A stretch of DNA of 63,368 nucleotides from Candidatus Thorarchaeota archaeon (lineage in GTDB: Archaea; Asgardarchaeota; Thorarchaeia; Thorarchaeales; Thorarchaeaceae). The notes beneath the pieces are model-generated. The model was given only the letters and a program-made list of their open reading frames with translations, was not told the origin of the DNA and made no database searches. The stretch lies in assembly GCA_048884785.1 (NCBI GenBank), contig JBHLQM010000007.1, positions 9,567-72,934 of the forward strand, given 5' to 3'. Of this stretch, positions 1 to 63,368 are shown one piece after another (positions within the stretch are counted from its first letter, which is position 1; the number at the start of each line of letters is the position of its first letter). Position numbers and translations under genes: made by a program.

Positions 1-4
1 CGCA

Positions 5-400
5 TTATATTTCAAAAATAGAAACTGAAGTTTCAAGGTTTTTTGCGGCTTGAACACATTCGTTCATAATGCCAAATTTGTCTTGATCCATTGGAACAAA
101 GGCGCATACGTACCAAATGCCTTTGCCGGTGCCCATTACCAAGGAAGTTGCTCCTTGAGGATTGATTGTTACAAGCCCTTGTTTATCGTTCAATGCAACT
201 AGTAGATTCATGTATTTCAAAGTGAACTGCTGAAGCTCACCAGCCCAAGCCCTCAGAATGAGATTCAGTTCTTCTTCAGATAATTGCATATTTTCAGTTG
301 AAAATCCAAGTTTGCGTTCATAAGTGAAGGCACAAGCACCCAAGATGCAATCGTAATTAGATATCATGATATCAATTGCCCTTTTGACACGTACAGACAT
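5..400 (-). CDS. Profilin-like protein (Asgard-type, divergent)
   Basis: 131 aa from the ATG at 400. Pattern N-terminal helix, beta strands, STENMQL, helix ending AW, INPQG-x3-LV, YVCAFVP, C-terminal helix resembles Asgard profilins. A roadblock/longin-like fold is not excluded. Confidence 0.6.
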   Translation of the reverse strand: MSVRVKRAIDIMISNYDCILGACAFTYERKLGFSTENMQLSEEELNLILRAWAGELQQFTLKYMNLLVALNDKQGLVTINPQGATSLVMGTGKGIWYVCAFVPMDQDKFGIMNECVQAAKNLETSVSIFEI

Positions 401-457
401 TGACCAAACCAACTATGTCTTAGTTGCAAAGAAGAAATACGTTCTCTGTTTGTCTAT

Positions 458-1054
458 CTATGACGAGGCCATGTTAATTGCCTTGGCCATGAGTATTGAC
501 CTGCTATGCAATTCCTCGTTGTCAACCCAAGTAACGAAACGGTTGTGGTAGACTGACATTCCGTGCCTAAGAGCAATATTCCGGATATTAGGTGAGTCAA
601 TTGGGGAGGACTCAAGTCTGTAAATAAACCAGTTCTGAGGATCATTGCTCCTAATTCTACAAATAATTGAAAGCTCAACTCCATTTTCAAGCAAAAGTCT
701 GAATCGCTTTCCGAAAATTGGTCTGACCTTGACTTTTGAGCCAAAAACGCCTCTAAGAACACCCAAGGTGTATGAAACTGCCGGGGCAGGAAGAAATGCC
801 CAAATCCACAATGCATATGCGAAAACCATTATCGCAAAGGCAAGGAAGAATCCGACAGTATTGAAAGAATAAACAATTTCAATCCCTTGCGCCCATCCTG
901 AATCAAAGTATGAAGGCACATCCTCTGAAATTGTGTATATACCTGGGCTATAGAATATATAGAAAGTGACAGTAAATACAATCATGACGGTGGCTAGCGC
1001 TATCCTCTGCCTGTCTCTGTAGAGACCCTTTGCATGGACCAATAGGCTATCCAT
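458..1054 (-). CDS. Hypothetical membrane protein (2 N-terminal TM helices plus soluble domain)
   Basis: 198 aa ORF with two hydrophobic segments; 1 nt gap to the upstream gene suggests an operon. Confidence 0.7.
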   Translation of the reverse strand: MDSLLVHAKGLYRDRQRIALATVMIVFTVTFYIFYSPGIYTISEDVPSYFDSGWAQGIEIVYSFNTVGFFLAFAIMVFAYALWIWAFLPAPAVSYTLGVLRGVFGSKVKVRPIFGKRFRLLLENGVELSIICRIRSNDPQNWFIYRLESSPIDSPNIRNIALRHGMSVYHNRFVTWVDNEELHSRSILMAKAINMASS

Positions 1055-1055
1055 C

Positions 1056-1409
1056 TTACTCTTCCTCTAGTGATTTTTCATAGATCTTTTTTGTTGCCGC
1101 CCCGTACTTGCGACACATATCAACCAGCAACGCTAGGAGCGGATGCTCATTGTTGATTCTGATCGCATATAGTTTCGGAGTAAGCTGATCTATCATGATC
1201 ATCTCGTTTTCTTGCAGATGCGCGAGCACGCCTCGGTACAGACTTCTTGATTTTCCACTATAGCCAATAAGTCGGCTAAGCTGGACCCCAGACACACTAC
1301 GAGGATATACATGCGCCAGAGCGTTTAGGATTGACCTTCTCGTATCATTGAGGGAGGACAATAGCTGCACTAGCTCGTATATCGAATGCAGTGTATCGTT
1401 ATCATCCAT
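1056..1409 (-). CDS. Winged helix-turn-helix DNA-binding protein
   Basis: RRSILNAL...SGVQLSRLIG...LQENEMI followed by a wing hairpin. The ATG at 1409 (MDDND) is preferred over the ORF-track start at 1478. Confidence 0.65.
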   Translation of the reverse strand: MDDNDTLHSIYELVQLLSSLNDTRRSILNALAHVYPRSVSGVQLSRLIGYSGKSRSLYRGVLAHLQENEMIMIDQLTPKLYAIRINNEHPLLALLVDMCRKYGAATKKIYEKSLEEE

Positions 1410-1597
1410 TACTCTCAACCGTCTATCAATATTTATGTGCGAGCAAGCACACAACCCCGGTGTTGCCTTGTCACACATCCGAGCTATTTTTGTCTTCCTA
1501 GCGAAATCGATTTTTCGGTAGTCGTAAATCCTGCATAAGTTAATAGGTGAATATCAATGAATAATGTTGGAATCCTTTCTAGGAGAGATTAAGGACA

Positions 1598-2173
1598 ATG
1601 GGTTTCGGGTCAAAATACTTTGGATGGCTTGCCACTGTATTAATTATCTTGGCAGCCAGCTGGTTCCTGCTCCCTGCAGGGTATGAAACACTTATTCTCT
1701 GGCTTTCTCCACAATTGGGTAATTATGTTAGACCTGCAATGGTATTGGTCAGTGCCGTATTAGTAAATCCACTGAACAATCTACTAATGGTCGCGATTTG
1801 GGGAATTGCTGGATTCATTGGTGGTGTCATAGCTGGAACAAAGAAGGGTGCATTTGTTGTAGGTTTCTTTGCATGGTTCACAGTAATGCTTCTCCTTGCA
1901 TTTTCTGTTTTTCAGCTAATAACAGCCGGGTTAAACTTGGGTTCACTCCCACCACTGCCGCCCGGAACATCACTCGCTGATGTCTTGGGAATTCCTATTG
2001 TACAATCATTGATAGGAGAGCTTCTCACGCTAATTGGAGGACTTGGTGGCGGCGGAGGAATGCCGAACATTTTCACCATAATCACACCTTTGATTATTTG
2101 GTTTGTAACGCCGATTATTGTTGTTATTGTAACAGCGATAATTGGAGCCGCAGTAAGGCCAAAGGAGCGATGA
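1598..2173 (+). CDS. Multi-pass membrane protein, hypothetical
   Basis: 191 aa with 4-5 hydrophobic helices; purine-rich RBS-like sequence upstream. Confidence 0.75.
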   Translation: MGFGSKYFGWLATVLIILAASWFLLPAGYETLILWLSPQLGNYVRPAMVLVSAVLVNPLNNLLMVAIWGIAGFIGGVIAGTKKGAFVVGFFAWFTVMLLLAFSVFQLITAGLNLGSLPPLPPGTSLADVLGIPIVQSLIGELLTLIGGLGGGGGMPNIFTIITPLIIWFVTPIIVVIVTAIIGAAVRPKER

Positions 2174-2177
2174 AAAA

Positions 2178-3809
2178 ATGAAGAACGTAATACAGCACGC
2201 ATTTGTACTGCTCGTAATGGGTTTCTTGATTGCAGCACCATTATCTGCAGCCGCCAATCCTACATACACATTGGCACAGGATGGAGTCGATATTAATAGT
2301 CTTCTTGAAGGGCTATTCACCAATGGTGCCGAGATTATCTTTGCCAACATTGATGATCAGGGAGTGCCAGGTGTAATCTATGGTCAATTGGGCATTCCAT
2401 CAGAAGCGCTTGCCCTAACTGACGAAATGTATGATGGCTGCATTGCCATGGCCTTGGTTTCCACCCAAGGTGAGTTCTTGAATTTGGTATTCGAACTGAT
2501 TGGTGAAGGCATGCTTGATGGTGGAGGCGATGGCGGAGGGTTCGCGCTCGCGCAAGATGGCGGTTCACCCTTTGATCAGATCATTGGTATGCTTGGAACT
2601 GAATTCAACCTTCTCATCAATGTGTTTGTCAATGTTGACGAAGCGACATCACTTGGCAGGATGAATAATATCCTTTCACACATGACATCCGAATTCGGAT
2701 TCAGTTTTGTCAACATATTAAATCTTAGAATAGATGAGAGCCTTTTCCCACCGGAAGCCGAAATTGAGCTCCCATTTGATTCAATTGATGTATACATTAA
2801 CCAAGAGACACACGAATTTGATATCGCAGTAGATACAATGCTGGATGTGATGAGTCCTGATGGATTCCTTCCTGCAATTGACCGAACTAAATTCACTCAA
2901 GCATTTGCATCTGCTAGTGCATTAATAGCTATCCCAGATATGGCTGAAGTGGTAGAGCTAATCAATAGCTTTGGTGGCGGTGGAGAACCCGTTCCTCCGC
3001 TGTTTCATTTGGCGCAGGTTCCATTTGAAGGATTTGAAGGGCCCATTGCCCTAGCAGCTGCAGGTTATCTGGGTGAGCAATACCTCTCGGCCTCCGATAC
3101 ATCCTTGCATGTTGAGGATCTTCTCGGAGTCACTGGGACACTGGAACCACTTCCGACTGGAAACTCACTGGTCGTAGCGAAACTACCTTACACTTTGAAT
3201 ATAACATCCTTCAGTCCTAATGTTGAGGGACAATCATTCTATGAGAATGAATCGAATATGGTGATCTGGAATTCCACCGCACTCGGTGTTCAGAGTGATT
3301 ACATCATAAACTTTGATGAAGGTGAGTTTCCGCCGCAAATCTCCATTGATAGGGAATTCTCGCCAGATAGTACTACTCCGGGTGGTTCAACTACAGTCAC
3401 CGTAACTGTGACAAATGAAGGCACTGATCCAATCGCTAATCTTTCAGTAGTAGATGACCAGCTTGCTGCAGTATACAGCACTGTAGCTGTAACAGGAACA
3501 ACGTCGCAAAACTTTGCCTCCCTCGCCGCTGGCGCGACTGCAACAATCACCTATACAGTCACATTTGCAAACGAAGGTGGCTACGGCTTTGCACCTGTTG
3601 AAATATCCTACGAGTTTGACGGAGACACCTACAGCAAGAGATCAACCAGACAAGGCTACACAGTGGAGCCTGACATAGGCGGTCTTTTATGGGGCGGTAT
3701 AATGGATGGAATGCCGTATACCGGAGTTGCCCTCGGTGTGGTCGCATTGGTTGGGATCTATGCGATATGGGGTCTCACAAAAAGTCGTGCAGGTCGATAT
3801 CAAGTCTAG
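2178..3809 (+). CDS. Secreted, C-terminally anchored acidic surface protein with Ig-like (DUF11/CARDB/BatD-like) domain
   Basis: N-terminal signal peptide, acidic body, Ig-like segment TVTVTVTNEG...LAAGATATITYTV, C-terminal TM helix and basic tail. Confidence 0.75.
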   Translation: MKNVIQHAFVLLVMGFLIAAPLSAAANPTYTLAQDGVDINSLLEGLFTNGAEIIFANIDDQGVPGVIYGQLGIPSEALALTDEMYDGCIAMALVSTQGEFLNLVFELIGEGMLDGGGDGGGFALAQDGGSPFDQIIGMLGTEFNLLINVFVNVDEATSLGRMNNILSHMTSEFGFSFVNILNLRIDESLFPPEAEIELPFDSIDVYINQETHEFDIAVDTMLDVMSPDGFLPAIDRTKFTQAFASASALIAIPDMAEVVELINSFGGGGEPVPPLFHLAQVPFEGFEGPIALAAAGYLGEQYLSASDTSLHVEDLLGVTGTLEPLPTGNSLVVAKLPYTLNITSFSPNVEGQSFYENESNMVIWNSTALGVQSDYIINFDEGEFPPQISIDREFSPDSTTPGGSTTVTVTVTNEGTDPIANLSVVDDQLAAVYSTVAVTGTTSQNFASLAAGATATITYTVTFANEGGYGFAPVEISYEFDGDTYSKRSTRQGYTVEPDIGGLLWGGIMDGMPYTGVALGVVALVGIYAIWGLTKSRAGRYQV

Positions 3810-3817
3810 TACGTTAG

Positions 3818-3860
3818 ACGACTTCCGGCAGCAAGCCGGAAGTCGTTCTTTCTCCTTTCT
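3818..3860 (+). terminator. Hairpin plus T-rich tract, putative terminator
   Basis: Perfect 12-bp stem ACGACTTCCGGC/GCCGGAAGTCGT (3818-3829/3835-3846), 5-nt loop, then TCTTTCTCCTTTCT, just after the stop at 3809. Confidence 0.65.
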
Positions 3861-3914
3861 AATCATTTATCGCCTAGTTTATCTGTAAAAACTAATTTCC
3901 TCAACTGAACTCAT

Positions 3915-4841
3915 ATGCCGCTACGTGATGAACTGGATGGCTACCTCAGATTGCCTCGGAATTTTTTCGGAATTCCGGCTCCTCGAGATGGTTTACCTGA
4001 TGTTGCTATCCTGGGGATTCCATATGATATTACATCAAGCCATACCCCCGGATGCAGATTTGGTCCAGATGCCATTCGTGTTGCGACAGATTCCGAGAGG
4101 TCTCATAGCTATCCGCTATCAATCGGTGGATCAAGTCATCTTCGTCAAGACTCATTGAAAGAGTCACTGACCATTGAGGATATCGGAGACCTAGAAGTGG
4201 GAGTTCAATCCCCTGAATCGGTTTCAGTTCACATTTCGGATGCAGCTTCCATTCTAGCTGCAAAGAATTGCAGTCTTCTTTTCTTGGGAGGAGATCATTT
4301 CATAACATATCCAATTATCAAGGGTCTCAAGCGTGGGACCAAGGAATCCATAGGTCTACTGTATTTTGATGCACATGCTGATTTCTATGATGACTTAGGC
4401 GGACTGACTCTTTCACATGCATCAACGCTCAAGAGACTAGTTGAGAGTAAATCGATTGCTCTTGAGCATGTACTGGCATATGATCTTAGGAGTGTAACAC
4501 CTGATCAGAAGGAGTCTCTTGGCTCAGGCATTTGCGCAGCTGATAGGAGTTCATTTGAGTCTTCTCTGAACCGAATTGCAGACGCTGTGGATAGATTATA
4601 CATTTCCGTGGATCTTGATGTTCTATCTCCTCACATTGTGCCGGCTGTTGCGCATCCTGAATCGGGAGGTTTGAGCATGGAGACCCTTGTCGAATTGATT
4701 CAAATTGTATTCCAGACAGGAAAGGTCAGATATGCAGATATTGTTGAATTCAATCCGCTGCTTGACAACTCTCGAATTACATCCATTGCTGCACGCGATA
4801 TTATCAAGGAACTGCTGACTGGATTTGCGTACAATAAGTAA
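3915..4841 (+). CDS. speB: Agmatinase / arginase-family ureohydrolase
   Basis: Motifs GIPYD, GCRFGP, GGDH, DAHAD, SHAS, SVDLDVL and VEFNP. The substrate is not certain. Confidence 0.8.
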   Translation: MPLRDELDGYLRLPRNFFGIPAPRDGLPDVAILGIPYDITSSHTPGCRFGPDAIRVATDSERSHSYPLSIGGSSHLRQDSLKESLTIEDIGDLEVGVQSPESVSVHISDAASILAAKNCSLLFLGGDHFITYPIIKGLKRGTKESIGLLYFDAHADFYDDLGGLTLSHASTLKRLVESKSIALEHVLAYDLRSVTPDQKESLGSGICAADRSSFESSLNRIADAVDRLYISVDLDVLSPHIVPAVAHPESGGLSMETLVELIQIVFQTGKVRYADIVEFNPLLDNSRITSIAARDIIKELLTGFAYNK

Positions 4842-4975
4842 GTAATATAAGCAGTAAACTTGGTCATGGATGAAAGTAAGGCCTTAATTGCTATGCCTGC
4901 CCTCTCAGTCTGGTTATGGACTGAAAATACGAAGGCTTTCTTAAACAGACATGCAATTTCACAGGGATGATTTAG

Positions 4976-6346
4976 ATGGTTGATTACGATGTTATTGTTG
5001 CTGGAGCCGGGACTGGTGGTGCAACCACAGCATACACACTGGCGAAAAAAGGGCGATCTGTGCTTCTTATAGACAGAAAGGAAAAGGAGAAGATTGGAGA
5101 TAAGACCTGCGGAGATGCATTGGGAAATCATCACATTCTGGAATTACGACATCTTGTTGGACTACCCGAAGTTCCAAAGGATATCATAGAACATGAAGTA
5201 AATGGTATTGATCTGATTTCACCTGATAGAGAGCATAGGCTGAGAATGCAGGGGCCAACAACAACAGGAATGTCGTTTAACAGATTAAAAATGGGGCAGT
5301 GGTTTCTCAGGCTTGCAGAGAAGGAGGGTGTCGAAGTCATGGCATCCACTCGAGTCAAGAATCCACTATTTGAGGGTGGCAAGGTTTCAGGCGTCAAAAT
5401 CATGGATCCGAAGGGAAATGATAGAGACATCACATCACGCATAGTAGTAGATGCAACTGGTGCCACTGGTATGCTGAGGAGACAGCTGAAGGAGAACACT
5501 CCAATAGAACGTGTCATCAATAAAGAAGACCAAATGGTGGCATGGAGAGATATCTACGAGACTCCTGAATTTGACTTCGAAACCCCAGATATACTTGAGA
5601 TATTCTGGAACCAAGAGGAAACCCTCGGGGGCTATACTTGGATCTTCCCGCAAGGCAAGAATCGGGTCAATGTAGGTGCCGGTGTTATGACAATTCAGGG
5701 GCACCGGAAACCACAAGATATCATGAAGAACTTCGTTGAACCCAACTGGAATTTCTACAAAACAAAACTGAATATTATGGATAGTAGTGGTGGTGTTGCT
5801 CCAATACGTCGGCCTATTGATACAATGGTTGATGATAACTTCATGCTTGTTGGAGATGCAGCATGTCAGGTCAACCCGATACATGGAGGCGGAATCGGTT
5901 CATCCCTTCTAGGTGGAGCTCTCGCAGGACTAACTGCTGCTGAAGCCTTAGAAAAGAATGATACCTCAATCGGTGCGCTTTGGGGATACAATCCCAAGTA
6001 TATGGAGATGTATGGTGGAAAGCAGGCGTCTCTCGATGTGTTTAGATGGTTTCTCCTGAATATAACAAATGATGACATAGATTACGCTTTCAGAAAGCAA
6101 ATCATCAAGGCAAGTGATCTCCTGGATACAAGCATGACTGGAAAAATGACTATTGGGTCAGGAGAGAAATTCAAGCGTCTTCTATCAGGTTTTGGAAATA
6201 TTCCTCTTCTGAGGAGAGTTCAGAAAATTGCCCATCTAATGGAAGATATACGCGAACTCTATAATCAATATCCTGATTCTATCAAGGGATTGCCAGACTG
6301 GCAAAAGAGGCTTTGGCCAATCTATGATGCGGCCAAGAAGTTGTAG
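4976..6346 (+). CDS. Geranylgeranyl reductase family flavoprotein (DGGGPL reductase-like)
   Basis: GAGTGG Rossmann motif, KTCGD, DATG, GGYTWIFP, GDAACQVNPIHGGGI. Confidence 0.9.
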   Translation: MVDYDVIVAGAGTGGATTAYTLAKKGRSVLLIDRKEKEKIGDKTCGDALGNHHILELRHLVGLPEVPKDIIEHEVNGIDLISPDREHRLRMQGPTTTGMSFNRLKMGQWFLRLAEKEGVEVMASTRVKNPLFEGGKVSGVKIMDPKGNDRDITSRIVVDATGATGMLRRQLKENTPIERVINKEDQMVAWRDIYETPEFDFETPDILEIFWNQEETLGGYTWIFPQGKNRVNVGAGVMTIQGHRKPQDIMKNFVEPNWNFYKTKLNIMDSSGGVAPIRRPIDTMVDDNFMLVGDAACQVNPIHGGGIGSSLLGGALAGLTAAEALEKNDTSIGALWGYNPKYMEMYGGKQASLDVFRWFLLNITNDDIDYAFRKQIIKASDLLDTSMTGKMTIGSGEKFKRLLSGFGNIPLLRRVQKIAHLMEDIRELYNQYPDSIKGLPDWQKRLWPIYDAAKKL

Positions 6347-6404
6347 TGGATGTCTCAGGTCAAATGTGCACTATGAGCATTTCTGAGGTCCGGGGGGTCG
6401 TAAA

Positions 6405-7358
6405 TTGAAAACTGTAGGTAAAGCTGTGGGAGTTTCCATTGCAATCCCGAGCGATGCCTATTATTCATTTTTCAATAGCCCCTATGTTGGACATCAGCAA
6501 AGTAGCTCTTTAGACATTTATCCCGCACACGGTGAGTGGGGAGGCTCAGGATTTTCTCCTGTTTCAGGGAGAGTTACAATTGTTCGTCGATTCAAGATGG
6601 GGAGGAAGAAGGATTTTGTCACATCAGATTATGACTATGCCATAGGAATCCAGCCATCGAATGATGAAGAGCATCTAGTTCGCTTACTGCACTGTCATCC
6701 TGTTGTCAAAAGAGGTGATTCCATTGAGGCCGGGGAAGAAGTCGGCTCACTGATACGATCTAGGTATTTTAATTTCTGGACCGCCCCCCATTATCATATA
6801 GACGTGATGACATCAAGAGATTTTAATCGATCTTCACAATCTCATACAATCACATCAGCCATCAATCTAAGTCCTGGGATTAAGATTCACGGACAATATC
6901 CCCTTAACGAGGTTGATTGGACAATAAGATCAGTCACTGCAGATTGTGCAATTGCATCATCTTCAAGATTGAAGTTTGGTGAATTGGATGGCATCTATGG
7001 ACACATTGGGGAGATTGGATCAGGAGTAGCTGGGCTTCTTGATGGAGGGATAAATCACTATCCACTTTGCGGCTTTTTTGGAGCAAATGGAAACATCGGG
7101 ATGGTGCACATTGGTAACGAAATAATAGGTTCACTGGATGGGAATCCAAGGGGTGCCCCATTTTTCCATCAAAATAGACTTCATTCAATTTTTCTGGATG
7201 AATTAAAAATCAGAGGAATATCGACCTACATTGCTTCCAAACACCAGCTAGTATCTGGTCTTCTTCCTCTGAAACTAATCCCACTTGAATACAAGGGATT
7301 TGAGAATTTGTTGAAAGAAGGCGATACATGTAGGCTTATTCTTCTTCCCCATGGCTAA
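6405..7358 (+). CDS. Hypothetical protein with M23/LytM-like hybrid fold
   Basis: H..D segment (GHQQSSSLDIY), SPVSGRV, VKRGDSIEAGEEVG and PHYH, as in M23-like proteins. Confidence 0.55.
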   Translation: MKTVGKAVGVSIAIPSDAYYSFFNSPYVGHQQSSSLDIYPAHGEWGGSGFSPVSGRVTIVRRFKMGRKKDFVTSDYDYAIGIQPSNDEEHLVRLLHCHPVVKRGDSIEAGEEVGSLIRSRYFNFWTAPHYHIDVMTSRDFNRSSQSHTITSAINLSPGIKIHGQYPLNEVDWTIRSVTADCAIASSSRLKFGELDGIYGHIGEIGSGVAGLLDGGINHYPLCGFFGANGNIGMVHIGNEIIGSLDGNPRGAPFFHQNRLHSIFLDELKIRGISTYIASKHQLVSGLLPLKLIPLEYKGFENLLKEGDTCRLILLPHG

Positions 7359-7635
7359 CGATTTGATCCTCTTCAAGGGTCATACTCCATGGCCCCAGAC
7401 CGGATACCCACCAAAAGAGAACAACCCCAATATCGATGACAATCACCCAGAGGGCTGCGGTCCAGAAGAACTGGAATATCAACTCATATTCTGTTGCCGG
7501 AGGTCGTCCCCATGCTAGAAGTGAGAAGAACATGCCAATTTCAACAAAGATGCCAATTAGTATTGCAATCTGAGTAAATAACAGCATTTTCTGCTCTGTG
7601 ACGAATGTCTTGAATCTTGTTGCAGCCTTCATCAC
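7336..7635 (-). CDS. Small membrane protein (2 TM)
   Basis: 99 aa ORF with two hydrophobic helices; overlaps the convergent gene by 23 nt. Confidence 0.6.
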   Translation of the reverse strand: MMKAATRFKTFVTEQKMLLFTQIAILIGIFVEIGMFFSLLAWGRPPATEYELIFQFFWTAALWVIVIDIGVVLFWWVSGLGPWSMTLEEDQIVSHGEEE

Positions 7636-7726
7636 AAATACCCGTAGAATGTCTAATCAAACCTCAATATAGTTCTTTGGTGACATCACCCATAACAACA
7701 ATGTTAAGGCTTTTCGAATACCAGAT

Positions 7727-8719
7727 GTGATGGTTCAATTGGTAGAATACGTAAGGATTTCACTCGGAACTGCACTTCTTCTAGGTTTACTAGATGGCAC
7801 TCCCCCTGGCAATTTTGCAACTGTTTTTCTCATGACCTACAACGAAGAAGGTTGTCGAGCCAATTGTGCATTTTGCCCTCAGGCATTGGAGAGCAGCTCA
7901 AGTCCTGAGATGCTATCAAGAATTGGATGGCCACAATATAGACTAAAAGATGTTGTAGATTCCATACCGGAAACCAAAGGAATTCAGCGAATCTGTATAC
8001 AATCTCTCAATTATCCAAATGCCATTCAAGATGTTAAAGATATCAGCAAGAGAGTTCGTTCCGTATCAGATGCGCCTATGTCAACCTGTATTCATCCTAT
8101 TTCTAAAAAGGAAATGAGTGGCCTAAAACGGGATGGAATAAACAATATTGGAATCGCAATTGATGCATGTACACCTGGTCTCTTTGATTCAGTCAAAGGG
8201 GTATTTAGAAATGGACCATATTCATGGGAAAGTCATTTCGCGGCAATCCGAAACGCTCAGCAGGTTTTTGGGAAATCCAATGTCACCACACATTTGATAA
8301 TTGGTTTGGGAGAGTCAGAGGAGGATGCAGCGAGATTTCTCTTTAGAATGAATGAAATGGGAGTCAAGGTAGGTCTCTTTGCATTCACAAGTATCAAAGG
8401 GACAGCATTTGAACAACGGCATCAGCCAGATCTAAAGAAATATAGACGTATACAGGCGCTTCGACATCTGATAAGTCAAGGAAGAATCACTGAGGAAGAC
8501 ATATCATTCGACCATATTGGAGTCATGAAATTCAAGTCGGATCCGAATTCTCTTAGAGAAAGCTTATCATCGGGCGGAGCATTTCGTGTGACTGGATGCC
8601 CTGGATGCAATCGTCCCTATTACAACGAACGCCCTAAAGGACCGATGTTCAACTATCCCAGACCCCTCACTGACGATGAACTTGCTGAGGCACTAAAAGA
8701 TACAGGCTTGGTGAATTGA
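7727..8719 (+). CDS. lipS2: Radical SAM protein, archaeal lipoyl synthase subunit LipS2-like
   Basis: CxxxCxxC motif (CRANCAFC) and C-terminal TGCPGCNRP matching the LipS2 TxGCPxC(N/D)RP-type motif; overlaps lplA. Confidence 0.8.
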   Translation: MMVQLVEYVRISLGTALLLGLLDGTPPGNFATVFLMTYNEEGCRANCAFCPQALESSSSPEMLSRIGWPQYRLKDVVDSIPETKGIQRICIQSLNYPNAIQDVKDISKRVRSVSDAPMSTCIHPISKKEMSGLKRDGINNIGIAIDACTPGLFDSVKGVFRNGPYSWESHFAAIRNAQQVFGKSNVTTHLIIGLGESEEDAARFLFRMNEMGVKVGLFAFTSIKGTAFEQRHQPDLKKYRRIQALRHLISQGRITEEDISFDHIGVMKFKSDPNSLRESLSSGGAFRVTGCPGCNRPYYNERPKGPMFNYPRPLTDDELAEALKDTGLVN

Positions 8720-9489
8720 AAATCGAAGAATTCAGGTTTCTTGACCTAGAAGTGAATAACGCCTTTCGAAATATGGCAATTGATGAAGCCATAATGCTCT
8801 CGGTTAAAGATGGTAAATCACTACCGACTCTAAGGTTTTACCGATGGAAACCTTCTGCTGTATCAGTGGGTACCTTTCAAAGTATGCTGGATGAAGTTGA
8901 TGTTGAGTTCTGTAAAAGAAACAACATTGATTGCATAAGACGTATCACCGGCGGCGGGGCAGTATACCATGATTTTAATGGGGAAATCACATACAGCATC
9001 ATTCTTCCGAAAGGTCACAGACTAGCACCTGATGATATCATAAAATCATACAAAATAATATGTCAAGGGATAATACGAGCACTAAGCAATCTTGGTATCC
9101 CCTCTGAGTTCAAGCCAATAAACGATGTTATCAGTGGCGGAAAAAAGGTATCAGGAAATGCACAAACAAGAAGGCACTCTTGCGTACTGCAACATGGGAC
9201 TACACTACTCAATCTTGATGTTGAGTTAATGTTCAGCATTCTAAAGGTCCCACAAGAGAAGATCTCAGACAAAATGATAGCAGATGTCAAGGACCGAGTA
9301 ACATCAGTATCTGATGTTCTTGAGAGAAGAGTGGCTATTGGAGAACTACGGAATGCTCTTCAATATGGCTTCTCAGAAGCACTGGCAATCAAACTAACCA
9401 AAGGCGAATTATCGACGGACGAGGAAAGAATGGCCAAAGAGCTTGAGAGTTCCAAGTATAGGAGTACTGACTGGAATTTCTCGAGGTGA
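8716..9489 (+). CDS. lplA: Lipoate-protein ligase A, catalytic domain
   Basis: NMAIDEA, RRITGGGAVYHD, KKVSGNAQ, HGT motifs. Confidence 0.92.
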   Translation: MKIEEFRFLDLEVNNAFRNMAIDEAIMLSVKDGKSLPTLRFYRWKPSAVSVGTFQSMLDEVDVEFCKRNNIDCIRRITGGGAVYHDFNGEITYSIILPKGHRLAPDDIIKSYKIICQGIIRALSNLGIPSEFKPINDVISGGKKVSGNAQTRRHSCVLQHGTTLLNLDVELMFSILKVPQEKISDKMIADVKDRVTSVSDVLERRVAIGELRNALQYGFSEALAIKLTKGELSTDEERMAKELESSKYRSTDWNFSR

Positions 9490-9493
9490 TGGA

Positions 9494-9766
9494 ATGAGAA
9501 GTTCGGCATACAAGGTCCCAGAAGGCAAGCTAATAAAAGTGAAACTTTGGGTGACCAATGAATCGATTTCAAAAATCATTATTGCTGGAGACTTCTTCCT
9601 TCATCCAGAAGAAACTATAACACTGATTGAAGAGAATCTGATTGGTACTCATCTCAATGCAAAGAGCCTAGAAACTTCAATTAGATCTTGTTTGGCAGAC
9701 GCTGGTGGAATATTGATTGGTGCCACTCCAAAGGATATTGCAGATGCAATAATGATTGCGAAATGA
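9494..9766 (+). CDS. lplB: Lipoate-protein ligase C-terminal (LplB-type) accessory subunit
   Basis: KVPEGKLIKV...IAGDFFLHPEE; ATG at 9494 lies 4 nt after the lplA stop. Confidence 0.8.
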   Translation: MRSSAYKVPEGKLIKVKLWVTNESISKIIIAGDFFLHPEETITLIEENLIGTHLNAKSLETSIRSCLADAGGILIGATPKDIADAIMIAK

Positions 9767-10026
9767 TAGTTGCATACTCGCTAAGATTTCAATCTTGTCG
9801 ACTCAACATGTTCTAGTTCCACTTCTTCATCATCAGCGGTCAATCAGATTGGTCAAACCTGAGTTATGTTCTCGTATTTCAGGCTTTTAGTACATTATCT
9901 TGATGAATGGCTATTCTACTGTATTTTGCAGAAAAATCGGCCTACAGAAAACTTCATCACAAAAGATGCAACATACTACCGTTTGGGAAACACGGATGTA
10001 AATAAGCGAAACATGGATGTGAATAT

Positions 10027-11508
10027 GTGAAGCCTCTTGGTACTATTACCAAGTACTATCCGTTCATAGAGGAAAAACTCCAGAGGACTCTGAATCGATT
10101 AATGGATGAATCTGAGTGTTATTTTGAATTTGCTCAAAAACTGGCGAAGTATGTAATGGAGAATGATGTTGATGTTCATCTTGCATATCTTGCAACGAGA
10201 CTAATTTGGTGGACGCAAGTTCCAGATCTGATAGAATCTATCGCACTGAAATATCATGATTATGAACCGATACAGGCTTGGAAGTACCCACTTAGAGGCG
10301 CAATCACTGATCAGGTTAACTACGAAATGGAGTTTCAAAAGACACTAATTAAAGCCATAGAGCAATGTACAGACGATTGGATACGAGTTGAACTTTACCT
10401 ATTAGATGCTGTCTTCAAGATTCCTTTTTCCGTTCCTGATGTTGTGAAGTCATTGGATGCGGCAAGCCTCCTAATTGAAGACAACGAGAGGCTCGAATGT
10501 TTTAGTTCTTGGTTTGATGTCATTGAGGGAGTAACCAAAAAAAGAGAAATGACCTTGGACGAAACATGGAATCTTTTAGAGAGAGGAAGAAAAGCTGCAA
10601 AAATGTACAATGATGATATTGTCAGATACGAAAGTCTCCTGTATCAAGCCTCGATTAGGCGCGATGTGGATATCCAATCATCTCTGGATCTATACGAGCA
10701 GGCATATAGTTTAGCAACTGCCTTGGAGATTCCATTCTTCATATCAGAGGTAATGAGTGATTGCTCTGTTTCCTATGAGTTATCAGGTGAATTCGATTTG
10801 GCCGTAGCGAGCGCTTCTGAAGCTGTGAATGAATCTCATGGGATTCATCCGAATACACCGCTACTAATTCTAGCCCGCATATATTCGCGACTAGGAATGG
10901 GCGAAAAAGCTCTTGAGAGCATTAACAGTATCGACGAAACTCTAGATGAAACTAGTATTCATGTCTATCACCTAAGAAAGGCTCGCGCACTTCTTTTACT
11001 AAACAGGCTTGACGACGCCGAACACCATCTAGAATTTGCCTATCCTTTGGTTCTAAGAACTGACTGGGAAATGCGCCTAAGCGAATACTACCATGTGACT
11101 GGTCTTCTGGAATATGCGAGAGGAGAACTACATAATTCGTTGAACATGCTTCAGAAATCACTCGAGATTCTTGAACGTCGAAACCACCCTCTTTCGAAAA
11201 TACCAATCCTTAGAGATCTAGCCAACGTCGAACTTTCAATAGGTCTAGAATCAAAGGACTCTGAAGGCGCAATTGTCCCTGGTCAATGGATGACCTGCCT
11301 TGAGAACTTGATAAACAACCACACTTTACCGGGACTCAAAATGGAATTCGCACTTCTTAAGTCCGACTTTTATCTCAATTCAGGACATATTCAAGATGCT
11401 CGTCAGATTCTTGTAGATGCATTGAATCTCTCTGACTCAGATGCGTTCAGGACCCTACGATTTGAATTGAAAAAGAGGTTACACGCTATAGATTTGCTAT
11501 GGATATAG
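10027..11508 (+). CDS. Tetratricopeptide-repeat (helical repeat) protein
   Basis: 493 aa, all-helical, repeated TPR-like units such as LARIYSRLGMGEKALE and TGLLEYARGELHNSL. Confidence 0.75.
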   Translation: MKPLGTITKYYPFIEEKLQRTLNRLMDESECYFEFAQKLAKYVMENDVDVHLAYLATRLIWWTQVPDLIESIALKYHDYEPIQAWKYPLRGAITDQVNYEMEFQKTLIKAIEQCTDDWIRVELYLLDAVFKIPFSVPDVVKSLDAASLLIEDNERLECFSSWFDVIEGVTKKREMTLDETWNLLERGRKAAKMYNDDIVRYESLLYQASIRRDVDIQSSLDLYEQAYSLATALEIPFFISEVMSDCSVSYELSGEFDLAVASASEAVNESHGIHPNTPLLILARIYSRLGMGEKALESINSIDETLDETSIHVYHLRKARALLLLNRLDDAEHHLEFAYPLVLRTDWEMRLSEYYHVTGLLEYARGELHNSLNMLQKSLEILERRNHPLSKIPILRDLANVELSIGLESKDSEGAIVPGQWMTCLENLINNHTLPGLKMEFALLKSDFYLNSGHIQDARQILVDALNLSDSDAFRTLRFELKKRLHAIDLLWI

Positions 11509-11650
11509 GAATCATGAGATTAAGTATTCTTACCATTGATCACTCTTCTGACAATCACAGATACCTCTAGCATCTAAGGTACCTTTTTATTCCGCGACAA
11601 CCGGTTGGATTTCGGGATCAAATCATTAGAACTTCTCCGGGTGTCTACCT

Positions 11651-13042
11651 ATGGAAAAAGATTCTGAAATGGGAAATGTGACTCTTTTTGTCGTACTTGC
11701 TGCAGTCGCGGTGATTATTCTCTTTGAAGTATCGACATATAGCTATCTTTTGTTCCATTCAGCAGTCGAGCTTTTCTCAATTATCATAGCAATGTCTGTT
11801 TTTGTCATTGGATTGAATGCGGATAGGTTCTCTCACAATGAAATTTTTAGAGCACTTGGAATAGGCTACTTGTTTGTTGGAATTTTGGATACACTCCATT
11901 TGCTTGCCTTTAAGGGAATGGGGGTGTTTCCTGGTTTTGATGCCAACCTTCCGACGCAATTGTGGTTAGCCGCAAGAATCCTAGAGTGTTCAAACTTTCT
12001 TCTGGCACCGCTCATATACAAACGAAGTTCTCCACGATGGGCTATTTTCTCAGGAAATCTAATTTACAGTATTACGTTGACAGGATTGATATTCTCAGGA
12101 TATTTTCCTGTTGCGTATATTGAAGGAGTGGGGCTTACCCTATTCAAAGTGGGAACGGAATATGTCCTTATTGTATTGTTATTGGTTGCAATGGTTGCTT
12201 TTACAAGATACGATTTGGGGCTTGAAAAAAGACTAGTACGCCTTATCACATATGCACTCATTTCAACTGCCCTTGCTGAGATTTCTTTCACTCTTTATGT
12301 CGATGTTTACGGGATTATGAACATGATTGGACATTATCTTAAGCTGATATCCTTCTACTTCATCTATAGGGCAATGGTTGTTGGTCCTCTCTTTACTCCA
12401 TATGAGGTTATGTTTAGAAAAATCAAAAGAGATGAAGAAGCGCTAAGAATTGCCAATAAAACAATGAGGCACGATATTATCAACGAACTAGCAATTATTC
12501 AGACCTCACTCGAACTCTATTCTGAAATGGGAGATGACTCAGTTCTGAAAGAAGCAAATGAAGCGACAAAGAGAGGTATCAACCTGATACAATCAATTAA
12601 AACCTTGGAGAATTCGGACAACCGGGCACTTGATGCGAATTTCCTAAGAATTCATGATATGCTTTTGACATCAGCCCAAGATTCCAAATTGAAGGTGTCC
12701 ATTGAAGGCTCAAGTGAATGTCTAGCTAGTGATGCAATGTCATCTGTATTTCACAATATCATCCAAAATGCTGAACAGCACAGTAATTCAGATAGAATAG
12801 AGATTTCTCTAAAGGACGAGAAGGGCTTCTGCATCATAAGCTTCAGAGATTTCGGCAATGGAATTCCTGAAGACTTACACGAAAAGATATTCGAAGAGGG
12901 ATTTACCTACGGAGAAAATGCAGGAACTGGTATGGGTCTCTTTCTTGCTAGAAGAATAGTAGATAGATATAATGGGACGATTAAGTGTCTTAGCGGGTTT
13001 CCAAACGGATCCGTCTTTGAAGTAAGATTGCCTGCTCCTTAG
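11651..13042 (+). CDS. Membrane sensor histidine kinase (MASE3 + HisKA + HATPase)
   Basis: MASE3-like YLLFHSAVELFSI / DTLHLLAFKGM; H-box MRHDIINEL; N-box NIIQNA; G1 DFGNGI; G2 GTGMGL. Confidence 0.9.
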   Translation: MEKDSEMGNVTLFVVLAAVAVIILFEVSTYSYLLFHSAVELFSIIIAMSVFVIGLNADRFSHNEIFRALGIGYLFVGILDTLHLLAFKGMGVFPGFDANLPTQLWLAARILECSNFLLAPLIYKRSSPRWAIFSGNLIYSITLTGLIFSGYFPVAYIEGVGLTLFKVGTEYVLIVLLLVAMVAFTRYDLGLEKRLVRLITYALISTALAEISFTLYVDVYGIMNMIGHYLKLISFYFIYRAMVVGPLFTPYEVMFRKIKRDEEALRIANKTMRHDIINELAIIQTSLELYSEMGDDSVLKEANEATKRGINLIQSIKTLENSDNRALDANFLRIHDMLLTSAQDSKLKVSIEGSSECLASDAMSSVFHNIIQNAEQHSNSDRIEISLKDEKGFCIISFRDFGNGIPEDLHEKIFEEGFTYGENAGTGMGLFLARRIVDRYNGTIKCLSGFPNGSVFEVRLPAP

Positions 13043-13128
13043 AAACACCATCTGCATTTGCTTTCCTCTTTTTCAAGTGAGCATAGGTACAGTGAAATAG
13101 CATTATGTATAACCACCAGCTGATTGCA

Positions 13129-13608
13129 ATGTCAGATACAGAGTACTCGAATGACAAGAAAGTTCGGAAGGTCAACTCAGATTTAGAGAAGTTCAGGATT
13201 GATCTTCATAAGGCTGAATCTGAATTATCTGGAATTGATACACGCTTAGATGGCGAGATCGAGAGGCTCCGTGGTGACGCCAAGTCAAAGAAGGATTCAT
13301 TTGAAACACACCGAAGAAGAACGCAAGAGCTGGAAAAAGAGTGGCGGGCTGCTGATAGAATTTTCAAGAAAGCTCAAGGTGGCAAGAATAAGGAAATATC
13401 AGCGGCCAGAAAAAGAGTCGACACTCTTCGGAAAAGAATATCCAACGCAGAGAAGACCAAGGAGAAACGTATCAAAGAGATTGAAAAGAGCAAGCAGAAA
13501 CAAGTGGACAAGGTAAAGAAAGAGAAAGCTAAAGAGATGGATCACATCAAAGAAACAGAAATTGAGCGCGTTGAAGAGGAGAAGAAACGAGAACTAGGAA
13601 TGAGTTAG
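13129..13608 (+). CDS. Highly charged coiled-coil protein
   Basis: K/E/R-rich heptad-like sequence; likely start MSDTE at 13129. Confidence 0.7.
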   Translation: MSDTEYSNDKKVRKVNSDLEKFRIDLHKAESELSGIDTRLDGEIERLRGDAKSKKDSFETHRRRTQELEKEWRAADRIFKKAQGGKNKEISAARKRVDTLRKRISNAEKTKEKRIKEIEKSKQKQVDKVKKEKAKEMDHIKETEIERVEEEKKRELGMS

Positions 13609-13623
13609 GTTTTCAACTGGGAG

Positions 13624-14616
13624 ATGGGAAAGGTGAATGCGTACTTCATGATTGTGCTAGTTTCAATATTGCTTTTCTTTGTAGTGTGGCTATTCGGTCT
13701 ACTCCTTGAGAAGCTTTCACATGCTTCACTTAATGTCACAAGAAAGCCAGGGTCTCGCGCATGGTATGTTCTTGTCGGACCAGGAGTTGCGCTTCATGAA
13801 TCATCTCACGCCTTGGGGTGTGTTCTTACTAGAACTGAAATTGTGGAATTCAAACCAATCAATGTGTCAGTTCAAGGCGATCAGGTATTGCTTGGATATG
13901 TAAAGTATGTTAACCCTCCAAGTACGTTGAAGCGGACTATAATCAACCTTGCACCTGTTGGTATTTCACTTATCCTTCTGACTTTTTTTGCATTAGGGGC
14001 TACATACTTGATTCCTGATACTCATTTGGGAGGAGAGGCAATCGCTCTTCTTCAGAATCTCATTGGCCTAAAGAATGATCCAATTGTGTTGGCAGATATG
14101 TACGGACCCCTAAATATGATCGGTTCCTTTGTATTCGATTTCTTTTACACGTTTGCAGGTTTGACAGTTATCAATCCGCTTTTTTGGATAGTTGCTTTTC
14201 TTGCTATGACAATTATGTTCAGTAGTGCCCCCTCTGATGTAGATATCAAGAATGCACTTCCCGGACTAAAATTCCTATTATTGTTTGAAATGATTTGGCT
14301 TGTACTTGCTGCGGTGTATCCGCCTATCGGCTGGCTGCTACCAGGAGTATTCGAGCTCGCTGCAGTAATGTTTGCACTAGCCCTCGGATTCACAGCGATA
14401 GCCTATGGATTCTTCATCATGATAACAGCAATGGGCATGTTGAAAACGCCGTTCAATTTTATTCCGTTTATTGCTACTTTGCTAACTGGCTATGTACTTG
14501 CCACTTACTATCCACTAATGTTCTCTCTTGCTATGCAGACGATCATTTCTGTGGCAGTGTTTGTAGCGGTGGCTGTTCCATTACTACTAGCTAAGTCACT
14601 AAGATCTGAATCGTAA
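13624..14616 (+). CDS. Intramembrane zinc metalloprotease (M50/M50B-like)
   Basis: PGVALHESSH (HExxH), INLAP and APSDVD motifs embedded in multiple TM helices. Confidence 0.7.
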   Translation: MGKVNAYFMIVLVSILLFFVVWLFGLLLEKLSHASLNVTRKPGSRAWYVLVGPGVALHESSHALGCVLTRTEIVEFKPINVSVQGDQVLLGYVKYVNPPSTLKRTIINLAPVGISLILLTFFALGATYLIPDTHLGGEAIALLQNLIGLKNDPIVLADMYGPLNMIGSFVFDFFYTFAGLTVINPLFWIVAFLAMTIMFSSAPSDVDIKNALPGLKFLLLFEMIWLVLAAVYPPIGWLLPGVFELAAVMFALALGFTAIAYGFFIMITAMGMLKTPFNFIPFIATLLTGYVLATYYPLMFSLAMQTIISVAVFVAVAVPLLLAKSLRSES

Positions 14617-14665
14617 TACTGGGTATGATAAAGGCAGTATCCCTCATACTCAATGGTTACGAAGA

Positions 14666-15013
14666 ATGGCAAAGATAGACTTGGTTCGGCGTCCATCTCT
14701 AATAAGTCCCCGTCATTTACTCAGATACATCTTTTTTACTGAAATGCAGGTAGAACAAGCGGCGAAAATCCTCAATGAAATAATAGCCAGCAATGGGAAT
14801 ATATCGGATTCCGAGTGGGAGCGTTTTGTACTCAGCAGTAGAGGACTATATGTCAAAGTTATGCGGAAACTTAGAGACGTAGGATTAATCGAAAAAAGAA
14901 AAGGTGAATTCTCTATTGCTAATGATTTTTCTTCATCACTAAATAAGCTCAGCAGTTATTGGGCTGCAATAAAGGAATCTTTTGATGAAGGGGACAGGAG
15001 CATATCATTCTAG
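14666..15013 (+). CDS. Winged-helix protein
   Basis: YVKVMRKLRDVGLIEKRKGEFSI helix-wing pattern. Confidence 0.65.
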   Translation: MAKIDLVRRPSLISPRHLLRYIFFTEMQVEQAAKILNEIIASNGNISDSEWERFVLSSRGLYVKVMRKLRDVGLIEKRKGEFSIANDFSSSLNKLSSYWAAIKESFDEGDRSISF

Positions 15014-15015
15014 AA

Positions 15016-16599
15016 TCAATCTAGTTTGACTTCACCTTCCTTGATCTCAATCTCCTTTAGTGTTGAGACTGCAAGGTCGCCTTCCAACTTGATAACTCCG
15101 AGTTTTGACAATTCTCTTGCATGCTTTTGTGCCAGTCCAGCTGGAATTCCAAGAGCTTTGCCGAGGTCAGCGAATGACATCTTGCCCACTTCATCAACAA
15201 GTAGAAGAACTTTGGTATTGGCTTCGAGGCCTAGAACTGTGATATAGCGTTTGGTGCGTTCATCTGCAAGGTCTCTCATCTCTAATGCCATATCTCGCTC
15301 TTTCTCCATGAGACGTGTTGCCTTTTCATATGCTTCTCGCTGCATTTCTACAATAGGAATTTTCTCATTTGCTTCTTTGAGTTCCTGTTCCAAATCATAG
15401 ATCTTTTGCTCAAATTCCTTAATCTCATTGATTTTGTCTTGAACTGCTTCAATCTCTTTCAGGCGCTTAACTGAGAGCTCTTCTGCAGTATCCTTTTCCT
15501 TTGTTTTTTCTGCGAGCTCGCGTTCTAGTGTCTTAATCGTCTTTGCATTCGTTTCTGATTCCTGACGTCTTTCAGCTAGTGTCTTTTCGAGCAAATCGAC
15601 TTTTGATTTCAAGGCCTTTAATTCAGCCTCATTCGCAGGGGCAGGGGCTTTCTTGTGCGACTCCGCCTTTTTATAGACTTCAAGCTCTGTCTTGATTTCC
15701 GCTGTTTGAATCCGTTGCTCCTCAAGCTCCGATTTCACGTCATCTCGCTCTTTGGTTCGTTCCTCTATTACTGCATCCTTTCTGAATAGATTCTCTCTCA
15801 TCTCAGAGATTTCCGATTCAAGGTCAGCTATTCTTCGGTTAAGCTCTTCTCTGGCGACATCCTGAGACCTTGCTTCATTTATCTGGGCGTGAAGGGACTG
15901 CATTTTTTCCTGAAGATCTCGAATTTCCTTGTCCTTCTCCGTTAGTACATCGCCTGATGCAAGTGCATCTTCTTCAAGGCTTTGCATAAAGGATCTCACC
16001 ACATCTTGTTGCTGAATGATGGTGGCTCGAAGATTGGTTTCAGTTTCTCGAACTCTGGTTGCGAAGTCCTTGAATTTTTCTTGAGTTTCGTCAACTATTC
16101 TATCAACCAACTCTTTCTCTAGAGATGCAAATTCACCGTCTACTATGTCAACGAATGTCGTTTCGATGACTCCCTTGAACATGGGCATGCGCAGTTTCTC
16201 AACCATCTCATCGGAGATGATTGTCTTTAGATCGACGACCTTCCCTCTGAATGTAAGCAGCTGAGCCGCAAAGATCCCAACAACCGTTCGCTGCAGCGCA
16301 GTAATATCACTGCGCATAGATTCGAGCTTTTTAAGAAGCGCATCAAAATTCGCAACCGCCTCTGTTCCTTGAGTAATTTTCGCCGCTCTGCCTTCAGTTG
16401 AATCAAGACCTTCGACGAATTCAAGTGCAGTAGCTGCGGCCGAGATTAAATCATCCCCACTTTTAATAGGAATAGATGTATCTCCAAATTCATCTTCTCC
16501 CTCTGCCATCTTTTGAATGTTTAAATCAGTGAGCGCAGATTCTTTCAAAGCCTTCTGCATATCGGCTTTGTCTTTTTCAGTCAATTTCTCATCTGGCAT
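15016..16599 (-). CDS. Long coiled-coil protein with C-terminal winged helix
   Basis: About 350 aa of heptad-rich E/K sequence, ending in MSFADLGKALGI...HARELSKLGVIKLEG (wHTH-like). No ATPase motifs. Confidence 0.75.
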   Translation of the reverse strand: MPDEKLTEKDKADMQKALKESALTDLNIQKMAEGEDEFGDTSIPIKSGDDLISAAATALEFVEGLDSTEGRAAKITQGTEAVANFDALLKKLESMRSDITALQRTVVGIFAAQLLTFRGKVVDLKTIISDEMVEKLRMPMFKGVIETTFVDIVDGEFASLEKELVDRIVDETQEKFKDFATRVRETETNLRATIIQQQDVVRSFMQSLEEDALASGDVLTEKDKEIRDLQEKMQSLHAQINEARSQDVAREELNRRIADLESEISEMRENLFRKDAVIEERTKERDDVKSELEEQRIQTAEIKTELEVYKKAESHKKAPAPANEAELKALKSKVDLLEKTLAERRQESETNAKTIKTLERELAEKTKEKDTAEELSVKRLKEIEAVQDKINEIKEFEQKIYDLEQELKEANEKIPIVEMQREAYEKATRLMEKERDMALEMRDLADERTKRYITVLGLEANTKVLLLVDEVGKMSFADLGKALGIPAGLAQKHARELSKLGVIKLEGDLAVSTLKEIEIKEGEVKLD

Positions 16600-16785
16600 G
16601 GGATTCCCTCAAGGAGCAAGCTACGCAGCTATGATGCGTGTCTCGTGTATAAGGTTTCCTAGAGTATGCTCTTCAATGTTTTTACTGGTGAAAAAATGAT
16701 TCAAATAGGCACCTAGCCTGTTTCATATCATTCCGCTCCAAGACCAGAGTGTATGCCAACAACTCGGTAAGGTCATATTGGTCAA

Positions 16786-18024
16786 ATGGTATCGTGTTGC
16801 CTAATGACCACCAGTAAGAAAATCCTTCAAGACAAGAATATTGGCGTAGTTGGATTTAATGCTCGCCCATTAGCATGCTCTGCGTACAAAGCGGGTGGGA
16901 ATGCATATGTTTCAGATTACTGGGGGGATTCGGATCTAAATCAGTGCTCTAAAGATTGGGTTGCGGTTCTCAGTTCTGTTCCAGGAAGTCGACAGAGAGG
17001 CACACTGGAATCACCTGTGTATATTACTCTGGCCAAGAATTTCCTAGAAGTATTCTCAGAAACCAGATTTGATTTCATTTTGATTGGAAGTGGATTTGAT
17101 GACCATTCGGAATCGCTGGCAAGGATTGAGGGGATGTTTGGAATAACCGGAAATTCAGTAGAGCAAATGAAATTGGCTAGGAATCGAAGTAAACTCAGGA
17201 CGCTGGCGAATAGATACAAAATCGGAATGCCTCAAGAATCTCTTGTTGAAGACAAGGATGATGCAATAAAATCTGCAGATGATATTGGCTATCCCTGTGT
17301 TGTTCGACCAATCACTTCTGGAGGCGGGGCTGGCATAAGAGTACTACCCAATTCCAATGCCCTTGAAAGATATTATGCGGCTCTTGAAGATACTGGGAAA
17401 ATTGGTGCTCGAATTATTCAAGAGTATGTGCCGGGCTGGGATGTAAGTGCAAGCGTTCTCGGAGCTAGAAAAGAAGCTATGACACTATCAGTGCAGGGAC
17501 AGCTTATTGGGCTTCCTTCAACAGGCAGAAACTGTGATTTTGCCTATGGCGGCAACTACTACCCCCCTAGAATCAGCGAAAATACTAATGAGAGGATACG
17601 ACATGTTTCAGAAGCCATCATCAAATCAATTGGGCTCATTGGTTCAAATGGTATCGATTATGTAGTTGATAAAAAGGGAGACATATGGCTCTTTGAAGTC
17701 AATCCACGTTTTCAAGGGTCATTGGAAATGCTTGAGCATGCAGGAAATATCTCCATATCTGAGCTACACGTGAATGCATGTAATGGAGAATTGCCAAATG
17801 AAGCTCCGAAATTCAAACCAATAGTGAAGATGATAGTCTATGCAGTAAAGGATGGAATTGTTCCGGATCTGTCTATTTTTCCAAATTCGGTTGATAGGTC
17901 TCCAGCAGGTGTTGGCGTTCAGAAGGGAGATCCCATATGTTCGGTTATTGAGATTGGACATAACCTACGAGATGCCTATACTAAGGCAAAATACTGTTTT
18001 GATGCAATACAAAAAGGCCTCTGA
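16786..18024 (+). CDS. ATP-grasp family carboligase (COG2232-like)
   Basis: PCVVRPITSGGGAGI, IIQEYVPG, GSNGIDY, EVNPRFQGS motifs. Confidence 0.85.
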   Translation: MVSCCLMTTSKKILQDKNIGVVGFNARPLACSAYKAGGNAYVSDYWGDSDLNQCSKDWVAVLSSVPGSRQRGTLESPVYITLAKNFLEVFSETRFDFILIGSGFDDHSESLARIEGMFGITGNSVEQMKLARNRSKLRTLANRYKIGMPQESLVEDKDDAIKSADDIGYPCVVRPITSGGGAGIRVLPNSNALERYYAALEDTGKIGARIIQEYVPGWDVSASVLGARKEAMTLSVQGQLIGLPSTGRNCDFAYGGNYYPPRISENTNERIRHVSEAIIKSIGLIGSNGIDYVVDKKGDIWLFEVNPRFQGSLEMLEHAGNISISELHVNACNGELPNEAPKFKPIVKMIVYAVKDGIVPDLSIFPNSVDRSPAGVGVQKGDPICSVIEIGHNLRDAYTKAKYCFDAIQKGL

Positions 18025-18059
18025 GAGTGGTTAGATAGGTTAACTCTCTTACCACTCTC
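18023..18059. terminator. Inverted repeat between convergent genes
   Basis: GAGAGTGGT...ACCACTCTC 9-bp stem between the stops at 18024 and 18082. Confidence 0.4.
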
Positions 18060-18081
18060 TCAAGCCATTCCAGCCACCTAT

Positions 18082-19518
18082 TCACTCATCTTCAGGGATT
18101 CCAGAGAGATACCTAGCAATCTTTTTCCGCTGTTCTAAATCATAACCCTTCAAAATAGCCACATCTTCCATCTGTGGACTTCCTCCTCCATGAAGTCCGG
18201 CTACTGCAATCACTCCTCCAATTGAAGAACAGAGCATGTCGGAAAGTGTGCGGTATACTTTGTAGACATTTTCCGCAGAAACGTCTTCTTTCCGTTTGAT
18301 ATACTTTTGAAGCAGTGGTCCTATCTTCTCGTCAAAGAAATCTTCTTCGTGAGGAAGTGTGGCCGGGAGTCCTCCTGCAAGGTCAGAAAGTATCTCGAGC
18401 TCGTGATAGTAATTCTTGCCTGCATGCTTTCTTCCAACGTTGCAGAAAACGGCATCAGGCACCATAGTACCAGAGGGGTCTTTTGTTCCCTTGTATGCCG
18501 CGGCGATGCCTGCTGCATAGACCAATTCACTAACGCTGATCAATTCAGCGAGCTTGGTTTGTACATGTTTTTTATCCTCGATCCCATTGTATTCACTAAC
18601 TAGGGCGCTGAAGCCAAGAATGATTTCAGAGCTCGCAGGTTTGCATCCAGTATAGCTGTGTCGATGATAAAGAGCAAACAGCAATGCAGCCCACCCGCCA
18701 AAGACATGCTCGCCTTCATATCCCCCGAGAAAAACGCGTTCATTTGGAATGAAAACATCATCAAAAATTATGAAGTTCTCTACATCTCCTACCTCGCCCA
18801 TTGGACATGAGAATTTCTCGCGCTTGAAGTTCGAGGCTCTCGTGACCAGCTGCACTCCATCCCAATCACCAGGCACAGCAAATGCCACGGAATACTGATC
18901 TTCCTTCTCGGTTAGCATCCTCGTCGGAGTAACAATGATTTCTTCTGCCACTGCGGCTGCAGTGATATGATTCTTTGCTCCTCTGACAACAATACCATCG
19001 TCTCTATGTTCTATCACACGTAGGTAGAGATCTGGGTCAGCTTGTTCATGCGGTCGGAGTGAACGGTCACCCTTAACATCAGTCTGTGCGCAACATCCAA
19101 TAATATCATTCTCTTGCCAGTAGTTGAGATACTTCTGAAATCTCTGATTATATGGGCGACCTGTCATTGATTCGGCTCGATGTGTAATTATCGACAGAGA
19201 GTTCATAGCATCAATACCCATACATCTGAAAATGCAACCCCCACTCTCTCTGCATAATTTTCTAGTGAGTTCTTGCTTTTTCAGAAGGTCATCAACACTC
19301 TGGTGAATGTGGGTGAAACGGTTTATCGTTCCATGAGATTCTGACTGGACAGAGAGCAAATCCTTGAACTCAGGTTTGTTTACATTATCTAGTGTCAAAG
19401 CGATTACTTTGGCAACGCCCTGCAATCTAGTATCGTCACGCGTGACATTCTGGCCATTCATTATCACATTAGGTTTCATTTTATACAATTTCGATAGATA
19501 TTCTTCTCCGGTCTTCAT
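18082..19518 (-). CDS. abfD: 4-hydroxybutyryl-CoA dehydratase / vinylacetyl-CoA delta-isomerase
   Basis: Fe-S ligands CIFRC (Cx3C) and HRHSYTGC (Hx6C); QTDVKGDRS, RGAKNHIT and HGGGSP motifs; start MKTG at 19518. Confidence 0.88.
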   Translation of the reverse strand: MKTGEEYLSKLYKMKPNVIMNGQNVTRDDTRLQGVAKVIALTLDNVNKPEFKDLLSVQSESHGTINRFTHIHQSVDDLLKKQELTRKLCRESGGCIFRCMGIDAMNSLSIITHRAESMTGRPYNQRFQKYLNYWQENDIIGCCAQTDVKGDRSLRPHEQADPDLYLRVIEHRDDGIVVRGAKNHITAAAVAEEIIVTPTRMLTEKEDQYSVAFAVPGDWDGVQLVTRASNFKREKFSCPMGEVGDVENFIIFDDVFIPNERVFLGGYEGEHVFGGWAALLFALYHRHSYTGCKPASSEIILGFSALVSEYNGIEDKKHVQTKLAELISVSELVYAAGIAAAYKGTKDPSGTMVPDAVFCNVGRKHAGKNYYHELEILSDLAGGLPATLPHEEDFFDEKIGPLLQKYIKRKEDVSAENVYKVYRTLSDMLCSSIGGVIAVAGLHGGGSPQMEDVAILKGYDLEQRKKIARYLSGIPEDE

Positions 19519-19704
19519 AATAAAACACTGCAGCACATTGTTTGTAGCAATACTTAAGCAAAGCGGAATTCAACCGAAGCATAGATAATTTCATTTTTGA
19601 TGATTCAAATTACTTCTCTTATTGGACTAATCAGAGTGGAGTGCAAACCTATATCTGGAAATACGTCAAACGATATACATCCTGTGCCTGAGGGTGAAAG
19701 ACTA

Positions 19705-20682
19705 ATGAGGATGTGCGCCAACTGTGGCAAATCCAATCTTCCCACAAGAAAGTTTTGTATCCGCTGCGGACGTTCTTTGCTGACTGATACGAAGGAAAAG
19801 AAACCTGTTGCAGCAAAAGTAGAGACAAAAGTCGATACAGCTAAAGCTGAAACTCCCGCAGCAAAAACAGCTGATGCCACCGACGATGGGGAAGATCGCT
19901 GGGTCAAGCCAAGTGAAGTTTCACGCGATAGGGTTAGAGCTGCAACCGGAGCAAAAAGGATGACAGAGCTTGAAAAGGCAAGGGCGGCATTTGCACAGGC
20001 GGAAGAGGTTGGGATTGAAGAGGGTGATACTGGCGTAGTAGTTACTAGGATGCTTAGAGCTAGCGAGGTCAAGGAATTGATGGAGGGTGTGACTGCCATG
20101 CATGGTTCAGAAGTCTCCGAGGATGATGAACCCATTGTAGGACCTCCACCTATTGCCGCTCCGAGTCCAAAGGATATTGAAGAGCAAATCCTTGGGAGTC
20201 ATTCTGCCTACGTAGAAAAGAAGCCTGAGCCAGAACCTATGGTACCGAGTGATGATGCGCGTGTTTCGGCTACACTCTCGAATGAGTTCTCTAGCTCTAG
20301 ATATGACGAAATAGAGGCGGAAACGATTTCCAAAGACGACGATAGCGAAACTGCAGTCTTCTCCGCCGTGAATAAACCTCCTGAAACACCCCCTCCAGCA
20401 ACTGCTCCTCTTACCTCAGAATCACTCGACTACGATGCGATAACTGCGTGCCCGAGTTGCGGAGAAATTGTGAATATTGATCAATTCGAATACCCCAGTG
20501 AGATATATAGCGCCATGGGGTCCGCGAGAATCAAGCAGGCTAGATTCTTTGTTGTTCAAGGGAAATATGAGCAGGCACAAAAGATTGTTCGAATTGCAAG
20601 GTCACTGTTCATGAAAGCAAATGATGAAGCAGGTTTGGCAGAGGTTGGTAAGTTAGTGGATTCTTTGGCAAGGAGAGGTTAG
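19705..20682 (+). CDS. Zinc-ribbon protein with acidic/Pro-rich linker and C-terminal helical hairpin
   Basis: N-terminal CANCG...FCIRCG, low-complexity linker, CPSCG, TPR-like C-terminus. Confidence 0.7.
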   Translation: MRMCANCGKSNLPTRKFCIRCGRSLLTDTKEKKPVAAKVETKVDTAKAETPAAKTADATDDGEDRWVKPSEVSRDRVRAATGAKRMTELEKARAAFAQAEEVGIEEGDTGVVVTRMLRASEVKELMEGVTAMHGSEVSEDDEPIVGPPPIAAPSPKDIEEQILGSHSAYVEKKPEPEPMVPSDDARVSATLSNEFSSSRYDEIEAETISKDDDSETAVFSAVNKPPETPPPATAPLTSESLDYDAITACPSCGEIVNIDQFEYPSEIYSAMGSARIKQARFFVVQGKYEQAQKIVRIARSLFMKANDEAGLAEVGKLVDSLARRG

Positions 20683-21470
20683 GATCTCAGCCAAAGGTCG
20701 AGAAATTTCTCACGTTCAGAGCTGAATCGTGATTGGTCGTTACACATCATCAGGAACTTTCCATCATAGCCTCGCTGTTTTAACTCTGCAAACATGGGTT
20801 CGAAATTAATGCTCCCTGTCCCAATCGGGAGGTGCTCATCGTATTTAGAGGCAATCTCCCGCATCTCACTAGTAGTCAATTGCCGCTCCTTTTTTATCTT
20901 CAAAACCTCATCAACCATTTTCTGACCATGGTTATCATGAACAATCACCATTCGAATTCGCTCAAAAAACGATTGAATATGGCCTAGAGCTCTATTATTG
21001 GTGGCCATGATTTGTCCATGTCCCAGGTCGAGAGCCATCATGATCCTCGGATGCGCATCACACAAGAGCATGAGTTCTGTGAAGTAGAGACCTAGTGTTT
21101 CAATGGCTATTGATACATTTGCCTCTCGCACAATGTCACATAGATTCGGTAGAGCCGATAGAAAGGCTTCAATCTCATTATCATCGTAGAACAATGAGGA
21201 TAATGTTGTATGAAATGTGACTAGGTCAGCTCCTATCTCTCGGCCTAAATCAATATACGGAATGATATCTTTTGCGAAGTTCATAGGTTCCCATGAGGGA
21301 TCGCTTGGAAGATGAAGTGTAAATGGAATACCTGCATCGTTCAGCATTCCTTTTGCGGCTCTGAAGTCGATACCATCATCTAGATCCATCCTGAGATCTA
21401 TAAAATCGGGCTCGAAGGACAAAGCTAATTCAATTTGCTTGTTATCCCGTGCGAAGGTACCGATTTCCAC
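20679..21470 (-). CDS. Sugar phosphate isomerase/epimerase (AP endonuclease family 2 TIM barrel)
   Basis: TLHLP, VTFH, AIET, LDLGH, HDNHG and HLPIGTGSI motifs. Confidence 0.8.
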   Translation of the reverse strand: MEIGTFARDNKQIELALSFEPDFIDLRMDLDDGIDFRAAKGMLNDAGIPFTLHLPSDPSWEPMNFAKDIIPYIDLGREIGADLVTFHTTLSSLFYDDNEIEAFLSALPNLCDIVREANVSIAIETLGLYFTELMLLCDAHPRIMMALDLGHGQIMATNNRALGHIQSFFERIRMVIVHDNHGQKMVDEVLKIKKERQLTTSEMREIASKYDEHLPIGTGSINFEPMFAELKQRGYDGKFLMMCNDQSRFSSEREKFLDLWLRS

Positions 21471-21610
21471 AATCTCAACCTGCCTGAAAGAAGATATCTG
21501 AGCCGTCTTTTGTCACTTTTGGTTCAACCTTTTGCACTCGCACAAGCGACGATAGTGTTATTAGAAGCACACGCAATCAATTCATCTACTGCAGTTGGAG
21601 CGTCGTACAT

Positions 21611-22147
21611 CTGACAGACCCGGTTGCTTATCTCTTCAAACTGGTTTTTCTTGGTGAGGGCGGAGTAGGCAAGACTAGTCTTGTGGGTCGATATGTCTAT
21701 GACTCTTTTGAAGGCGACTATCTTGCGACGATTGGTGCCGCGATGCACACGAAACCGGTGAAGGTAGAAGATACTCTCTGCAAGCTTGTAATTTGGGACA
21801 TAGCAGGGCAGGATGACTTTGCGCAGCTCAGGAAGGCGTACTATCAGAATTCAAGTGGAGCATTCTTCGTCTTTGATACAACACGCCCAGATACAATTGA
21901 GCGAATAGAGGAATGGATTGATGCACTCTATGCTGTTACCGGTGAAATACCGCTTGTTTGTCTTGAAAATAAAATTGATTTGAATTCTCAGATTGATAGA
22001 AAGAAACTTGATAGACTTCAGAAAAAACATGGATTCAAGCTGATTCAGACTAGCGCAAAGGAAGATACAAATGTTGAGGAAGCATTTCTACAAATGACAA
22101 GGGAAATCCTTGAGCGCTCACGAGCGAAGAAACGAACAATAGACTAA
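21611..22147 (+). CDS. Rab-like small GTPase (Ras superfamily), probable CTG start
   Basis: In frame upstream of the called GTG (21683) is YLFKLVFLGEGGVGKTS (P-loop). G2 TIG, G3 WDIAGQ, G4 NKID and G5 SAK are present. Confidence 0.9.
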   Translation: MTDPVAYLFKLVFLGEGGVGKTSLVGRYVYDSFEGDYLATIGAAMHTKPVKVEDTLCKLVIWDIAGQDDFAQLRKAYYQNSSGAFFVFDTTRPDTIERIEEWIDALYAVTGEIPLVCLENKIDLNSQIDRKKLDRLQKKHGFKLIQTSAKEDTNVEEAFLQMTREILERSRAKKRTID

Positions 22148-22174
22148 TCAACAAGTTTGAAGTTGGTATGCATC

Positions 22175-22702
22175 GTGTCCAGTAGAGAAGCTGACTTCGT
22201 ACATAAGTTCGTATTTCTAGGAGACTCGGGAGTAGGCAAGACTTCCTTGGTTGAAAGATTTGTATACGACAGCCTTAGCACTGATATGGCTAGGACCATT
22301 GGTGCAGTACTGCACGTCAAACGAGTGGAATATAAGGAAAGAGTTCACAAGCTCGTGATTTGGGATCTTGGGGGACAGGAGTCTTTTGCAGAGCTGAGAG
22401 AGCAATACTGCTCCAATGCTAGCGGCGCATTCTTTGTGTTTGATAGGACACGACCTAGCACATTTGATAGCATTGAGAACTGGCTACGGGCACTAAAGAC
22501 TGCAGCAGGCGACGTTCCTGTTGTCGTAGTTGAGAATAAAGTGGACTTGGAATCACGCATGGATGATGGTATGGTGCATAGCGTTATTGCCAAGCATGTC
22601 TTGAAGTATATTCAGACTAGTGCTACAGAAAATATCCATGTTGAACAAGCATTCACCGAGTTAGTGCGGGAGATTGATGACCGTCTGATAGATAGACGAT
22701 GA
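22175..22702 (+). CDS. Rab-like small GTPase, tandem paralog
   Basis: GDSGVGKTS, TIG, WDLGGQ, NKVD, SAT; GTG at 22175 (TTG at 22157 also possible). Confidence 0.92.
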   Translation: MSSREADFVHKFVFLGDSGVGKTSLVERFVYDSLSTDMARTIGAVLHVKRVEYKERVHKLVIWDLGGQESFAELREQYCSNASGAFFVFDRTRPSTFDSIENWLRALKTAAGDVPVVVVENKVDLESRMDDGMVHSVIAKHVLKYIQTSATENIHVEQAFTELVREIDDRLIDRR

Positions 22703-22707
22703 AATAT

Positions 22708-23403
22708 TCAATGTGGTCCGATGGAGTCGTCTCTCTTGTATGCCTTGCCTAGCTTCTGTTTCCTGCCAGTCTTGACGTAAATTGCCCGTTCGGCCATCTG
22801 AAATGCATGATCAGCTGCTCTCTCGAAATATCGGCCAACAATTACATAGAACATCGACATCCTTTCAATGCCCTCTTGTTTCCGGAGATATTCGCTAATC
22901 TCTTGAAACATCTCTTCGGTTTCTTTGTCACTTTCAGCTTCAAGACGTTCCAAGTCGTTTATGCCGGATAAGTCCTCATCAAGGATGGCTATACTAGCGA
23001 TTACTAGAGTCTGTCGAGCCAAATCAGCCAGATGGGGAAGCGAAATCAGCTCTTTGTAATGTTGTTCTCCTTCACAAAGACGGGCAATGTGAGCAATCTT
23101 GTAGGCATATCTTCCAACACGGTAAAGATGGTGACAAACTTGGAGGTAGGTTGCGAGCCTACGAAGGTCTTTGGCAACCGGCTGTCGGCGAGCAATAGTT
23201 TCGAACACGTCTCGTTCAATCTTATCCGATAATTCTTCAATCTTGAATGACCTCTCTTTCACCTGCGATGCCTTTACCTGATCCAACTCTTGGAAGGCTA
23301 CCATCGATTCCATTAGTAGACCGATTGACATATCGAAAAGAATTCGTGTGCTTGACTTAATGTCCTCAAGATAGTGTTCTAGTTGTTTCCTGGTGCCGCT
23401 CAT
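22708..23403 (-). CDS. phoU: Phosphate signalling protein PhoU
   Basis: RRQPVAKDLR and YFERAADHA motifs; last gene of the pst operon. Confidence 0.92.
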   Translation of the reverse strand: MSGTRKQLEHYLEDIKSSTRILFDMSIGLLMESMVAFQELDQVKASQVKERSFKIEELSDKIERDVFETIARRQPVAKDLRRLATYLQVCHHLYRVGRYAYKIAHIARLCEGEQHYKELISLPHLADLARQTLVIASIAILDEDLSGINDLERLEAESDKETEEMFQEISEYLRKQEGIERMSMFYVIVGRYFERAADHAFQMAERAIYVKTGRKQKLGKAYKRDDSIGPH

Positions 23404-24171
23404 TTATCCAATCCTCCCTGTGATAAACGCCTCTGTTCTCTCATCCGCCGGTGCCTCTGCAATTGTGCTGGTTTTATCGAACTCAACAAGTTCTCCAAGG
23501 TAAAGAAATGCAGCTTGGTCTGAAACTCTGAACGCCTGCTGAACATTATGGGTAACCATGATAATAGTATAATCCTTCTTGAGTTCAACAACCAAATCTT
23601 CAATCTTGCCTGCACTTATAGGGTCTAGAGCCGATACGGGCTCATCCATAAGGAGCACAGGAGGATCCACAGATAACGCACGAGCAATACACAATCTCTG
23701 CTGCTGGCCGCCTGAGAGATTCGGAGCAGGCTGATCCAAATCATCTTTTACCTCATCCCATAGAGCCGCTTTCTTCAGTGAAATCTCAACAAGCTTCTCT
23801 AGCTCCCCCTCATCTCTCAATCCGTGAAGACGCGGTCCATAGATAATGTTCTCTCTTACACTCATTGGAAACGGATTTGGCCGCTGAAAGACCATGCCAA
23901 TATTCTTTCGTAAATCGTATACACTCGATCCAGCTCCATATATGTCAGACCCCATAAAGAGGACTTCCCCCTCTCGTTTGAAGCTAGGCACCAAGTCGTT
24001 GAGTCGATTAATCGTTCGCAAAAGTGTTGATTTTCCGCATCCAGATGGTCCCATAATAGCAGTAATAGTATTGTCTTTGAAATAGCATGAAATGTTTTTG
24101 AGTATCTTTTTCCTTCCAAACCATGTGCTTAGATTCCGTACTTCTATATGGTATTGAAAATCCATATTCAA
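23404..24171 (-). CDS. pstB: Phosphate ABC transporter ATPase
   Basis: GPSGCGKS, VFQRPNPFPMS, LSGGQQQRLCIAR, DEPVSALDP. Confidence 0.95.
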   Translation of the reverse strand: MNMDFQYHIEVRNLSTWFGRKKILKNISCYFKDNTITAIMGPSGCGKSTLLRTINRLNDLVPSFKREGEVLFMGSDIYGAGSSVYDLRKNIGMVFQRPNPFPMSVRENIIYGPRLHGLRDEGELEKLVEISLKKAALWDEVKDDLDQPAPNLSGGQQQRLCIARALSVDPPVLLMDEPVSALDPISAGKIEDLVVELKKDYTIIMVTHNVQQAFRVSDQAAFLYLGELVEFDKTSTIAEAPADERTEAFITGRIG

Positions 24172-25085
24172 ACCAACCTCCTTGTGACTTTTCGAGATAT
24201 GATGTTTGCAATAATATCAACAACAAGGACCATTACCAAAAGCGTCAATGCAGCCCCATACGCTTTTACTTGGAGATATTCTCTTGGGTCACTAATGTAT
24301 GCCCATATCGTATATGGTAGAGATGCAACCCATGATCCTGAGCCCTGCAGCTCAGTGGGGACTCCCAAAGAATTTCCAGCCGTGAAAATGAGTGGTGCAG
24401 TCTCTCCCATTACTCTGCCAACAGCCAGCAAGACACCAGTTATGATCCCTGGGAATGCTGATCTAATAGTTACATTCCATGTTGTACTCCATTTTGTTGC
24501 GCCTAATGCAAGTGATGCTTCCCTCAAAGACATAGGTACAGCCTTCATTGCTTCCTGAGTGGTTCGCAGTATGGTCGGTATCATCATGAATGCAAGTGTT
24601 AGACTTCCGGCTAGAATACCCATGCCAAGATGTAGAAAATCGACTATGAAGGCAAAACCAAAGGCTCCAAAAACAATTGAAGGAATTCCAGCAAGTACAT
24701 CTGATGCGAACTCGACAATATTGCGTACAACTCCTGGTTGAGTGTATTCTGTGATATATACAGCGCCAAGAACACTGAGGGGAATTCCAACTAGACTAGC
24801 CAAAGTGATTAGCTCCACGGTTCCAACAAGAGCATTCCTAATTCCACCTTCGAGGCCAACACCCGGAAAGGTCCAGAGGAACGCAAAGCCCTGTGAAGGA
24901 CCTGTTCCAAAGAGTTGTGTAAATCCAACTGAAAGAAGCTGAAATAGAATCAAGAAGAACGGAGAAACAATTAGAATGATCGCTCCTCCTAAGAGCAGCT
25001 TAAAGATTAGATCCTTTATTTCTCTCCGAGATTTTCCCGATATGAATGACTTCATCCGATGAATAATGTTCTCTCCAGAAAGCAC
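24168..25085 (-). CDS. pstA: Phosphate ABC transporter permease
   Basis: LAGIPSIVFG, REASLALGATKW, GETAPL. Confidence 0.93.
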   Translation of the reverse strand: MLSGENIIHRMKSFISGKSRREIKDLIFKLLLGGAIILIVSPFFLILFQLLSVGFTQLFGTGPSQGFAFLWTFPGVGLEGGIRNALVGTVELITLASLVGIPLSVLGAVYITEYTQPGVVRNIVEFASDVLAGIPSIVFGAFGFAFIVDFLHLGMGILAGSLTLAFMMIPTILRTTQEAMKAVPMSLREASLALGATKWSTTWNVTIRSAFPGIITGVLLAVGRVMGETAPLIFTAGNSLGVPTELQGSGSWVASLPYTIWAYISDPREYLQVKAYGAALTLLVMVLVVDIIANIISRKVTRRLV

Positions 25086-25088
25086 CTT

Positions 25089-26117
25089 TCAAACAAGCCC
25101 CCTTGTCTTCATTCCCCATCGAATGAAGAGTTTTGCAGTGACTGTGAACATAATGGACATTAGCAATAGAAACAAACCCACAGCGAACAAGGCTGAACGC
25201 CAGAGGGGAAATACAAAGGCATACCCTAACTGGTTGGTAATAATGCTCGTCATCACATACGCGGGATCGAACAGAGTGTAAGGAATCTGAAGTGAGTTGC
25301 CTGTAACCATAAGAACAGCCATAGTTTCTCCAACTGCACGTCCTAGTGAAAGCACTATGGCTGCTCCAATACCAGGCAGTGCTGCAGATAAAACAACCTT
25401 TCTTGCAGTTTCACTCTGAGTTGCACCAAGTGCGTAGGAAGCTTCTCTCAGTGAACTGGGGACTGTCATTAAAGCATCATTTGAAATTGTCACCACTGTA
25501 GGCAGCAACATGATAGAAAGAATAATCCCTCCAGCAAGCAAGCTCAAGCCATTAGATTGAACTCCAAAGGCAGGTGCAACTGAATCACTAATCCAAGGGA
25601 CTAGGACTATATATGCCCATAAACCATAAACAATTGACGGAATTGCAGCCATCATCTCAATGACCATTTTAATTGGCTGTTTCAGCCGCATTGGACAAAA
25701 TTCGCTAAGGAATATAGCTCCACCTACTCCAAGTGGTATTGCAATACCAATGGCAATTGCCGTGCAAAACAGCGAGCCAACAATGAAGATTGCGATACCA
25801 TATAGATCTCTGTTTGGATCCCAGGTTGGATTTACTATAATGCCAGGTCCGCCCGCAGGATTCGTGAGAATTGGAATTGCTTCGTACCAAAGAAAAGCCA
25901 AGATTAGGATAATTATGATTGTACTGGCAGAAGCCGGCACCAAAAGACCAGCTTTTCCCATCATGTCTATTCGGCCAGGCTTATCAGAATCAATGAAATT
26001 CTCAATCGATTTGGAGATCTTGGTTGGTGCCAGCTTAATACTCTGAATAGCAATCTTTGCTCTACTATTCTGTTCACCATTGGCCTCCAATTCGTGTTCA
26101 TTGTTCAGAGATTCCAT
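25089..26117 (-). CDS. pstC: Phosphate ABC transporter permease
   Basis: AAIPSIVYGLW, REASYALGA, GRAVGETMAV. Confidence 0.93.
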   Translation of the reverse strand: MESLNNEHELEANGEQNSRAKIAIQSIKLAPTKISKSIENFIDSDKPGRIDMMGKAGLLVPASASTIIIILILAFLWYEAIPILTNPAGGPGIIVNPTWDPNRDLYGIAIFIVGSLFCTAIAIGIAIPLGVGGAIFLSEFCPMRLKQPIKMVIEMMAAIPSIVYGLWAYIVLVPWISDSVAPAFGVQSNGLSLLAGGIILSIMLLPTVVTISNDALMTVPSSLREASYALGATQSETARKVVLSAALPGIGAAIVLSLGRAVGETMAVLMVTGNSLQIPYTLFDPAYVMTSIITNQLGYAFVFPLWRSALFAVGLFLLLMSIMFTVTAKLFIRWGMKTRGLV

Positions 26118-26138
26118 CCTCCATTCGTCATTAGTACG

Positions 26139-27203
26139 CTATGAGCTAGGAGACATCTCAGCTATAATAGCAAGCGAATATGCTTGAGCTGAAGTCCCGT
26201 TTATCGGAACATAGCCAACAGCAGGTATATACCTTTGACCTTGGACAAGACACCAGGTCAGATATGTCAATGTGTACCATTGTAGGTTTTCTCTATTAAT
26301 GAGATAGAATAGCAACCGGGCAATCGGGTATGCACCTTCTAAGTTGGAGTTCATTAGATCCTCATTTGGTTCTGATAGTTCGGAAGGTATTGCACGAATT
26401 GAATTTTCGAGTGAAGGAGCTACCCACTCATCATTTCCAGAGTTATAGAGTTCAATGGCAACTAGCTCTTCAAGGAATGCCAAGCCAACATAGCCAATAC
26501 CATGATCATCGTTTCCAACACCTGAAGCCACTCCTGGGTTGCCATCAACTGCATTAATACCTGCAGGAAATGACAATGCTTCTTCGTGGCCCAGATGCCA
26601 CTCGAATTCAGCATTATTCATATTGGTATTCTCATCCGCTGTTTCTAGCCAACGAGCGAATGTTGAAGTTGTCCCACTAGCATCAGACCGAACATATACA
26701 TTAATTGGACCTGTTTGCTGAATGCTAACACCGAATGTAGTTTCAAATGACTCCCAGGTAGTTACATTTCTCTGAAAGATAGATACAACCATGTCACAAT
26801 CCATTCTCAATACGCTACCATTCACAAATGGATTTGCCACTACTCCCAAAGCATCTGCAGATATTGGTAGAATTTCCACATTTGGATTGTCATTAACATA
26901 CTCCTGGTTAGGATAGGTACTTGATGCTCCAACATCTATGAGACCTTCTGCAACTAGAGACAGACCAAGGCCTGAACCTCCAGTACTGGGATTGACTGTC
27001 AAACCAGGTTGGTCTCTATGGAAGTATTCAGCCCAATCCTGAGAGAGAGGATACACAGTAGTCGACCCTGCAGTCGTAATTGTTGCGCTTCTAGCATCAT
27101 TTGGAGGAGGACTTATGAAAACAAGACCTCCAGCACCAAGAATAATTCCAATGAAGAGCCCAGCGATGAGCCCACGTTTTTGTTTTAATATCGATGATGC
27201 CAT
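26139..27203 (-). CDS. pstS: Phosphate ABC transporter substrate-binding protein
   Basis: N-terminal TM anchor, AGSTTVYP, GGSGLG, RSDASGTT, AYPIAR. Confidence 0.92.
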   Translation of the reverse strand: MASSILKQKRGLIAGLFIGIILGAGGLVFISPPPNDARSATITTAGSTTVYPLSQDWAEYFHRDQPGLTVNPSTGGSGLGLSLVAEGLIDVGASSTYPNQEYVNDNPNVEILPISADALGVVANPFVNGSVLRMDCDMVVSIFQRNVTTWESFETTFGVSIQQTGPINVYVRSDASGTTSTFARWLETADENTNMNNAEFEWHLGHEEALSFPAGINAVDGNPGVASGVGNDDHGIGYVGLAFLEELVAIELYNSGNDEWVAPSLENSIRAIPSELSEPNEDLMNSNLEGAYPIARLLFYLINRENLQWYTLTYLTWCLVQGQRYIPAVGYVPINGTSAQAYSLAIIAEMSPSS

Positions 27204-27223
27204 GACGATATCCTCGAGTGTTA

Positions 27224-27309
27224 GCTATGCTTCCCATATGGTATATCGAATTAAGCTAATCGCTATGCTCAGAAAAAATCAGAATTACTGCCATGGCAAG
27301 TATATATAA
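27224..27309. promoter_or_regulatory. Divergent pstS / Na-Pi promoter region
   Basis: TATATATAA (27301-27309) about 27 nt before ATG 27336; palindrome TGCCATGGCA (27289-27298); direct repeat GCTATGCT at 27224 and 27262. Confidence 0.45.
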
Positions 27310-27335
27310 GAAGGGCCTGAAATTCTGCGCTCGCA

Positions 27336-28952
27336 ATGGTAAGCGTAATTGAGAATCTGATCATTGTTGTTGGTGGCCTTGCGCTTTTTATGTTCTCCAT
27401 TAATATGCTTCGTGAAACACTTGGAAAGCTATCAGGAGCTAGAGTTGTCAGAATTCTCGAAAAGGTCAGCAACGACCCAATTAGAGGAATAGGTGCAGGG
27501 ACCGCAGCCACATTTATGACTCAGAGTTCCAGTATCACAGTACTTACGCTGATAGGATTCGTAAATGCAGGAATGATGACATTCAGGCAATCAGTTAATG
27601 TCATGTTGGGCTCGGAAATAGGCACAACAATTACGGCTCAGATTGTATCCTTCGATATTGGATTCTTGTATTGGCCACTGCTAGCTTTCGGTTTCTTTGG
27701 GATGATGCTAGCGCCGCGCGAACCATGGAAAAATGTCTTTCGAGTGATATTCTGTCTTGGGCTAATATTCTTGGCAATGGAATTCATGAAGGATGGAGCC
27801 AAGGCCATTCTGAATGACCCCGAGAATACGTTCTTTGTTGATGCTATCTCAGAATATAGTGCTATACCATTGGGTGGCATCTTGATTGGCACAGCTATTG
27901 CCGGGACAACACAAAGCAGCTCTGCAACTACAAGTCTCGTCATTGCTCTGGGAAGTGCAGGACTTATTGGACTCCCAATGGGAATCGCTTTGGTGATGGG
28001 TGCAAACATAGGAACTTGCTTTCTTGAGCTTATCGCTGGAATTGGAGCAACAACTCCTGCGAAACGAACAGCCATAGCTCAGGCTATGATCAACGTCACT
28101 GGAGTGGCAGTTTTTTACCCATTCATAGGAATCTTTTCAGATGTGATTGCACTTACGGCAACTGACCTACCAAGGCAAATTGCAAATGCACACACGATTT
28201 TCAATGTCTTTGTCAGCCTAATGTTCATTCCGCTTGTTGGTCTACTAGTTAGATTCTGTGAGAGGCTAATACCTGATAAGGAGGGCGAGATTATTGGTCG
28301 CCATTTCTTTGATGATCAGATGCTAAACATGCCGCAAGTCGCAATTAGAGAGGCTGAGCGTGAAATCTATAGGATTGCAGAAACAACCTATGATATGATC
28401 CTTCTTGGTGAAAAAGCACTGCTGGATAAGAACCTCGATGAAGCACGAAGAATTATGCAGCTTGAGGAAGATGTGGATGAAAGATGTAGGTCTACCGAAT
28501 TATTCATCGACAAGATTCGAGAAGAGGAATTAAGCGAGAAGGATATCATCTGGAGAATGAAGCTTCTTGCAATGCTTACTGATATAGAGCGTGTAGGAGA
28601 CCTCTGCGAGAACATCGGAGAATTTGCACTAGAACGAATGCGAAATGGGATTACATTCTCTGACCAAGGTTCTCGTGATATTAGAGAGATGTTCCATCTT
28701 GTTTCAGAAACATACAAGAAATCCATTCGAGCACTAGAAACAAGAAACAAAGCAATAGCAAAAGATGCCGAAGAACTAGAAGATGAAGTTGATTTGATGG
28801 AGAGAGAGCTTCGCGAGGCTCATACTAGGCGGCTAGCAGAAGGGATATGTCACCCTGAAGCAGATACCGTATTTATTGAAACGCTGCGTAGCCTTGAAAG
28901 AATCAGTGATCATGCTGACAACATCGCGTTAGATATCATCATGGATCGCTAG
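27336..28952 (+). CDS. Na+/Pi cotransporter family protein with C-terminal PhoU domains
   Basis: Two QSSS repeats (TQSSSIT, TQSSSAT), GSEIGT/GANIGT, ANAHTIFN; PhoU-like DIERVGD and LERISDHA. Confidence 0.92.
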   Translation: MVSVIENLIIVVGGLALFMFSINMLRETLGKLSGARVVRILEKVSNDPIRGIGAGTAATFMTQSSSITVLTLIGFVNAGMMTFRQSVNVMLGSEIGTTITAQIVSFDIGFLYWPLLAFGFFGMMLAPREPWKNVFRVIFCLGLIFLAMEFMKDGAKAILNDPENTFFVDAISEYSAIPLGGILIGTAIAGTTQSSSATTSLVIALGSAGLIGLPMGIALVMGANIGTCFLELIAGIGATTPAKRTAIAQAMINVTGVAVFYPFIGIFSDVIALTATDLPRQIANAHTIFNVFVSLMFIPLVGLLVRFCERLIPDKEGEIIGRHFFDDQMLNMPQVAIREAEREIYRIAETTYDMILLGEKALLDKNLDEARRIMQLEEDVDERCRSTELFIDKIREEELSEKDIIWRMKLLAMLTDIERVGDLCENIGEFALERMRNGITFSDQGSRDIREMFHLVSETYKKSIRALETRNKAIAKDAEELEDEVDLMERELREAHTRRLAEGICHPEADTVFIETLRSLERISDHADNIALDIIMDR

Positions 28953-28980
28953 GCTAAACTTATGACGTCATATTGAAACC

Positions 28981-29832
28981 ATGGGAGTGGGAGATATATT
29001 GTCACCAGATAAGAATTCCAAATCATATCTGAATGAGCTTGATGGAAAAGAGTGGGTCAAGGCAACAAAATCCTGGTTTGTGATAAATCCGCGGCCTCGT
29101 TCGAAGAACGAACTGAATCACCCTGCAAAATATCCCGAAGAGCTAGTGCAGCGATTTGTAAAATTCTTCACTATGGAGAATGATTGGGTTCTAGATCCAT
29201 TTGCAGGAGTCGGGAGTACTCTTGTCGCATGCAAGCAAATGAATAGGAATGCTGTAGGTATTGAATTAAATCCTGATTTTGTGAGGTTGGGACAGAAAGC
29301 AATCCTGAGTACCGATGGAAAAGGGATATGTCATTTCCTTATTGGAGACGCTCTGCTGACTAAGCAAAGCATTGAAGCAGAGTTCGAAGATGGAATCCCT
29401 CAATTCAAATTTGTTATGACATCGCCACCATATTGGAACATGTTACGGAAATCCCGTGGAGGAAACGAAACTGTTCAGAAGGAACGTGAAGAGGAAGGTT
29501 TGCCTATCTACTATAGTGACCTGGAATTGGATGTTGGAAATATACAGGAGTACCAAGAATATCTTGAAAGAATTGGTGAGATATTCTACAAGCTTCGGGA
29601 TTTGCTTATAGACGGAGCATATATTGTGGTAGTCGCCCAAAACATGAGAGATGTAGATGGTATAATGAAACCAATTGCATGGGATCTGGCTCAGCGCTTA
29701 TCACAGGACTATGCACTCCGTCAGGAAATGATTTGGTGCCAAGATAACAAAAGGCTTGGATGTTGGGGGTATCCAACGACTTACGTTTCTAATGTTCATC
29801 ATCACTACTGTCTGGTTCTGCAAAAAAACTGA
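28981..29832 (+). CDS. Orphan amino-DNA methyltransferase (N4C/N6A), permuted motif order
   Basis: HPAKYP, then motif I DPFAGVGST, then motif IV TSPPYW. Confidence 0.85.
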   Translation: MGVGDILSPDKNSKSYLNELDGKEWVKATKSWFVINPRPRSKNELNHPAKYPEELVQRFVKFFTMENDWVLDPFAGVGSTLVACKQMNRNAVGIELNPDFVRLGQKAILSTDGKGICHFLIGDALLTKQSIEAEFEDGIPQFKFVMTSPPYWNMLRKSRGGNETVQKEREEEGLPIYYSDLELDVGNIQEYQEYLERIGEIFYKLRDLLIDGAYIVVVAQNMRDVDGIMKPIAWDLAQRLSQDYALRQEMIWCQDNKRLGCWGYPTTYVSNVHHHYCLVLQKN

Positions 29833-29865
29833 GTGAAGACATATTCTTCATAAGCACTCGAAGAG

Positions 29866-30750
29866 TTGGGCAAAATCATGCTGGTGAATGTTAGAGCACT
29901 TCATGCAGAAGATAACGAGCAAGTTAGAAGGGTTTCAAATAGTGTGTGGGAGGATGACTATATTGCGAACAATTTTCTATCCTGGATTGATGATCCTAGT
30001 TGGCACTTCGTTGGAGTATTCGAGGATGATGACTTAGTATCCTTTACGGCCCTTCAGGAAGTTCCTGGTGCAATATTTGGTTGGATCAAGGGCCTTCGAA
30101 CTGACATAGACCGACAAAGGAAGGGGTATGGGTCACTTGCAGTTAGGCGCGCATTGGAGATTGCGAAAGGCATTGGACTTCATGAAATAAGGTATGTAAC
30201 AGGTTCGAGGAATGAAGCATCTCTTCAACTGGCGTTGAAGCTCGGATTCGAGGTATTTGAAAAAGTGATGTCATTCAGACTAACAAAACCTTTTCCTCCA
30301 AGGCCAAAACCAAGTCCCTCAATTGTTCCATTGAATGCAGATGCAGCAAGAGTCTATGAAGCAGTTCAGCGTTTTCCAGACCTTATGGGAACCCAGACGA
30401 TACCATTCCCATACGAGTTTGAAGAGAAGACTCGTGAGGGATTTGAAAGAGTTGGTAGAAAGGTAGATTTCAAACTCATCATTAGTGACAGTGGTGAAGC
30501 CTTGAGTCTATTCTATATTCGAGATTTTGAGAACGATGGAACAGTGAACAGAAGAGCAACTCTTTTTGCTCGCGATAGAAGCGCGTTTGTTGATACTATC
30601 TCGAGAATTATTGAAGATACTGAAAGGGATGGAATAGAGAGTCTTGGATTCTTGCTTGGTCCCAACGCTTCCGACTGGGTATCATCAATGATGCTGCTGT
30701 CCGAGGAGTATATGAATCGGAGTCTCATCCTTCTGACTCTAAAACTATAA
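29866..30750 (+). CDS. GNAT family N-acetyltransferase
   Basis: LRTDIDRQRKGYG acetyl-CoA motif; NEASLQLALKLGF. Confidence 0.85.
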   Translation: MGKIMLVNVRALHAEDNEQVRRVSNSVWEDDYIANNFLSWIDDPSWHFVGVFEDDDLVSFTALQEVPGAIFGWIKGLRTDIDRQRKGYGSLAVRRALEIAKGIGLHEIRYVTGSRNEASLQLALKLGFEVFEKVMSFRLTKPFPPRPKPSPSIVPLNADAARVYEAVQRFPDLMGTQTIPFPYEFEEKTREGFERVGRKVDFKLIISDSGEALSLFYIRDFENDGTVNRRATLFARDRSAFVDTISRIIEDTERDGIESLGFLLGPNASDWVSSMMLLSEEYMNRSLILLTLKL

Positions 30751-30790
30751 CTCCCTTCAGAAAGAGTAATTAAGCCCCAAATATGTCTTA

Positions 30791-31144
30791 GTGAATTCAG
30801 TGATAACAATGGGCGAGAGTGGAATACCAAAAGAAGTAACCTATGCGAGCTACATAATCCTGCTAGATATCTTCACAGGAATTATTGTTAGTGCAATAAT
30901 GTATTACCTCTATGAGGATTGGACTGCAGGTGTTGGGCTCATAATAGCCATTGTGGGAGTCTGGGTATTTCTGGAGATCAAGAAAATGAATCCAACGGCA
31001 TGGCAGTTGGGTATAATACTGAATCTCGCAGGACTAGCCCTTTACTTGTTGGGAAACATTATGGTGGGACTTTCAGGTGCTCTACTGTGTTTGATATCAG
31101 TGATTTACCTGTACTCACCAGCTGTTAGACAACACTTCCAATAG
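30791..31144 (+). CDS. Small 4-TM membrane protein
   Basis: Four hydrophobic helices, ends YLYSPAVRQHF. Confidence 0.7.
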   Translation: MNSVITMGESGIPKEVTYASYIILLDIFTGIIVSAIMYYLYEDWTAGVGLIIAIVGVWVFLEIKKMNPTAWQLGIILNLAGLALYLLGNIMVGLSGALLCLISVIYLYSPAVRQHFQ

Positions 31145-31155
31145 GTCCAGTACAT

Positions 31156-31183
31156 CTCGGGTGACATACTAATGGCACCCGAG
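31156..31183. terminator. Hairpin between convergent genes
   Basis: CTCGGGTG/CACCCGAG 8-bp stem with inner CAT/ATG pairing, followed by a T-rich stretch. Confidence 0.5.
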
Positions 31184-31192
31184 TCATTTCTT

Positions 31193-31705
31193 TCAGTCTG
31201 GCTCATCCAGACCTAGAGCTGCATCTGTTTCTTCTTCAAAATCATAGAGCACTGACCATTGTGGTGAATAATAGATTGGTTCGTGGTCACGTTCCTCCAA
31301 CTGGAGTCCCTCTGTGTTAGCAATAGCCTTTCGTACTGTAAATGATTTGGCTCCATCCCAACGCAAGTACGCATTCAAATCAAATGAAAAATTGCCCTGA
31401 AACACACCACACGGTCCTCCACAGAATATCTGCTCCCCTCGAATCTCAAGAACACCACCACAGTATTTGCAGATTGCGTCACGACCGTGTGCATAGATTC
31501 GACCATCTATTATCTGAACAAAGAGAACCGTATCATCCCCTTCAAAGACACCCCATACCTCGCCACCATGAATGACCTTCCGCCATAGTTTAGCAGGAGG
31601 TCGCCTATCTGACTTGATTTTTGGAGGTTTAGAATGGTTAACCTTCTTATCACTTGGGGAAGCATTTTCAAAGTCAGTTAGTCGGGTCTGAACAGTCTTT
31701 TTCAC
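31193..31705 (-). CDS. Hypothetical protein with zinc ribbon
   Basis: CKYCGG...FCGGPCG; N-terminal QTRLTDF. Confidence 0.65.
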   Translation of the reverse strand: MKKTVQTRLTDFENASPSDKKVNHSKPPKIKSDRRPPAKLWRKVIHGGEVWGVFEGDDTVLFVQIIDGRIYAHGRDAICKYCGGVLEIRGEQIFCGGPCGVFQGNFSFDLNAYLRWDGAKSFTVRKAIANTEGLQLEERDHEPIYYSPQWSVLYDFEEETDAALGLDEPD

Positions 31706-31794
31706 ATATCCTTGTGAACTATGACCCTAAATAAACACCAAGAAATACGTACATATCTAGATTCAATACTCGATATAGAGGATGTTCGCTATTG

Positions 31795-32628
31795 CTAAAC
31801 ACCTGTGCCATAAACCACTTTGACATAGAGATTGTCAATGGCTTGGCGAGTCAAGTCAAATTCCTTCTCCGCTCGCACAAGAAAATCACTCCACATGTTC
31901 ACTAGGGCAGCGGCGCGTCTTCGAGAATCGGCTTCAGATATTTCAGTCACAATCATCGCTTCTCTAATGTTATCCTCAAAACCATCAGGTAGCCAATCGA
32001 GCATCCTAGTATAGAAATACCGCCATTTGGGTGCAGGGAGAAAGGAACGATTCAAAGAATACACGAGTTCGAGAAGCATATCGATCCCATAGTTTACAGA
32101 GTACTCTGCTGAAATCAAATCGTCACGGTCAATCCAAAGATCAATCATGGTAGGAGCGTATTCCTCAGTACCTGAACAATACCATGTGAAATAGATCATA
32201 TTCTTGGCAATTCGTACCTTCCATGTATCTTCATCCATATACAGTATTTGTTTCAATGCTGCTGCGACATTTCCTGTTCTATCAAAAGCCAATTCAGAGT
32301 GTAAGAAATCCCATCTCTGATATTCATCCCAATCCCGTTTTCTGAAATCATCTATCAAGTATACCTCTACATCCATCTCGACATGCGACCTGTCTTCCAG
32401 AGTAGCTGAAATAGAGGGGAGAAAATCTTTAGTAAATGGATCTTCATTGTTCATCAATACGATAATATCAACATCTGAGTATTTGTCAGCGAATCCCCTT
32501 GCCAATCCGCCAATATACAGAATACCCTCAACCGAAGTGAAGTGAGAAACCCTCTCATTAAACTCTTTGGCAATCATTCTGAAAGTATCTATCTTGTTTT
32601 CTCCTCTCATCCCAAACATTGCTTCCAA
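31795..32628 (-). CDS. Pol-beta-type nucleotidyltransferase domain protein (DUF4037-like C-terminus)
   Basis: GGLARGFADKYSDVD motif; LNRSFLPAPKW. Confidence 0.8.
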   Translation of the reverse strand: MEAMFGMRGENKIDTFRMIAKEFNERVSHFTSVEGILYIGGLARGFADKYSDVDIIVLMNNEDPFTKDFLPSISATLEDRSHVEMDVEVYLIDDFRKRDWDEYQRWDFLHSELAFDRTGNVAAALKQILYMDEDTWKVRIAKNMIYFTWYCSGTEEYAPTMIDLWIDRDDLISAEYSVNYGIDMLLELVYSLNRSFLPAPKWRYFYTRMLDWLPDGFEDNIREAMIVTEISEADSRRRAAALVNMWSDFLVRAEKEFDLTRQAIDNLYVKVVYGTGV

Positions 32629-32633
32629 TTCTC

Positions 32634-32972
32634 CTACAGAGCAGCATGGATATTTTCTAATCTCTCCCTGGCGGAATCCCCAGCTTGCATCAACCAGGTA
32701 GAGAGTGTATTGCAGATATAGTCTTTACAGTGCGCGCATGTTTCAACTCCCTTCTGACTGGCACACGCACGAACTATACATTGACTGGACCAGCGAAAAT
32801 GAATACCATTCTCAACCTTGCACCCCTCGCAATTGATATCTTCTATACTGACAGGGTATTGAGGTGAGTCCCATTTCTTCTGTGTCTCTACTCTGAGCTT
32901 GTTGTCATTATTTATCCTCGCAACAAACGCTGGACATTCCTCACAATCTAAACCACAATATGCCATTTCCAT
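32634..32972 (-). CDS. DUF3795-like Cys-rich protein
   Basis: YCGLDCEEC, CEGC, CIVRAC...CAHC..YIC. Confidence 0.8.
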   Translation of the reverse strand: MEMAYCGLDCEECPAFVARINNDNKLRVETQKKWDSPQYPVSIEDINCEGCKVENGIHFRWSSQCIVRACASQKGVETCAHCKDYICNTLSTWLMQAGDSARERLENIHAAL

Positions 32973-33093
32973 TTTTCGTCATATTGGAAAAAGAAGCATT
33001 GCGATTGTTGCAGTACTCATATTCTTGAAATATGGATCAATTTTGACTTGTAGGGGGAAAAAAAAGACCCTGTAATTATGCATCTATCTGTTC

Positions 33094-34056
33094 TTAGATA
33101 GATAGATCTGCTACCAATTCCAGTAAATAATTCTCAAGATCCTTATGCTTCGCAGTTTCAACAAATGGAGTCTTAGAAAATTCACCTCGAACCTCGCCTA
33201 TCATGAATCCAGTTTCTCCTTTTTTAATGCAATCAATCGCAAATGCACCCAATTTTGTTGCTAGTATTCTATCCTGACGAGATGGATTCCCGCCCCGCTG
33301 TATATAACCCAATACCGAAACTCTGCATTCTTCACCAACCATCATAGATAGCTTCTTGCTTATTTCCACAGCATTTCCTTCTTCATCACCCTCGGCAACA
33401 ATGATGAATGCAAAGTTCTTTCCTCTTTTCCTTCCAGCTGCAATGTCCTCTGCTATTGCATTCAAATCTGTTGGAGTTTCAGGAATTACTATTGCCTCTG
33501 CGCCGCAAGAAATCCCAACATCTAGAGCAATAGCACCTGAATGTCGACCCATCACCTCGATTAGAAAGAACCTATCAAAGGATTGTGCCGTATCACGGAT
33601 TTTGTCCACCGCATCTATTGCATTGTTGACAGCTGTATCAAAGCCAATACTGTAATCTGTGCCATAGACATCATTGTCAATCGTACCAGGCAACCCGATT
33701 ATCAGCCCTTTCCAAACCTGCTGGAGTGCTTCCATAGCTTGCATTGTACCATTTCCACCTATCGCGACCAGCGCACCAAAATCCTCTTCTTCCAGTATTC
33801 TAGCAGCCTTCCTCTGACCTTCCTCTGTTCTGAACTCCTTTGACCTGCCTGTTGTTAGAATGGTACCGCCTCTATGGATAATATTTGCCACAGACCTGGC
33901 CTCCATTCTCGTAAAACGCTTTTCTAAAAGGCCCTGCAATCCGCCAGTTATTCCAATGATTTCAAAGCCCCTGGAAATGCCAACCCTTACAAGAGCACGT
34001 ATACAAGCATTCATGCCAGGGCTGTCTCCGCCGCTGGTGAGGATTCCAACTTTCAT
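33094..34056 (-). CDS. pfkA: ATP-dependent 6-phosphofructokinase (PfkA family)
   Basis: TSGGDSPGMNA, GGTIL, GGNGT, PGTIDND, EVMGR, LGYIQRGG; start MKVGI at 34056. Confidence 0.93.
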   Translation of the reverse strand: MKVGILTSGGDSPGMNACIRALVRVGISRGFEIIGITGGLQGLLEKRFTRMEARSVANIIHRGGTILTTGRSKEFRTEEGQRKAARILEEEDFGALVAIGGNGTMQAMEALQQVWKGLIIGLPGTIDNDVYGTDYSIGFDTAVNNAIDAVDKIRDTAQSFDRFFLIEVMGRHSGAIALDVGISCGAEAIVIPETPTDLNAIAEDIAAGRKRGKNFAFIIVAEGDEEGNAVEISKKLSMMVGEECRVSVLGYIQRGGNPSRQDRILATKLGAFAIDCIKKGETGFMIGEVRGEFSKTPFVETAKHKDLENYLLELVADLSI

Positions 34057-34146
34057 ATTAAGGGCATATTTCTTCATAACAAATAAGCTATGCGGCTGAA
34101 TATCCGCAATACAGTTTCTCAATGAAACAAATGTTCGATCGGTGCA

Positions 34147-34662
34147 TCAAGCTCTCGAAGCAAAGTAATGAAGATAATCTGTACCAGGAACATCATAGCC
34201 AAGCTCTCTGAGGAGTAATGCAAGTTGACCGCGATGATGATTTGCATGCAGAACATACTGAAGAATGAAGTCCATAATGTCAAGCTCAATAGGATTTTCA
34301 GATATGTGCCGGACCAAAACCTTGCCTTGAGGTATGTGCTGAAGCACTCTACTCAGGCGTTCATCATAGTCGTTCCACATTGAAAGAAGCTCAACTCTTT
34401 CTGAATTCAATATTGATTCGTATATCCCTTCATCAGAGGATTCATCCAAGATCCTGAAGCATGTTGCGAGAGCGGCTGTAATATGAGTAGATATCTCTCT
34501 AACATTCCTGCCTGCAATGTTAGTTTCATAGTCAGGCATCCTCATTTCAAGAACAATACTCCGTATTCTTTGATTTGCCCAGTAATGATACATTGCCAAG
34601 TTTTTGAATACCACTTGGTACCACCGGAAGCTAAAGCCACAATGGATATTATTACTCTTCAT
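34147..34662 (-). CDS. DinB family protein
   Basis: YHYWANQR, ISTH, HANHHRGQ...PGTDY; the true start may be a downstream GTG. Confidence 0.85.
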   Translation of the reverse strand: MKSNNIHCGFSFRWYQVVFKNLAMYHYWANQRIRSIVLEMRMPDYETNIAGRNVREISTHITAALATCFRILDESSDEGIYESILNSERVELLSMWNDYDERLSRVLQHIPQGKVLVRHISENPIELDIMDFILQYVLHANHHRGQLALLLRELGYDVPGTDYLHYFASRA

Positions 34663-34668
34663 ATTACA

Positions 34669-35622
34669 TTAGATGAGACCGCGCAACCTAAGGTAGACAT
34701 AGAATGGAATTGTCAGGACCATACTGGCAAGAAGGACAATCAGAAAGGCAGTGGGCTCATTCATAAACGGCAAGCCAACATTCATGCCATAAATAGATGC
34801 AATTAGTGTTGGAACACTTACTAAAAGAGATACAGCGGTGAGAGTCTTCATTACAGTGTTAAGATTGTGACCAACAATACTGTCGTAGATCTCCATTGCA
34901 TTCTCAATGAGCTCTCTATATATCATACTCAGTTCAATTTGCTGTTGGAGGTCAACTTCAAGTTCCTCAAGACGATCCTCATCAAGTATCATCCTGCCAA
35001 ACCTATGATGACGCTTCATTGCACGGAGGACACGCATGTTCCCTTTTAGTGCAGCATCTACATAGATAGAATCTCGTGAAAGCTGAAAGAATTTGTCCAT
35101 GTGGGAAGGGTAGAGGTCTCGCTGAATATCCTGCTCAGTATTCTTGATAGTTGCCTCAATAATGTCCAGGACAGTTTCGAATGAGTGGATAACAATTTCC
35201 CACTGATTGTAGATTATCTCACTCGCTGCCGTACTCCTCTTAATCACTGTCCTCAGTCTTTTCCTTCGAAGGGGGACGACCTCATGCTGCATCACAATAA
35301 TATCTCGACCATTTGTGAAAATGCCTATAGGCGCAGTCGAATATGCTCTATCGGTACAATTGAGATCCACTGGAACCCTAAGAACAATCATTGTGAACTT
35401 ATCTTCAATTTGTATGCGAGGTCTCTCATCCATGTCAAGCATATCTTGCAGGTCTTCGAGATCCACTTCGAACTTACTTGAGAGGGGTCCAAAGTACTCT
35501 GGTTGAATTCCAATCATTTCTATCAGCAGAGGTTCATCGGGTGCACTCTCTAGGTCAGGATATTTTATTCCGCTTTCTAGTGCCATAATCGTGAAATTGT
35601 ACTCTTTGGACTCGCCACTCAT
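34669..35622 (-). CDS. corA: CorA family Mg2+ transporter
   Basis: DERPRI; LNTVMKTLT...PTLIASIYGMN signature; two C-terminal TMs. Confidence 0.92.
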   Translation of the reverse strand: MSGESKEYNFTIMALESGIKYPDLESAPDEPLLIEMIGIQPEYFGPLSSKFEVDLEDLQDMLDMDERPRIQIEDKFTMIVLRVPVDLNCTDRAYSTAPIGIFTNGRDIIVMQHEVVPLRRKRLRTVIKRSTAASEIIYNQWEIVIHSFETVLDIIEATIKNTEQDIQRDLYPSHMDKFFQLSRDSIYVDAALKGNMRVLRAMKRHHRFGRMILDEDRLEELEVDLQQQIELSMIYRELIENAMEIYDSIVGHNLNTVMKTLTAVSLLVSVPTLIASIYGMNVGLPFMNEPTAFLIVLLASMVLTIPFYVYLRLRGLI

Positions 35623-35768
35623 TTCTTTTCACCTCTTGACAAGTTCTACATAGCTGATAGCAATCAGGTATTTGGTTTGGAATATTACACTAGGTTTCCG
35701 CGCAAGGTAAGACTCCGAATTTAATCAGGATATAATCCTAACCGACCTGGGGTACTGATATCAGTAAC

Positions 35769-37085
35769 TCAGATTACCACGCTTTCAATTTCCACTTTTC
35801 GGTTCTTGATGCTGAGTGTGTCAGAGTCTATCTTTTTGCCCCCGAAGAGCTCTGCCTCCGGCAAACCTCGATATAATGCATCTGCTATTCGTCCCATTGC
35901 ATCTGCTTTCATTATTCCAGAGCCGCTTGCGCCATTTGCCACTAGCACGCCATTTTCATAATACACAAACGGAATCGCATCCGGAGAATAACAATAGCCT
36001 CCGGCCCAGCTATTCACAGGTCGAGTCGAAGCAAAGGCAGGAAAATATTTGGAAAGCACTGGAAATACACTGTTTTCGTAGTAGGCGCTCTCTGGAACCA
36101 TATCCTCATCTGTTTGGATATACTTGTATGCCCGACCCAGTTTGTCCCCGCACCCAATCCAGAAACCCTTCTCTTGCATTTGAGGCCTGAAGTAAACGCC
36201 AGCGCTGGGCAAAATGATGAATGGGCACATTCCAAGATCGTTGAATCCCTTTGTATTCAATAGTCCTTCTAGTTCTTTGTTGTCATTTCCATGAACAACA
36301 TAGATGTGCCTTTTCTTTCCCTTTGTTCTGCTGTCCATTCCAATCGGATCAAGTAGCTCGTTTGCCCATGCGCCTGTGGCAAGTACAATGCACTTCGCGT
36401 GGAATTCTCCTTTGTCTGTCTTTACACCGACGACCTTCTTCTGCTGCCATGCAAATGGCTCACCAGGAAGGTCAAGCTTTGGGTCAGCCTCAAGGATGAG
36501 TTTTTCGACGTCTATACCGAAACGTGGCTTAACCTTACTCATTTTCTTGAATTCCTCAAAGTAGAATTCGACATATCGGGTTGGGTCTAAAACGCCACAA
36601 TCTGGCCCAAAAAGACCATAGTCAACTTCTTTGAGATGCATAAGTTCTGCTTCTTCATCCCCGTGAAAATCCACGTTGAGAGAAGGAATCAACTCTTTGA
36701 GTTCCTTTTTATTGTAGACCCTGTAATTGACCTCCGAAGCCTCCATTCTCTTCATCCAAAGTTGCACACTTTCACTGTTGAATTGAGATTCATTCAAAAG
36801 CCATAGATAGCCACACTTTTCAAAAAGCAGTTCGAAACCCAAGTCTTTTTGCACATGCTCGATGAATTTTATCGATGAGTCAGTCAAAAGCTGGTTTGTT
36901 GAAGAAGCAAACATATTCCTTACTGCGGCAGCACTCATTGCTGTATTTGCCTGTCCTGCTGCAAGGTATCTATCAACAAGCAGAATTGCTTTGTCAGGAT
37001 TGTTCTTCTGCAGATAGTATGCTGTTGCAACGCCGATAATACCAGCACCTACGACAATAATATCAAAGGTTTCGGAATCACTCAT
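35769..37085 (-). CDS. FAD-dependent oxidoreductase (DAO / sarcosine oxidase beta / proline dehydrogenase family)
   Basis: VVGAGIIG, LATGAW, WAGGY..SPD, SGSGIMKA. Confidence 0.88.
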   Translation of the reverse strand: MSDSETFDIIVVGAGIIGVATAYYLQKNNPDKAILLVDRYLAAGQANTAMSAAAVRNMFASSTNQLLTDSSIKFIEHVQKDLGFELLFEKCGYLWLLNESQFNSESVQLWMKRMEASEVNYRVYNKKELKELIPSLNVDFHGDEEAELMHLKEVDYGLFGPDCGVLDPTRYVEFYFEEFKKMSKVKPRFGIDVEKLILEADPKLDLPGEPFAWQQKKVVGVKTDKGEFHAKCIVLATGAWANELLDPIGMDSRTKGKKRHIYVVHGNDNKELEGLLNTKGFNDLGMCPFIILPSAGVYFRPQMQEKGFWIGCGDKLGRAYKYIQTDEDMVPESAYYENSVFPVLSKYFPAFASTRPVNSWAGGYCYSPDAIPFVYYENGVLVANGASGSGIMKADAMGRIADALYRGLPEAELFGGKKIDSDTLSIKNRKVEIESVVI

Positions 37086-37324
37086 CTACTGGTGCCTCCA
37101 AGCCGTTTCTGGCGTGTTTCACCTCGAACCTTTAACCCTTATGCTTTGAAGACTTCATAGAGATAGAATTGGAGATAAACCTGACCTTTGTGGAGAATGG
37201 ATTTTTGCTCTCACTGTATATTCCTTTTAGTCAAAGCAAATTGATTCTGGAGTCTGTTTGAAGGCACAAGATTATTCTTCTATGGCCTCTCCCAAATTAT
37301 TGCATAAGATGGAGCTAGAATATT

Positions 37325-38617
37325 ATGGATCTCTCATTTCAAGCCAAAAGAATTGTTCCTTCAGCAACCCTAGCAATTAATGAGCAAATTGCTAGTCTCC
37401 GAGAACGCGGAGAACAGGTCTATCATCTGGGTTTTGGTGAATCGCCGTTCCCGGTTCATCCACTTGTACGCAAGGCTTTATGCGATAACTCATGGCGACA
37501 CAGCTATCTTTCCACTCAAGGGATTCTTCAGCTTCGAGAACAGGTATCACAATTCTATAGGGACGTTTTTAATTTGCAGTATTCACCAGAACAAGTCATT
37601 ATTGGTCCTGGAAGCAAACCACTCATGTTTGCAGCGCTTACAGCACTTGATGGCCCTATACTCCTAACTGCACCATCGTGGGTTAGCTATCAGCACATGG
37701 GCCGCTTTCTTTCACGAGATGTGCATCATATTATGACTGACTCGAGCAACTCTTATAGATTGGACCCCGAACTTCTTGCTAATGCTGTTCAGGACCTGTC
37801 GCTAGGTCAAAATGAACAGAAGGTTCTCGTCCTGAACTATCCCTGTAATCCTACCGGGCATAGCTACACAGAGAACCAATTGAAGGGAATTGCAAAAGTA
37901 GCCCGGGAAAATAATATTGCTATATTATCAGACGAGATATATGCCCTCACACGTTTCACAGATCAAGAACATCATAGTATCTCCGAATACTATCCTGAAG
38001 GCACTCTTATTACGAGTGGGCTTTCTAAAGACCGGTCACTAGGAGGGTATCGTCTCGGAACATTACTAATCCCACAAGATGAAAAATCACTTCTCAGGAG
38101 TATCTTGGCTGTTGGAAGCGAGATATGGTCAAGTGTTTCCGCACCCATCCAATATGCCGGTATAGAGGCCTACAGAACAGACACTGGTATTATAGAATAC
38201 ATAAACAACTGCACGATGGTTCACGAACTTGTAACAAGGTATGTCTACAGAAGAATCAGCAAGGTGGGAATATCATGTCCTTATCCGCAAGGAGCTTTCT
38301 ATCTATTTCCAGACTGGAATGATTATAGAACTGAGCTTGCGAATAGGGGGATTGCTACTTCTGGAGAGCTGGCAAGAGTTCTGCTAGAAACCTACCATGT
38401 GGCAACTCTACCTGGAGCTGAATTTGGAATGCCTCCGGAGAATTTATCGTTGCGTCTTGCAACTGTTGACTACGAGGGAGAACAGGCATTAGAATCGTTC
38501 CTAAGTGATGAGGATTCAGCATTGGAGAATCCTGATAGATTTGTTGCAGAAATTGCACCCCGCATCGAGAATGCATGCAGCAAGCTTCAGGAGTTCACTA
38601 TGCATTTTTGCGTTTGA
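37325..38617 (+). CDS. PLP-dependent aminotransferase class I/II
   Basis: NYPCNPTG, SDEIY, SGLSKDRSLGGYRLG (PLP lysine), PQGAFY. Confidence 0.92.
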   Translation: MDLSFQAKRIVPSATLAINEQIASLRERGEQVYHLGFGESPFPVHPLVRKALCDNSWRHSYLSTQGILQLREQVSQFYRDVFNLQYSPEQVIIGPGSKPLMFAALTALDGPILLTAPSWVSYQHMGRFLSRDVHHIMTDSSNSYRLDPELLANAVQDLSLGQNEQKVLVLNYPCNPTGHSYTENQLKGIAKVARENNIAILSDEIYALTRFTDQEHHSISEYYPEGTLITSGLSKDRSLGGYRLGTLLIPQDEKSLLRSILAVGSEIWSSVSAPIQYAGIEAYRTDTGIIEYINNCTMVHELVTRYVYRRISKVGISCPYPQGAFYLFPDWNDYRTELANRGIATSGELARVLLETYHVATLPGAEFGMPPENLSLRLATVDYEGEQALESFLSDEDSALENPDRFVAEIAPRIENACSKLQEFTMHFCV

Positions 38618-38742
38618 ATTAGAACCAGTCACAATGCAGGCCCACTGGAAAATCGAATTCATTGGCAGATACAAGGAATCTAAAATATCAGCGAGCAGAA
38701 GACATATCAAGAATCATGTACAAGTGACCTGGGGGTTAGAGA

Positions 38743-39729
38743 GTGCCCGGTTTAGTAGTTAGAAAGGATAATGGCGATTTACACTGGTACCCGCTCTTTA
38801 GGCAAGATCAGAAGTTTACGTTCTATCCATCCAAGGATTATGGACAAAGAGAAACAGGCTTTAAGGTCGGGAGAGGTTTCAATTTCGAGAAGTACTTGCC
38901 AGGATTTTGGATGACAGGCGGTCAGATGGAAGGACGGCGAAGGATTGGTGGCGGAAACTCGCTAGTAGTTGCTGAGAAAGACGGAGACCTGAAGTTTTAT
39001 AGATTTGAAAATGAAACATTTCTTGTCAGTGGAACAGGAGACAAGGTAGGCAAGGGTTTCAAAAGTAGTTGGGACTTCTATGTCGCGGAATGGATGGCCA
39101 ACGGAACTTCAGATCTTCTCGTGAGAGATGAAGATGGAGACCTCCGCCTATTCCCATGGGACGGGAAGGAGTTTCGAGACCTCGGACGGTCAGAAAATGT
39201 TGGTAAAGGTTTCAAGAAGGATAAATATCCGGACTTGTTCCCAGGATACTGGAGAGGAGGTAAATACCCAGATCTTGTCGCGAGAGAGGAGAATGGGAGT
39301 CTTTGGCTTTACCCGTTTAATGGAGAATCATTTAGAGACGCAGGTGACCGTGAGAGGATAGGGCGCGGCTTCGGTGACCAGTTTACTCATTTTCTCATCG
39401 ATGAATGGATGCAGAATGGAACTCCCGACATGATTGTAAGGGACAAGGGAGGGAGTCTTAAGAGATATGTGTTCGGTAGACAAGGCAATGATTTCAAGTT
39501 TGAAGACGGACCCTACGAAACCGTCGGGAAAGGATTCCATGATGATTGGACATATCTAGTGGGTCATTGGAGAATGCCTGGAAAGCCCGATCTCATCCTT
39601 AGAGATGACGATGATAATATGAGATTCTATCCCTTCGACGAAGGAGAATTCACAGACCTGCCAAAAGGGGATAAGTACATCGGAAAGGGCTGGAAGTTCA
39701 CACATTTCTGGGACTTCTATCCGATTTGA
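38743..39729 (+). CDS. Six-repeat beta-propeller protein (FG-GAP/tachylectin-like)
   Basis: Six ~50-aa repeats of DLxxRxxxGxLxxYxF...[VI]G[KR]G[FW]; no signal peptide. Confidence 0.75.
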   Translation: MPGLVVRKDNGDLHWYPLFRQDQKFTFYPSKDYGQRETGFKVGRGFNFEKYLPGFWMTGGQMEGRRRIGGGNSLVVAEKDGDLKFYRFENETFLVSGTGDKVGKGFKSSWDFYVAEWMANGTSDLLVRDEDGDLRLFPWDGKEFRDLGRSENVGKGFKKDKYPDLFPGYWRGGKYPDLVAREENGSLWLYPFNGESFRDAGDRERIGRGFGDQFTHFLIDEWMQNGTPDMIVRDKGGSLKRYVFGRQGNDFKFEDGPYETVGKGFHDDWTYLVGHWRMPGKPDLILRDDDDNMRFYPFDEGEFTDLPKGDKYIGKGWKFTHFWDFYPI

Positions 39730-39829
39730 AACTGTGATTGCATCCACGCATCTGCCTCTCATCTGCTCCCAAGTCGTTTCCAATTAATATTAATGCGAGA
39801 GAGCTTCCCATGTAACTGGGTGAAGTTTC

Positions 39830-40288
39830 TTGAGATGGAGCGTTCTTTCAGAACTTCCTGATGACGTTTTTCAACAATGGCAAAAAACTGGCGGCTCTCT
39901 AAATCCAAGCTCAGTTCTGGCATCAATCAATGAAGATGGATCTCCTCGGACAGCGCCCTTTGGTAGTCTCAGAGCTATCTCTCCGAAACTGTTACGTCTT
40001 CTTGTTCATAAATCTCATGACACACTCGCCAACATCGTGAGGGACAATAGGATTATGATAGCTCTTGTTTCTCCTCCGAATACAGCTGCAAGCGTTAAAG
40101 GGATAGCAAGAGTAATTCAACATGAATGGGAGGGTGATAGGCGGTATGCCCTGATTGAGATTGAAGTACTAGAAGTCAAAAACGATATGCCCGTACAAAT
40201 CAAAATCGAATCCGGCATCTCAATATCACCATCAGGTCCATTTCAAGATTGGTGGAACGGTGTGTGGCCTGAATTTGAAAACATATGA
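39830..40288 (+). CDS. Pyridoxamine 5'-phosphate oxidase-like FMN-binding protein
   Basis: LASINEDGSPRTAP, TLANIVRDNRI, VKGIARVI. Confidence 0.8.
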   Translation: MRWSVLSELPDDVFQQWQKTGGSLNPSSVLASINEDGSPRTAPFGSLRAISPKLLRLLVHKSHDTLANIVRDNRIMIALVSPPNTAASVKGIARVIQHEWEGDRRYALIEIEVLEVKNDMPVQIKIESGISISPSGPFQDWWNGVWPEFENI

Positions 40289-40406
40289 ATCAGAAGACCA
40301 AAGCTCCTGTCCACTCAATAGATATAGTAGTTTAATAATGGAGAATCAAAATGATATTAAGGAGTAGAGGGCCGGAATAGGTCACTCGAATAGAGAGGCC
40401 ACTAGC

Positions 40407-41174
40407 ATGAATGATTCGGATACGATTGATCTTGCCTATGTTGAGGGTCGTATGGATACAAAATTCTGGGCGATTGGAGCAATTCTGGCAGCACTTTATG
40501 GTGTTGGTTCATTAATACCAGTCAGTGGGTTCATCATTGCTGGAGGCATCTCTGCCAGTATCAGTTTGACTCTTTTGATAGCACCTCTATTTGGTATTAT
40601 TCTTGGACCATGGAAAGGAGGAGCATTTGGTCTAATAGGCGGAATTATTGCTACTGCACTAGGAGGCTCAGGAGGATTATTCCTAGCGATTCCATTTCTC
40701 TTCCTTTCTCCGGGAATCTCTGGATTCCTTACAGGTCTTTGTGTGAAGCCTGAGATGGGAAACAGATGGGTTCCAGGCGCAGGAATTACTGCCATCTTCA
40801 TTTCCCTCATTATGTTTCTCTATCTAATCGTGAATCTTCAGGCTTGGTGGTTCATGGCGTATTACGGAGCTGCACTAGTGGTGGCAATATCTCTTCAGCT
40901 AACCGGAAAGTCCTTGGATCTGGGTAATCCTGGAAGAAACACTCTCTTGAAGATAATTCCTTTTGCCCTAATTGGAACGGTCACGGATTTTTCAATGATG
41001 ACAATGGGAGCGGTGTACATCTTTGCCATTCCAGCAGAAGTATTTGGATTCGTCATATTCCCTGCTATGCTTGTAGAGAGAACTGCGGCTATATTGATTA
41101 GCACACTTGTAATTCTAGCAATAGTTAAGGCATTTCCAGATCTTTGGATTCGGCCTCCAGAATCACATCAATAA
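40407..41174 (+). CDS. ECF transporter S-component-like membrane protein
   Basis: Multi-TM; LFGIILGPWKGGAFGLIGG pattern typical of S components. Confidence 0.7.
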   Translation: MNDSDTIDLAYVEGRMDTKFWAIGAILAALYGVGSLIPVSGFIIAGGISASISLTLLIAPLFGIILGPWKGGAFGLIGGIIATALGGSGGLFLAIPFLFLSPGISGFLTGLCVKPEMGNRWVPGAGITAIFISLIMFLYLIVNLQAWWFMAYYGAALVVAISLQLTGKSLDLGNPGRNTLLKIIPFALIGTVTDFSMMTMGAVYIFAIPAEVFGFVIFPAMLVERTAAILISTLVILAIVKAFPDLWIRPPESHQ

Positions 41175-41763
41175 TAATTCCGAGGGTGTCAACAAGAATA
41201 TTCAGCGGCATTGTAGCCAATGAAGAATCGTCTTTCTCAACTGATTGTTGAGGCAAAGGCGGCACATGAACAAACATCGCCTTCGCTTGCACTTCACCAG
41301 TCGCGATCCAATCTAAGACAGTGAATAGAATCCAGTTGCACCCATAGGTGCCCGCGTGATAGCTAACTGCCGCTGGAATTCCCCTTGAGTTAAGAACATC
41401 AACAATTGGGTGTACATTGATGTTGGAGAAATATGCTGCGGGAGAACCCTCTTTGATCACAAACCTATCCGGTTTGTATCCATAGTTATCTGGTCGTTTC
41501 ACATTGATAATATTGAGACCTATCTGCTCAAGAGTAATGACGGGTCGGTTTGCTTGACCCATACAAATAATGTATTCAGGTGTATTCTCGTGTATAGATT
41601 GCTTCAGTATTTGCGCTGCTTTATTATAATCCAGAGGAAGCACCTTGCCAATTATCCTGTACCCGCTGGCTATTGTTCCATCTAATGCTTTCACAATTTC
41701 CTCTGAAGGATTGATTGAATAGCCATCAAACGGCTCAAATCCAGTGACGATTATTTTTGGCAC
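41125..41763 (-). CDS. pcp: Pyroglutamyl-peptidase I
   Basis: TGFEPF..NPS; catalytic triad E (ITLE), C (AGTYGCN), H (FVHVP). Confidence 0.93.
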   Translation of the reverse strand: MPKIIVTGFEPFDGYSINPSEEIVKALDGTIASGYRIIGKVLPLDYNKAAQILKQSIHENTPEYIICMGQANRPVITLEQIGLNIINVKRPDNYGYKPDRFVIKEGSPAAYFSNINVHPIVDVLNSRGIPAAVSYHAGTYGCNWILFTVLDWIATGEVQAKAMFVHVPPLPQQSVEKDDSSLATMPLNILVDTLGIIIDVILEAESKDLEMP

Positions 41764-41812
41764 AACAGCACCCTATTCAAGAGATACCCTATCCTAGATA
41801 TTCCTTGTGCAA

Positions 41813-42472
41813 TCATGAAATTGCCAAGAAGACGAAGTATCCTCCGAGGGCAATTTGGAAAATTCCGATGATAACATTGATCCAATTTATCCCCCCATAG
41901 CCAGCACGCTTTGAAGCTGTATCTGTTCCAACCGTAAGAAACGCTCCGAAGATGAAATCCGTCGATATATGTGTGAGGTAAATTAGGACTGCTGCAATGA
42001 ATACCGTTCCTACTCCGACTTGTAGCTCAGTCATTAATAGGGTCACATTGCTTAGTCCAATTGCGGCCCACCACAGGATAAAGTATGGAGAAAGTATACT
42101 CACTGCAGCACCTTGTGTTGTTGCCTCTGCGATGCTTGATACTCTTGATGTGAGTGTTTGATTTTCATCCAAGGATTTGACTTTGAATCTATAGTCTTTT
42201 AGTGCCAAAAACCCATAGGCGACAATTACAATTCCTCCGAATCCAACCATGAGATCAATTGTAAAGGTATCAAATGCAAAAATCTGAGTTCCAATGATGA
42301 TAGCGCTGACAATCCCCAACTCAACAATAGCATGCCCAACCATTGGCATTATCCCATGTAATCGTCCATGCCGACTTGATTGCATAACTACAGCCGCGGA
42401 CAACGGACCAGGAGCCAATGCTCCTGTCAGCGACAGCAAGAACCATACAACCAAGATTTCTAAAACACCCAC
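41813..42472 (-). CDS. LysE family translocator
   Basis: ALAPGPL, GHAIVE, SPYFILWW; GTG at 42472 preferred (ORF track 42523). Confidence 0.85.
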   Translation of the reverse strand: MGVLEILVVWFLLSLTGALAPGPLSAAVVMQSSRHGRLHGIMPMVGHAIVELGIVSAIIIGTQIFAFDTFTIDLMVGFGGIVIVAYGFLALKDYRFKVKSLDENQTLTSRVSSIAEATTQGAAVSILSPYFILWWAAIGLSNVTLLMTELQVGVGTVFIAAVLIYLTHISTDFIFGAFLTVGTDTASKRAGYGGINWINVIIGIFQIALGGYFVFLAIS

Positions 42473-42648
42473 AGTGGCAACACCTGCAATATCTGCGCGA
42501 ATAGCAGCTTTGCACAAAAACATGATGTTTGGAACCTATTCATCGTAATTACGTATTACCTGTATTACAATATGCAATTTAGGCACCGTTGGAAATCCTT
42601 AATAACTATCTCAAATCAGGGACTTTGATTCTACGGGATGGTAACTCT

Positions 42649-43791
42649 GTGAAGCAAGTACAGATCACGGTTCCCTATGAGAAGACCGAAACGGTGTTTG
42701 ATTTTCTTGTGGATGTTCTTGATATCAAGAACGTTGTCAGATTCACCGCTGATAACGCACACCTACTCCAATTTAGGATTCCTGATGATGAAGTCAGCGA
42801 TACTATGGAAGGATTGAAGAGTAGAGGCGTGGGTGTTGAATTTGGCTTCATAGATATCTTAGACCTTAAGGCATCCTTGCCTCGCGAGGTTGAGGAAACA
42901 AATGAGAAGAAGATACAACGGGAAGCAACTTTAGCTGTAGAAGAAATTTACGACAGTGTTAAGAAGCAAGCATCACTAAGTTTTGATTTCATCGCCTTTG
43001 TGGTTTTCGCGGCAGTAATGGCTGGATTTGGTCTTATTCAGAACAACATCACAATCATAGTTGCATCAATGCTTTTGTCACCTCTCATGGGTCCGATGCT
43101 TGGTGTAGCATTGGGCTATGTAGTAGGAGATAGATCTCTCTTCATCAAAGGCACCAAGAACGAACTAATAGCGTTGGGTCTATCCTTTGCGGTTGGAGCG
43201 GTTATGGGGCTACTAATGCCTATTCTGTATCCCTTTAGTCCTGGATTCATGAATGTAGTTGAAAGCCAGTGGAATGCGGCTCCAATGGTACTAACTGAAG
43301 TGACCAGAAGAGGAACCATATTCACTGCACTAGATATTGGTATTGCCATCTTTTCAGGGGCAGCAATTGCTATCTCAGTCACAAGGGGAGATATGTCGTC
43401 CCTTGTCGGTGTTGCAATATCAGCTGCTCTAATGCCTCCTGCAGTCAATGTGGGAATGATGATAACGCTAGGGGCAATAACAGGGTCAGTAGATGGGATC
43501 GCAATAGGCGGAGGTTCTCTTTTACTTCTTGGCATGAACATCATCTTAATTGATGTTGCAGCTGTGATTATGTTTAGAATCAAGAAGCTAGGTATAATTG
43601 AGGACAAATCAGCTACTTGGACAGCTGTTACTCAATATCGTCAGCGGAGAAGTGGTAGCCTCTATCACAAGCCATCCGCTGAAGGTGGAGCTACATTCAC
43701 TCCTGCACCAGCTGCTACAGTTAACGGTAAATCTGAAACGACAACCGAATCAGCAGAAAAGAAGGAACCTAACAAGAAAGGGACGAGCTAG
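42649..43791 (+). CDS. DUF389 / TIGR00341 family membrane protein
   Basis: ASMLLSPLMGP and LVGVAISAALMPPA motifs; GTG at 42649. Confidence 0.88.
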   Translation: MKQVQITVPYEKTETVFDFLVDVLDIKNVVRFTADNAHLLQFRIPDDEVSDTMEGLKSRGVGVEFGFIDILDLKASLPREVEETNEKKIQREATLAVEEIYDSVKKQASLSFDFIAFVVFAAVMAGFGLIQNNITIIVASMLLSPLMGPMLGVALGYVVGDRSLFIKGTKNELIALGLSFAVGAVMGLLMPILYPFSPGFMNVVESQWNAAPMVLTEVTRRGTIFTALDIGIAIFSGAAIAISVTRGDMSSLVGVAISAALMPPAVNVGMMITLGAITGSVDGIAIGGGSLLLLGMNIILIDVAAVIMFRIKKLGIIEDKSATWTAVTQYRQRRSGSLYHKPSAEGGATFTPAPAATVNGKSETTTESAEKKEPNKKGTS

Positions 43792-43903
43792 GAGAAGCGG
43801 GTTGAGAACCAGTTCTCATCAGTTGTATTACTCCAATGATACATCCAGTTATAGATAGGATGGGGTTAACTTTCTTAGAAAGTTGACCCGGAGATTAGCA
43901 CAA

Positions 43904-44230
43904 ATGAACGAGAATGAACAGCTCAAGAACAAGCTCTTCAAAGGACTTACTGAACACGACATCCTGACGTGGGAGGAGGAAAAGATGAGATTCCAACGAA
44001 GGATGGGGCAGAAAGTGACTGATCTCCAATTTCTACGCCATCTTCTAATGATTGCATCTCGACCGGTGATATCAACGAAAGAGGGCATCTCTACAGGATA
44101 TATAACTGGCCAAGGACCAATATACGAGAAAGGTGATAGTCTTCTGGAGAGATACCGACAAAAGCAAGTTGATCATGTATCAGATGTGTCAAAACCCATT
44201 AGGAAATTGGACTCAAAACTTTCTCACTAG
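43904..44230 (+). CDS. Hypothetical protein
   Basis: 108 aa ORF with plausible composition filling the intergenic space. Confidence 0.55.
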   Translation: MNENEQLKNKLFKGLTEHDILTWEEEKMRFQRRMGQKVTDLQFLRHLLMIASRPVISTKEGISTGYITGQGPIYEKGDSLLERYRQKQVDHVSDVSKPIRKLDSKLSH

Positions 44231-44265
44231 ACACAAGCCTATCTCATAATACACAAACCCTCAAT

Positions 44266-44313
44266 CTTATATACCATTTGTTCACTAGTTACTAGTGACC
44301 AATTGTACACTAG
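44266..44313 (+). promoter_or_regulatory. TATA box plus palindromic operator
   Basis: CTTATATA (44266-44273) followed by the perfect inverted repeat TCACTAGT-T-ACTAGTGA (44282-44298); extra CACTAG at 44225 and 44308. Confidence 0.65.
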
Positions 44314-44345
44314 CTAAAGCGATATTGTGGAAGAGTGTGAATTAA

Positions 44346-44498
44346 ATGCTGGAAAGAACAAGGATTGACGATGAAGATGATGCAGGTCAGCAACAGACAA
44401 ACAATGACCTGCAGCAGGGATCTTGGTTTGATGATGGATTGTACCAAGAATGGCTTGTTTTCCTATATGGAATCTGGAACAGGATAGACTATTTGTAG
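44346..44498 (+). CDS. 50-aa small protein (below the ORF-track cutoff)
   Basis: MLERTRIDDEDDAGQQQTNNDLQQGSWFDDGLYQEWLVFLYGIWNRIDYL, located between the promoter and the regulator gene. Confidence 0.45.
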   Translation: MLERTRIDDEDDAGQQQTNNDLQQGSWFDDGLYQEWLVFLYGIWNRIDYL

Positions 44499-44540
44499 TA
44501 GAACCAAATCTGTATTTAGACGCGCAGGGAGAGATGACGC

Positions 44541-45251
44541 TTGCCTCAAGAAGACCAGGAGAAACCAGACGATCTAGATTTAGTGTTTAAAGCACTTGGA
44601 CACACCACACGAAGGAGGATACTCAGACTACTCGCTCAGAGGCCTAGGTATCCATATGAACTCAGCAAGCTGCTATCCTTTGAATTGAGCAAAAGTGTGA
44701 CTTCTCGGGTGGTCATTAAACATTTAGAAGTGCTGCAAAATGTGGGGATAGTTTCCAGAGAAACAGGAGAGAGTGATCTGGGTCCTGACAGGACATACTA
44801 TCGACTTAATATGGGATTTGGGCTTTCAACTACTCTCTTGCCCAATACCTTTGTTGTGCGTTTGACTCCACATGGTGGAACTATTAAACTTCCAGCCGGG
44901 TTTGTGATCCCATCGGTAAGTACAGATGTCAAAGCTGTTCGGTATCTTCTGAACGACCTTCAAAAGATCGATCGTCGACTTACTTCGTTGGATGATGAAA
45001 GAACAAGATTGGCTAATCTGAAGGGGCAGATAATCCAGAGGGTGGAGGACATAATGCAGGAGCACAACTGGGATGAGATAAGTTGCTATCGAGTAAGAAC
45101 CCTACTTAATCCAGTCCGCTCAGAAGCAGAGGGAGAGGAATCTGCCGAGCCTATGGATGAAGTAATGGATATTTTTGAGAAGCAAATGGGTAGTTCCAAG
45201 ACATCTAAGGAAAAGAAACCAAGACAAGAAATATCAATTGAATTCGATTGA
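44541..45251 (+). CDS. ArsR-type wHTH regulator with coiled coil, Phr/HSR1 (COG1777)-like
   Basis: LGHTTRRRILRLLAQRP..ELS...KHLEVLQNVGIV...GPDRTYY, beta hairpin, then coiled coil, as in the archaeal heat-shock regulator Phr. Confidence 0.8.
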   Translation: MPQEDQEKPDDLDLVFKALGHTTRRRILRLLAQRPRYPYELSKLLSFELSKSVTSRVVIKHLEVLQNVGIVSRETGESDLGPDRTYYRLNMGFGLSTTLLPNTFVVRLTPHGGTIKLPAGFVIPSVSTDVKAVRYLLNDLQKIDRRLTSLDDERTRLANLKGQIIQRVEDIMQEHNWDEISCYRVRTLLNPVRSEAEGEESAEPMDEVMDIFEKQMGSSKTSKEKKPRQEISIEFD

Positions 45252-45257
45252 GAAACT

Positions 45258-45959
45258 CTACCAATTGAGGTCAATTCCCCAATCTGTTCTATCTGGTCCT
45301 TGCATACTCGGGACATATTCAATCGGATTGTAGGGCATTTCTATACCAGTTGATTTCTTTATGGTAAGATAGTTCTTGCCTCGAGATGTTGAGAGTGTTA
45401 CTATTCCTTGAGCCAAAGAGAAGAGCTGATTGATTGTAACCGAGTCTGCTGTATCTGCATGGATAAGATAATACTCTATGGATCCATTTCTGATGCTCTC
45501 TTCTACGCTCTCTTTAAAGAATTGAACCACATCTCTAGCTGAGAAATCGATAAGAAGAGGAGTTAATGCTTCAAAAGCTATGACACGAGGTTGCAGGAGA
45601 TTCCTTAGACTTCTCATCATGATATTAATCTCATGAAGATGTGGAGAGCAAGTATGTCTTCCTACGGTTTGCTGTCCGTAATTGACCTCTAGTATTTGAA
45701 ACTCATCATTTTGCTTCTTTGCCATATCATCAATTAGAGTTCTATTCCTTGCTTCAGTTATCACATTAAGAGTTCTGAGTCCATGCTTGGCGGCTTTTTG
45801 AATAACAGTCGTCATGAAAAGGTCATAATGGCTTTCCTGTGAAGCCATTACCAGATACACATATCCCTTTGGTGGCTTAGTGAGTAAACTATCAATGATG
45901 TTTTGGTGGTTTTTGCTAATTTCTCTGTTTACGCCAGCCATTACAGCCTGACCTCTCAA
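45258..45959 (-). CDS. Degenerate RAD55/KaiC-fold protein (no Walker A)
   Basis: Walker B-like RVIAFEALTPL, FSLAQGIVTL and LTIKK are present; no P-loop. Confidence 0.6.
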   Translation of the reverse strand: MRGQAVMAGVNREISKNHQNIIDSLLTKPPKGYVYLVMASQESHYDLFMTTVIQKAAKHGLRTLNVITEARNRTLIDDMAKKQNDEFQILEVNYGQQTVGRHTCSPHLHEINIMMRSLRNLLQPRVIAFEALTPLLIDFSARDVVQFFKESVEESIRNGSIEYYLIHADTADSVTINQLFSLAQGIVTLSTSRGKNYLTIKKSTGIEMPYNPIEYVPSMQGPDRTDWGIDLNW

Positions 45960-46339
45960 TCCTCAATTCTCAGATGTTTTCTGATAGTTTCAACCAATGC
46001 CTTACCTGAAAAGGGCTTTACGAGATAGTCGTCGGCACCTGCTTCTTGCCCTTCTTTGATGTCACGGCTCAATCCTTTAGCGGTAAACATCAGGATTGGC
46101 ACTTTTTTGAACCTATCTTCCCCCTTTAGTCGTCTACATACCTCGAATCCATCCATTCTTGGAAGCATAACATCAAGAAGGATGAGATCGGGACTCTCTG
46201 AATGTGCGAGCTCTAATGCAGTTTCTCCATCGAATGCGCAAGCAACTTCGAAGCCATGACTTTCAAGGAATTTCTTTGCCAACTCAGTTGTTATCTGCTC
46301 GTCATCAACAACCAAGATTAGTGGCTTTTTTTCACTCAA
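45956..46339 (-). CDS. Stand-alone response regulator receiver (CheY-like)
   Basis: VVDDE, LLDVMLPRMDG, FTA, KPF; all canonical residues present. Confidence 0.95.
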   Translation of the reverse strand: MSEKKPLILVVDDEQITTELAKKFLESHGFEVACAFDGETALELAHSESPDLILLDVMLPRMDGFEVCRRLKGEDRFKKVPILMFTAKGLSRDIKEGQEAGADDYLVKPFSGKALVETIRKHLRIED

Positions 46340-46352
46340 GTATCATCAATCC

Positions 46353-47738
46353 TTATACAATGGGCATTAAATCGTAATCAAGGAATCCTTCTGAGAGAAT
46401 AGGGCGTAATGCAAGATAATTGGTTCTTGGATTCTCTCCGACAACTCCCAGCACGCCGCATATTTCTTGAACACTGAGATGTACATGGTGAGATATTGAT
46501 TCGCTCTTTATTCCTTGATGTCTGCTTAGGATCGTTATTGTTGTTCTATTTGTTCTCTGAAGTGATGAGGACATTTCTGCAATCATCCCACGAACTCCTG
46601 CCGGGCCATACATGTTCTCCAATGTATCCAAAGCAAAAAGCTCCGTCACCTCATGCTTGAACTTCCTTTCTAGTTCTCCTGCCTCATATCTAATTTCCTG
46701 GAGGGTTTTAAGAGGATCAGAATCTATGGTTCTAACATTTTCGTATTGACCCAAATAATGGCGACCAAAGAAAACTACCTGAGCTTCTACTCGTGGTTTA
46801 TCAACAAAATGTGCTAGATTCTCTATGAAGAATTCGGGAGACCAGCCCTCGGGAAGAAGAATAACTGCAGGACGTCCTAGCTCCAAATGATTTGAGAGGA
46901 AGGGTATATAGATAGTTTCAAGGTATGGAACACCCAGATTCTCAACCTCAATTAGACTGAGTTGTCCTTTTCTGAATCCTCCGCCCAACATTTTATCCAG
47001 ACTGTGATTGCCTGTTGACATTCTATCTGGCGAAGGGTCAGCAATTGGTTCGCGACTTACTGTGATTGCCGGGTATTGATGTAAATACCAAGGAATGTAT
47101 GTAAATCGTCCATCATAAAGGGTAAAGAGAAAAGTATCCTGACTTATGGGTTGAGATCTCATTTTCTGCAGAATTATCTGGCGGTGCATCCGCTGATTTT
47201 CCCGTATTTTTTCAAGAACTATAACGCCATCTGCTGAATGGTGGAGAGTGTTGCAGTCAAAACTCGAAGAGGTTTCCTCTGAAACAAGAATTAATTTCCG
47301 ATTTTCTCTTCTGGCAGCGTGAATAATTGACTGTTGAATCTCATATCTATTGTCAGATGGTATAGGTTGCACAAAATCCGTCCAAGAATCTACTATAACC
47401 AGCTCTGCCTCGCATCTAATTTTGGTTTCCCCCAGAAGGTTGCAAAGATGGTCCTCTAAGGATGATTGATGAGCAATTTCTAGGTTCAAAGGACGTCTAT
47501 AGGATGAAAGAATATGGCGCTTTGCCCAATCAGGAGTTGTAGTGCCTAATTCTTGGTCAATCGCATTGAAATTCTCAGTACTGGTCAAAATCATGAATGA
47601 ATTCTTGTAATGTCTGAAAATCTCCTGGACAAAGAGTGATTTGCCAGTTCCGGGTTTTCCTGTGACAACAAGTACAAATCCTGTATTTGATGACAGTGCA
47701 TCCTGTATACTCGGAGGTACTTCGCCTACTTCACTCAT
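46353..47738 (-). CDS. Two-domain KaiC/RAD55-type ATPase, GvpD-like
   Basis: Domain 1: GKPGTGKS, VIVDSW, ADGVIVL, KMR. Domain 2 starts STGNHSLDKMLGGG but lacks Walker A. Confidence 0.8.
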   Translation of the reverse strand: MSEVGEVPPSIQDALSSNTGFVLVVTGKPGTGKSLFVQEIFRHYKNSFMILTSTENFNAIDQELGTTTPDWAKRHILSSYRRPLNLEIAHQSSLEDHLCNLLGETKIRCEAELVIVDSWTDFVQPIPSDNRYEIQQSIIHAARRENRKLILVSEETSSSFDCNTLHHSADGVIVLEKIRENQRMHRQIILQKMRSQPISQDTFLFTLYDGRFTYIPWYLHQYPAITVSREPIADPSPDRMSTGNHSLDKMLGGGFRKGQLSLIEVENLGVPYLETIYIPFLSNHLELGRPAVILLPEGWSPEFFIENLAHFVDKPRVEAQVVFFGRHYLGQYENVRTIDSDPLKTLQEIRYEAGELERKFKHEVTELFALDTLENMYGPAGVRGMIAEMSSSLQRTNRTTITILSRHQGIKSESISHHVHLSVQEICGVLGVVGENPRTNYLALRPILSEGFLDYDLMPIV

Positions 47739-47834
47739 TGGACGATTCCCTTGCGCTTTTCAATCATATCAATAACTAACTTATATACATAAGTACGGAT
47801 CATCGAAGTGCGCCGGTCCAATCCAATTTCATTG

Positions 47835-49430
47835 CTATTTCGACAATCTTTCAATGAAATCAAGTAGATAGGGACATATACCACCGGTCTTCCATAGTAG
47901 ATTTCCATTGCATCCTTTTCGGGGTGCTTGAGTTTCTACACGACATTCAAACGTTTTTTCTCTGTCAAAAAGAATACAGAGCTCACTCTGCAAGTCAGGA
48001 TCCTCTATGAATTTAGCCCTCACTTTTCGCATTAGTGTAACATCATGGTGTTTTACCCAGTCAGAAACATCACCTAGTACTGATTTTGCCTCTTCAATCA
48101 GAGCCTTTTCCGGCTCCACCTCTTGTGCAAAGGACGTCATTATCTGACTAACTCTTGCTGTGAATGCAAGCAATGGATTGCCCGTCTGAACAGCCTTCTT
48201 TTCTGCAAGAATATAGAGCTTCATGGCATCCTTGAATTTTTCCTGCATATAGTTGGCGTCTGCAAGCAAGAAAGGCAAAAGGATCAGAAGATCCACCATG
48301 CCTGATGCTTCAGCTATTTCTGTGCTTTCCTTATAATTCGTAATTGCCTCCTCAAAATTACCCTTTCTAATCATTATATCTCCAAGGTTTATTTTGCAGG
48401 TGGCAATACCTCGCATGTACTCAGCTTCTTGGCTTATTTCTAGAGCTCGCTGATTGTATATCTCCATTTGGTCAAATTGATCAAGACTTCTATCAATCTC
48501 TCCCACATTGATAAGGGTTCGAGCAAGTCCAATTTGATTATTCAGCTGTTGTTGGGTAATCAGTAACTCCTCGAACTGATCTCTTGCATCTTGGTTCTGT
48601 CCACGATCCATGTGAAGAATACCGACCAGATTTCGAGCATCTGATACTCCTTGGAGATATCCCATCCGCTCATATTTTTGTAGGGCTGCCTTAACAAGAT
48701 TCATTGCACGGTCGTATTCGTGGGATTCTTCCAAAATTCTTGCTCTGTAGTACATTATATCTGTGAGCGCGAGTTCATGGTCCATAACTTTAGCAGTTTC
48801 TTCCGCAGAATCAAGTCTAACATAGGCTTCGTCACGCAAACCCATTTGAAGGTCAATGTGTGCCATCAGGATTCGGGCTCTCAGAAGAGAAGCTTGCACC
48901 TTATTTCGTATGAGTTCATCCTTTGTTGTAGCTAATGTGACCTTATCGATGCTTTCCAGAGCTATCGTTCTTGCTCGTTCTGTGTATCCCAAATCTATGA
49001 GGACTGATGCCAATTGAACAGAAAGCTCTGCAAATGCGATGTAGTCCTGTCCTTGCCAGGCTTGATTGACGTATGTCTGTAGATTGTTCAGCCACCGTGG
49101 ATCAAGGCTCTGTCTGCAATATGCTGCAGCAGCATATCCTTTGCCTACTATACTGGAACTGCTTTTCGCAATTATCTGATTATAGCCATAAAGTCCTCTG
49201 AGAAAAGCTGCTTTCGCACAGATTGCCAAAAATCCCTCACTTCTGTTTCTCCACTCTCCACTCCCAACATATTCAGTTAAGACATCTGTAAAATGCATGA
49301 AACGATCCTTTCCAGATCTGTATCCAGCGGCAAGTCTGCTACCTATATCGTCCTTCTCAGATTGTTCTAGCCGGTCTATATACATAGAAAACTCCGGTAT
49401 AATTGGTTTATCAAGCAATACTCTCGGCAC
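47835..49430 (-). CDS. TPR protein with Cys-rich C-terminal tail
   Basis: Multiple ~40-aa TPR units (ARTLINVGEI, ATCKINLGDI); four Cys in the last ~50 aa. Confidence 0.85.
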   Translation of the reverse strand: MPRVLLDKPIIPEFSMYIDRLEQSEKDDIGSRLAAGYRSGKDRFMHFTDVLTEYVGSGEWRNRSEGFLAICAKAAFLRGLYGYNQIIAKSSSSIVGKGYAAAAYCRQSLDPRWLNNLQTYVNQAWQGQDYIAFAELSVQLASVLIDLGYTERARTIALESIDKVTLATTKDELIRNKVQASLLRARILMAHIDLQMGLRDEAYVRLDSAEETAKVMDHELALTDIMYYRARILEESHEYDRAMNLVKAALQKYERMGYLQGVSDARNLVGILHMDRGQNQDARDQFEELLITQQQLNNQIGLARTLINVGEIDRSLDQFDQMEIYNQRALEISQEAEYMRGIATCKINLGDIMIRKGNFEEAITNYKESTEIAEASGMVDLLILLPFLLADANYMQEKFKDAMKLYILAEKKAVQTGNPLLAFTARVSQIMTSFAQEVEPEKALIEEAKSVLGDVSDWVKHHDVTLMRKVRAKFIEDPDLQSELCILFDREKTFECRVETQAPRKGCNGNLLWKTGGICPYLLDFIERLSK

Positions 49431-49576
49431 TCTCTCTCCAGAATAAATACTAATGCATTTCGATGACGCACCGCCTTTTTAAATCAAAAGGGTTCTAGTA
49501 TTTTTGTCCGCGCTTTTTATTATTGGTGGGTAAAGATTAAATCATAATAGCATAAAAAGGGCTGAGGAGAGGAATA

Positions 49577-50332
49577 ATGGCGAAGAATAGGGTAAGCAGT
49601 GGTGTTTCTGGGCTTGATAATTTGCTGAATGGAGGGTATATGCACGGACGGTCCATGTTGTTGGCAGGAGGGCCAGGAACTGGCAAGAGCATTTTGACAT
49701 GGCATTTCATTTTTGATGGGATAAGAAAAGGCGAGAGTGCTGTGTTGCTATCACTCGACCAAACCTCTGATGTCCTTATTGAGGACATGAAGGCATTTGG
49801 ATTTGAACCTGACAAAGCTATCAGTGACCAGAAATTTACAATCCTGAGTGGAACTCTGCGTCTTGTTCCTACTGAAGCAGGATACGACTATGTCATAGGA
49901 TTTGATCATCCACTCTTTCGAGAGAAACCGTTTACCATTCCACGCCTGGCAGACCTTGTGAAGAAGAGATCTGATGAAACAAAAGCTACTCGAATTGTCA
50001 TTGATGGATTAGGCCCCTTATTGGAGTTGGCAGGCAATCGATTCGAAGTGCGGCAGATGGTGTATAGCTTCATCAAAGAGCTTTCTAACCCAAATGCAAC
50101 AATCTTACTTACACATGAATTGAGATCTCTTACAGGAGCACAAAACGACGAAATGCCGTACTTCATTGCCGATGGTGTGATTAAGCTAGATATGATCTAT
50201 TCAACAGGAGATTATGTCAGAACACTCAGGATTGTCAAGTTAAGAGGAACTAGTCATACCATGCGACCTGTAATGTTTCGAATAGAGTCAGAAGGTGCAA
50301 AAGTCTATCCTGACGCAAGAATCCCTGAATAA
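49577..50332 (+). CDS. Single-domain KaiC/RAD55 family ATPase
   Basis: SGVSGLDNLLNGG, GGPGTGKS, IVIDG, IADGVIKL, KLRGTSH. Confidence 0.92.
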   Translation: MAKNRVSSGVSGLDNLLNGGYMHGRSMLLAGGPGTGKSILTWHFIFDGIRKGESAVLLSLDQTSDVLIEDMKAFGFEPDKAISDQKFTILSGTLRLVPTEAGYDYVIGFDHPLFREKPFTIPRLADLVKKRSDETKATRIVIDGLGPLLELAGNRFEVRQMVYSFIKELSNPNATILLTHELRSLTGAQNDEMPYFIADGVIKLDMIYSTGDYVRTLRIVKLRGTSHTMRPVMFRIESEGAKVYPDARIPE

Positions 50333-50336
50333 GAAT

Positions 50337-50726
50337 CTACAGTACTGGCTCAACCTTCCTCATCATATCCAAAAGGTCATACATTGAGAAAGGTTTCTGG
50401 ATGTAGGCACGGGCACCAGCAACCAATACCTGATTTCCGAAGTCTTCAACAATATCGGCAACTGCAATGATTGAAATCTTGGCATCTATATCCAAGATCT
50501 TCTCAATAATACGCATTCGCTCTCCTTCTGTCATCATGAAATCGAGCACAATGATACTTACTCTGTGTGAGCTACACATCGCAAGAAGTTCATCAGGGGT
50601 TTCAGGTTCACCGATTACATCATATCCGGCTTCCTCTACTGCCATTCTTACAAGTGACCTTAGCAAAGGAACATCGCCCGCAATTATGACTTTCAAGAGG
50701 TACACCTGTTCTTGAACATAAAGCAA
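50337..50726 (-). CDS. Atypical receiver-domain protein
   Basis: Receiver fold with LDFMM and KPF, but the acidic pair is GD and the conserved T/S is replaced by A. Confidence 0.8.
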   Translation of the reverse strand: MLYVQEQVYLLKVIIAGDVPLLRSLVRMAVEEAGYDVIGEPETPDELLAMCSSHRVSIIVLDFMMTEGERMRIIEKILDIDAKISIIAVADIVEDFGNQVLVAGARAYIQKPFSMYDLLDMMRKVEPVL

Positions 50727-50742
50727 AAATCAAAAGCGTGAA

Positions 50743-51105
50743 CTAGGTTGAAACTGCCGATTCAACCAGGTCCAACATATGACGAATCGTTACTGGTTTG
50801 AGACCAAAGCTCACAGCACCATTCTTCATAGCCTGTTCACGGACATTCGCATCAGCACTGATGAATACAATTCTGGCGTTTGGTTCTATTGACAGAATCT
50901 CTTTCATCGCCTCAAGACCATCCTTATTCGGCATGCGATGATCCAATATTAGAACATCAGGTTTGGTATCCATAGACATATACTTCTGAATGGCTTCTTC
51001 ACCATCAAAAGCATCCGCGACGACCTCGTGCCCTTTTATCGAAAACACATCTTTGTATAATCGATGTAGAATGGGTTCATCGTCAATTATGAATATAGAC
51101 ACCAT
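50743..51105 (-). CDS. Stand-alone response regulator receiver
   Basis: IIDDE, LDHRMPNKDG, ISA, KPV. Confidence 0.93.
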   Translation of the reverse strand: MVSIFIIDDEPILHRLYKDVFSIKGHEVVADAFDGEEAIQKYMSMDTKPDVLILDHRMPNKDGLEAMKEILSIEPNARIVFISADANVREQAMKNGAVSFGLKPVTIRHMLDLVESAVST

Positions 51106-51971
51106 ATATCATGCCTACCTTATGAGCTACTCAACGTCTTTTGATTTCTGCTGTTAACTCTGTATTGAGCATTCTCTACTCATACATTCAGTTAAACTTA
51201 GCTTGTTTCAAACGCAGTGTTTCTATTTAGTTGTATGGTATAAAAATGAATATGGGATTCATATTACATTTGGGTTCTCTGCACCGATTCCGGATTCATC
51301 GCATATTCCTATTGCTACTTCCTATTTATTCCAAGATATTTTTGGTATTCCAACCTTTCGATTTTTCGACAACCATTTTTTTGTGTAACATTAATTATTA
51401 TACTAATTATTTATACAATATGCCACTATTATGTAATATTAATTCCTATGCATCGGCAATGTGTTGCATATATAATTATAGATTACAATTTTAACAAATA
51501 TAGGTTATATAATAATCAAATTTCTTCCCAGGTGTCATCCATATTCATATAAACAGCGTATTCGATAATTGAGTATGATTAGTCAATTCAAAACATGATC
51601 CCTTTGTATTTCATACTCATTTAGTGTGTACTACTACCTTTTTCCGAGGATAATCAGGGTTATTTGCATCAAATATTTACCCGAAGATATTATAACACGA
51701 TTACTGGGTATGGGAATGTATTCTGTTTTCTTGTGGATGCGATCATCCAATTAAGGGATTGATTAACCCAATGAACATAAAATATATAGATAATATTAAT
51801 AATTAATGGGAATTATAATAAAATGCATTATATGGTACCAAATTGTACCACAAAATGCATATCTACTTAACTTAAACGGATATCGTAATAAATGACAAAA
51901 TGCAAAACTGAGGGATAGAAATAATTAATATGACGAATGTTTGCATAAACATATATTAAAAATAAATTGAT
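51106..51971. other. Long, very AT-rich non-coding region
   Basis: No credible ORF; hand counts give 10 G+C per 60 nt at 51361-51420 and at 51781-51840. Confidence 0.7.
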
Positions 51972-52580
51972 CTATTTCGGTTTTTTTAATTGGAATTTGG
52001 CATCCTGTACCTTCCGATCAATTTCAGTCCTGAGTACTTGTACTTCCTTTCGTATAGCATCGAAACGTCGTTTCTTAGCAATTTCATCAGCATTCTCAGC
52101 TAGCGTTTCTGCCTTAGATGATATCTCCTCAAGACGTTCTTCACTCCATACATTGATATCGTCACTGTACAATTCATCCAATGAGTCAGATGTATCCCTA
52201 AGATCATCTAGGAGTAGCCTGGCTGTAGTTTCATCAAGAGTGTACTCAATTTCATCTCTCAGCTCAATAGAGTTTTCTGGACCAAAAACAATTAGCTGGG
52301 ACATATGTTCCGAAACACTCTGTAGCAACTTTGAAAGCTCATCTCGTGCATTCCTGAGTTCACCTTGTTCGAGGGAATGTTGTGCCTTTTGTCGCTCAGA
52401 GCGAATCCTTGCAAGCAAACCTTGACTTGCATGATCACCGTCCATCGCTTTTGCGTCTGCTTTACTAGCTGCAGTGGACGTATAGTTTTGTGCAAATCTA
52501 ATCAGGATGATAAACAGAATTGCTGCTAGTGCAATTCCTGCAAGAAGTATTAGTTGATAAAATACATCACCCTCTTGCAT
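51972..52580 (-). CDS. Membrane-anchored coiled-coil protein
   Basis: N-terminal TM helix followed by charged helical sequence. Confidence 0.7.
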   Translation of the reverse strand: MQEGDVFYQLILLAGIALAAILFIILIRFAQNYTSTAASKADAKAMDGDHASQGLLARIRSERQKAQHSLEQGELRNARDELSKLLQSVSEHMSQLIVFGPENSIELRDEIEYTLDETTARLLLDDLRDTSDSLDELYSDDINVWSEERLEEISSKAETLAENADEIAKKRRFDAIRKEVQVLRTEIDRKVQDAKFQLKKPK

Positions 52581-52849
52581 TAGGAACCCCCTATGTAGGC
52601 CATTTCTTGGTCAAACATGTTTCTGTTTTTCAAGTAGTTGGCTAATAGGTGTACTCATACAAGTATTTCCTGAGTATTACAAGGTTCGAAATACAAACAA
52701 ATCTCCATATACGTGTACATCTAAGTTTCGATTCTCAGCGAAACCCGTTCTCTCCTCCTCCTCATCATTGAAACCTCCTCGAAAACTTTGACAACAAAAT
52801 TCAATGCGTTTACGATTACTCTGATACGTTTACTACCATGACTCCTTTC

Positions 52850-52955
52850 GAGAAGGCGTGTACTGGCACTGACATAGAGGGTCCGTAGGGGATTCTGGAC
52901 CCTGTGGGCGTCTAGAAGGTCCTCTGTGGGTACACGCTTCTCTCTTCTTTTTTTT
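52850..52955 (+). ncRNA. Candidate structured RNA element ending in a U-tract
   Basis: Outer stem GAGAA(G)GCGTGTAC/GTACACGCTTCTC, inner stems, G-U pairs on the + strand, then TTCTTTTTTTT. Confidence 0.4.
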
Positions 52956-53046
52956 GACCCTAATTAACGTGAGTACCTAGTCGTATGTATGTTTGGCTGT
53001 TGGCAGAGTTGGCAACTTATAAGAAGCTGCCACCAAATCATAAGCC

Positions 53047-54303
53047 ATGCAACCTGAAATCTTAGATGATGGTCTTATAATGCGCAATGCATCTGTTGAA
53101 GACATGCCATCACTATTAGATCATTTCCGAACCGTACATGGTGCTGGAGTAGAAGCTCAACTCACAGCAATGCTCGAGAAATACCCTAGGTTCTCCTGGG
53201 AAGATAGTTTCATAATCGCAGACCAGAACTCTGGAGAAGTTGTTTCCTGCATCTTGCTTTTGCAGAACTCATGGATTCTCGACGGTGTTGAAGTCCCTTC
53301 GGTCGAAATGGAAGCAGTAGGAACTTTGAAAGCATACCGGTATAGAGGACACATTCGTCTTCTCAATCAAGAATTCGAAAAACGAGCCGCGCAACTAAAT
53401 CCAGCGATTCAGGCTATAGCAGGGATCCCCTTTTTCTACCGTGAATTTGGCTATGAATATGCAGCGAACCTTGGTGGAGGCTATCCCATTAATCCCAATC
53501 TCATTCCGAACCTGAAAGATGGTGAGGAGGAATCTGTCACATTCAATCTGGTGACCTCTAAGAACTTTAAGGAGTTCCTAAGTTACCGGGAGAAACATAT
53601 ACCCTCGAAGACGTGGACTAGAAAGATACGGCCTGAGGATGCATCCTACCTAATTTACGAAACGACCTCTCTTGAGCAAGAGGCATTTTTCTTCTATCTC
53701 GTAAAGGAGAAAGGAAAGACTGTCGGTGTTTTCATTCTTTCACGATGGACAAATAGACTTGATATCGTAGAGCTCTATTTAGAAAACCATCTATTTGCAG
53801 ATGCTGTAATGAGATTCGCCTTGGCAAAAGCTCATGAATGGGATGGGATGACCGTCAGGATGCCACCGCCAAATCAGAAACAGGTCAGAGAGTTTGTGAG
53901 CGCCCGTAATCAGGTTATCACTATTCCTAGATATGCATGGTGTATCAAAATTCCATCCATTCCGCGTTTCATCGAAACCATAGGACCCCTCCTCTCTAAT
54001 CGACTGAGTGATACCGAGTTTCGAGGATTCACTGGAGAATTAGCGGTGACGACCTACAAACAGGGGTATTCAATCAAATTTGAGAATGGAGCATTTCAGT
54101 CAATTACCGAGAGAGGAGAGAAGGACCCGGGGGAATACAACCTCCGGATACCGAAAGGTTCCCTTACAAGATTGCTAATGGGGTACGAAACCCTTGACGA
54201 GCTAATGAAACACGAACCGGATGTATACTGCGCATCAGTATCGCGCCCAATTGTCAGAAATCTGTTTCCACGTTTCGACGCCGTAGTTGATCCCTATTAT
54301 TAA
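53047..54303 (+). CDS. GNAT acetyltransferase, Eis-like with C-terminal SCP2-like domain
   Basis: EAVGTLKAYRYRGHIR, IPFFYREFGYE, LTRLLMGY. Confidence 0.82.
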   Translation: MQPEILDDGLIMRNASVEDMPSLLDHFRTVHGAGVEAQLTAMLEKYPRFSWEDSFIIADQNSGEVVSCILLLQNSWILDGVEVPSVEMEAVGTLKAYRYRGHIRLLNQEFEKRAAQLNPAIQAIAGIPFFYREFGYEYAANLGGGYPINPNLIPNLKDGEEESVTFNLVTSKNFKEFLSYREKHIPSKTWTRKIRPEDASYLIYETTSLEQEAFFFYLVKEKGKTVGVFILSRWTNRLDIVELYLENHLFADAVMRFALAKAHEWDGMTVRMPPPNQKQVREFVSARNQVITIPRYAWCIKIPSIPRFIETIGPLLSNRLSDTEFRGFTGELAVTTYKQGYSIKFENGAFQSITERGEKDPGEYNLRIPKGSLTRLLMGYETLDELMKHEPDVYCASVSRPIVRNLFPRFDAVVDPYY

Positions 54304-54328
54304 TGGCGGAAATTATCTAGTTGCGCCG

Positions 54329-54356
54329 TAGTGTAGTTCTATATAGAATTACACTA
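54329..54356. promoter_or_regulatory. 28-bp near-perfect palindrome centred on TATATA
   Basis: TAGTGTAGTTCTAT|ATAGAATTACACTA, one mismatch. Confidence 0.55.
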
Positions 54357-54394
54357 TCTCTTTGATATTCCACAAGAGGCCAGGAGTGGTCGTT

Positions 54395-55540
54395 TTGAAA
54401 ATTCGCAGCATTCTAGTTGTGGTCGCAATAATTACTCTGATAATGCAGATAGGGCTAATATCTGATTCGCAGTATGTGCAGGCTCAAACGACAGTCAAAC
54501 CAGAGGCAAGAGGTGCTCATTCAATGGCGTTTGACCCGTACAATAATGTGGCTATTATTTTTGGGGGATTCTCCTTGACAGGTGGTTGGCGGTCTCTCAG
54601 TGACACATGGACATATTCATACTCAGAGAATTCATGGACTGAACTTGTGTTGACACCTTCACCGTCAGCACGGTCAAATCATGCAATGGTCTATTGCAGT
54701 GAAACAAACGAGGTCATTCTCTATGGAGGACAGGGAGCAGCAAATCCTACAGATACATGGTCATTTGCCTGCGACACTCAGACATGGTCTCAAGTTGCGA
54801 CCTCAGTCAATCCTGGAGTCCATCACTCTCTCGCCTTGGCATATGATCCACAGGAGAATGCTGTGATTCTCTTTGGGGGATTCGGAGATGATGGGCTAGA
54901 GCGAGATGACACATGGAAGTTCGATTGTGATACAAGAGAGTGGTCTGAGCTTTCTCCAGCCGAGGTCCCACTTGCACGCTATGGGCATGTTATGGTCTAT
55001 GACGATTCAATCAATAAGATTGTCATGACATCTGGAAACACCGCATCCCAAGGACATCAGGACGACACCTGGATTTTTGATACATCCACAAGCAATTGGA
55101 CCCAGCTTACGCCAACAGGAAACCCAGATCATTTGAAATGGCCCTCAATGACATATGACTCAACAAATAAGAAATGCATTTTATTCGGGGGACAGATTGG
55201 TGATAATTCTGTCGACCGTACTTGGATATATGATGGTCTACAGAATACCTGGCAACGACGTTATCCATCTGAATCGCCTGAGGACAGGATAAACACAGGT
55301 CTTGCATTCGATTCGACCAACAATGTCACCATCCTTTTCGGAGGGATTGTCATCGATGGAGCCCAGTTTGACGACACATGGGTCTATTCATACGAAGATA
55401 ATGTATGGACTGAGATGGAGGTGGGTTCCGGTGCAACGACCTCCAATGGCGCCGGTTTTGATTCATTTCTGATTTTGGTGGCTGTGCCTGTCATTATTTC
55501 AGCAGTCATCATAGTTATCATATTGCGGAGAAGGAGATGA
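54395..55540 (+). CDS. Cell-surface kelch-repeat beta-propeller protein
   Basis: Signal peptide, six kelch-like repeats (R.xH.MaYD...ILFGG...DTW), C-terminal TM and RRRR tail; TTG at 54395. Confidence 0.9.
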   Translation: MKIRSILVVVAIITLIMQIGLISDSQYVQAQTTVKPEARGAHSMAFDPYNNVAIIFGGFSLTGGWRSLSDTWTYSYSENSWTELVLTPSPSARSNHAMVYCSETNEVILYGGQGAANPTDTWSFACDTQTWSQVATSVNPGVHHSLALAYDPQENAVILFGGFGDDGLERDDTWKFDCDTREWSELSPAEVPLARYGHVMVYDDSINKIVMTSGNTASQGHQDDTWIFDTSTSNWTQLTPTGNPDHLKWPSMTYDSTNKKCILFGGQIGDNSVDRTWIYDGLQNTWQRRYPSESPEDRINTGLAFDSTNNVTILFGGIVIDGAQFDDTWVYSYEDNVWTEMEVGSGATTSNGAGFDSFLILVAVPVIISAVIIVIILRRRR

Positions 55541-55632
55541 GACCTGGAAGTCATGTTATAGATTTCCAATCACTTGTAATAGGAAATGTGCGGTTAATAT
55601 ACCCATACGCTTGACAAATATTGGGAGTTGTA

Positions 55633-57237
55633 ATGGAGAAGGCAACAATTGTAGATTCTGCTACAAAAAGGCGATATGCCGAATTAGAGAAACAAGCTGA
55701 TGAATTCATCAAGACTGACGGCTGGGAAGCATTCATGTCCAGCCTTAGGCATGTTCGTCCTGAAGGAAAAGCACGGGATGCTGTAGTTGAGCTCCTGCAG
55801 CTGCATGCTGTAGGCGGAACGGACTCTGATATTTTCAGAGAGTTCGGAACTCTTGAGGGCAACGATCTCCACCAAATTAGAGCGAATGCGGCTGACCATG
55901 CAATCATCATCCTTAAGGATCAGATTTCGAGCAAACATACCTATTTTCTAGATATTGAAGCCATGACAATGACTCCCTATGTGGTTCTGGTTAAGGATGT
56001 CATTGAAGCGCGCAAACGAGAAATTGAGCAGCTGAAGCAAAATCCATCGCGAATCGATGTGCTTGGTACGTACTATGGTTTCCAGATTCTTATGACTGAT
56101 AACTCAATGCCATTCGAGTCTCCAAATACATATGGATATCGTCGCTGGCGGCGCACGACTTGGTTGAACGGAGCAATAACAGAAACTGCAGCCAATGCTA
56201 TAAAAAATCTGACATCAGAGCTTTCAAATGAAGTCGACATGGACATGACATATAAAACTCTTCAACGCAGTTCCATCTTTAGGAACAGATGTACTCAAGG
56301 AACTGCAGACATTCTTGCTAATGCAGTACGTGTTTCTCTCTACAAGGTCCCAGGAAACCGGTCAAGTGCAGCCAGTGCCCTTGGTCATACAGGAGACTCA
56401 AGGGTGCTGCCTTTTCTGCATCATCGGTTGCCACTTGAACAGAGCAGGTATGTCAGGATTTCAATAGCTAGAGCCCTCGGGACAGTAGGACATGAGTCAT
56501 CCATTGAAGTCCTAAAGGAGCGGGCCATAGTTAATCGTCGCTATATGTCCAAAGAGGCGGAAGCTATGATTGATGCGATTGGCAGAATCTACTCTCCGCA
56601 GTGTAATGAAATCCTCACCGAGCTATTGAAACATGACGGTAATACAATAAAAGCAGCAGTGATTCAAGCGCTTTCAAAGCAGGATTCACCAAACGTCGTT
56701 GAATTGATCTCACCGTATCTTGTTCATAGAAGCAAACCAGTTGTGAGAGCAAGCGTATTTGCATTATCCGAATTAGGAAATGCTGGCACTGAAGCTATTA
56801 TAGCAAAGGCAACCAATGTGATCAAGAAAATTGGCTATGATAGACTATCTATAAACGCGTTCAGGAAGTTGCTGGAAATTTCTGCCATTGCTGAAATGCC
56901 AGAGGTTCATCAATACTTTGCAGGAAGGGTTGAAAAACTTGGCAAAGAACTCAAGAGAATGCGGAACTCTGTCAATAACAGCTTTGGCTACTACTGGAGA
57001 AGATGGGAAGCGAGGGTTAGAACAAGGCTAGTTGAATACTGTAAATTGGCTTCAACCCATCTTAGACCCCCATTCCATTCAGATCTTATCAACTCAATGA
57101 AGTCAGTTTTCAAAGAGCAACCTGATCTCATCAATATGACAAACACGCTAGGACAAACTCCCCTGATACGAGCCATAAATGGGAATCCGGTAATGGAAGA
57201 CAAGTTTGAGCAGACATACCTGCCTTCCTTTGGATAA
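55633..57237 (+). CDS. HEAT-repeat protein with uncharacterised N-terminal domain
   Basis: RSSAASALGHTGDSRVLPFL, VRISIARALG, IKAAVIQAL, VVRASVFAL repeats. Confidence 0.85.
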   Translation: MEKATIVDSATKRRYAELEKQADEFIKTDGWEAFMSSLRHVRPEGKARDAVVELLQLHAVGGTDSDIFREFGTLEGNDLHQIRANAADHAIIILKDQISSKHTYFLDIEAMTMTPYVVLVKDVIEARKREIEQLKQNPSRIDVLGTYYGFQILMTDNSMPFESPNTYGYRRWRRTTWLNGAITETAANAIKNLTSELSNEVDMDMTYKTLQRSSIFRNRCTQGTADILANAVRVSLYKVPGNRSSAASALGHTGDSRVLPFLHHRLPLEQSRYVRISIARALGTVGHESSIEVLKERAIVNRRYMSKEAEAMIDAIGRIYSPQCNEILTELLKHDGNTIKAAVIQALSKQDSPNVVELISPYLVHRSKPVVRASVFALSELGNAGTEAIIAKATNVIKKIGYDRLSINAFRKLLEISAIAEMPEVHQYFAGRVEKLGKELKRMRNSVNNSFGYYWRRWEARVRTRLVEYCKLASTHLRPPFHSDLINSMKSVFKEQPDLINMTNTLGQTPLIRAINGNPVMEDKFEQTYLPSFG

Positions 57238-57331
57238 TTGGGGACCTGGTACCAACATTGGCGTGTTTATTGGTTACAGCAGAGTTGGACAAGCGGTCAG
57301 TTGGAAAGGCACTTAACAACTCGTTGCTTCC

Positions 57332-58132
57332 ATGATTATGACAAAAATGAAATCAACCAGAGAAATTCTTCAGGACTTACATGAAGGCAAGATATCAGTC
57401 GAAGAGGCCGAATCCAAACTTCGAATTCTTGCATTGGCTGATGTGGGAGGGATTGGCCAGCTGGATTTGAATAGGCAGGATCGAAGTGGGGTTCCTGAAG
57501 TAGTTCTTGCTGAAACGAAGAACACAGAAACTCTTTCAAAGATAGTTGGCACTCTTGTACAAGAGAGAGATGTTGCGCTGCTAACCAGAGTTAGCTCTGA
57601 TAAGCTATCCATTCTAAGGCAAGAATTCGGGGACTATGTGTTTGATGTTACAGGATATGATAACCACCTAACCGTTCTCGTACACAAGAAAGGGTGGAAT
57701 AGTCCTCCCCATGAGGGAAAAATTGCTATAATGACGGCTGGTACTTCCGATATTGCCTTTGCGGCTGAGGCAGAGGCAATTGCCCTGATAATGGGTGTGA
57801 AAGCAATATCATTCTATGATGTTGGTGTTGCAGGTATGCACCGACTCATTGAACCGGTAAAGAAGATTCTAGAAGAAGATGTTAGTGCATTAGTTGTTTT
57901 CGCTGGAATGGAGGGTGCACTGCCAACATTGCTAGCTTCTCTGGTCAATATTCCAGTGATCGGTGTTCCGGTTCCAACAGGCTATGGTCATGGAGGAAAT
58001 GGAGAAACTGCTCTCTCTTCTATGCTTCAGTCTTGTGCACCTGGGCTAGCTGTTGTTAATATTGGCAATGGACTGGGAGCTGGAGCTATTGCATGCCTTA
58101 TAGCCAAGCAGTGTGCGAGAAAGTCCAATTAG
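57332..58132 (+). CDS. larB: Nickel-pincer cofactor biosynthesis protein LarB
   Basis: RSGVPEVV, AGTSD, DVGVAG.HRL, AGMEGALP, GYG, MLQSCAPG..VVNIGNG. Confidence 0.93.
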   Translation: MIMTKMKSTREILQDLHEGKISVEEAESKLRILALADVGGIGQLDLNRQDRSGVPEVVLAETKNTETLSKIVGTLVQERDVALLTRVSSDKLSILRQEFGDYVFDVTGYDNHLTVLVHKKGWNSPPHEGKIAIMTAGTSDIAFAAEAEAIALIMGVKAISFYDVGVAGMHRLIEPVKKILEEDVSALVVFAGMEGALPTLLASLVNIPVIGVPVPTGYGHGGNGETALSSMLQSCAPGLAVVNIGNGLGAGAIACLIAKQCARKSN

Positions 58133-58183
58133 GCCAGCCTGAGAGAAGATTATTAGGCCAGTTAATTTGCGTTTTCCATTGAG

Positions 58184-59386
58184 ATGAGCCCAGACACAGA
58201 TGTTGTTATTATTGGAGCAGGACCAGCTGGTCTTACAGCGGCCAAGGAATTGGCAAATAATGATGTAGATTTTACCCTGCTGTCGAGAGAAAACAGCCCA
58301 TGTGAACGCAAAGTATGTGGCGGCTTTGTCCCAATTCGTGCACTCAGGGAATTCGAACTTCAAGGTATCCCTGAGTCTTTTAATATACGGTCCATACGAC
58401 TGAAATTCCCTGGCTATCCACGCGTTCAGGTTGATTTTGACGACTCCGTTGGCATCAACGTGACTAGGAAAGCTTTGGGACTGGCAATGCTGAAGAGAAT
58501 TCCAGGCTACAAAGATAGAATTCGTATGAACTCAAATGCCAATTGGATCAGTATTAACAGGGAAAATGCTTCGATCAAGTTTACATCGAAATCGGGGAAT
58601 GAGGAGATCATTAATTCCCGAATTATAATTGATGCAAGCGGTGTAAATTCGCTTTCCATCCGTACTGGGCTCATCCGAAACCGTATTCCGAATACGCAGA
58701 TGGGCTATGCAGTTCAATACCAATTGAGAAGAAATGAAGGCGTTGGTAATCCAACAGCAGCGAATGACTTCTATTATGGTCACGAGTATTCCCCCGGCGG
58801 ATACGCATGGCACTTCCCAAGAAGAACTGAGGCGGTTGTGGGAACAGGTGGGATTATCCAGAGAATTCATTCTGATAACAAGCGAGTCATTCAATATCTT
58901 GACCAATTTATGGGAATTCAGGATATTCAATCGCAGTTGGAGAATTCTACAGTAATTAAGAGAGAGGCGGCGCTGATGCCGCTTTCTGGCATTGTAACTC
59001 CATCATATGCAAGGAGGGTTCTATTGGCAGGTGATGCATCTAGTCATTGTTCCCCCATCTCAGGTGAAGGCATTCACTATTCAATGATAGCCGGGCATAT
59101 CGCAGCGAACATTGCCAATGATTCGCTTGCCAAGAATGATGTATCAGAGAAATACCTATCCAGATATGAGAGGCTGTGGATGAAAGCATTTGGCTCTGAC
59201 TTGAAATGGGGTGCATGGCTTCAGCATAGATTGACAGAGGGTGGCTCCTCGAGTCTAGGTTCAAAATTCTTGACATCGACAGTCAATCAACGAATTATAG
59301 CAGAGATGTTAGTTGGTGAAAGATCCGTGAAAGGGGCGATACTTCGAGTTGCACCGAGTTATCTGAAATCAAAGATGCATTTGTAA
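58184..59386 (+). CDS. Geranylgeranyl reductase family flavoprotein
   Basis: GAGPAG, KVCGG, DASG, GGYAWHFP, GDA...PISGEGI. Confidence 0.88.
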   Translation: MSPDTDVVIIGAGPAGLTAAKELANNDVDFTLLSRENSPCERKVCGGFVPIRALREFELQGIPESFNIRSIRLKFPGYPRVQVDFDDSVGINVTRKALGLAMLKRIPGYKDRIRMNSNANWISINRENASIKFTSKSGNEEIINSRIIIDASGVNSLSIRTGLIRNRIPNTQMGYAVQYQLRRNEGVGNPTAANDFYYGHEYSPGGYAWHFPRRTEAVVGTGGIIQRIHSDNKRVIQYLDQFMGIQDIQSQLENSTVIKREAALMPLSGIVTPSYARRVLLAGDASSHCSPISGEGIHYSMIAGHIAANIANDSLAKNDVSEKYLSRYERLWMKAFGSDLKWGAWLQHRLTEGGSSSLGSKFLTSTVNQRIIAEMLVGERSVKGAILRVAPSYLKSKMHL

Positions 59387-59430
59387 CGCGGACTGAATCG
59401 TCACTTATCCATAAACATCATGCGAAGGTT

Positions 59431-59520
59431 TATATTGTAAATATCGCATGCATTTGTTAATATATTGCGAATATTACAATATGTTCCCACTATATTGCAT
59501 GTATCGCAATATTGCCTGAT
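59431..59520. repeat. Three 30-bp-periodic imperfect palindromes
   Basis: Units at 59431, 59461 and 59491; consensus ATATTGC-N7-GCAATAT, perfect in the third copy. Confidence 0.65.
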
Positions 59521-59547
59521 TGAAAGAACCAGCAATTGGTGTGAAAC

Positions 59548-59871
59548 ATGAACAACTCCTCTGTGAATTGTATTGGATTTGGCTCAAGGAATGATTTGGG
59601 ACCTTCATTCTGCGGCCTATTATTGCAGTTCGCATTATGTAGGATTCAAAGGTGTTTCATACAATTGCTCCAGCCCAACATCAAACCAGGTTTTGCGTTG
59701 ATTCATCCTCAATCTCTCAATGAACAGCCGTGGAATAACCGCAGATGGCTGGACTATCGAAGGAATATTCGGCGTGACAGTCAAACTGTCAAGAGGGTGT
59801 GCCTATCACAAAAGAACTCCAAAATCAGTGCTGCCAATGGGACCGAGCACAAATCTATATTCAATCCCTAA
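59548..59871 (+). CDS. Hypothetical protein (uncertain)
   Basis: 107 aa ORF with GGTGTGA RBS-like sequence, directly downstream of the repeat array; no recognisable motif. Confidence 0.35.
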   Translation: MNNSSVNCIGFGSRNDLGPSFCGLLLQFALCRIQRCFIQLLQPNIKPGFALIHPQSLNEQPWNNRRWLDYRRNIRRDSQTVKRVCLSQKNSKISAANGTEHKSIFNP

Positions 59872-59905
59872 TGTTCGTGATCGGCACATCCTGATTCCCT
59901 ATAGA

Positions 59906-61285
59906 TTAAATATCATCAGGCCAATCCTGTTCCGGCCATGTTTCTTTCCCCAGTCGGATAGCGGCATGTTTTACACCCGCATTAGTATCATCAAGAGCAA
60001 GCTGTATGATGTTGATCGCCAACTCCCATCCAAGATTTGGAAGAAGTGATACAATCTCATAACGTACATGCGCGTCGGAATCTTTCATCATTTCAAATAG
60101 AAGCTGCTCAGCTTCGGGTGTTCTTATGAAAGCCAATGCTTTTGCTGCATCAATTCGAGCATTTCTGTCTCTTGATTGCGATATCTTCTCTAAGACTTGA
60201 ATTGACTTCTTGGTAGATTTCACATCCTTCTTGCCTGGTAGTGTAGAAACCAATTCAGGTATAGCAGTCTTGGAAAAATCACGAGAAATAAGTAATGACA
60301 GTGCTTGTGCAATCTTGGGTCGTATTTTTGAATCACATTTGGCTAGTAGGCTCGAAAGAACAGCTTCCTCTTCGGCACCCCCCCATTTAGCGGCAATATC
60401 AAGTGCTACAACCTGCTCCCTTATCTCACCATGACCAAGGATATCCCTTAGCTTCCTATTACATGCGACTGTTTCAAATGCTCTAATTCTTTCGAGAGCT
60501 TGAATCCTGTATCGTATTTCAGGAGAATCAAGCATTAGATTGGCATCGGTGCATGCCTTCAATGAAAGCAATTCTATGCTAGGGGTTGCCTGAGAAAAGC
60601 CGCTCTCACGCCTGGATGCTGCACTCCACTGATATTCATCAAGCTCATTCAGCATGTCAGTAGTATTGTAGCCAAGAGCCTGAAGGGAATCTGCAAGCTC
60701 CTTCCAAACAGAATCACCCACAATTCGACTACTAGGGTCTCTTCCTGCTACTGTCAGGAGACGCCTTCCATATGCCGTTGACCAGAGCGGGGCAATGTCG
60801 TATCGTACCCTGGTGCTATTGGCAACTCTTGCTCTTGAAAAATCAACACGAACAGTTTGTAGCTCTCTGACTCTTTCTGAAAGAATATCTGGAATCAGGG
60901 GTGCATATCTCGTGCTGCCAAGAACATCTATCTCAATGAGATGTTCTTTCACAACTGGATTCCTATTCTCCACTAGATCTGTAACATATTGTGAAATGTA
61001 TAGCCAAGGGTCTCTCGAATCAGGGTGTGCAGCGAGATTCCTTAGAAGCTCATAGCTTGGAGTCAGCAATGCAAAATAGAAAGGCTCCAAATCGAGAAAT
61101 CGAAAGACATGGTCTCGCAGTTTTAGAGTATTATCCGCCTCGTATTCTATCTGAGCCTGGATTTTCTCAGAAATCTCCTCAAGCGTATTTGCCGAATAGC
61201 TATCAAACAGTATACGTGTACTAGTTTGAAAATCGGCTGACTGAACAGACTCCGTGAACGAGCTCCAGGTCATTGATAAGTTCAC
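59906..61285 (-). CDS. HEAT-repeat protein with uncharacterised N-terminal domain
   Basis: ARIDAAKAL, DSDAHVRYEIV, DDTNAGVKHAA repeats. Confidence 0.85.
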   Translation of the reverse strand: MNLSMTWSSFTESVQSADFQTSTRILFDSYSANTLEEISEKIQAQIEYEADNTLKLRDHVFRFLDLEPFYFALLTPSYELLRNLAAHPDSRDPWLYISQYVTDLVENRNPVVKEHLIEIDVLGSTRYAPLIPDILSERVRELQTVRVDFSRARVANSTRVRYDIAPLWSTAYGRRLLTVAGRDPSSRIVGDSVWKELADSLQALGYNTTDMLNELDEYQWSAASRRESGFSQATPSIELLSLKACTDANLMLDSPEIRYRIQALERIRAFETVACNRKLRDILGHGEIREQVVALDIAAKWGGAEEEAVLSSLLAKCDSKIRPKIAQALSLLISRDFSKTAIPELVSTLPGKKDVKSTKKSIQVLEKISQSRDRNARIDAAKALAFIRTPEAEQLLFEMMKDSDAHVRYEIVSLLPNLGWELAINIIQLALDDTNAGVKHAAIRLGKETWPEQDWPDDI

Positions 61286-61374
61286 AATCCCACAAAATCA
61301 TGACTGAAGGATGCGTGATCCTAGCATCATAATGTATGATTGCGAACTTAAAGACACATTGTAGACGGCTGAAT

Positions 61375-61650
61375 TCAGGAACCGGCAGGTCCGCCACGCA
61401 TCTTGTGCACAATGAAGCACTTTTGCCTGTAACCTTGCTCTTCTAGTTCGTTGATGAAGGTTTCCAGTTGCTTAACGCGTGTGAATTCCTCTTGTATGCC
61501 GAGGTCTCTGACAGTAAGAAATGCCTTCTTGGCATCAATCCTTACATACATACCTCCAAGGCCTACATTATGTTTCATGTATACAGGATCATCTTGATTC
61601 TTGACCCTGTAAAATCCTTGTCTCCGAAGCATTCTTGTGAACATCATCAT
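61375..61650 (-). CDS. Small hypothetical protein
   Basis: MMMFTRMLRRQGFY..., with GGGAGG RBS and TTTATATA upstream on the minus strand. Confidence 0.7.
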   Translation of the reverse strand: MMMFTRMLRRQGFYRVKNQDDPVYMKHNVGLGGMYVRIDAKKAFLTVRDLGIQEEFTRVKQLETFINELEEQGYRQKCFIVHKMRGGPAGS

Positions 61651-62052
61651 TTGTGTCAAGCCCTCCCGGCGGCTAAGACAAAGACAGTACACGTTATCTT
61701 ATATATAAACCATTAGGGTATTATATCGTAAACGTGTTGTTTCGATAGGAAGCTGCCGGTAGAACAATAGCTTCGCAAAACAATCCACATATTTACTATT
61801 TGTTCACTTAACGTGCTATATATTGCACAAAAACGCATATGTTTTATATCACTAAGCTTCCATCAAAAAATCATCAGCTATTTCGCGCCAAAACGTGTAC
61901 TTTTTGATTTGAGTTCGGCGCGGAATTCGTCTCATACGTGTACTTGGATGAAGAGAATACATTTACGCTCTGTAACATGTCTGAGACCCATTTTACGACC
62001 AAAATGACTCAATAACTAAAGGATAAATAGCAGTTCCAGGGAGGTTTGAAGC

Positions 62053-62382
62053 ATGAGAGACCTGCAGATAGAAGACCTGGTAGTTGGAACAGGACAGACA
62101 CCACGTCAAGGACAGACCGTTGTGGTTCATTATACAGGGTGGCTGACAAACGGGGAGAAGTTTGACAGCTCTCTCGACCGAGATGAACCATTTGAATTCC
62201 AAATTGGCGTTGGTCAGGTGATTGAGGGCTGGGATAGGGGAGTTATCACAATGAAGGTAGGTGGCAAGAGAAGACTGACTATCCCACCTGCGATGGCATA
62301 CGGAGAAAGAGATGTTGGAGATGGACTCATTCCAGCGAACTCAACACTAGTCTTTGAAGTTGAATTACTTGACCTAAAATGA
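62053..62382 (+). CDS. FKBP-type peptidyl-prolyl isomerase
   Basis: VHYTGWL, FDSS.DR, GQVIEGW, IPP.MAYG, IPANSTLVFEVELL; strong GGAGG RBS. Confidence 0.97.
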   Translation: MRDLQIEDLVVGTGQTPRQGQTVVVHYTGWLTNGEKFDSSLDRDEPFEFQIGVGQVIEGWDRGVITMKVGGKRRLTIPPAMAYGERDVGDGLIPANSTLVFEVELLDLK

Positions 62383-62403
62383 ACATGATCATTTGGAGGT
62401 GTT

Positions 62404-63368
62404 TTGACCCTGAGGTATGATACATTTGCACTGACTGCAGTCTTCTGCATCGCATTGATGATTGCTCCTTTATCACAATGTAGCTATTATGTGCTCCATC
62501 CAGCAAAATCTCAAACTCAAGGCAGCATGCAGCCGCTTACAGAACCTCTATCCGTTTCTGATGCAGCTTTTGTATACGATTCTGAATCTGATAGAGCCAT
62601 ACTTTATGGGGGATGGCATTCAACTGCCAATGCAGTTCCTGCCTATTATAATGAAACATGGTCCTTTGATTTCGATACAAATTCATGGGAGAATCTGAAT
62701 CTAAGTATTAATCCGGGTCTTAGATCTGGTCACAGCTCCGCATATGACTCAGATGCAGATATGATGCTGATCTATGGAGGTGCACTATCACAAGATCCAG
62801 ATGGGTCAGGTTTTCAATACATGGATGATACATGGGGTTTCGACTATAACTCAAATATGTGGACAAATCTCTCACCTTCAATAAATCCCGGGGTGAGATA
62901 TGGTGCTGCGATGGCTTTTGATTCAGAATCCAATGTCATTATTTTGTTTGGAGGTATTAACTACCCTGCTCTTTTTGGACACCATATTCAGCAGACCTGG
63001 GTATATCACTTTGATACCAATAATTGGACGAACATGGACCCAGACCAACAACCTGTTGGTCGACACAAGCAAGGCATGGTCTATGACAGCGAATCAGACC
63101 GTATCATCATGTTTGGAGGATTTGTTTCAAGTGCTGAAGACCAAATGAGTGATGAAACATGGACCTATGATTACAATTCCAATACTTGGACAGAAATCGT
63201 TCCTACCACATCTCCCGCAGGTAGATTTGGGTGTAGCATGGCATACGATAGTCAAAACGATCGTACGATTCTATATGGAGGTGCATATGACTACGCCAAC
63301 TATAGTGAACTGCATGACACATGGTCTTTCAATTTGAATACAGATACATGGACTAGAATGACCGGAGA
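62404..63368 (+). CDS. Secreted kelch-repeat protein (partial, runs off the window)
   Basis: Not in the ORF track. GGAGGT RBS and TTG at 62404; open frame MTLRYDTFALTAVFCIALMIAP... with kelch repeats (YDSESDRAILYGG...ETWSFD) up to the window end. Confidence 0.88.
   Translation, partial: MTLRYDTFALTAVFCIALMIAPLSQCSYYVLHPAKSQTQGSMQPLTEPLSVSDAAFVYDSESDRAILYGGWHSTANAVPAYYNETWSFDFDTNSWENLNLSINPGLRSGHSSAYDSDADMMLIYGGALSQDPDGSGFQYMDDTWGFDYNSNMWTNLSPSINPGVRYGAAMAFDSESNVIILFGGINYPALFGHHIQQTWVYHFDTNNWTNMDPDQQPVGRHKQGMVYDSESDRIIMFGGFVSSAEDQMSDETWTYDYNSNTWTEIVPTTSPAGRFGCSMAYDSQNDRTILYGGAYDYANYSELHDTWSFNLNTDTWTRMTG

Follow-up and report, generated by a model that had tools for sequence, protein, structure and literature searches.

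A signalling gene cluster of one Thorarchaeota family with a lasting receiver-TPR core and an optional KaiC-fold trio

Introduction

Neighbourhoods of archaeal KaiC-like ATPases and their inactivated forms (iKaiC) were reportedly described as a "signal transduction hub" by Makarova, Galperin and Koonin in 2017 (mBio). In other archaea, receivers occur fused in the architectures iKaiC-REC, REC-DUF835, MEDS-REC and REC-PAS-TPR (Galperin et al. 2018, PMC5847659, Table 2). Here we describe a cluster of seven genes in a stretch of 63,368 nucleotides from a Candidatus Thorarchaeota archaeon (the window), for which no earlier description was found in the papers searched. The original prediction, made from the letters of the window, was that of an Asgard, kinase-free module in which receiver phosphorylation feeds hetero-oligomers of active and inactive ATPases. 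As a whole, this interpretation is partly supported: the locus is a genuine signalling gene cluster, but of one family of Asgard (Thorarchaeota) archaea, and its KaiC-fold genes are an optional part of it.

Results

An ORF check of the window located seven ORFs, g1 to g7, at 45258-51105 (Table 1), and both the genes and their domain assignments are, apart from small corrections, as originally described. Each gene is of a signalling type: the cluster comprises three receivers, one TPR protein and three KaiC-fold genes, which make up three transcription units and not a single operon. Profile searches found no histidine kinase, DNA-binding domain, KaiB or gas-vesicle gene among the seven genes, in agreement with the original prediction. 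PADLOC defence-system models gave only weak, domain-level matches to the cluster (17–30 bits), short of membership in a defence system.

Table 1 Features of the seven-gene cluster and its flanks (positions in the window)
Feature	Position	Strand	Description	Remarks
Phr-like gene	44541-45251		ArsR/Phr-type regulator gene	Abuts g1; PDB 2p4w, E 1.5e-21
g1	45258..45941	-	iKaiC, predicted KaiC fold without P-loop	227 aa from ATG; optional unit
g2	45956..46339	-	Canonical stand-alone receiver (DDE / D / T / K)	Response_reg 109 bits
g3	46353..47738	-	Two-domain KaiC-fold protein, active-looking N-domain and P-loop-less C-domain	Optional unit
g4	47835..49430	-	All-alpha TPR solenoid, residues 1 to ~475, and small C-terminal Cys4 module	Core
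g4/g5 spacer	49431..49576	.	Divergent spacer, 146 bp	A/T-rich TATA-like boxes; GGAGAGG ribosome-binding site before g5; read from sequence
g5	49577..50332	+	Single-domain KaiC-like ATPase	Optional unit; opposite strand to other six genes
g6	50337..50726	-	Divergent stand-alone receiver	Response_reg 54 bits; core
g7	50743..51105	-	Canonical stand-alone receiver (DDE / D / S / K)	Response_reg 75.6 bits; core
Non-coding element	51611..51664	-	Conserved non-coding element	~500 nt upstream of g7, in AT-rich 860-bp spacer

The assignment of g5 as a single-domain KaiC-like protein stands, with 156 bits to KaiC (PF06745; family cut-off 26.6) and with GGPGTGKS (Walker A), D143 (Walker B) and "SLDQ" invariant among orthologs. 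It needs one correction, namely that the catalytic Glu-Glu is replaced by Asp61-Gln62, the Asp being invariant in 8 orthologs and the "LDQ" aligning to "FEE" of KaiC CI and "YEE" of CII; related KaiC-like proteins at loci L029 and L030 retain "LEE". The g3 matches to KaiC (52 bits) and GvpD_P-loop (26.2 bits, cut-off 24) cover residues 16–209, in the N-terminal half only, where the Walker A residues G27, G30, G32 and K33 and the Walker B residue D117 are invariant and a single Glu55 is retained at the site of the Glu pair. Accordingly, GxxxxGK[ST] and the Walker B Asp are invariant in both g5 and the g3 N-domain, and neither has the catalytic Glu pair that follows strand 2 in KaiC (E77/E78). 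The C-domain of g3, which is better conserved than the N-domain, retains the KaiC entry motif STGxxSLDxLLGGGF and lacks GxxxxGK[ST], bearing out the predicted GvpD-like two-domain ATPase with an inactive-looking second domain.

No Pfam, NCBIfam or PDB sequence match was found for g1. Its AlphaFold (AF2) model (pLDDT 84.7) is matched by Foldseek to KaiC, FlaH, PH0284 and PH0186 (E ~1e-11, TM 0.63–0.73), and hhalign aligns g1 with the g3 N-domain over 185 collinear columns (E 1e-4). By this modelled fold, g1 is a member of the KaiC-like superfamily. Mean column identity across 10 orthologs is 73%, and "MASQDSHYDLF" occupies the Walker A site in place of the motif. Since g1 and the g3 C-domain have no P-loop, they are inactivated (iKaiC) forms. 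The original prediction of a P-loop-less g1 beside a canonical g2 was thus correct, but the overlap described between them arises only if g1 is taken to begin at the TTG at 45959. The orthologs agree with the ATG at 45941, and in L021 the frame upstream of this ATG holds a stop; judged from the reading frames, the TTG start is unlikely.

The receivers g2 and g7 match PF00072 and carry an invariant acceptor Asp, acidic pair, Thr/Ser and Lys; for g2, the motifs were compared in 10 orthologs. Among NCBIfam models, g2 is best matched by OmpR-class receivers, RpaB included, and the gene sits between g3 and g1 with gaps of 13–15 nt. The most conserved gene of the locus is g7, with 62–89% identity to the window copy among the family loci examined. 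Although g6 was rightly called a receiver by its Response_reg match, its metal pocket is degenerate: the metal-binding acidic pair has lost its first residue and reads G-D/E/I/S, with one acidic residue or none left. The acceptor Asp and the Lys of g6 are invariant, and the Thr/Ser is Ala in the window copy. Translation of g6 probably begins at a GTG or TTG further into the frame.

The TPR protein g4 matches TPR_12 with 77.7 bits, and the fold matches of its AF2 model (pLDDT 89.4) are generic TPR solenoids. Rap phosphatases (4i9c, 4gyo, 8rsv) appear among these matches at rank 26 and below (TMt 0.61–0.63, rmsd 8–9 Å), outranked by LGN, APC5 and other generic TPR proteins, and g4 has no sequence similarity to Rap proteins. 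An N-terminal PIIPEF motif and the C-terminal residues C485, C496, C507 and C519 are invariant in 11 orthologs; the N-terminal part also has invariant Gln/Asn residues. No recognizable relative of the Cys4 tail was found.

The seven-gene order recurs in all of the 11 further full-form loci that were compared, which come from 8 additional genera, show 35–89% identity and all belong to one Thorarchaeota family. Because all of these loci are collinear, the arrangement is not due to chance, and the expectation of a conserved signalling cluster that combines KaiC/iKaiC proteins with receivers was upheld, although only within this family. Synteny breaks beyond g7, so that the block exceeds the background gene order. 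However, the Phr-like gene, a 115-aa ORF and DUF389 near the cluster are also syntenic in the family, and co-location alone is therefore weak evidence.

In a census of 86 family genomes, many of them incomplete MAGs in which some absences are contig breaks, g4 was found in 71 genomes and in 16 of 16 genera, with strong matches to g1 in ~34, g3 in ~33 and g5 orthologs in ~31. Approximately 35–40 family genomes, whole genera included, have an intact g7-g6-g4, in most cases together with g2, but lack all three KaiC-fold genes. No contiguous locus has only part of g1/g3/g5 intact, and the trio is all-or-none wherever contigs allow. The reduced loci of genomes G012, G391, G349, G350, G357, G372, G009 and G017 keep g2 with g3 and g1 gone on both sides, which requires three separate deletions per lineage. 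Decayed trio remnants are seen in G017, G345, G362 and G370, and a possible 30-residue g1 remnant in G356. On a tree of g4 and g7, the full/reduced label switches 5 times, at least 3 of them forced, and the basal rows are full. We conclude that the KaiC-fold trio was lost at least 3–5 times, leaving remnants, and that g7-g6-g4, usually with g2, is the lasting core to which g1, g3 and g5 form an optional add-on kept or lost as a set. Since the trio-less genomes retain the receivers, these function without the KaiC-fold genes, and the ATPase hetero-oligomer cannot be the obligatory output that it had been predicted to be.

Nor is the cluster a general Asgard module. The g1 family occurs in a single family of Thorarchaeota; beyond it there is one divergent copy, from a sister family, and a few other Asgard families have weak relatives. 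The relatives in two other Asgard families are also without Walker A and lie beside a KaiC-like ATPase, at L030 and L031 also beside a g3-like two-domain protein; one public g1 relative bears the automatic name "FlaH".

The cluster is kinase-free, but its genome is not. The source genome (G000) has at least 13 sensor histidine kinases (PAS/GAF/FIST/MASE3), none hybrid, versus 5 receiver domains, 3 of which sit in this cluster. The nearest kinase in the window, a MASE3 histidine kinase at 11651-13042, is ~32 kb from the cluster; no HATPase_c or HisKA domain, and hence no local cognate kinase, was found in the 42–55 kb part of the window. Five relatives have 3–5 receiver matches versus 10–17 HATPase_c matches. 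Other genomes of the same genus have 8–20 receiver domains, so the concentration of receivers in this cluster is not general. Genome-wide, the sole KaiB-like match scores 22.1 bits (cut-off 27) and lies on contig C42, not the cluster's contig. A genome-wide GvpA search gave no match, either here or in the control genomes, and thus carries no information.

The Phr-like gene abuts g1 in most loci. Of 85 family genomes, 58 carry it, trio-less ones among them, and in G010 it and the cluster are on separate contigs; we conclude that it is an independent gene. The conserved non-coding element contains a GGTTAWCC palindrome and an inverted repeat, GTACAC-N6-TGAGTAT (51613-51631), and is common to 11 loci of the full and reduced forms and unique in the genome. 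It has no Rfam or tRNA match, and its base pairs never vary, so that RNA structure is neither supported nor excluded. The element may act as an operator or promoter for the core operon. In the g4/g5 spacer, a bacterial promoter scan, which is not applicable to archaea, performed no better than on shuffles.

Discussion

We lean, with some reserve, towards reading the cluster as a signalling locus of two tiers, specific to a single Thorarchaeota family, in which a receiver-TPR core is joined by an optional KaiC-fold trio. The core tier would consist of the canonical receiver g7, g6 with its weakened metal pocket and the TPR-Cys4 protein g4, usually with g2. In the optional tier, g5 would bind nucleotide with its Glu pair replaced, g3 would contribute an active and a dead domain and g1 a dead domain, and the three most likely form a single hetero-oligomer, a ring or stack of RecA type. 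Orphan sensor histidine kinases from other parts of the genome may phosphorylate g7 and g2, and the phosphorylated receivers would then bind their partners: the TPR solenoid and, in genomes that have it, the KaiC-fold assembly. The likely link to this assembly is g2, which is flanked by g3 and g1. That receivers contact iKaiC and TPR proteins directly is plausible because receivers are fused to iKaiC, DUF835, MEDS and TPR domains in other archaea. The trio may modulate the receiver-TPR pathway, for example by ATP-dependent gating or timing, and would not be its sole output. Since entire genera have a core that works without the trio, any coupling of the two tiers is dispensable.

In Bacillus, the Rap phosphatase is a TPR protein that acts on the stand-alone receiver Spo0F. 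A core of this type, in which g4 binds the receivers and sets their phosphorylation as a phosphatase or by sequestering them, with the Cys4 tail sensing metal or redox state and the trio as an accessory modulator, agrees with the retention of the TPR protein and stand-alone receivers in 71 of the 86 genomes, with the Rap structures among the g4 matches and with the invariant Cys and Gln/Asn residues. It appears rather unlikely nonetheless, given the low rank and high rmsd of those matches behind LGN and APC5, the lack of Rap sequence similarity, a catalytic residue that is not assignable and a Cys4 tail without recognizable relatives. The obligate kinase-free module of the original prediction, with active/inactive ATPase hetero-hexamers as the output of receiver phosphorylation, would explain why three receivers are interleaved with three KaiC-fold genes and why g2 lies so closely between g3 and g1, and REC-iKaiC fusions known elsewhere speak for it; the family genomes that keep g7-g6-g4, and mostly g2, without ATPase-fold genes make it unlikely.

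We see little probability in an extension of the two-tier reading by which the trio, its nucleotide-binding subunit perhaps a slow hydrolase, builds one ring that is driven by ATP and times or integrates a phosphorelay running from many kinases to few receivers; the stand-alone receivers would dock on it like pseudo-receivers on the Kai complex. If true, this would be clock-type output control in an Asgard form, with its parts encoded by separate genes and separable from the receiver-TPR core. A GvpD-like proteostasis switch is very improbable: although g3 exceeds the GvpD_P-loop gathering score and shares the active-plus-inactive architecture, and the adjacent Phr-type repressor could be the transcription regulator that g3, with g5 and g1, would lower to give a transcriptional output, the repressor gene also occurs in trio-less genomes and apart from the cluster in G010, and g3 scores higher on KaiC and is without an NCBIfam GvpD match or nearby gvp genes. 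We give hardly any credence to unrelated genes kept together by family-level gene-order conservation alone. The syntenic neighbours without an obvious link and the restriction to a single family would fit, but three non-adjacent genes are lost all-or-none while the intervening g2 is kept, all seven genes are of signalling types whose domains are fused elsewhere, and the iKaiC-KaiC pairing recurs in other Asgard families.

The cluster can be compared with several known systems. Like haloarchaeal GvpD, g3 has a P-loop domain, marginal by its GvpD score, followed by an inactive RecA-like domain, but its better match is KaiC. ArlH/FlaH of the archaellum shares the single-domain KaiC fold, and among the structural matches of g1, FlaH (4yds) ranks second; however, g5 reaches 57.6 bits against an ArlH cut-off of 215, g1 has no P-loop and the cluster contains no archaellum genes. 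The core resembles Rap-Spo0F in pairing a large TPR solenoid with stand-alone receivers, although the match in fold is generic, g4 is the longer protein and carries the Cys4 tail, and no peptide-signal gene was seen. Cyanobacterial KaiABC with its SasA/CikA-RpaA output likewise couples a KaiC-fold ATPase to two-component parts, and its pseudo-receivers (the KaiA N-domain and CikA) dock on the Kai complex as the partly degenerate receiver g6 brings to mind. In contrast, none of the seven genes was identified as KaiA, KaiB, a kinase or a DNA-binding regulator, the cluster has no double-active KaiC, the second domain of g3 being without a P-loop and g5 without Glu-Glu, and it lacks the two active P-loop domains in one chain and the KaiB partner of a bona fide circadian KaiC system. 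The cluster is a variant of the proposed archaeal KaiC/iKaiC signalling hubs, which likewise set active KaiC-like ATPases beside inactivated partners, tied to receiver and TPR domains, with an output presumed to be protein-protein and a function that is uncharacterized. Unlike in those hubs, the parts are here separate genes in a fixed seven-gene order within one Thorarchaeota family, and the receiver-TPR core carries the KaiC-fold trio as an all-or-none addition that can be detached.

Gene content and layout of the cluster

Pfam and NCBIfam searches confirmed the seven-gene cluster of the original prediction, with seven open reading frames (g1 to g7) lying within positions 45258-51105. The genes form three transcription units, g7-g6, g4-g3-g2-g1, and g5, the sole plus-strand gene, standing alone on the opposite strand. 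The overlap that had been claimed between g1 and g2 proved to be a start-codon artefact: orthologues of g1 begin near the ATG at 45941, and one of them has an upstream in-frame stop. Motif calls on all seven genes were made from orthologue alignments. Among the stand-alone receivers, g2 (DDE / D / T / K) and g7 (DDE / D / S / K) carry canonical, invariant residues. The third receiver, g6, retains the acceptor Asp and the Lys; its acidic pair reads G-D, G-E, G-I or G-S, and the Thr/Ser position is Ala in the window copy.

Genes and conserved element of the cluster region, in window coordinates
Feature	Position	Strand	Assignment
Phr-like regulator	44541-45251	+	Phr heat-shock-regulator family; PDB 2p4w, E 1.5e-21, residues 10-171
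g1	45258-45959 as listed; ATG at 45941	-	no family match (Pfam, NCBIfam)
g2	45956-46339	-	stand-alone receiver (Pfam, NCBIfam)
g3	46353-47738	-	461 aa; KaiC 52 bits, GvpD_P-loop 26.2 bits (cut-off 24), N-half only
g4	47835-49430	-	531 aa; TPR protein (Pfam, NCBIfam)
g5	49577-50332	+	251 aa; single-domain KaiC-like, 156 bits
g6	50337-50726	-	stand-alone receiver (Pfam, NCBIfam)
g7	50743-51105	-	stand-alone receiver (Pfam, NCBIfam)
Conserved non-coding element	51611-51664	-	~54 nt, in AT-rich spacer 51106-51971

Three KaiC-fold proteins in different states

In g5 the Walker A motif GGPGTGKS and the Walker B Asp are invariant, and 'SLDQ' aligns where KaiC reads 'FEE' in CI and 'YEE' in CII. With the Walker motifs intact and 'SLDQ' in place of Glu-Glu, g5 is likely to bind nucleotide, and its catalysis may be weak or altered. 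Walker A and B are likewise invariant in the N-domain of g3; its C-domain, which is better conserved, keeps the KaiC entry motif without a P-loop.

The g1 protein is very conserved (mean column identity 73%) and lacks any Walker A motif, the site reading 'MASQDSHYDLF'. Sequence searches with g1 (Pfam, NCBIfam and PDB profile search) gave no match, and its hhalign comparison with g5 was insignificant. It is placed solely by hhalign to g3, with whose N-domain its profile is collinear (E 1e-4, 185 columns), and by a fold search, in which its AlphaFold model (pLDDT 84.7, pTM 0.85) matched KaiC, FlaH, PH0284 and PH0186 over the full length of g1 (Foldseek E ~1e-11, TM 0.63-0.73). The missing Walker A, together with this collinear profile and these structural matches, makes g1 an iKaiC, an inactivated protein of the KaiC fold, as had been guessed. 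A divergent g1 relative in a sister family scores 26.0 bits with Pfam KaiC (threshold 26.6) and touches DUF835.

Two relatives carry disrupted copies of g5. In G004 the orthologue (L013:12194-12949), part of a full cluster that is otherwise intact, is interrupted by a single in-frame TAG (codon 104); this is either an early decay step or an assembly error. G358 carries two cluster copies (contigs C150 and C166), one intact and the other with g5 broken by TGA stops, which may stem from mixed strains (contamination 7%) or from a genuine duplication.

The TPR protein

The model of g4 (pLDDT 89.4) is a single continuous all-alpha solenoid up to about residue 475, followed by a small module of lower model confidence with four invariant Cys (C485, C496, C507 and C519; spacing 10-10-11). 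In the fold search it resembles TPR solenoids in general (LGN, APC5), with Rap phosphatases entering no earlier than rank 26; a search of the ESM Atlas with the Cys4 tail found no recognisable relative. Within 49385-49430 an invariant PIIPEF lies 5' of the first ATG, where a public gene call starts, so translation should begin at a codon other than ATG, probably the GTG at position 49430 or another such codon close by. The window also encodes a 493-aa MalT-like TPR protein (10027-11508, +) immediately 5' of the gene for a MASE3 histidine kinase, the pair spanning 10027-13042; it has no similarity to g4 and was rejected as its paralogue.

Conserved order and repeated loss of the KaiC-fold trio

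The order and orientation of g1-g7 were the same in 11 of 11 other full-form loci examined, which come from eight further genera of the same Thorarchaeota family (35-89% identity). Gene order past g7 is not conserved; on the g1 side synteny usually extends to a Phr-type regulator, a 115-aa open reading frame and a DUF389 gene. In a census of 86 genomes of the family, g4 was present in 71, representing all 16 genera, and strong matches numbered ~34 for g1, about 33 for g3 and about 31 for the g5 orthologue. On contiguous contigs the trio of KaiC-fold genes (g5, g3 and g1) was entirely present or entirely absent, the apparent exceptions (G338, G364, G002, G003 and G355) being contig ends. Seven trio-less loci (G009, G372, G016, G007, G348, G345 and G017) have g7, g6 and g4 intact beside the Phr-like gene, in the same place.

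The direction of change is given by remnants, which indicate loss of the trio. Fragments of g5, g3 and g1 persist in G017, whose congener G392 has an intact cluster; G345 holds a remnant of g1, G362 a g3 remnant of 63 residues, and G370 fragments of g1 and g5 that contain stops, with g3 absent. A g1 match of 30 residues in G356 is a possible further remnant. In a g4+g7 tree of 19 loci the full/reduced label changes five times, at least three of the changes being forced by well-supported branches; the basal rows are full loci. Since the tree was rooted at its midpoint, direction is taken chiefly from the remnants. The receiver gene g2, between g3 and g1, is retained in most reduced loci, and in G012, G391, G349, G350 and G357 the gaps from the TPR gene to g2 and from g2 to the Phr-like gene leave no room for g3 and g1. 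Since g2 stayed while the genes on both sides of it vanished, three non-adjacent genes were lost by separate deletions in each lineage.

The strongest argument for g5, g3 and g1 acting as one unit is this correlated loss, and the fact that they are kept or lost strictly together points to a single assembly of the three KaiC-fold proteins. Because the core of receivers and TPR protein was kept, the pattern also shows that these proteins have a function without the KaiC-fold genes.

Wider distribution of g1 and its partners

The public g1 family comprises 95 clusters, all from Thorarchaeota and none with a Pfam domain; they are named 'hypothetical' except for one automatic 'FlaH' label. Within the phylum, strong matches occur in this one family only. 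A sister family of the same order has one divergent copy (E 2e-39), and a few other Asgard families have weak relatives. At three loci from two of these other families (L029, L030 and L031) the g1-like protein likewise lacks Walker A; in L029 and L030 it adjoins a canonical KaiC-like ATPase that retains 'LEE', and in L030 and L031 g3-like two-domain proteins. The KaiC-fold types were therefore associated before the Thorarchaeota cluster arose, and different signalling partners have been attached to them. At L029:2295-7200 and L030:3514-12841 the KaiC-fold set is surrounded not by receivers and TPR proteins but by Arf/Ras/RagA-like small GTPases and TackOD1-wHTH-AsnC regulators.

Elsewhere in the window genome (G000:C42:7528-9236) two canonical KaiC-like genes stand side by side, and in one of them the reading frame continues across an in-frame TGA. 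An open reading frame of 111 aa just upstream of this pair has a sub-threshold KaiB match (22.1 bits, cut-off 27).

The Phr-like neighbour and an upstream element

A PDB profile search confirmed the 'Phr-like' label of the ArsR/Phr-type regulator gene abutting g1. As an output of the cluster this gene was rejected: at 58 of 85 genomes of the family it is commoner than the trio, trio-less genomes still carry it, and in G010 the gene and the cluster are on separate contigs. We therefore treat it as an independent gene, which leaves the cluster still without an evident DNA-binding output. The window's Phr-like protein has a six-residue insertion, SFELSK, in the winged-helix region; it repeats the preceding YELSK and is absent from the other eight orthologues.

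The conserved non-coding element is common to 11 loci, full and reduced, at 430-700 nt upstream of g7; its features are an invariant inverted repeat, GTACAC-N6-TGAGTAT, and a GGTTAWCC palindrome. The genome has no second copy, and the element does not recur as a regulon motif. Neither Rfam nor tRNA searches gave a match, and there is no covariation, all pairs being invariant; the element looks more like an operator or promoter than a structured RNA. A promoter and terminator scan did no better than shuffles, using bacterial models that are not applicable to archaea.

Kinases and receivers in the genome

The description 'kinase-free' holds for the cluster but not for the pathway. The window genome, in an assembly that is 91% complete, has 17 HATPase_c matches: three TopoVI-B-like, one MutL-like (by N-terminal sequence) and thirteen sensor histidine kinases with PAS, GAF, FIST or MASE3 domains, none with a receiver of its own. 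Its receiver domains number five, three of them inside the cluster; the fourth, on contig C120, has a PAS-HisKA kinase and a helicase-like gene as neighbours, and the fifth is alone on C4. The three TopoVI-B-like paralogues share the N-terminus SPAEFFYRNR (C30:13135-14667, C86:8523-9716 and C60:11230-12759).

HATPase_c matches similarly outnumber receiver matches in five relatives with the full cluster (17 to 3 in G021, 16 to 4 in G018, 12 to 5 in G010, 10 to 5 in G019 and 10 to 4 in G344). The imbalance does not hold everywhere: 8-20 receiver domains occur in further members of the same genus. In several genomes the core holds most or all receiver domains, with sensor kinases in three- to five-fold excess. 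Input would likely come from orphan kinases, many of which would pass phosphate to the same few receivers.

Discussion

Several known systems with KaiC-fold components were weighed for the cluster. A Kai clock was rejected, as a second active domain is missing and the only KaiB-like match, on another contig, is sub-threshold. Nor is the neighbourhood a gas-vesicle GvpD context, the GvpD_P-loop match of g3 notwithstanding: no gas-vesicle gene lies beside the cluster, and a genome-wide search for the gas-vesicle family was silent here and in the control genomes alike. Archaellum ArlH was also rejected, g5 scoring 57.6 bits against a cut-off of 215. PADLOC made no assignment to a known defence system, which was rejected as well.

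The cluster is best read as a variant, with two tiers and confined to one family, of the archaeal KaiC/iKaiC-receiver hub. The original interpretation is supported in part: it stands as to the kind of hub, and it had not provided for receivers and a TPR protein that function without the trio, or for restriction to one family. Mechanistically, orphan kinases would phosphorylate the receivers, these would act by binding partners such as g4, and the trio would probably assemble into a ring.

Archaea have many KaiC-like ATPases, and, the archaellum and gas vesicles apart, we know of almost none with a defined partner set. The locus offers such a set, three KaiC-fold proteins in different activity states whose predicted assembly sits on a receiver-TPR core, and these small soluble proteins are suited to asking how active and inactivated KaiC subunits cooperate. 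It also bears on archaeal signalling by stand-alone receivers without DNA-binding outputs, and on the funnelling of many sensors into few receivers in Asgard archaea. As a new kind of system it is less important, since both its components and the underlying concept were known already and a single family is all that has the cluster.

KaiC-like ATPases with inactivated partners were reportedly proposed as archaeal signalling hubs by Makarova and colleagues in 2017. PMC5847659 and PMC13700489 cite this hub proposal (Makarova et al. 2017). Receiver fusions tabulated for other archaea include iKaiC-REC, REC-DUF835, MEDS-REC, REC-PAS-TPR and TPR-REC (PMC5847659). The present cluster fits the archaeal KaiC/iKaiC hubs in kind, whereas its fixed multi-gene layout, its restriction to one family and its modular, repeatedly lost trio are features of its own.
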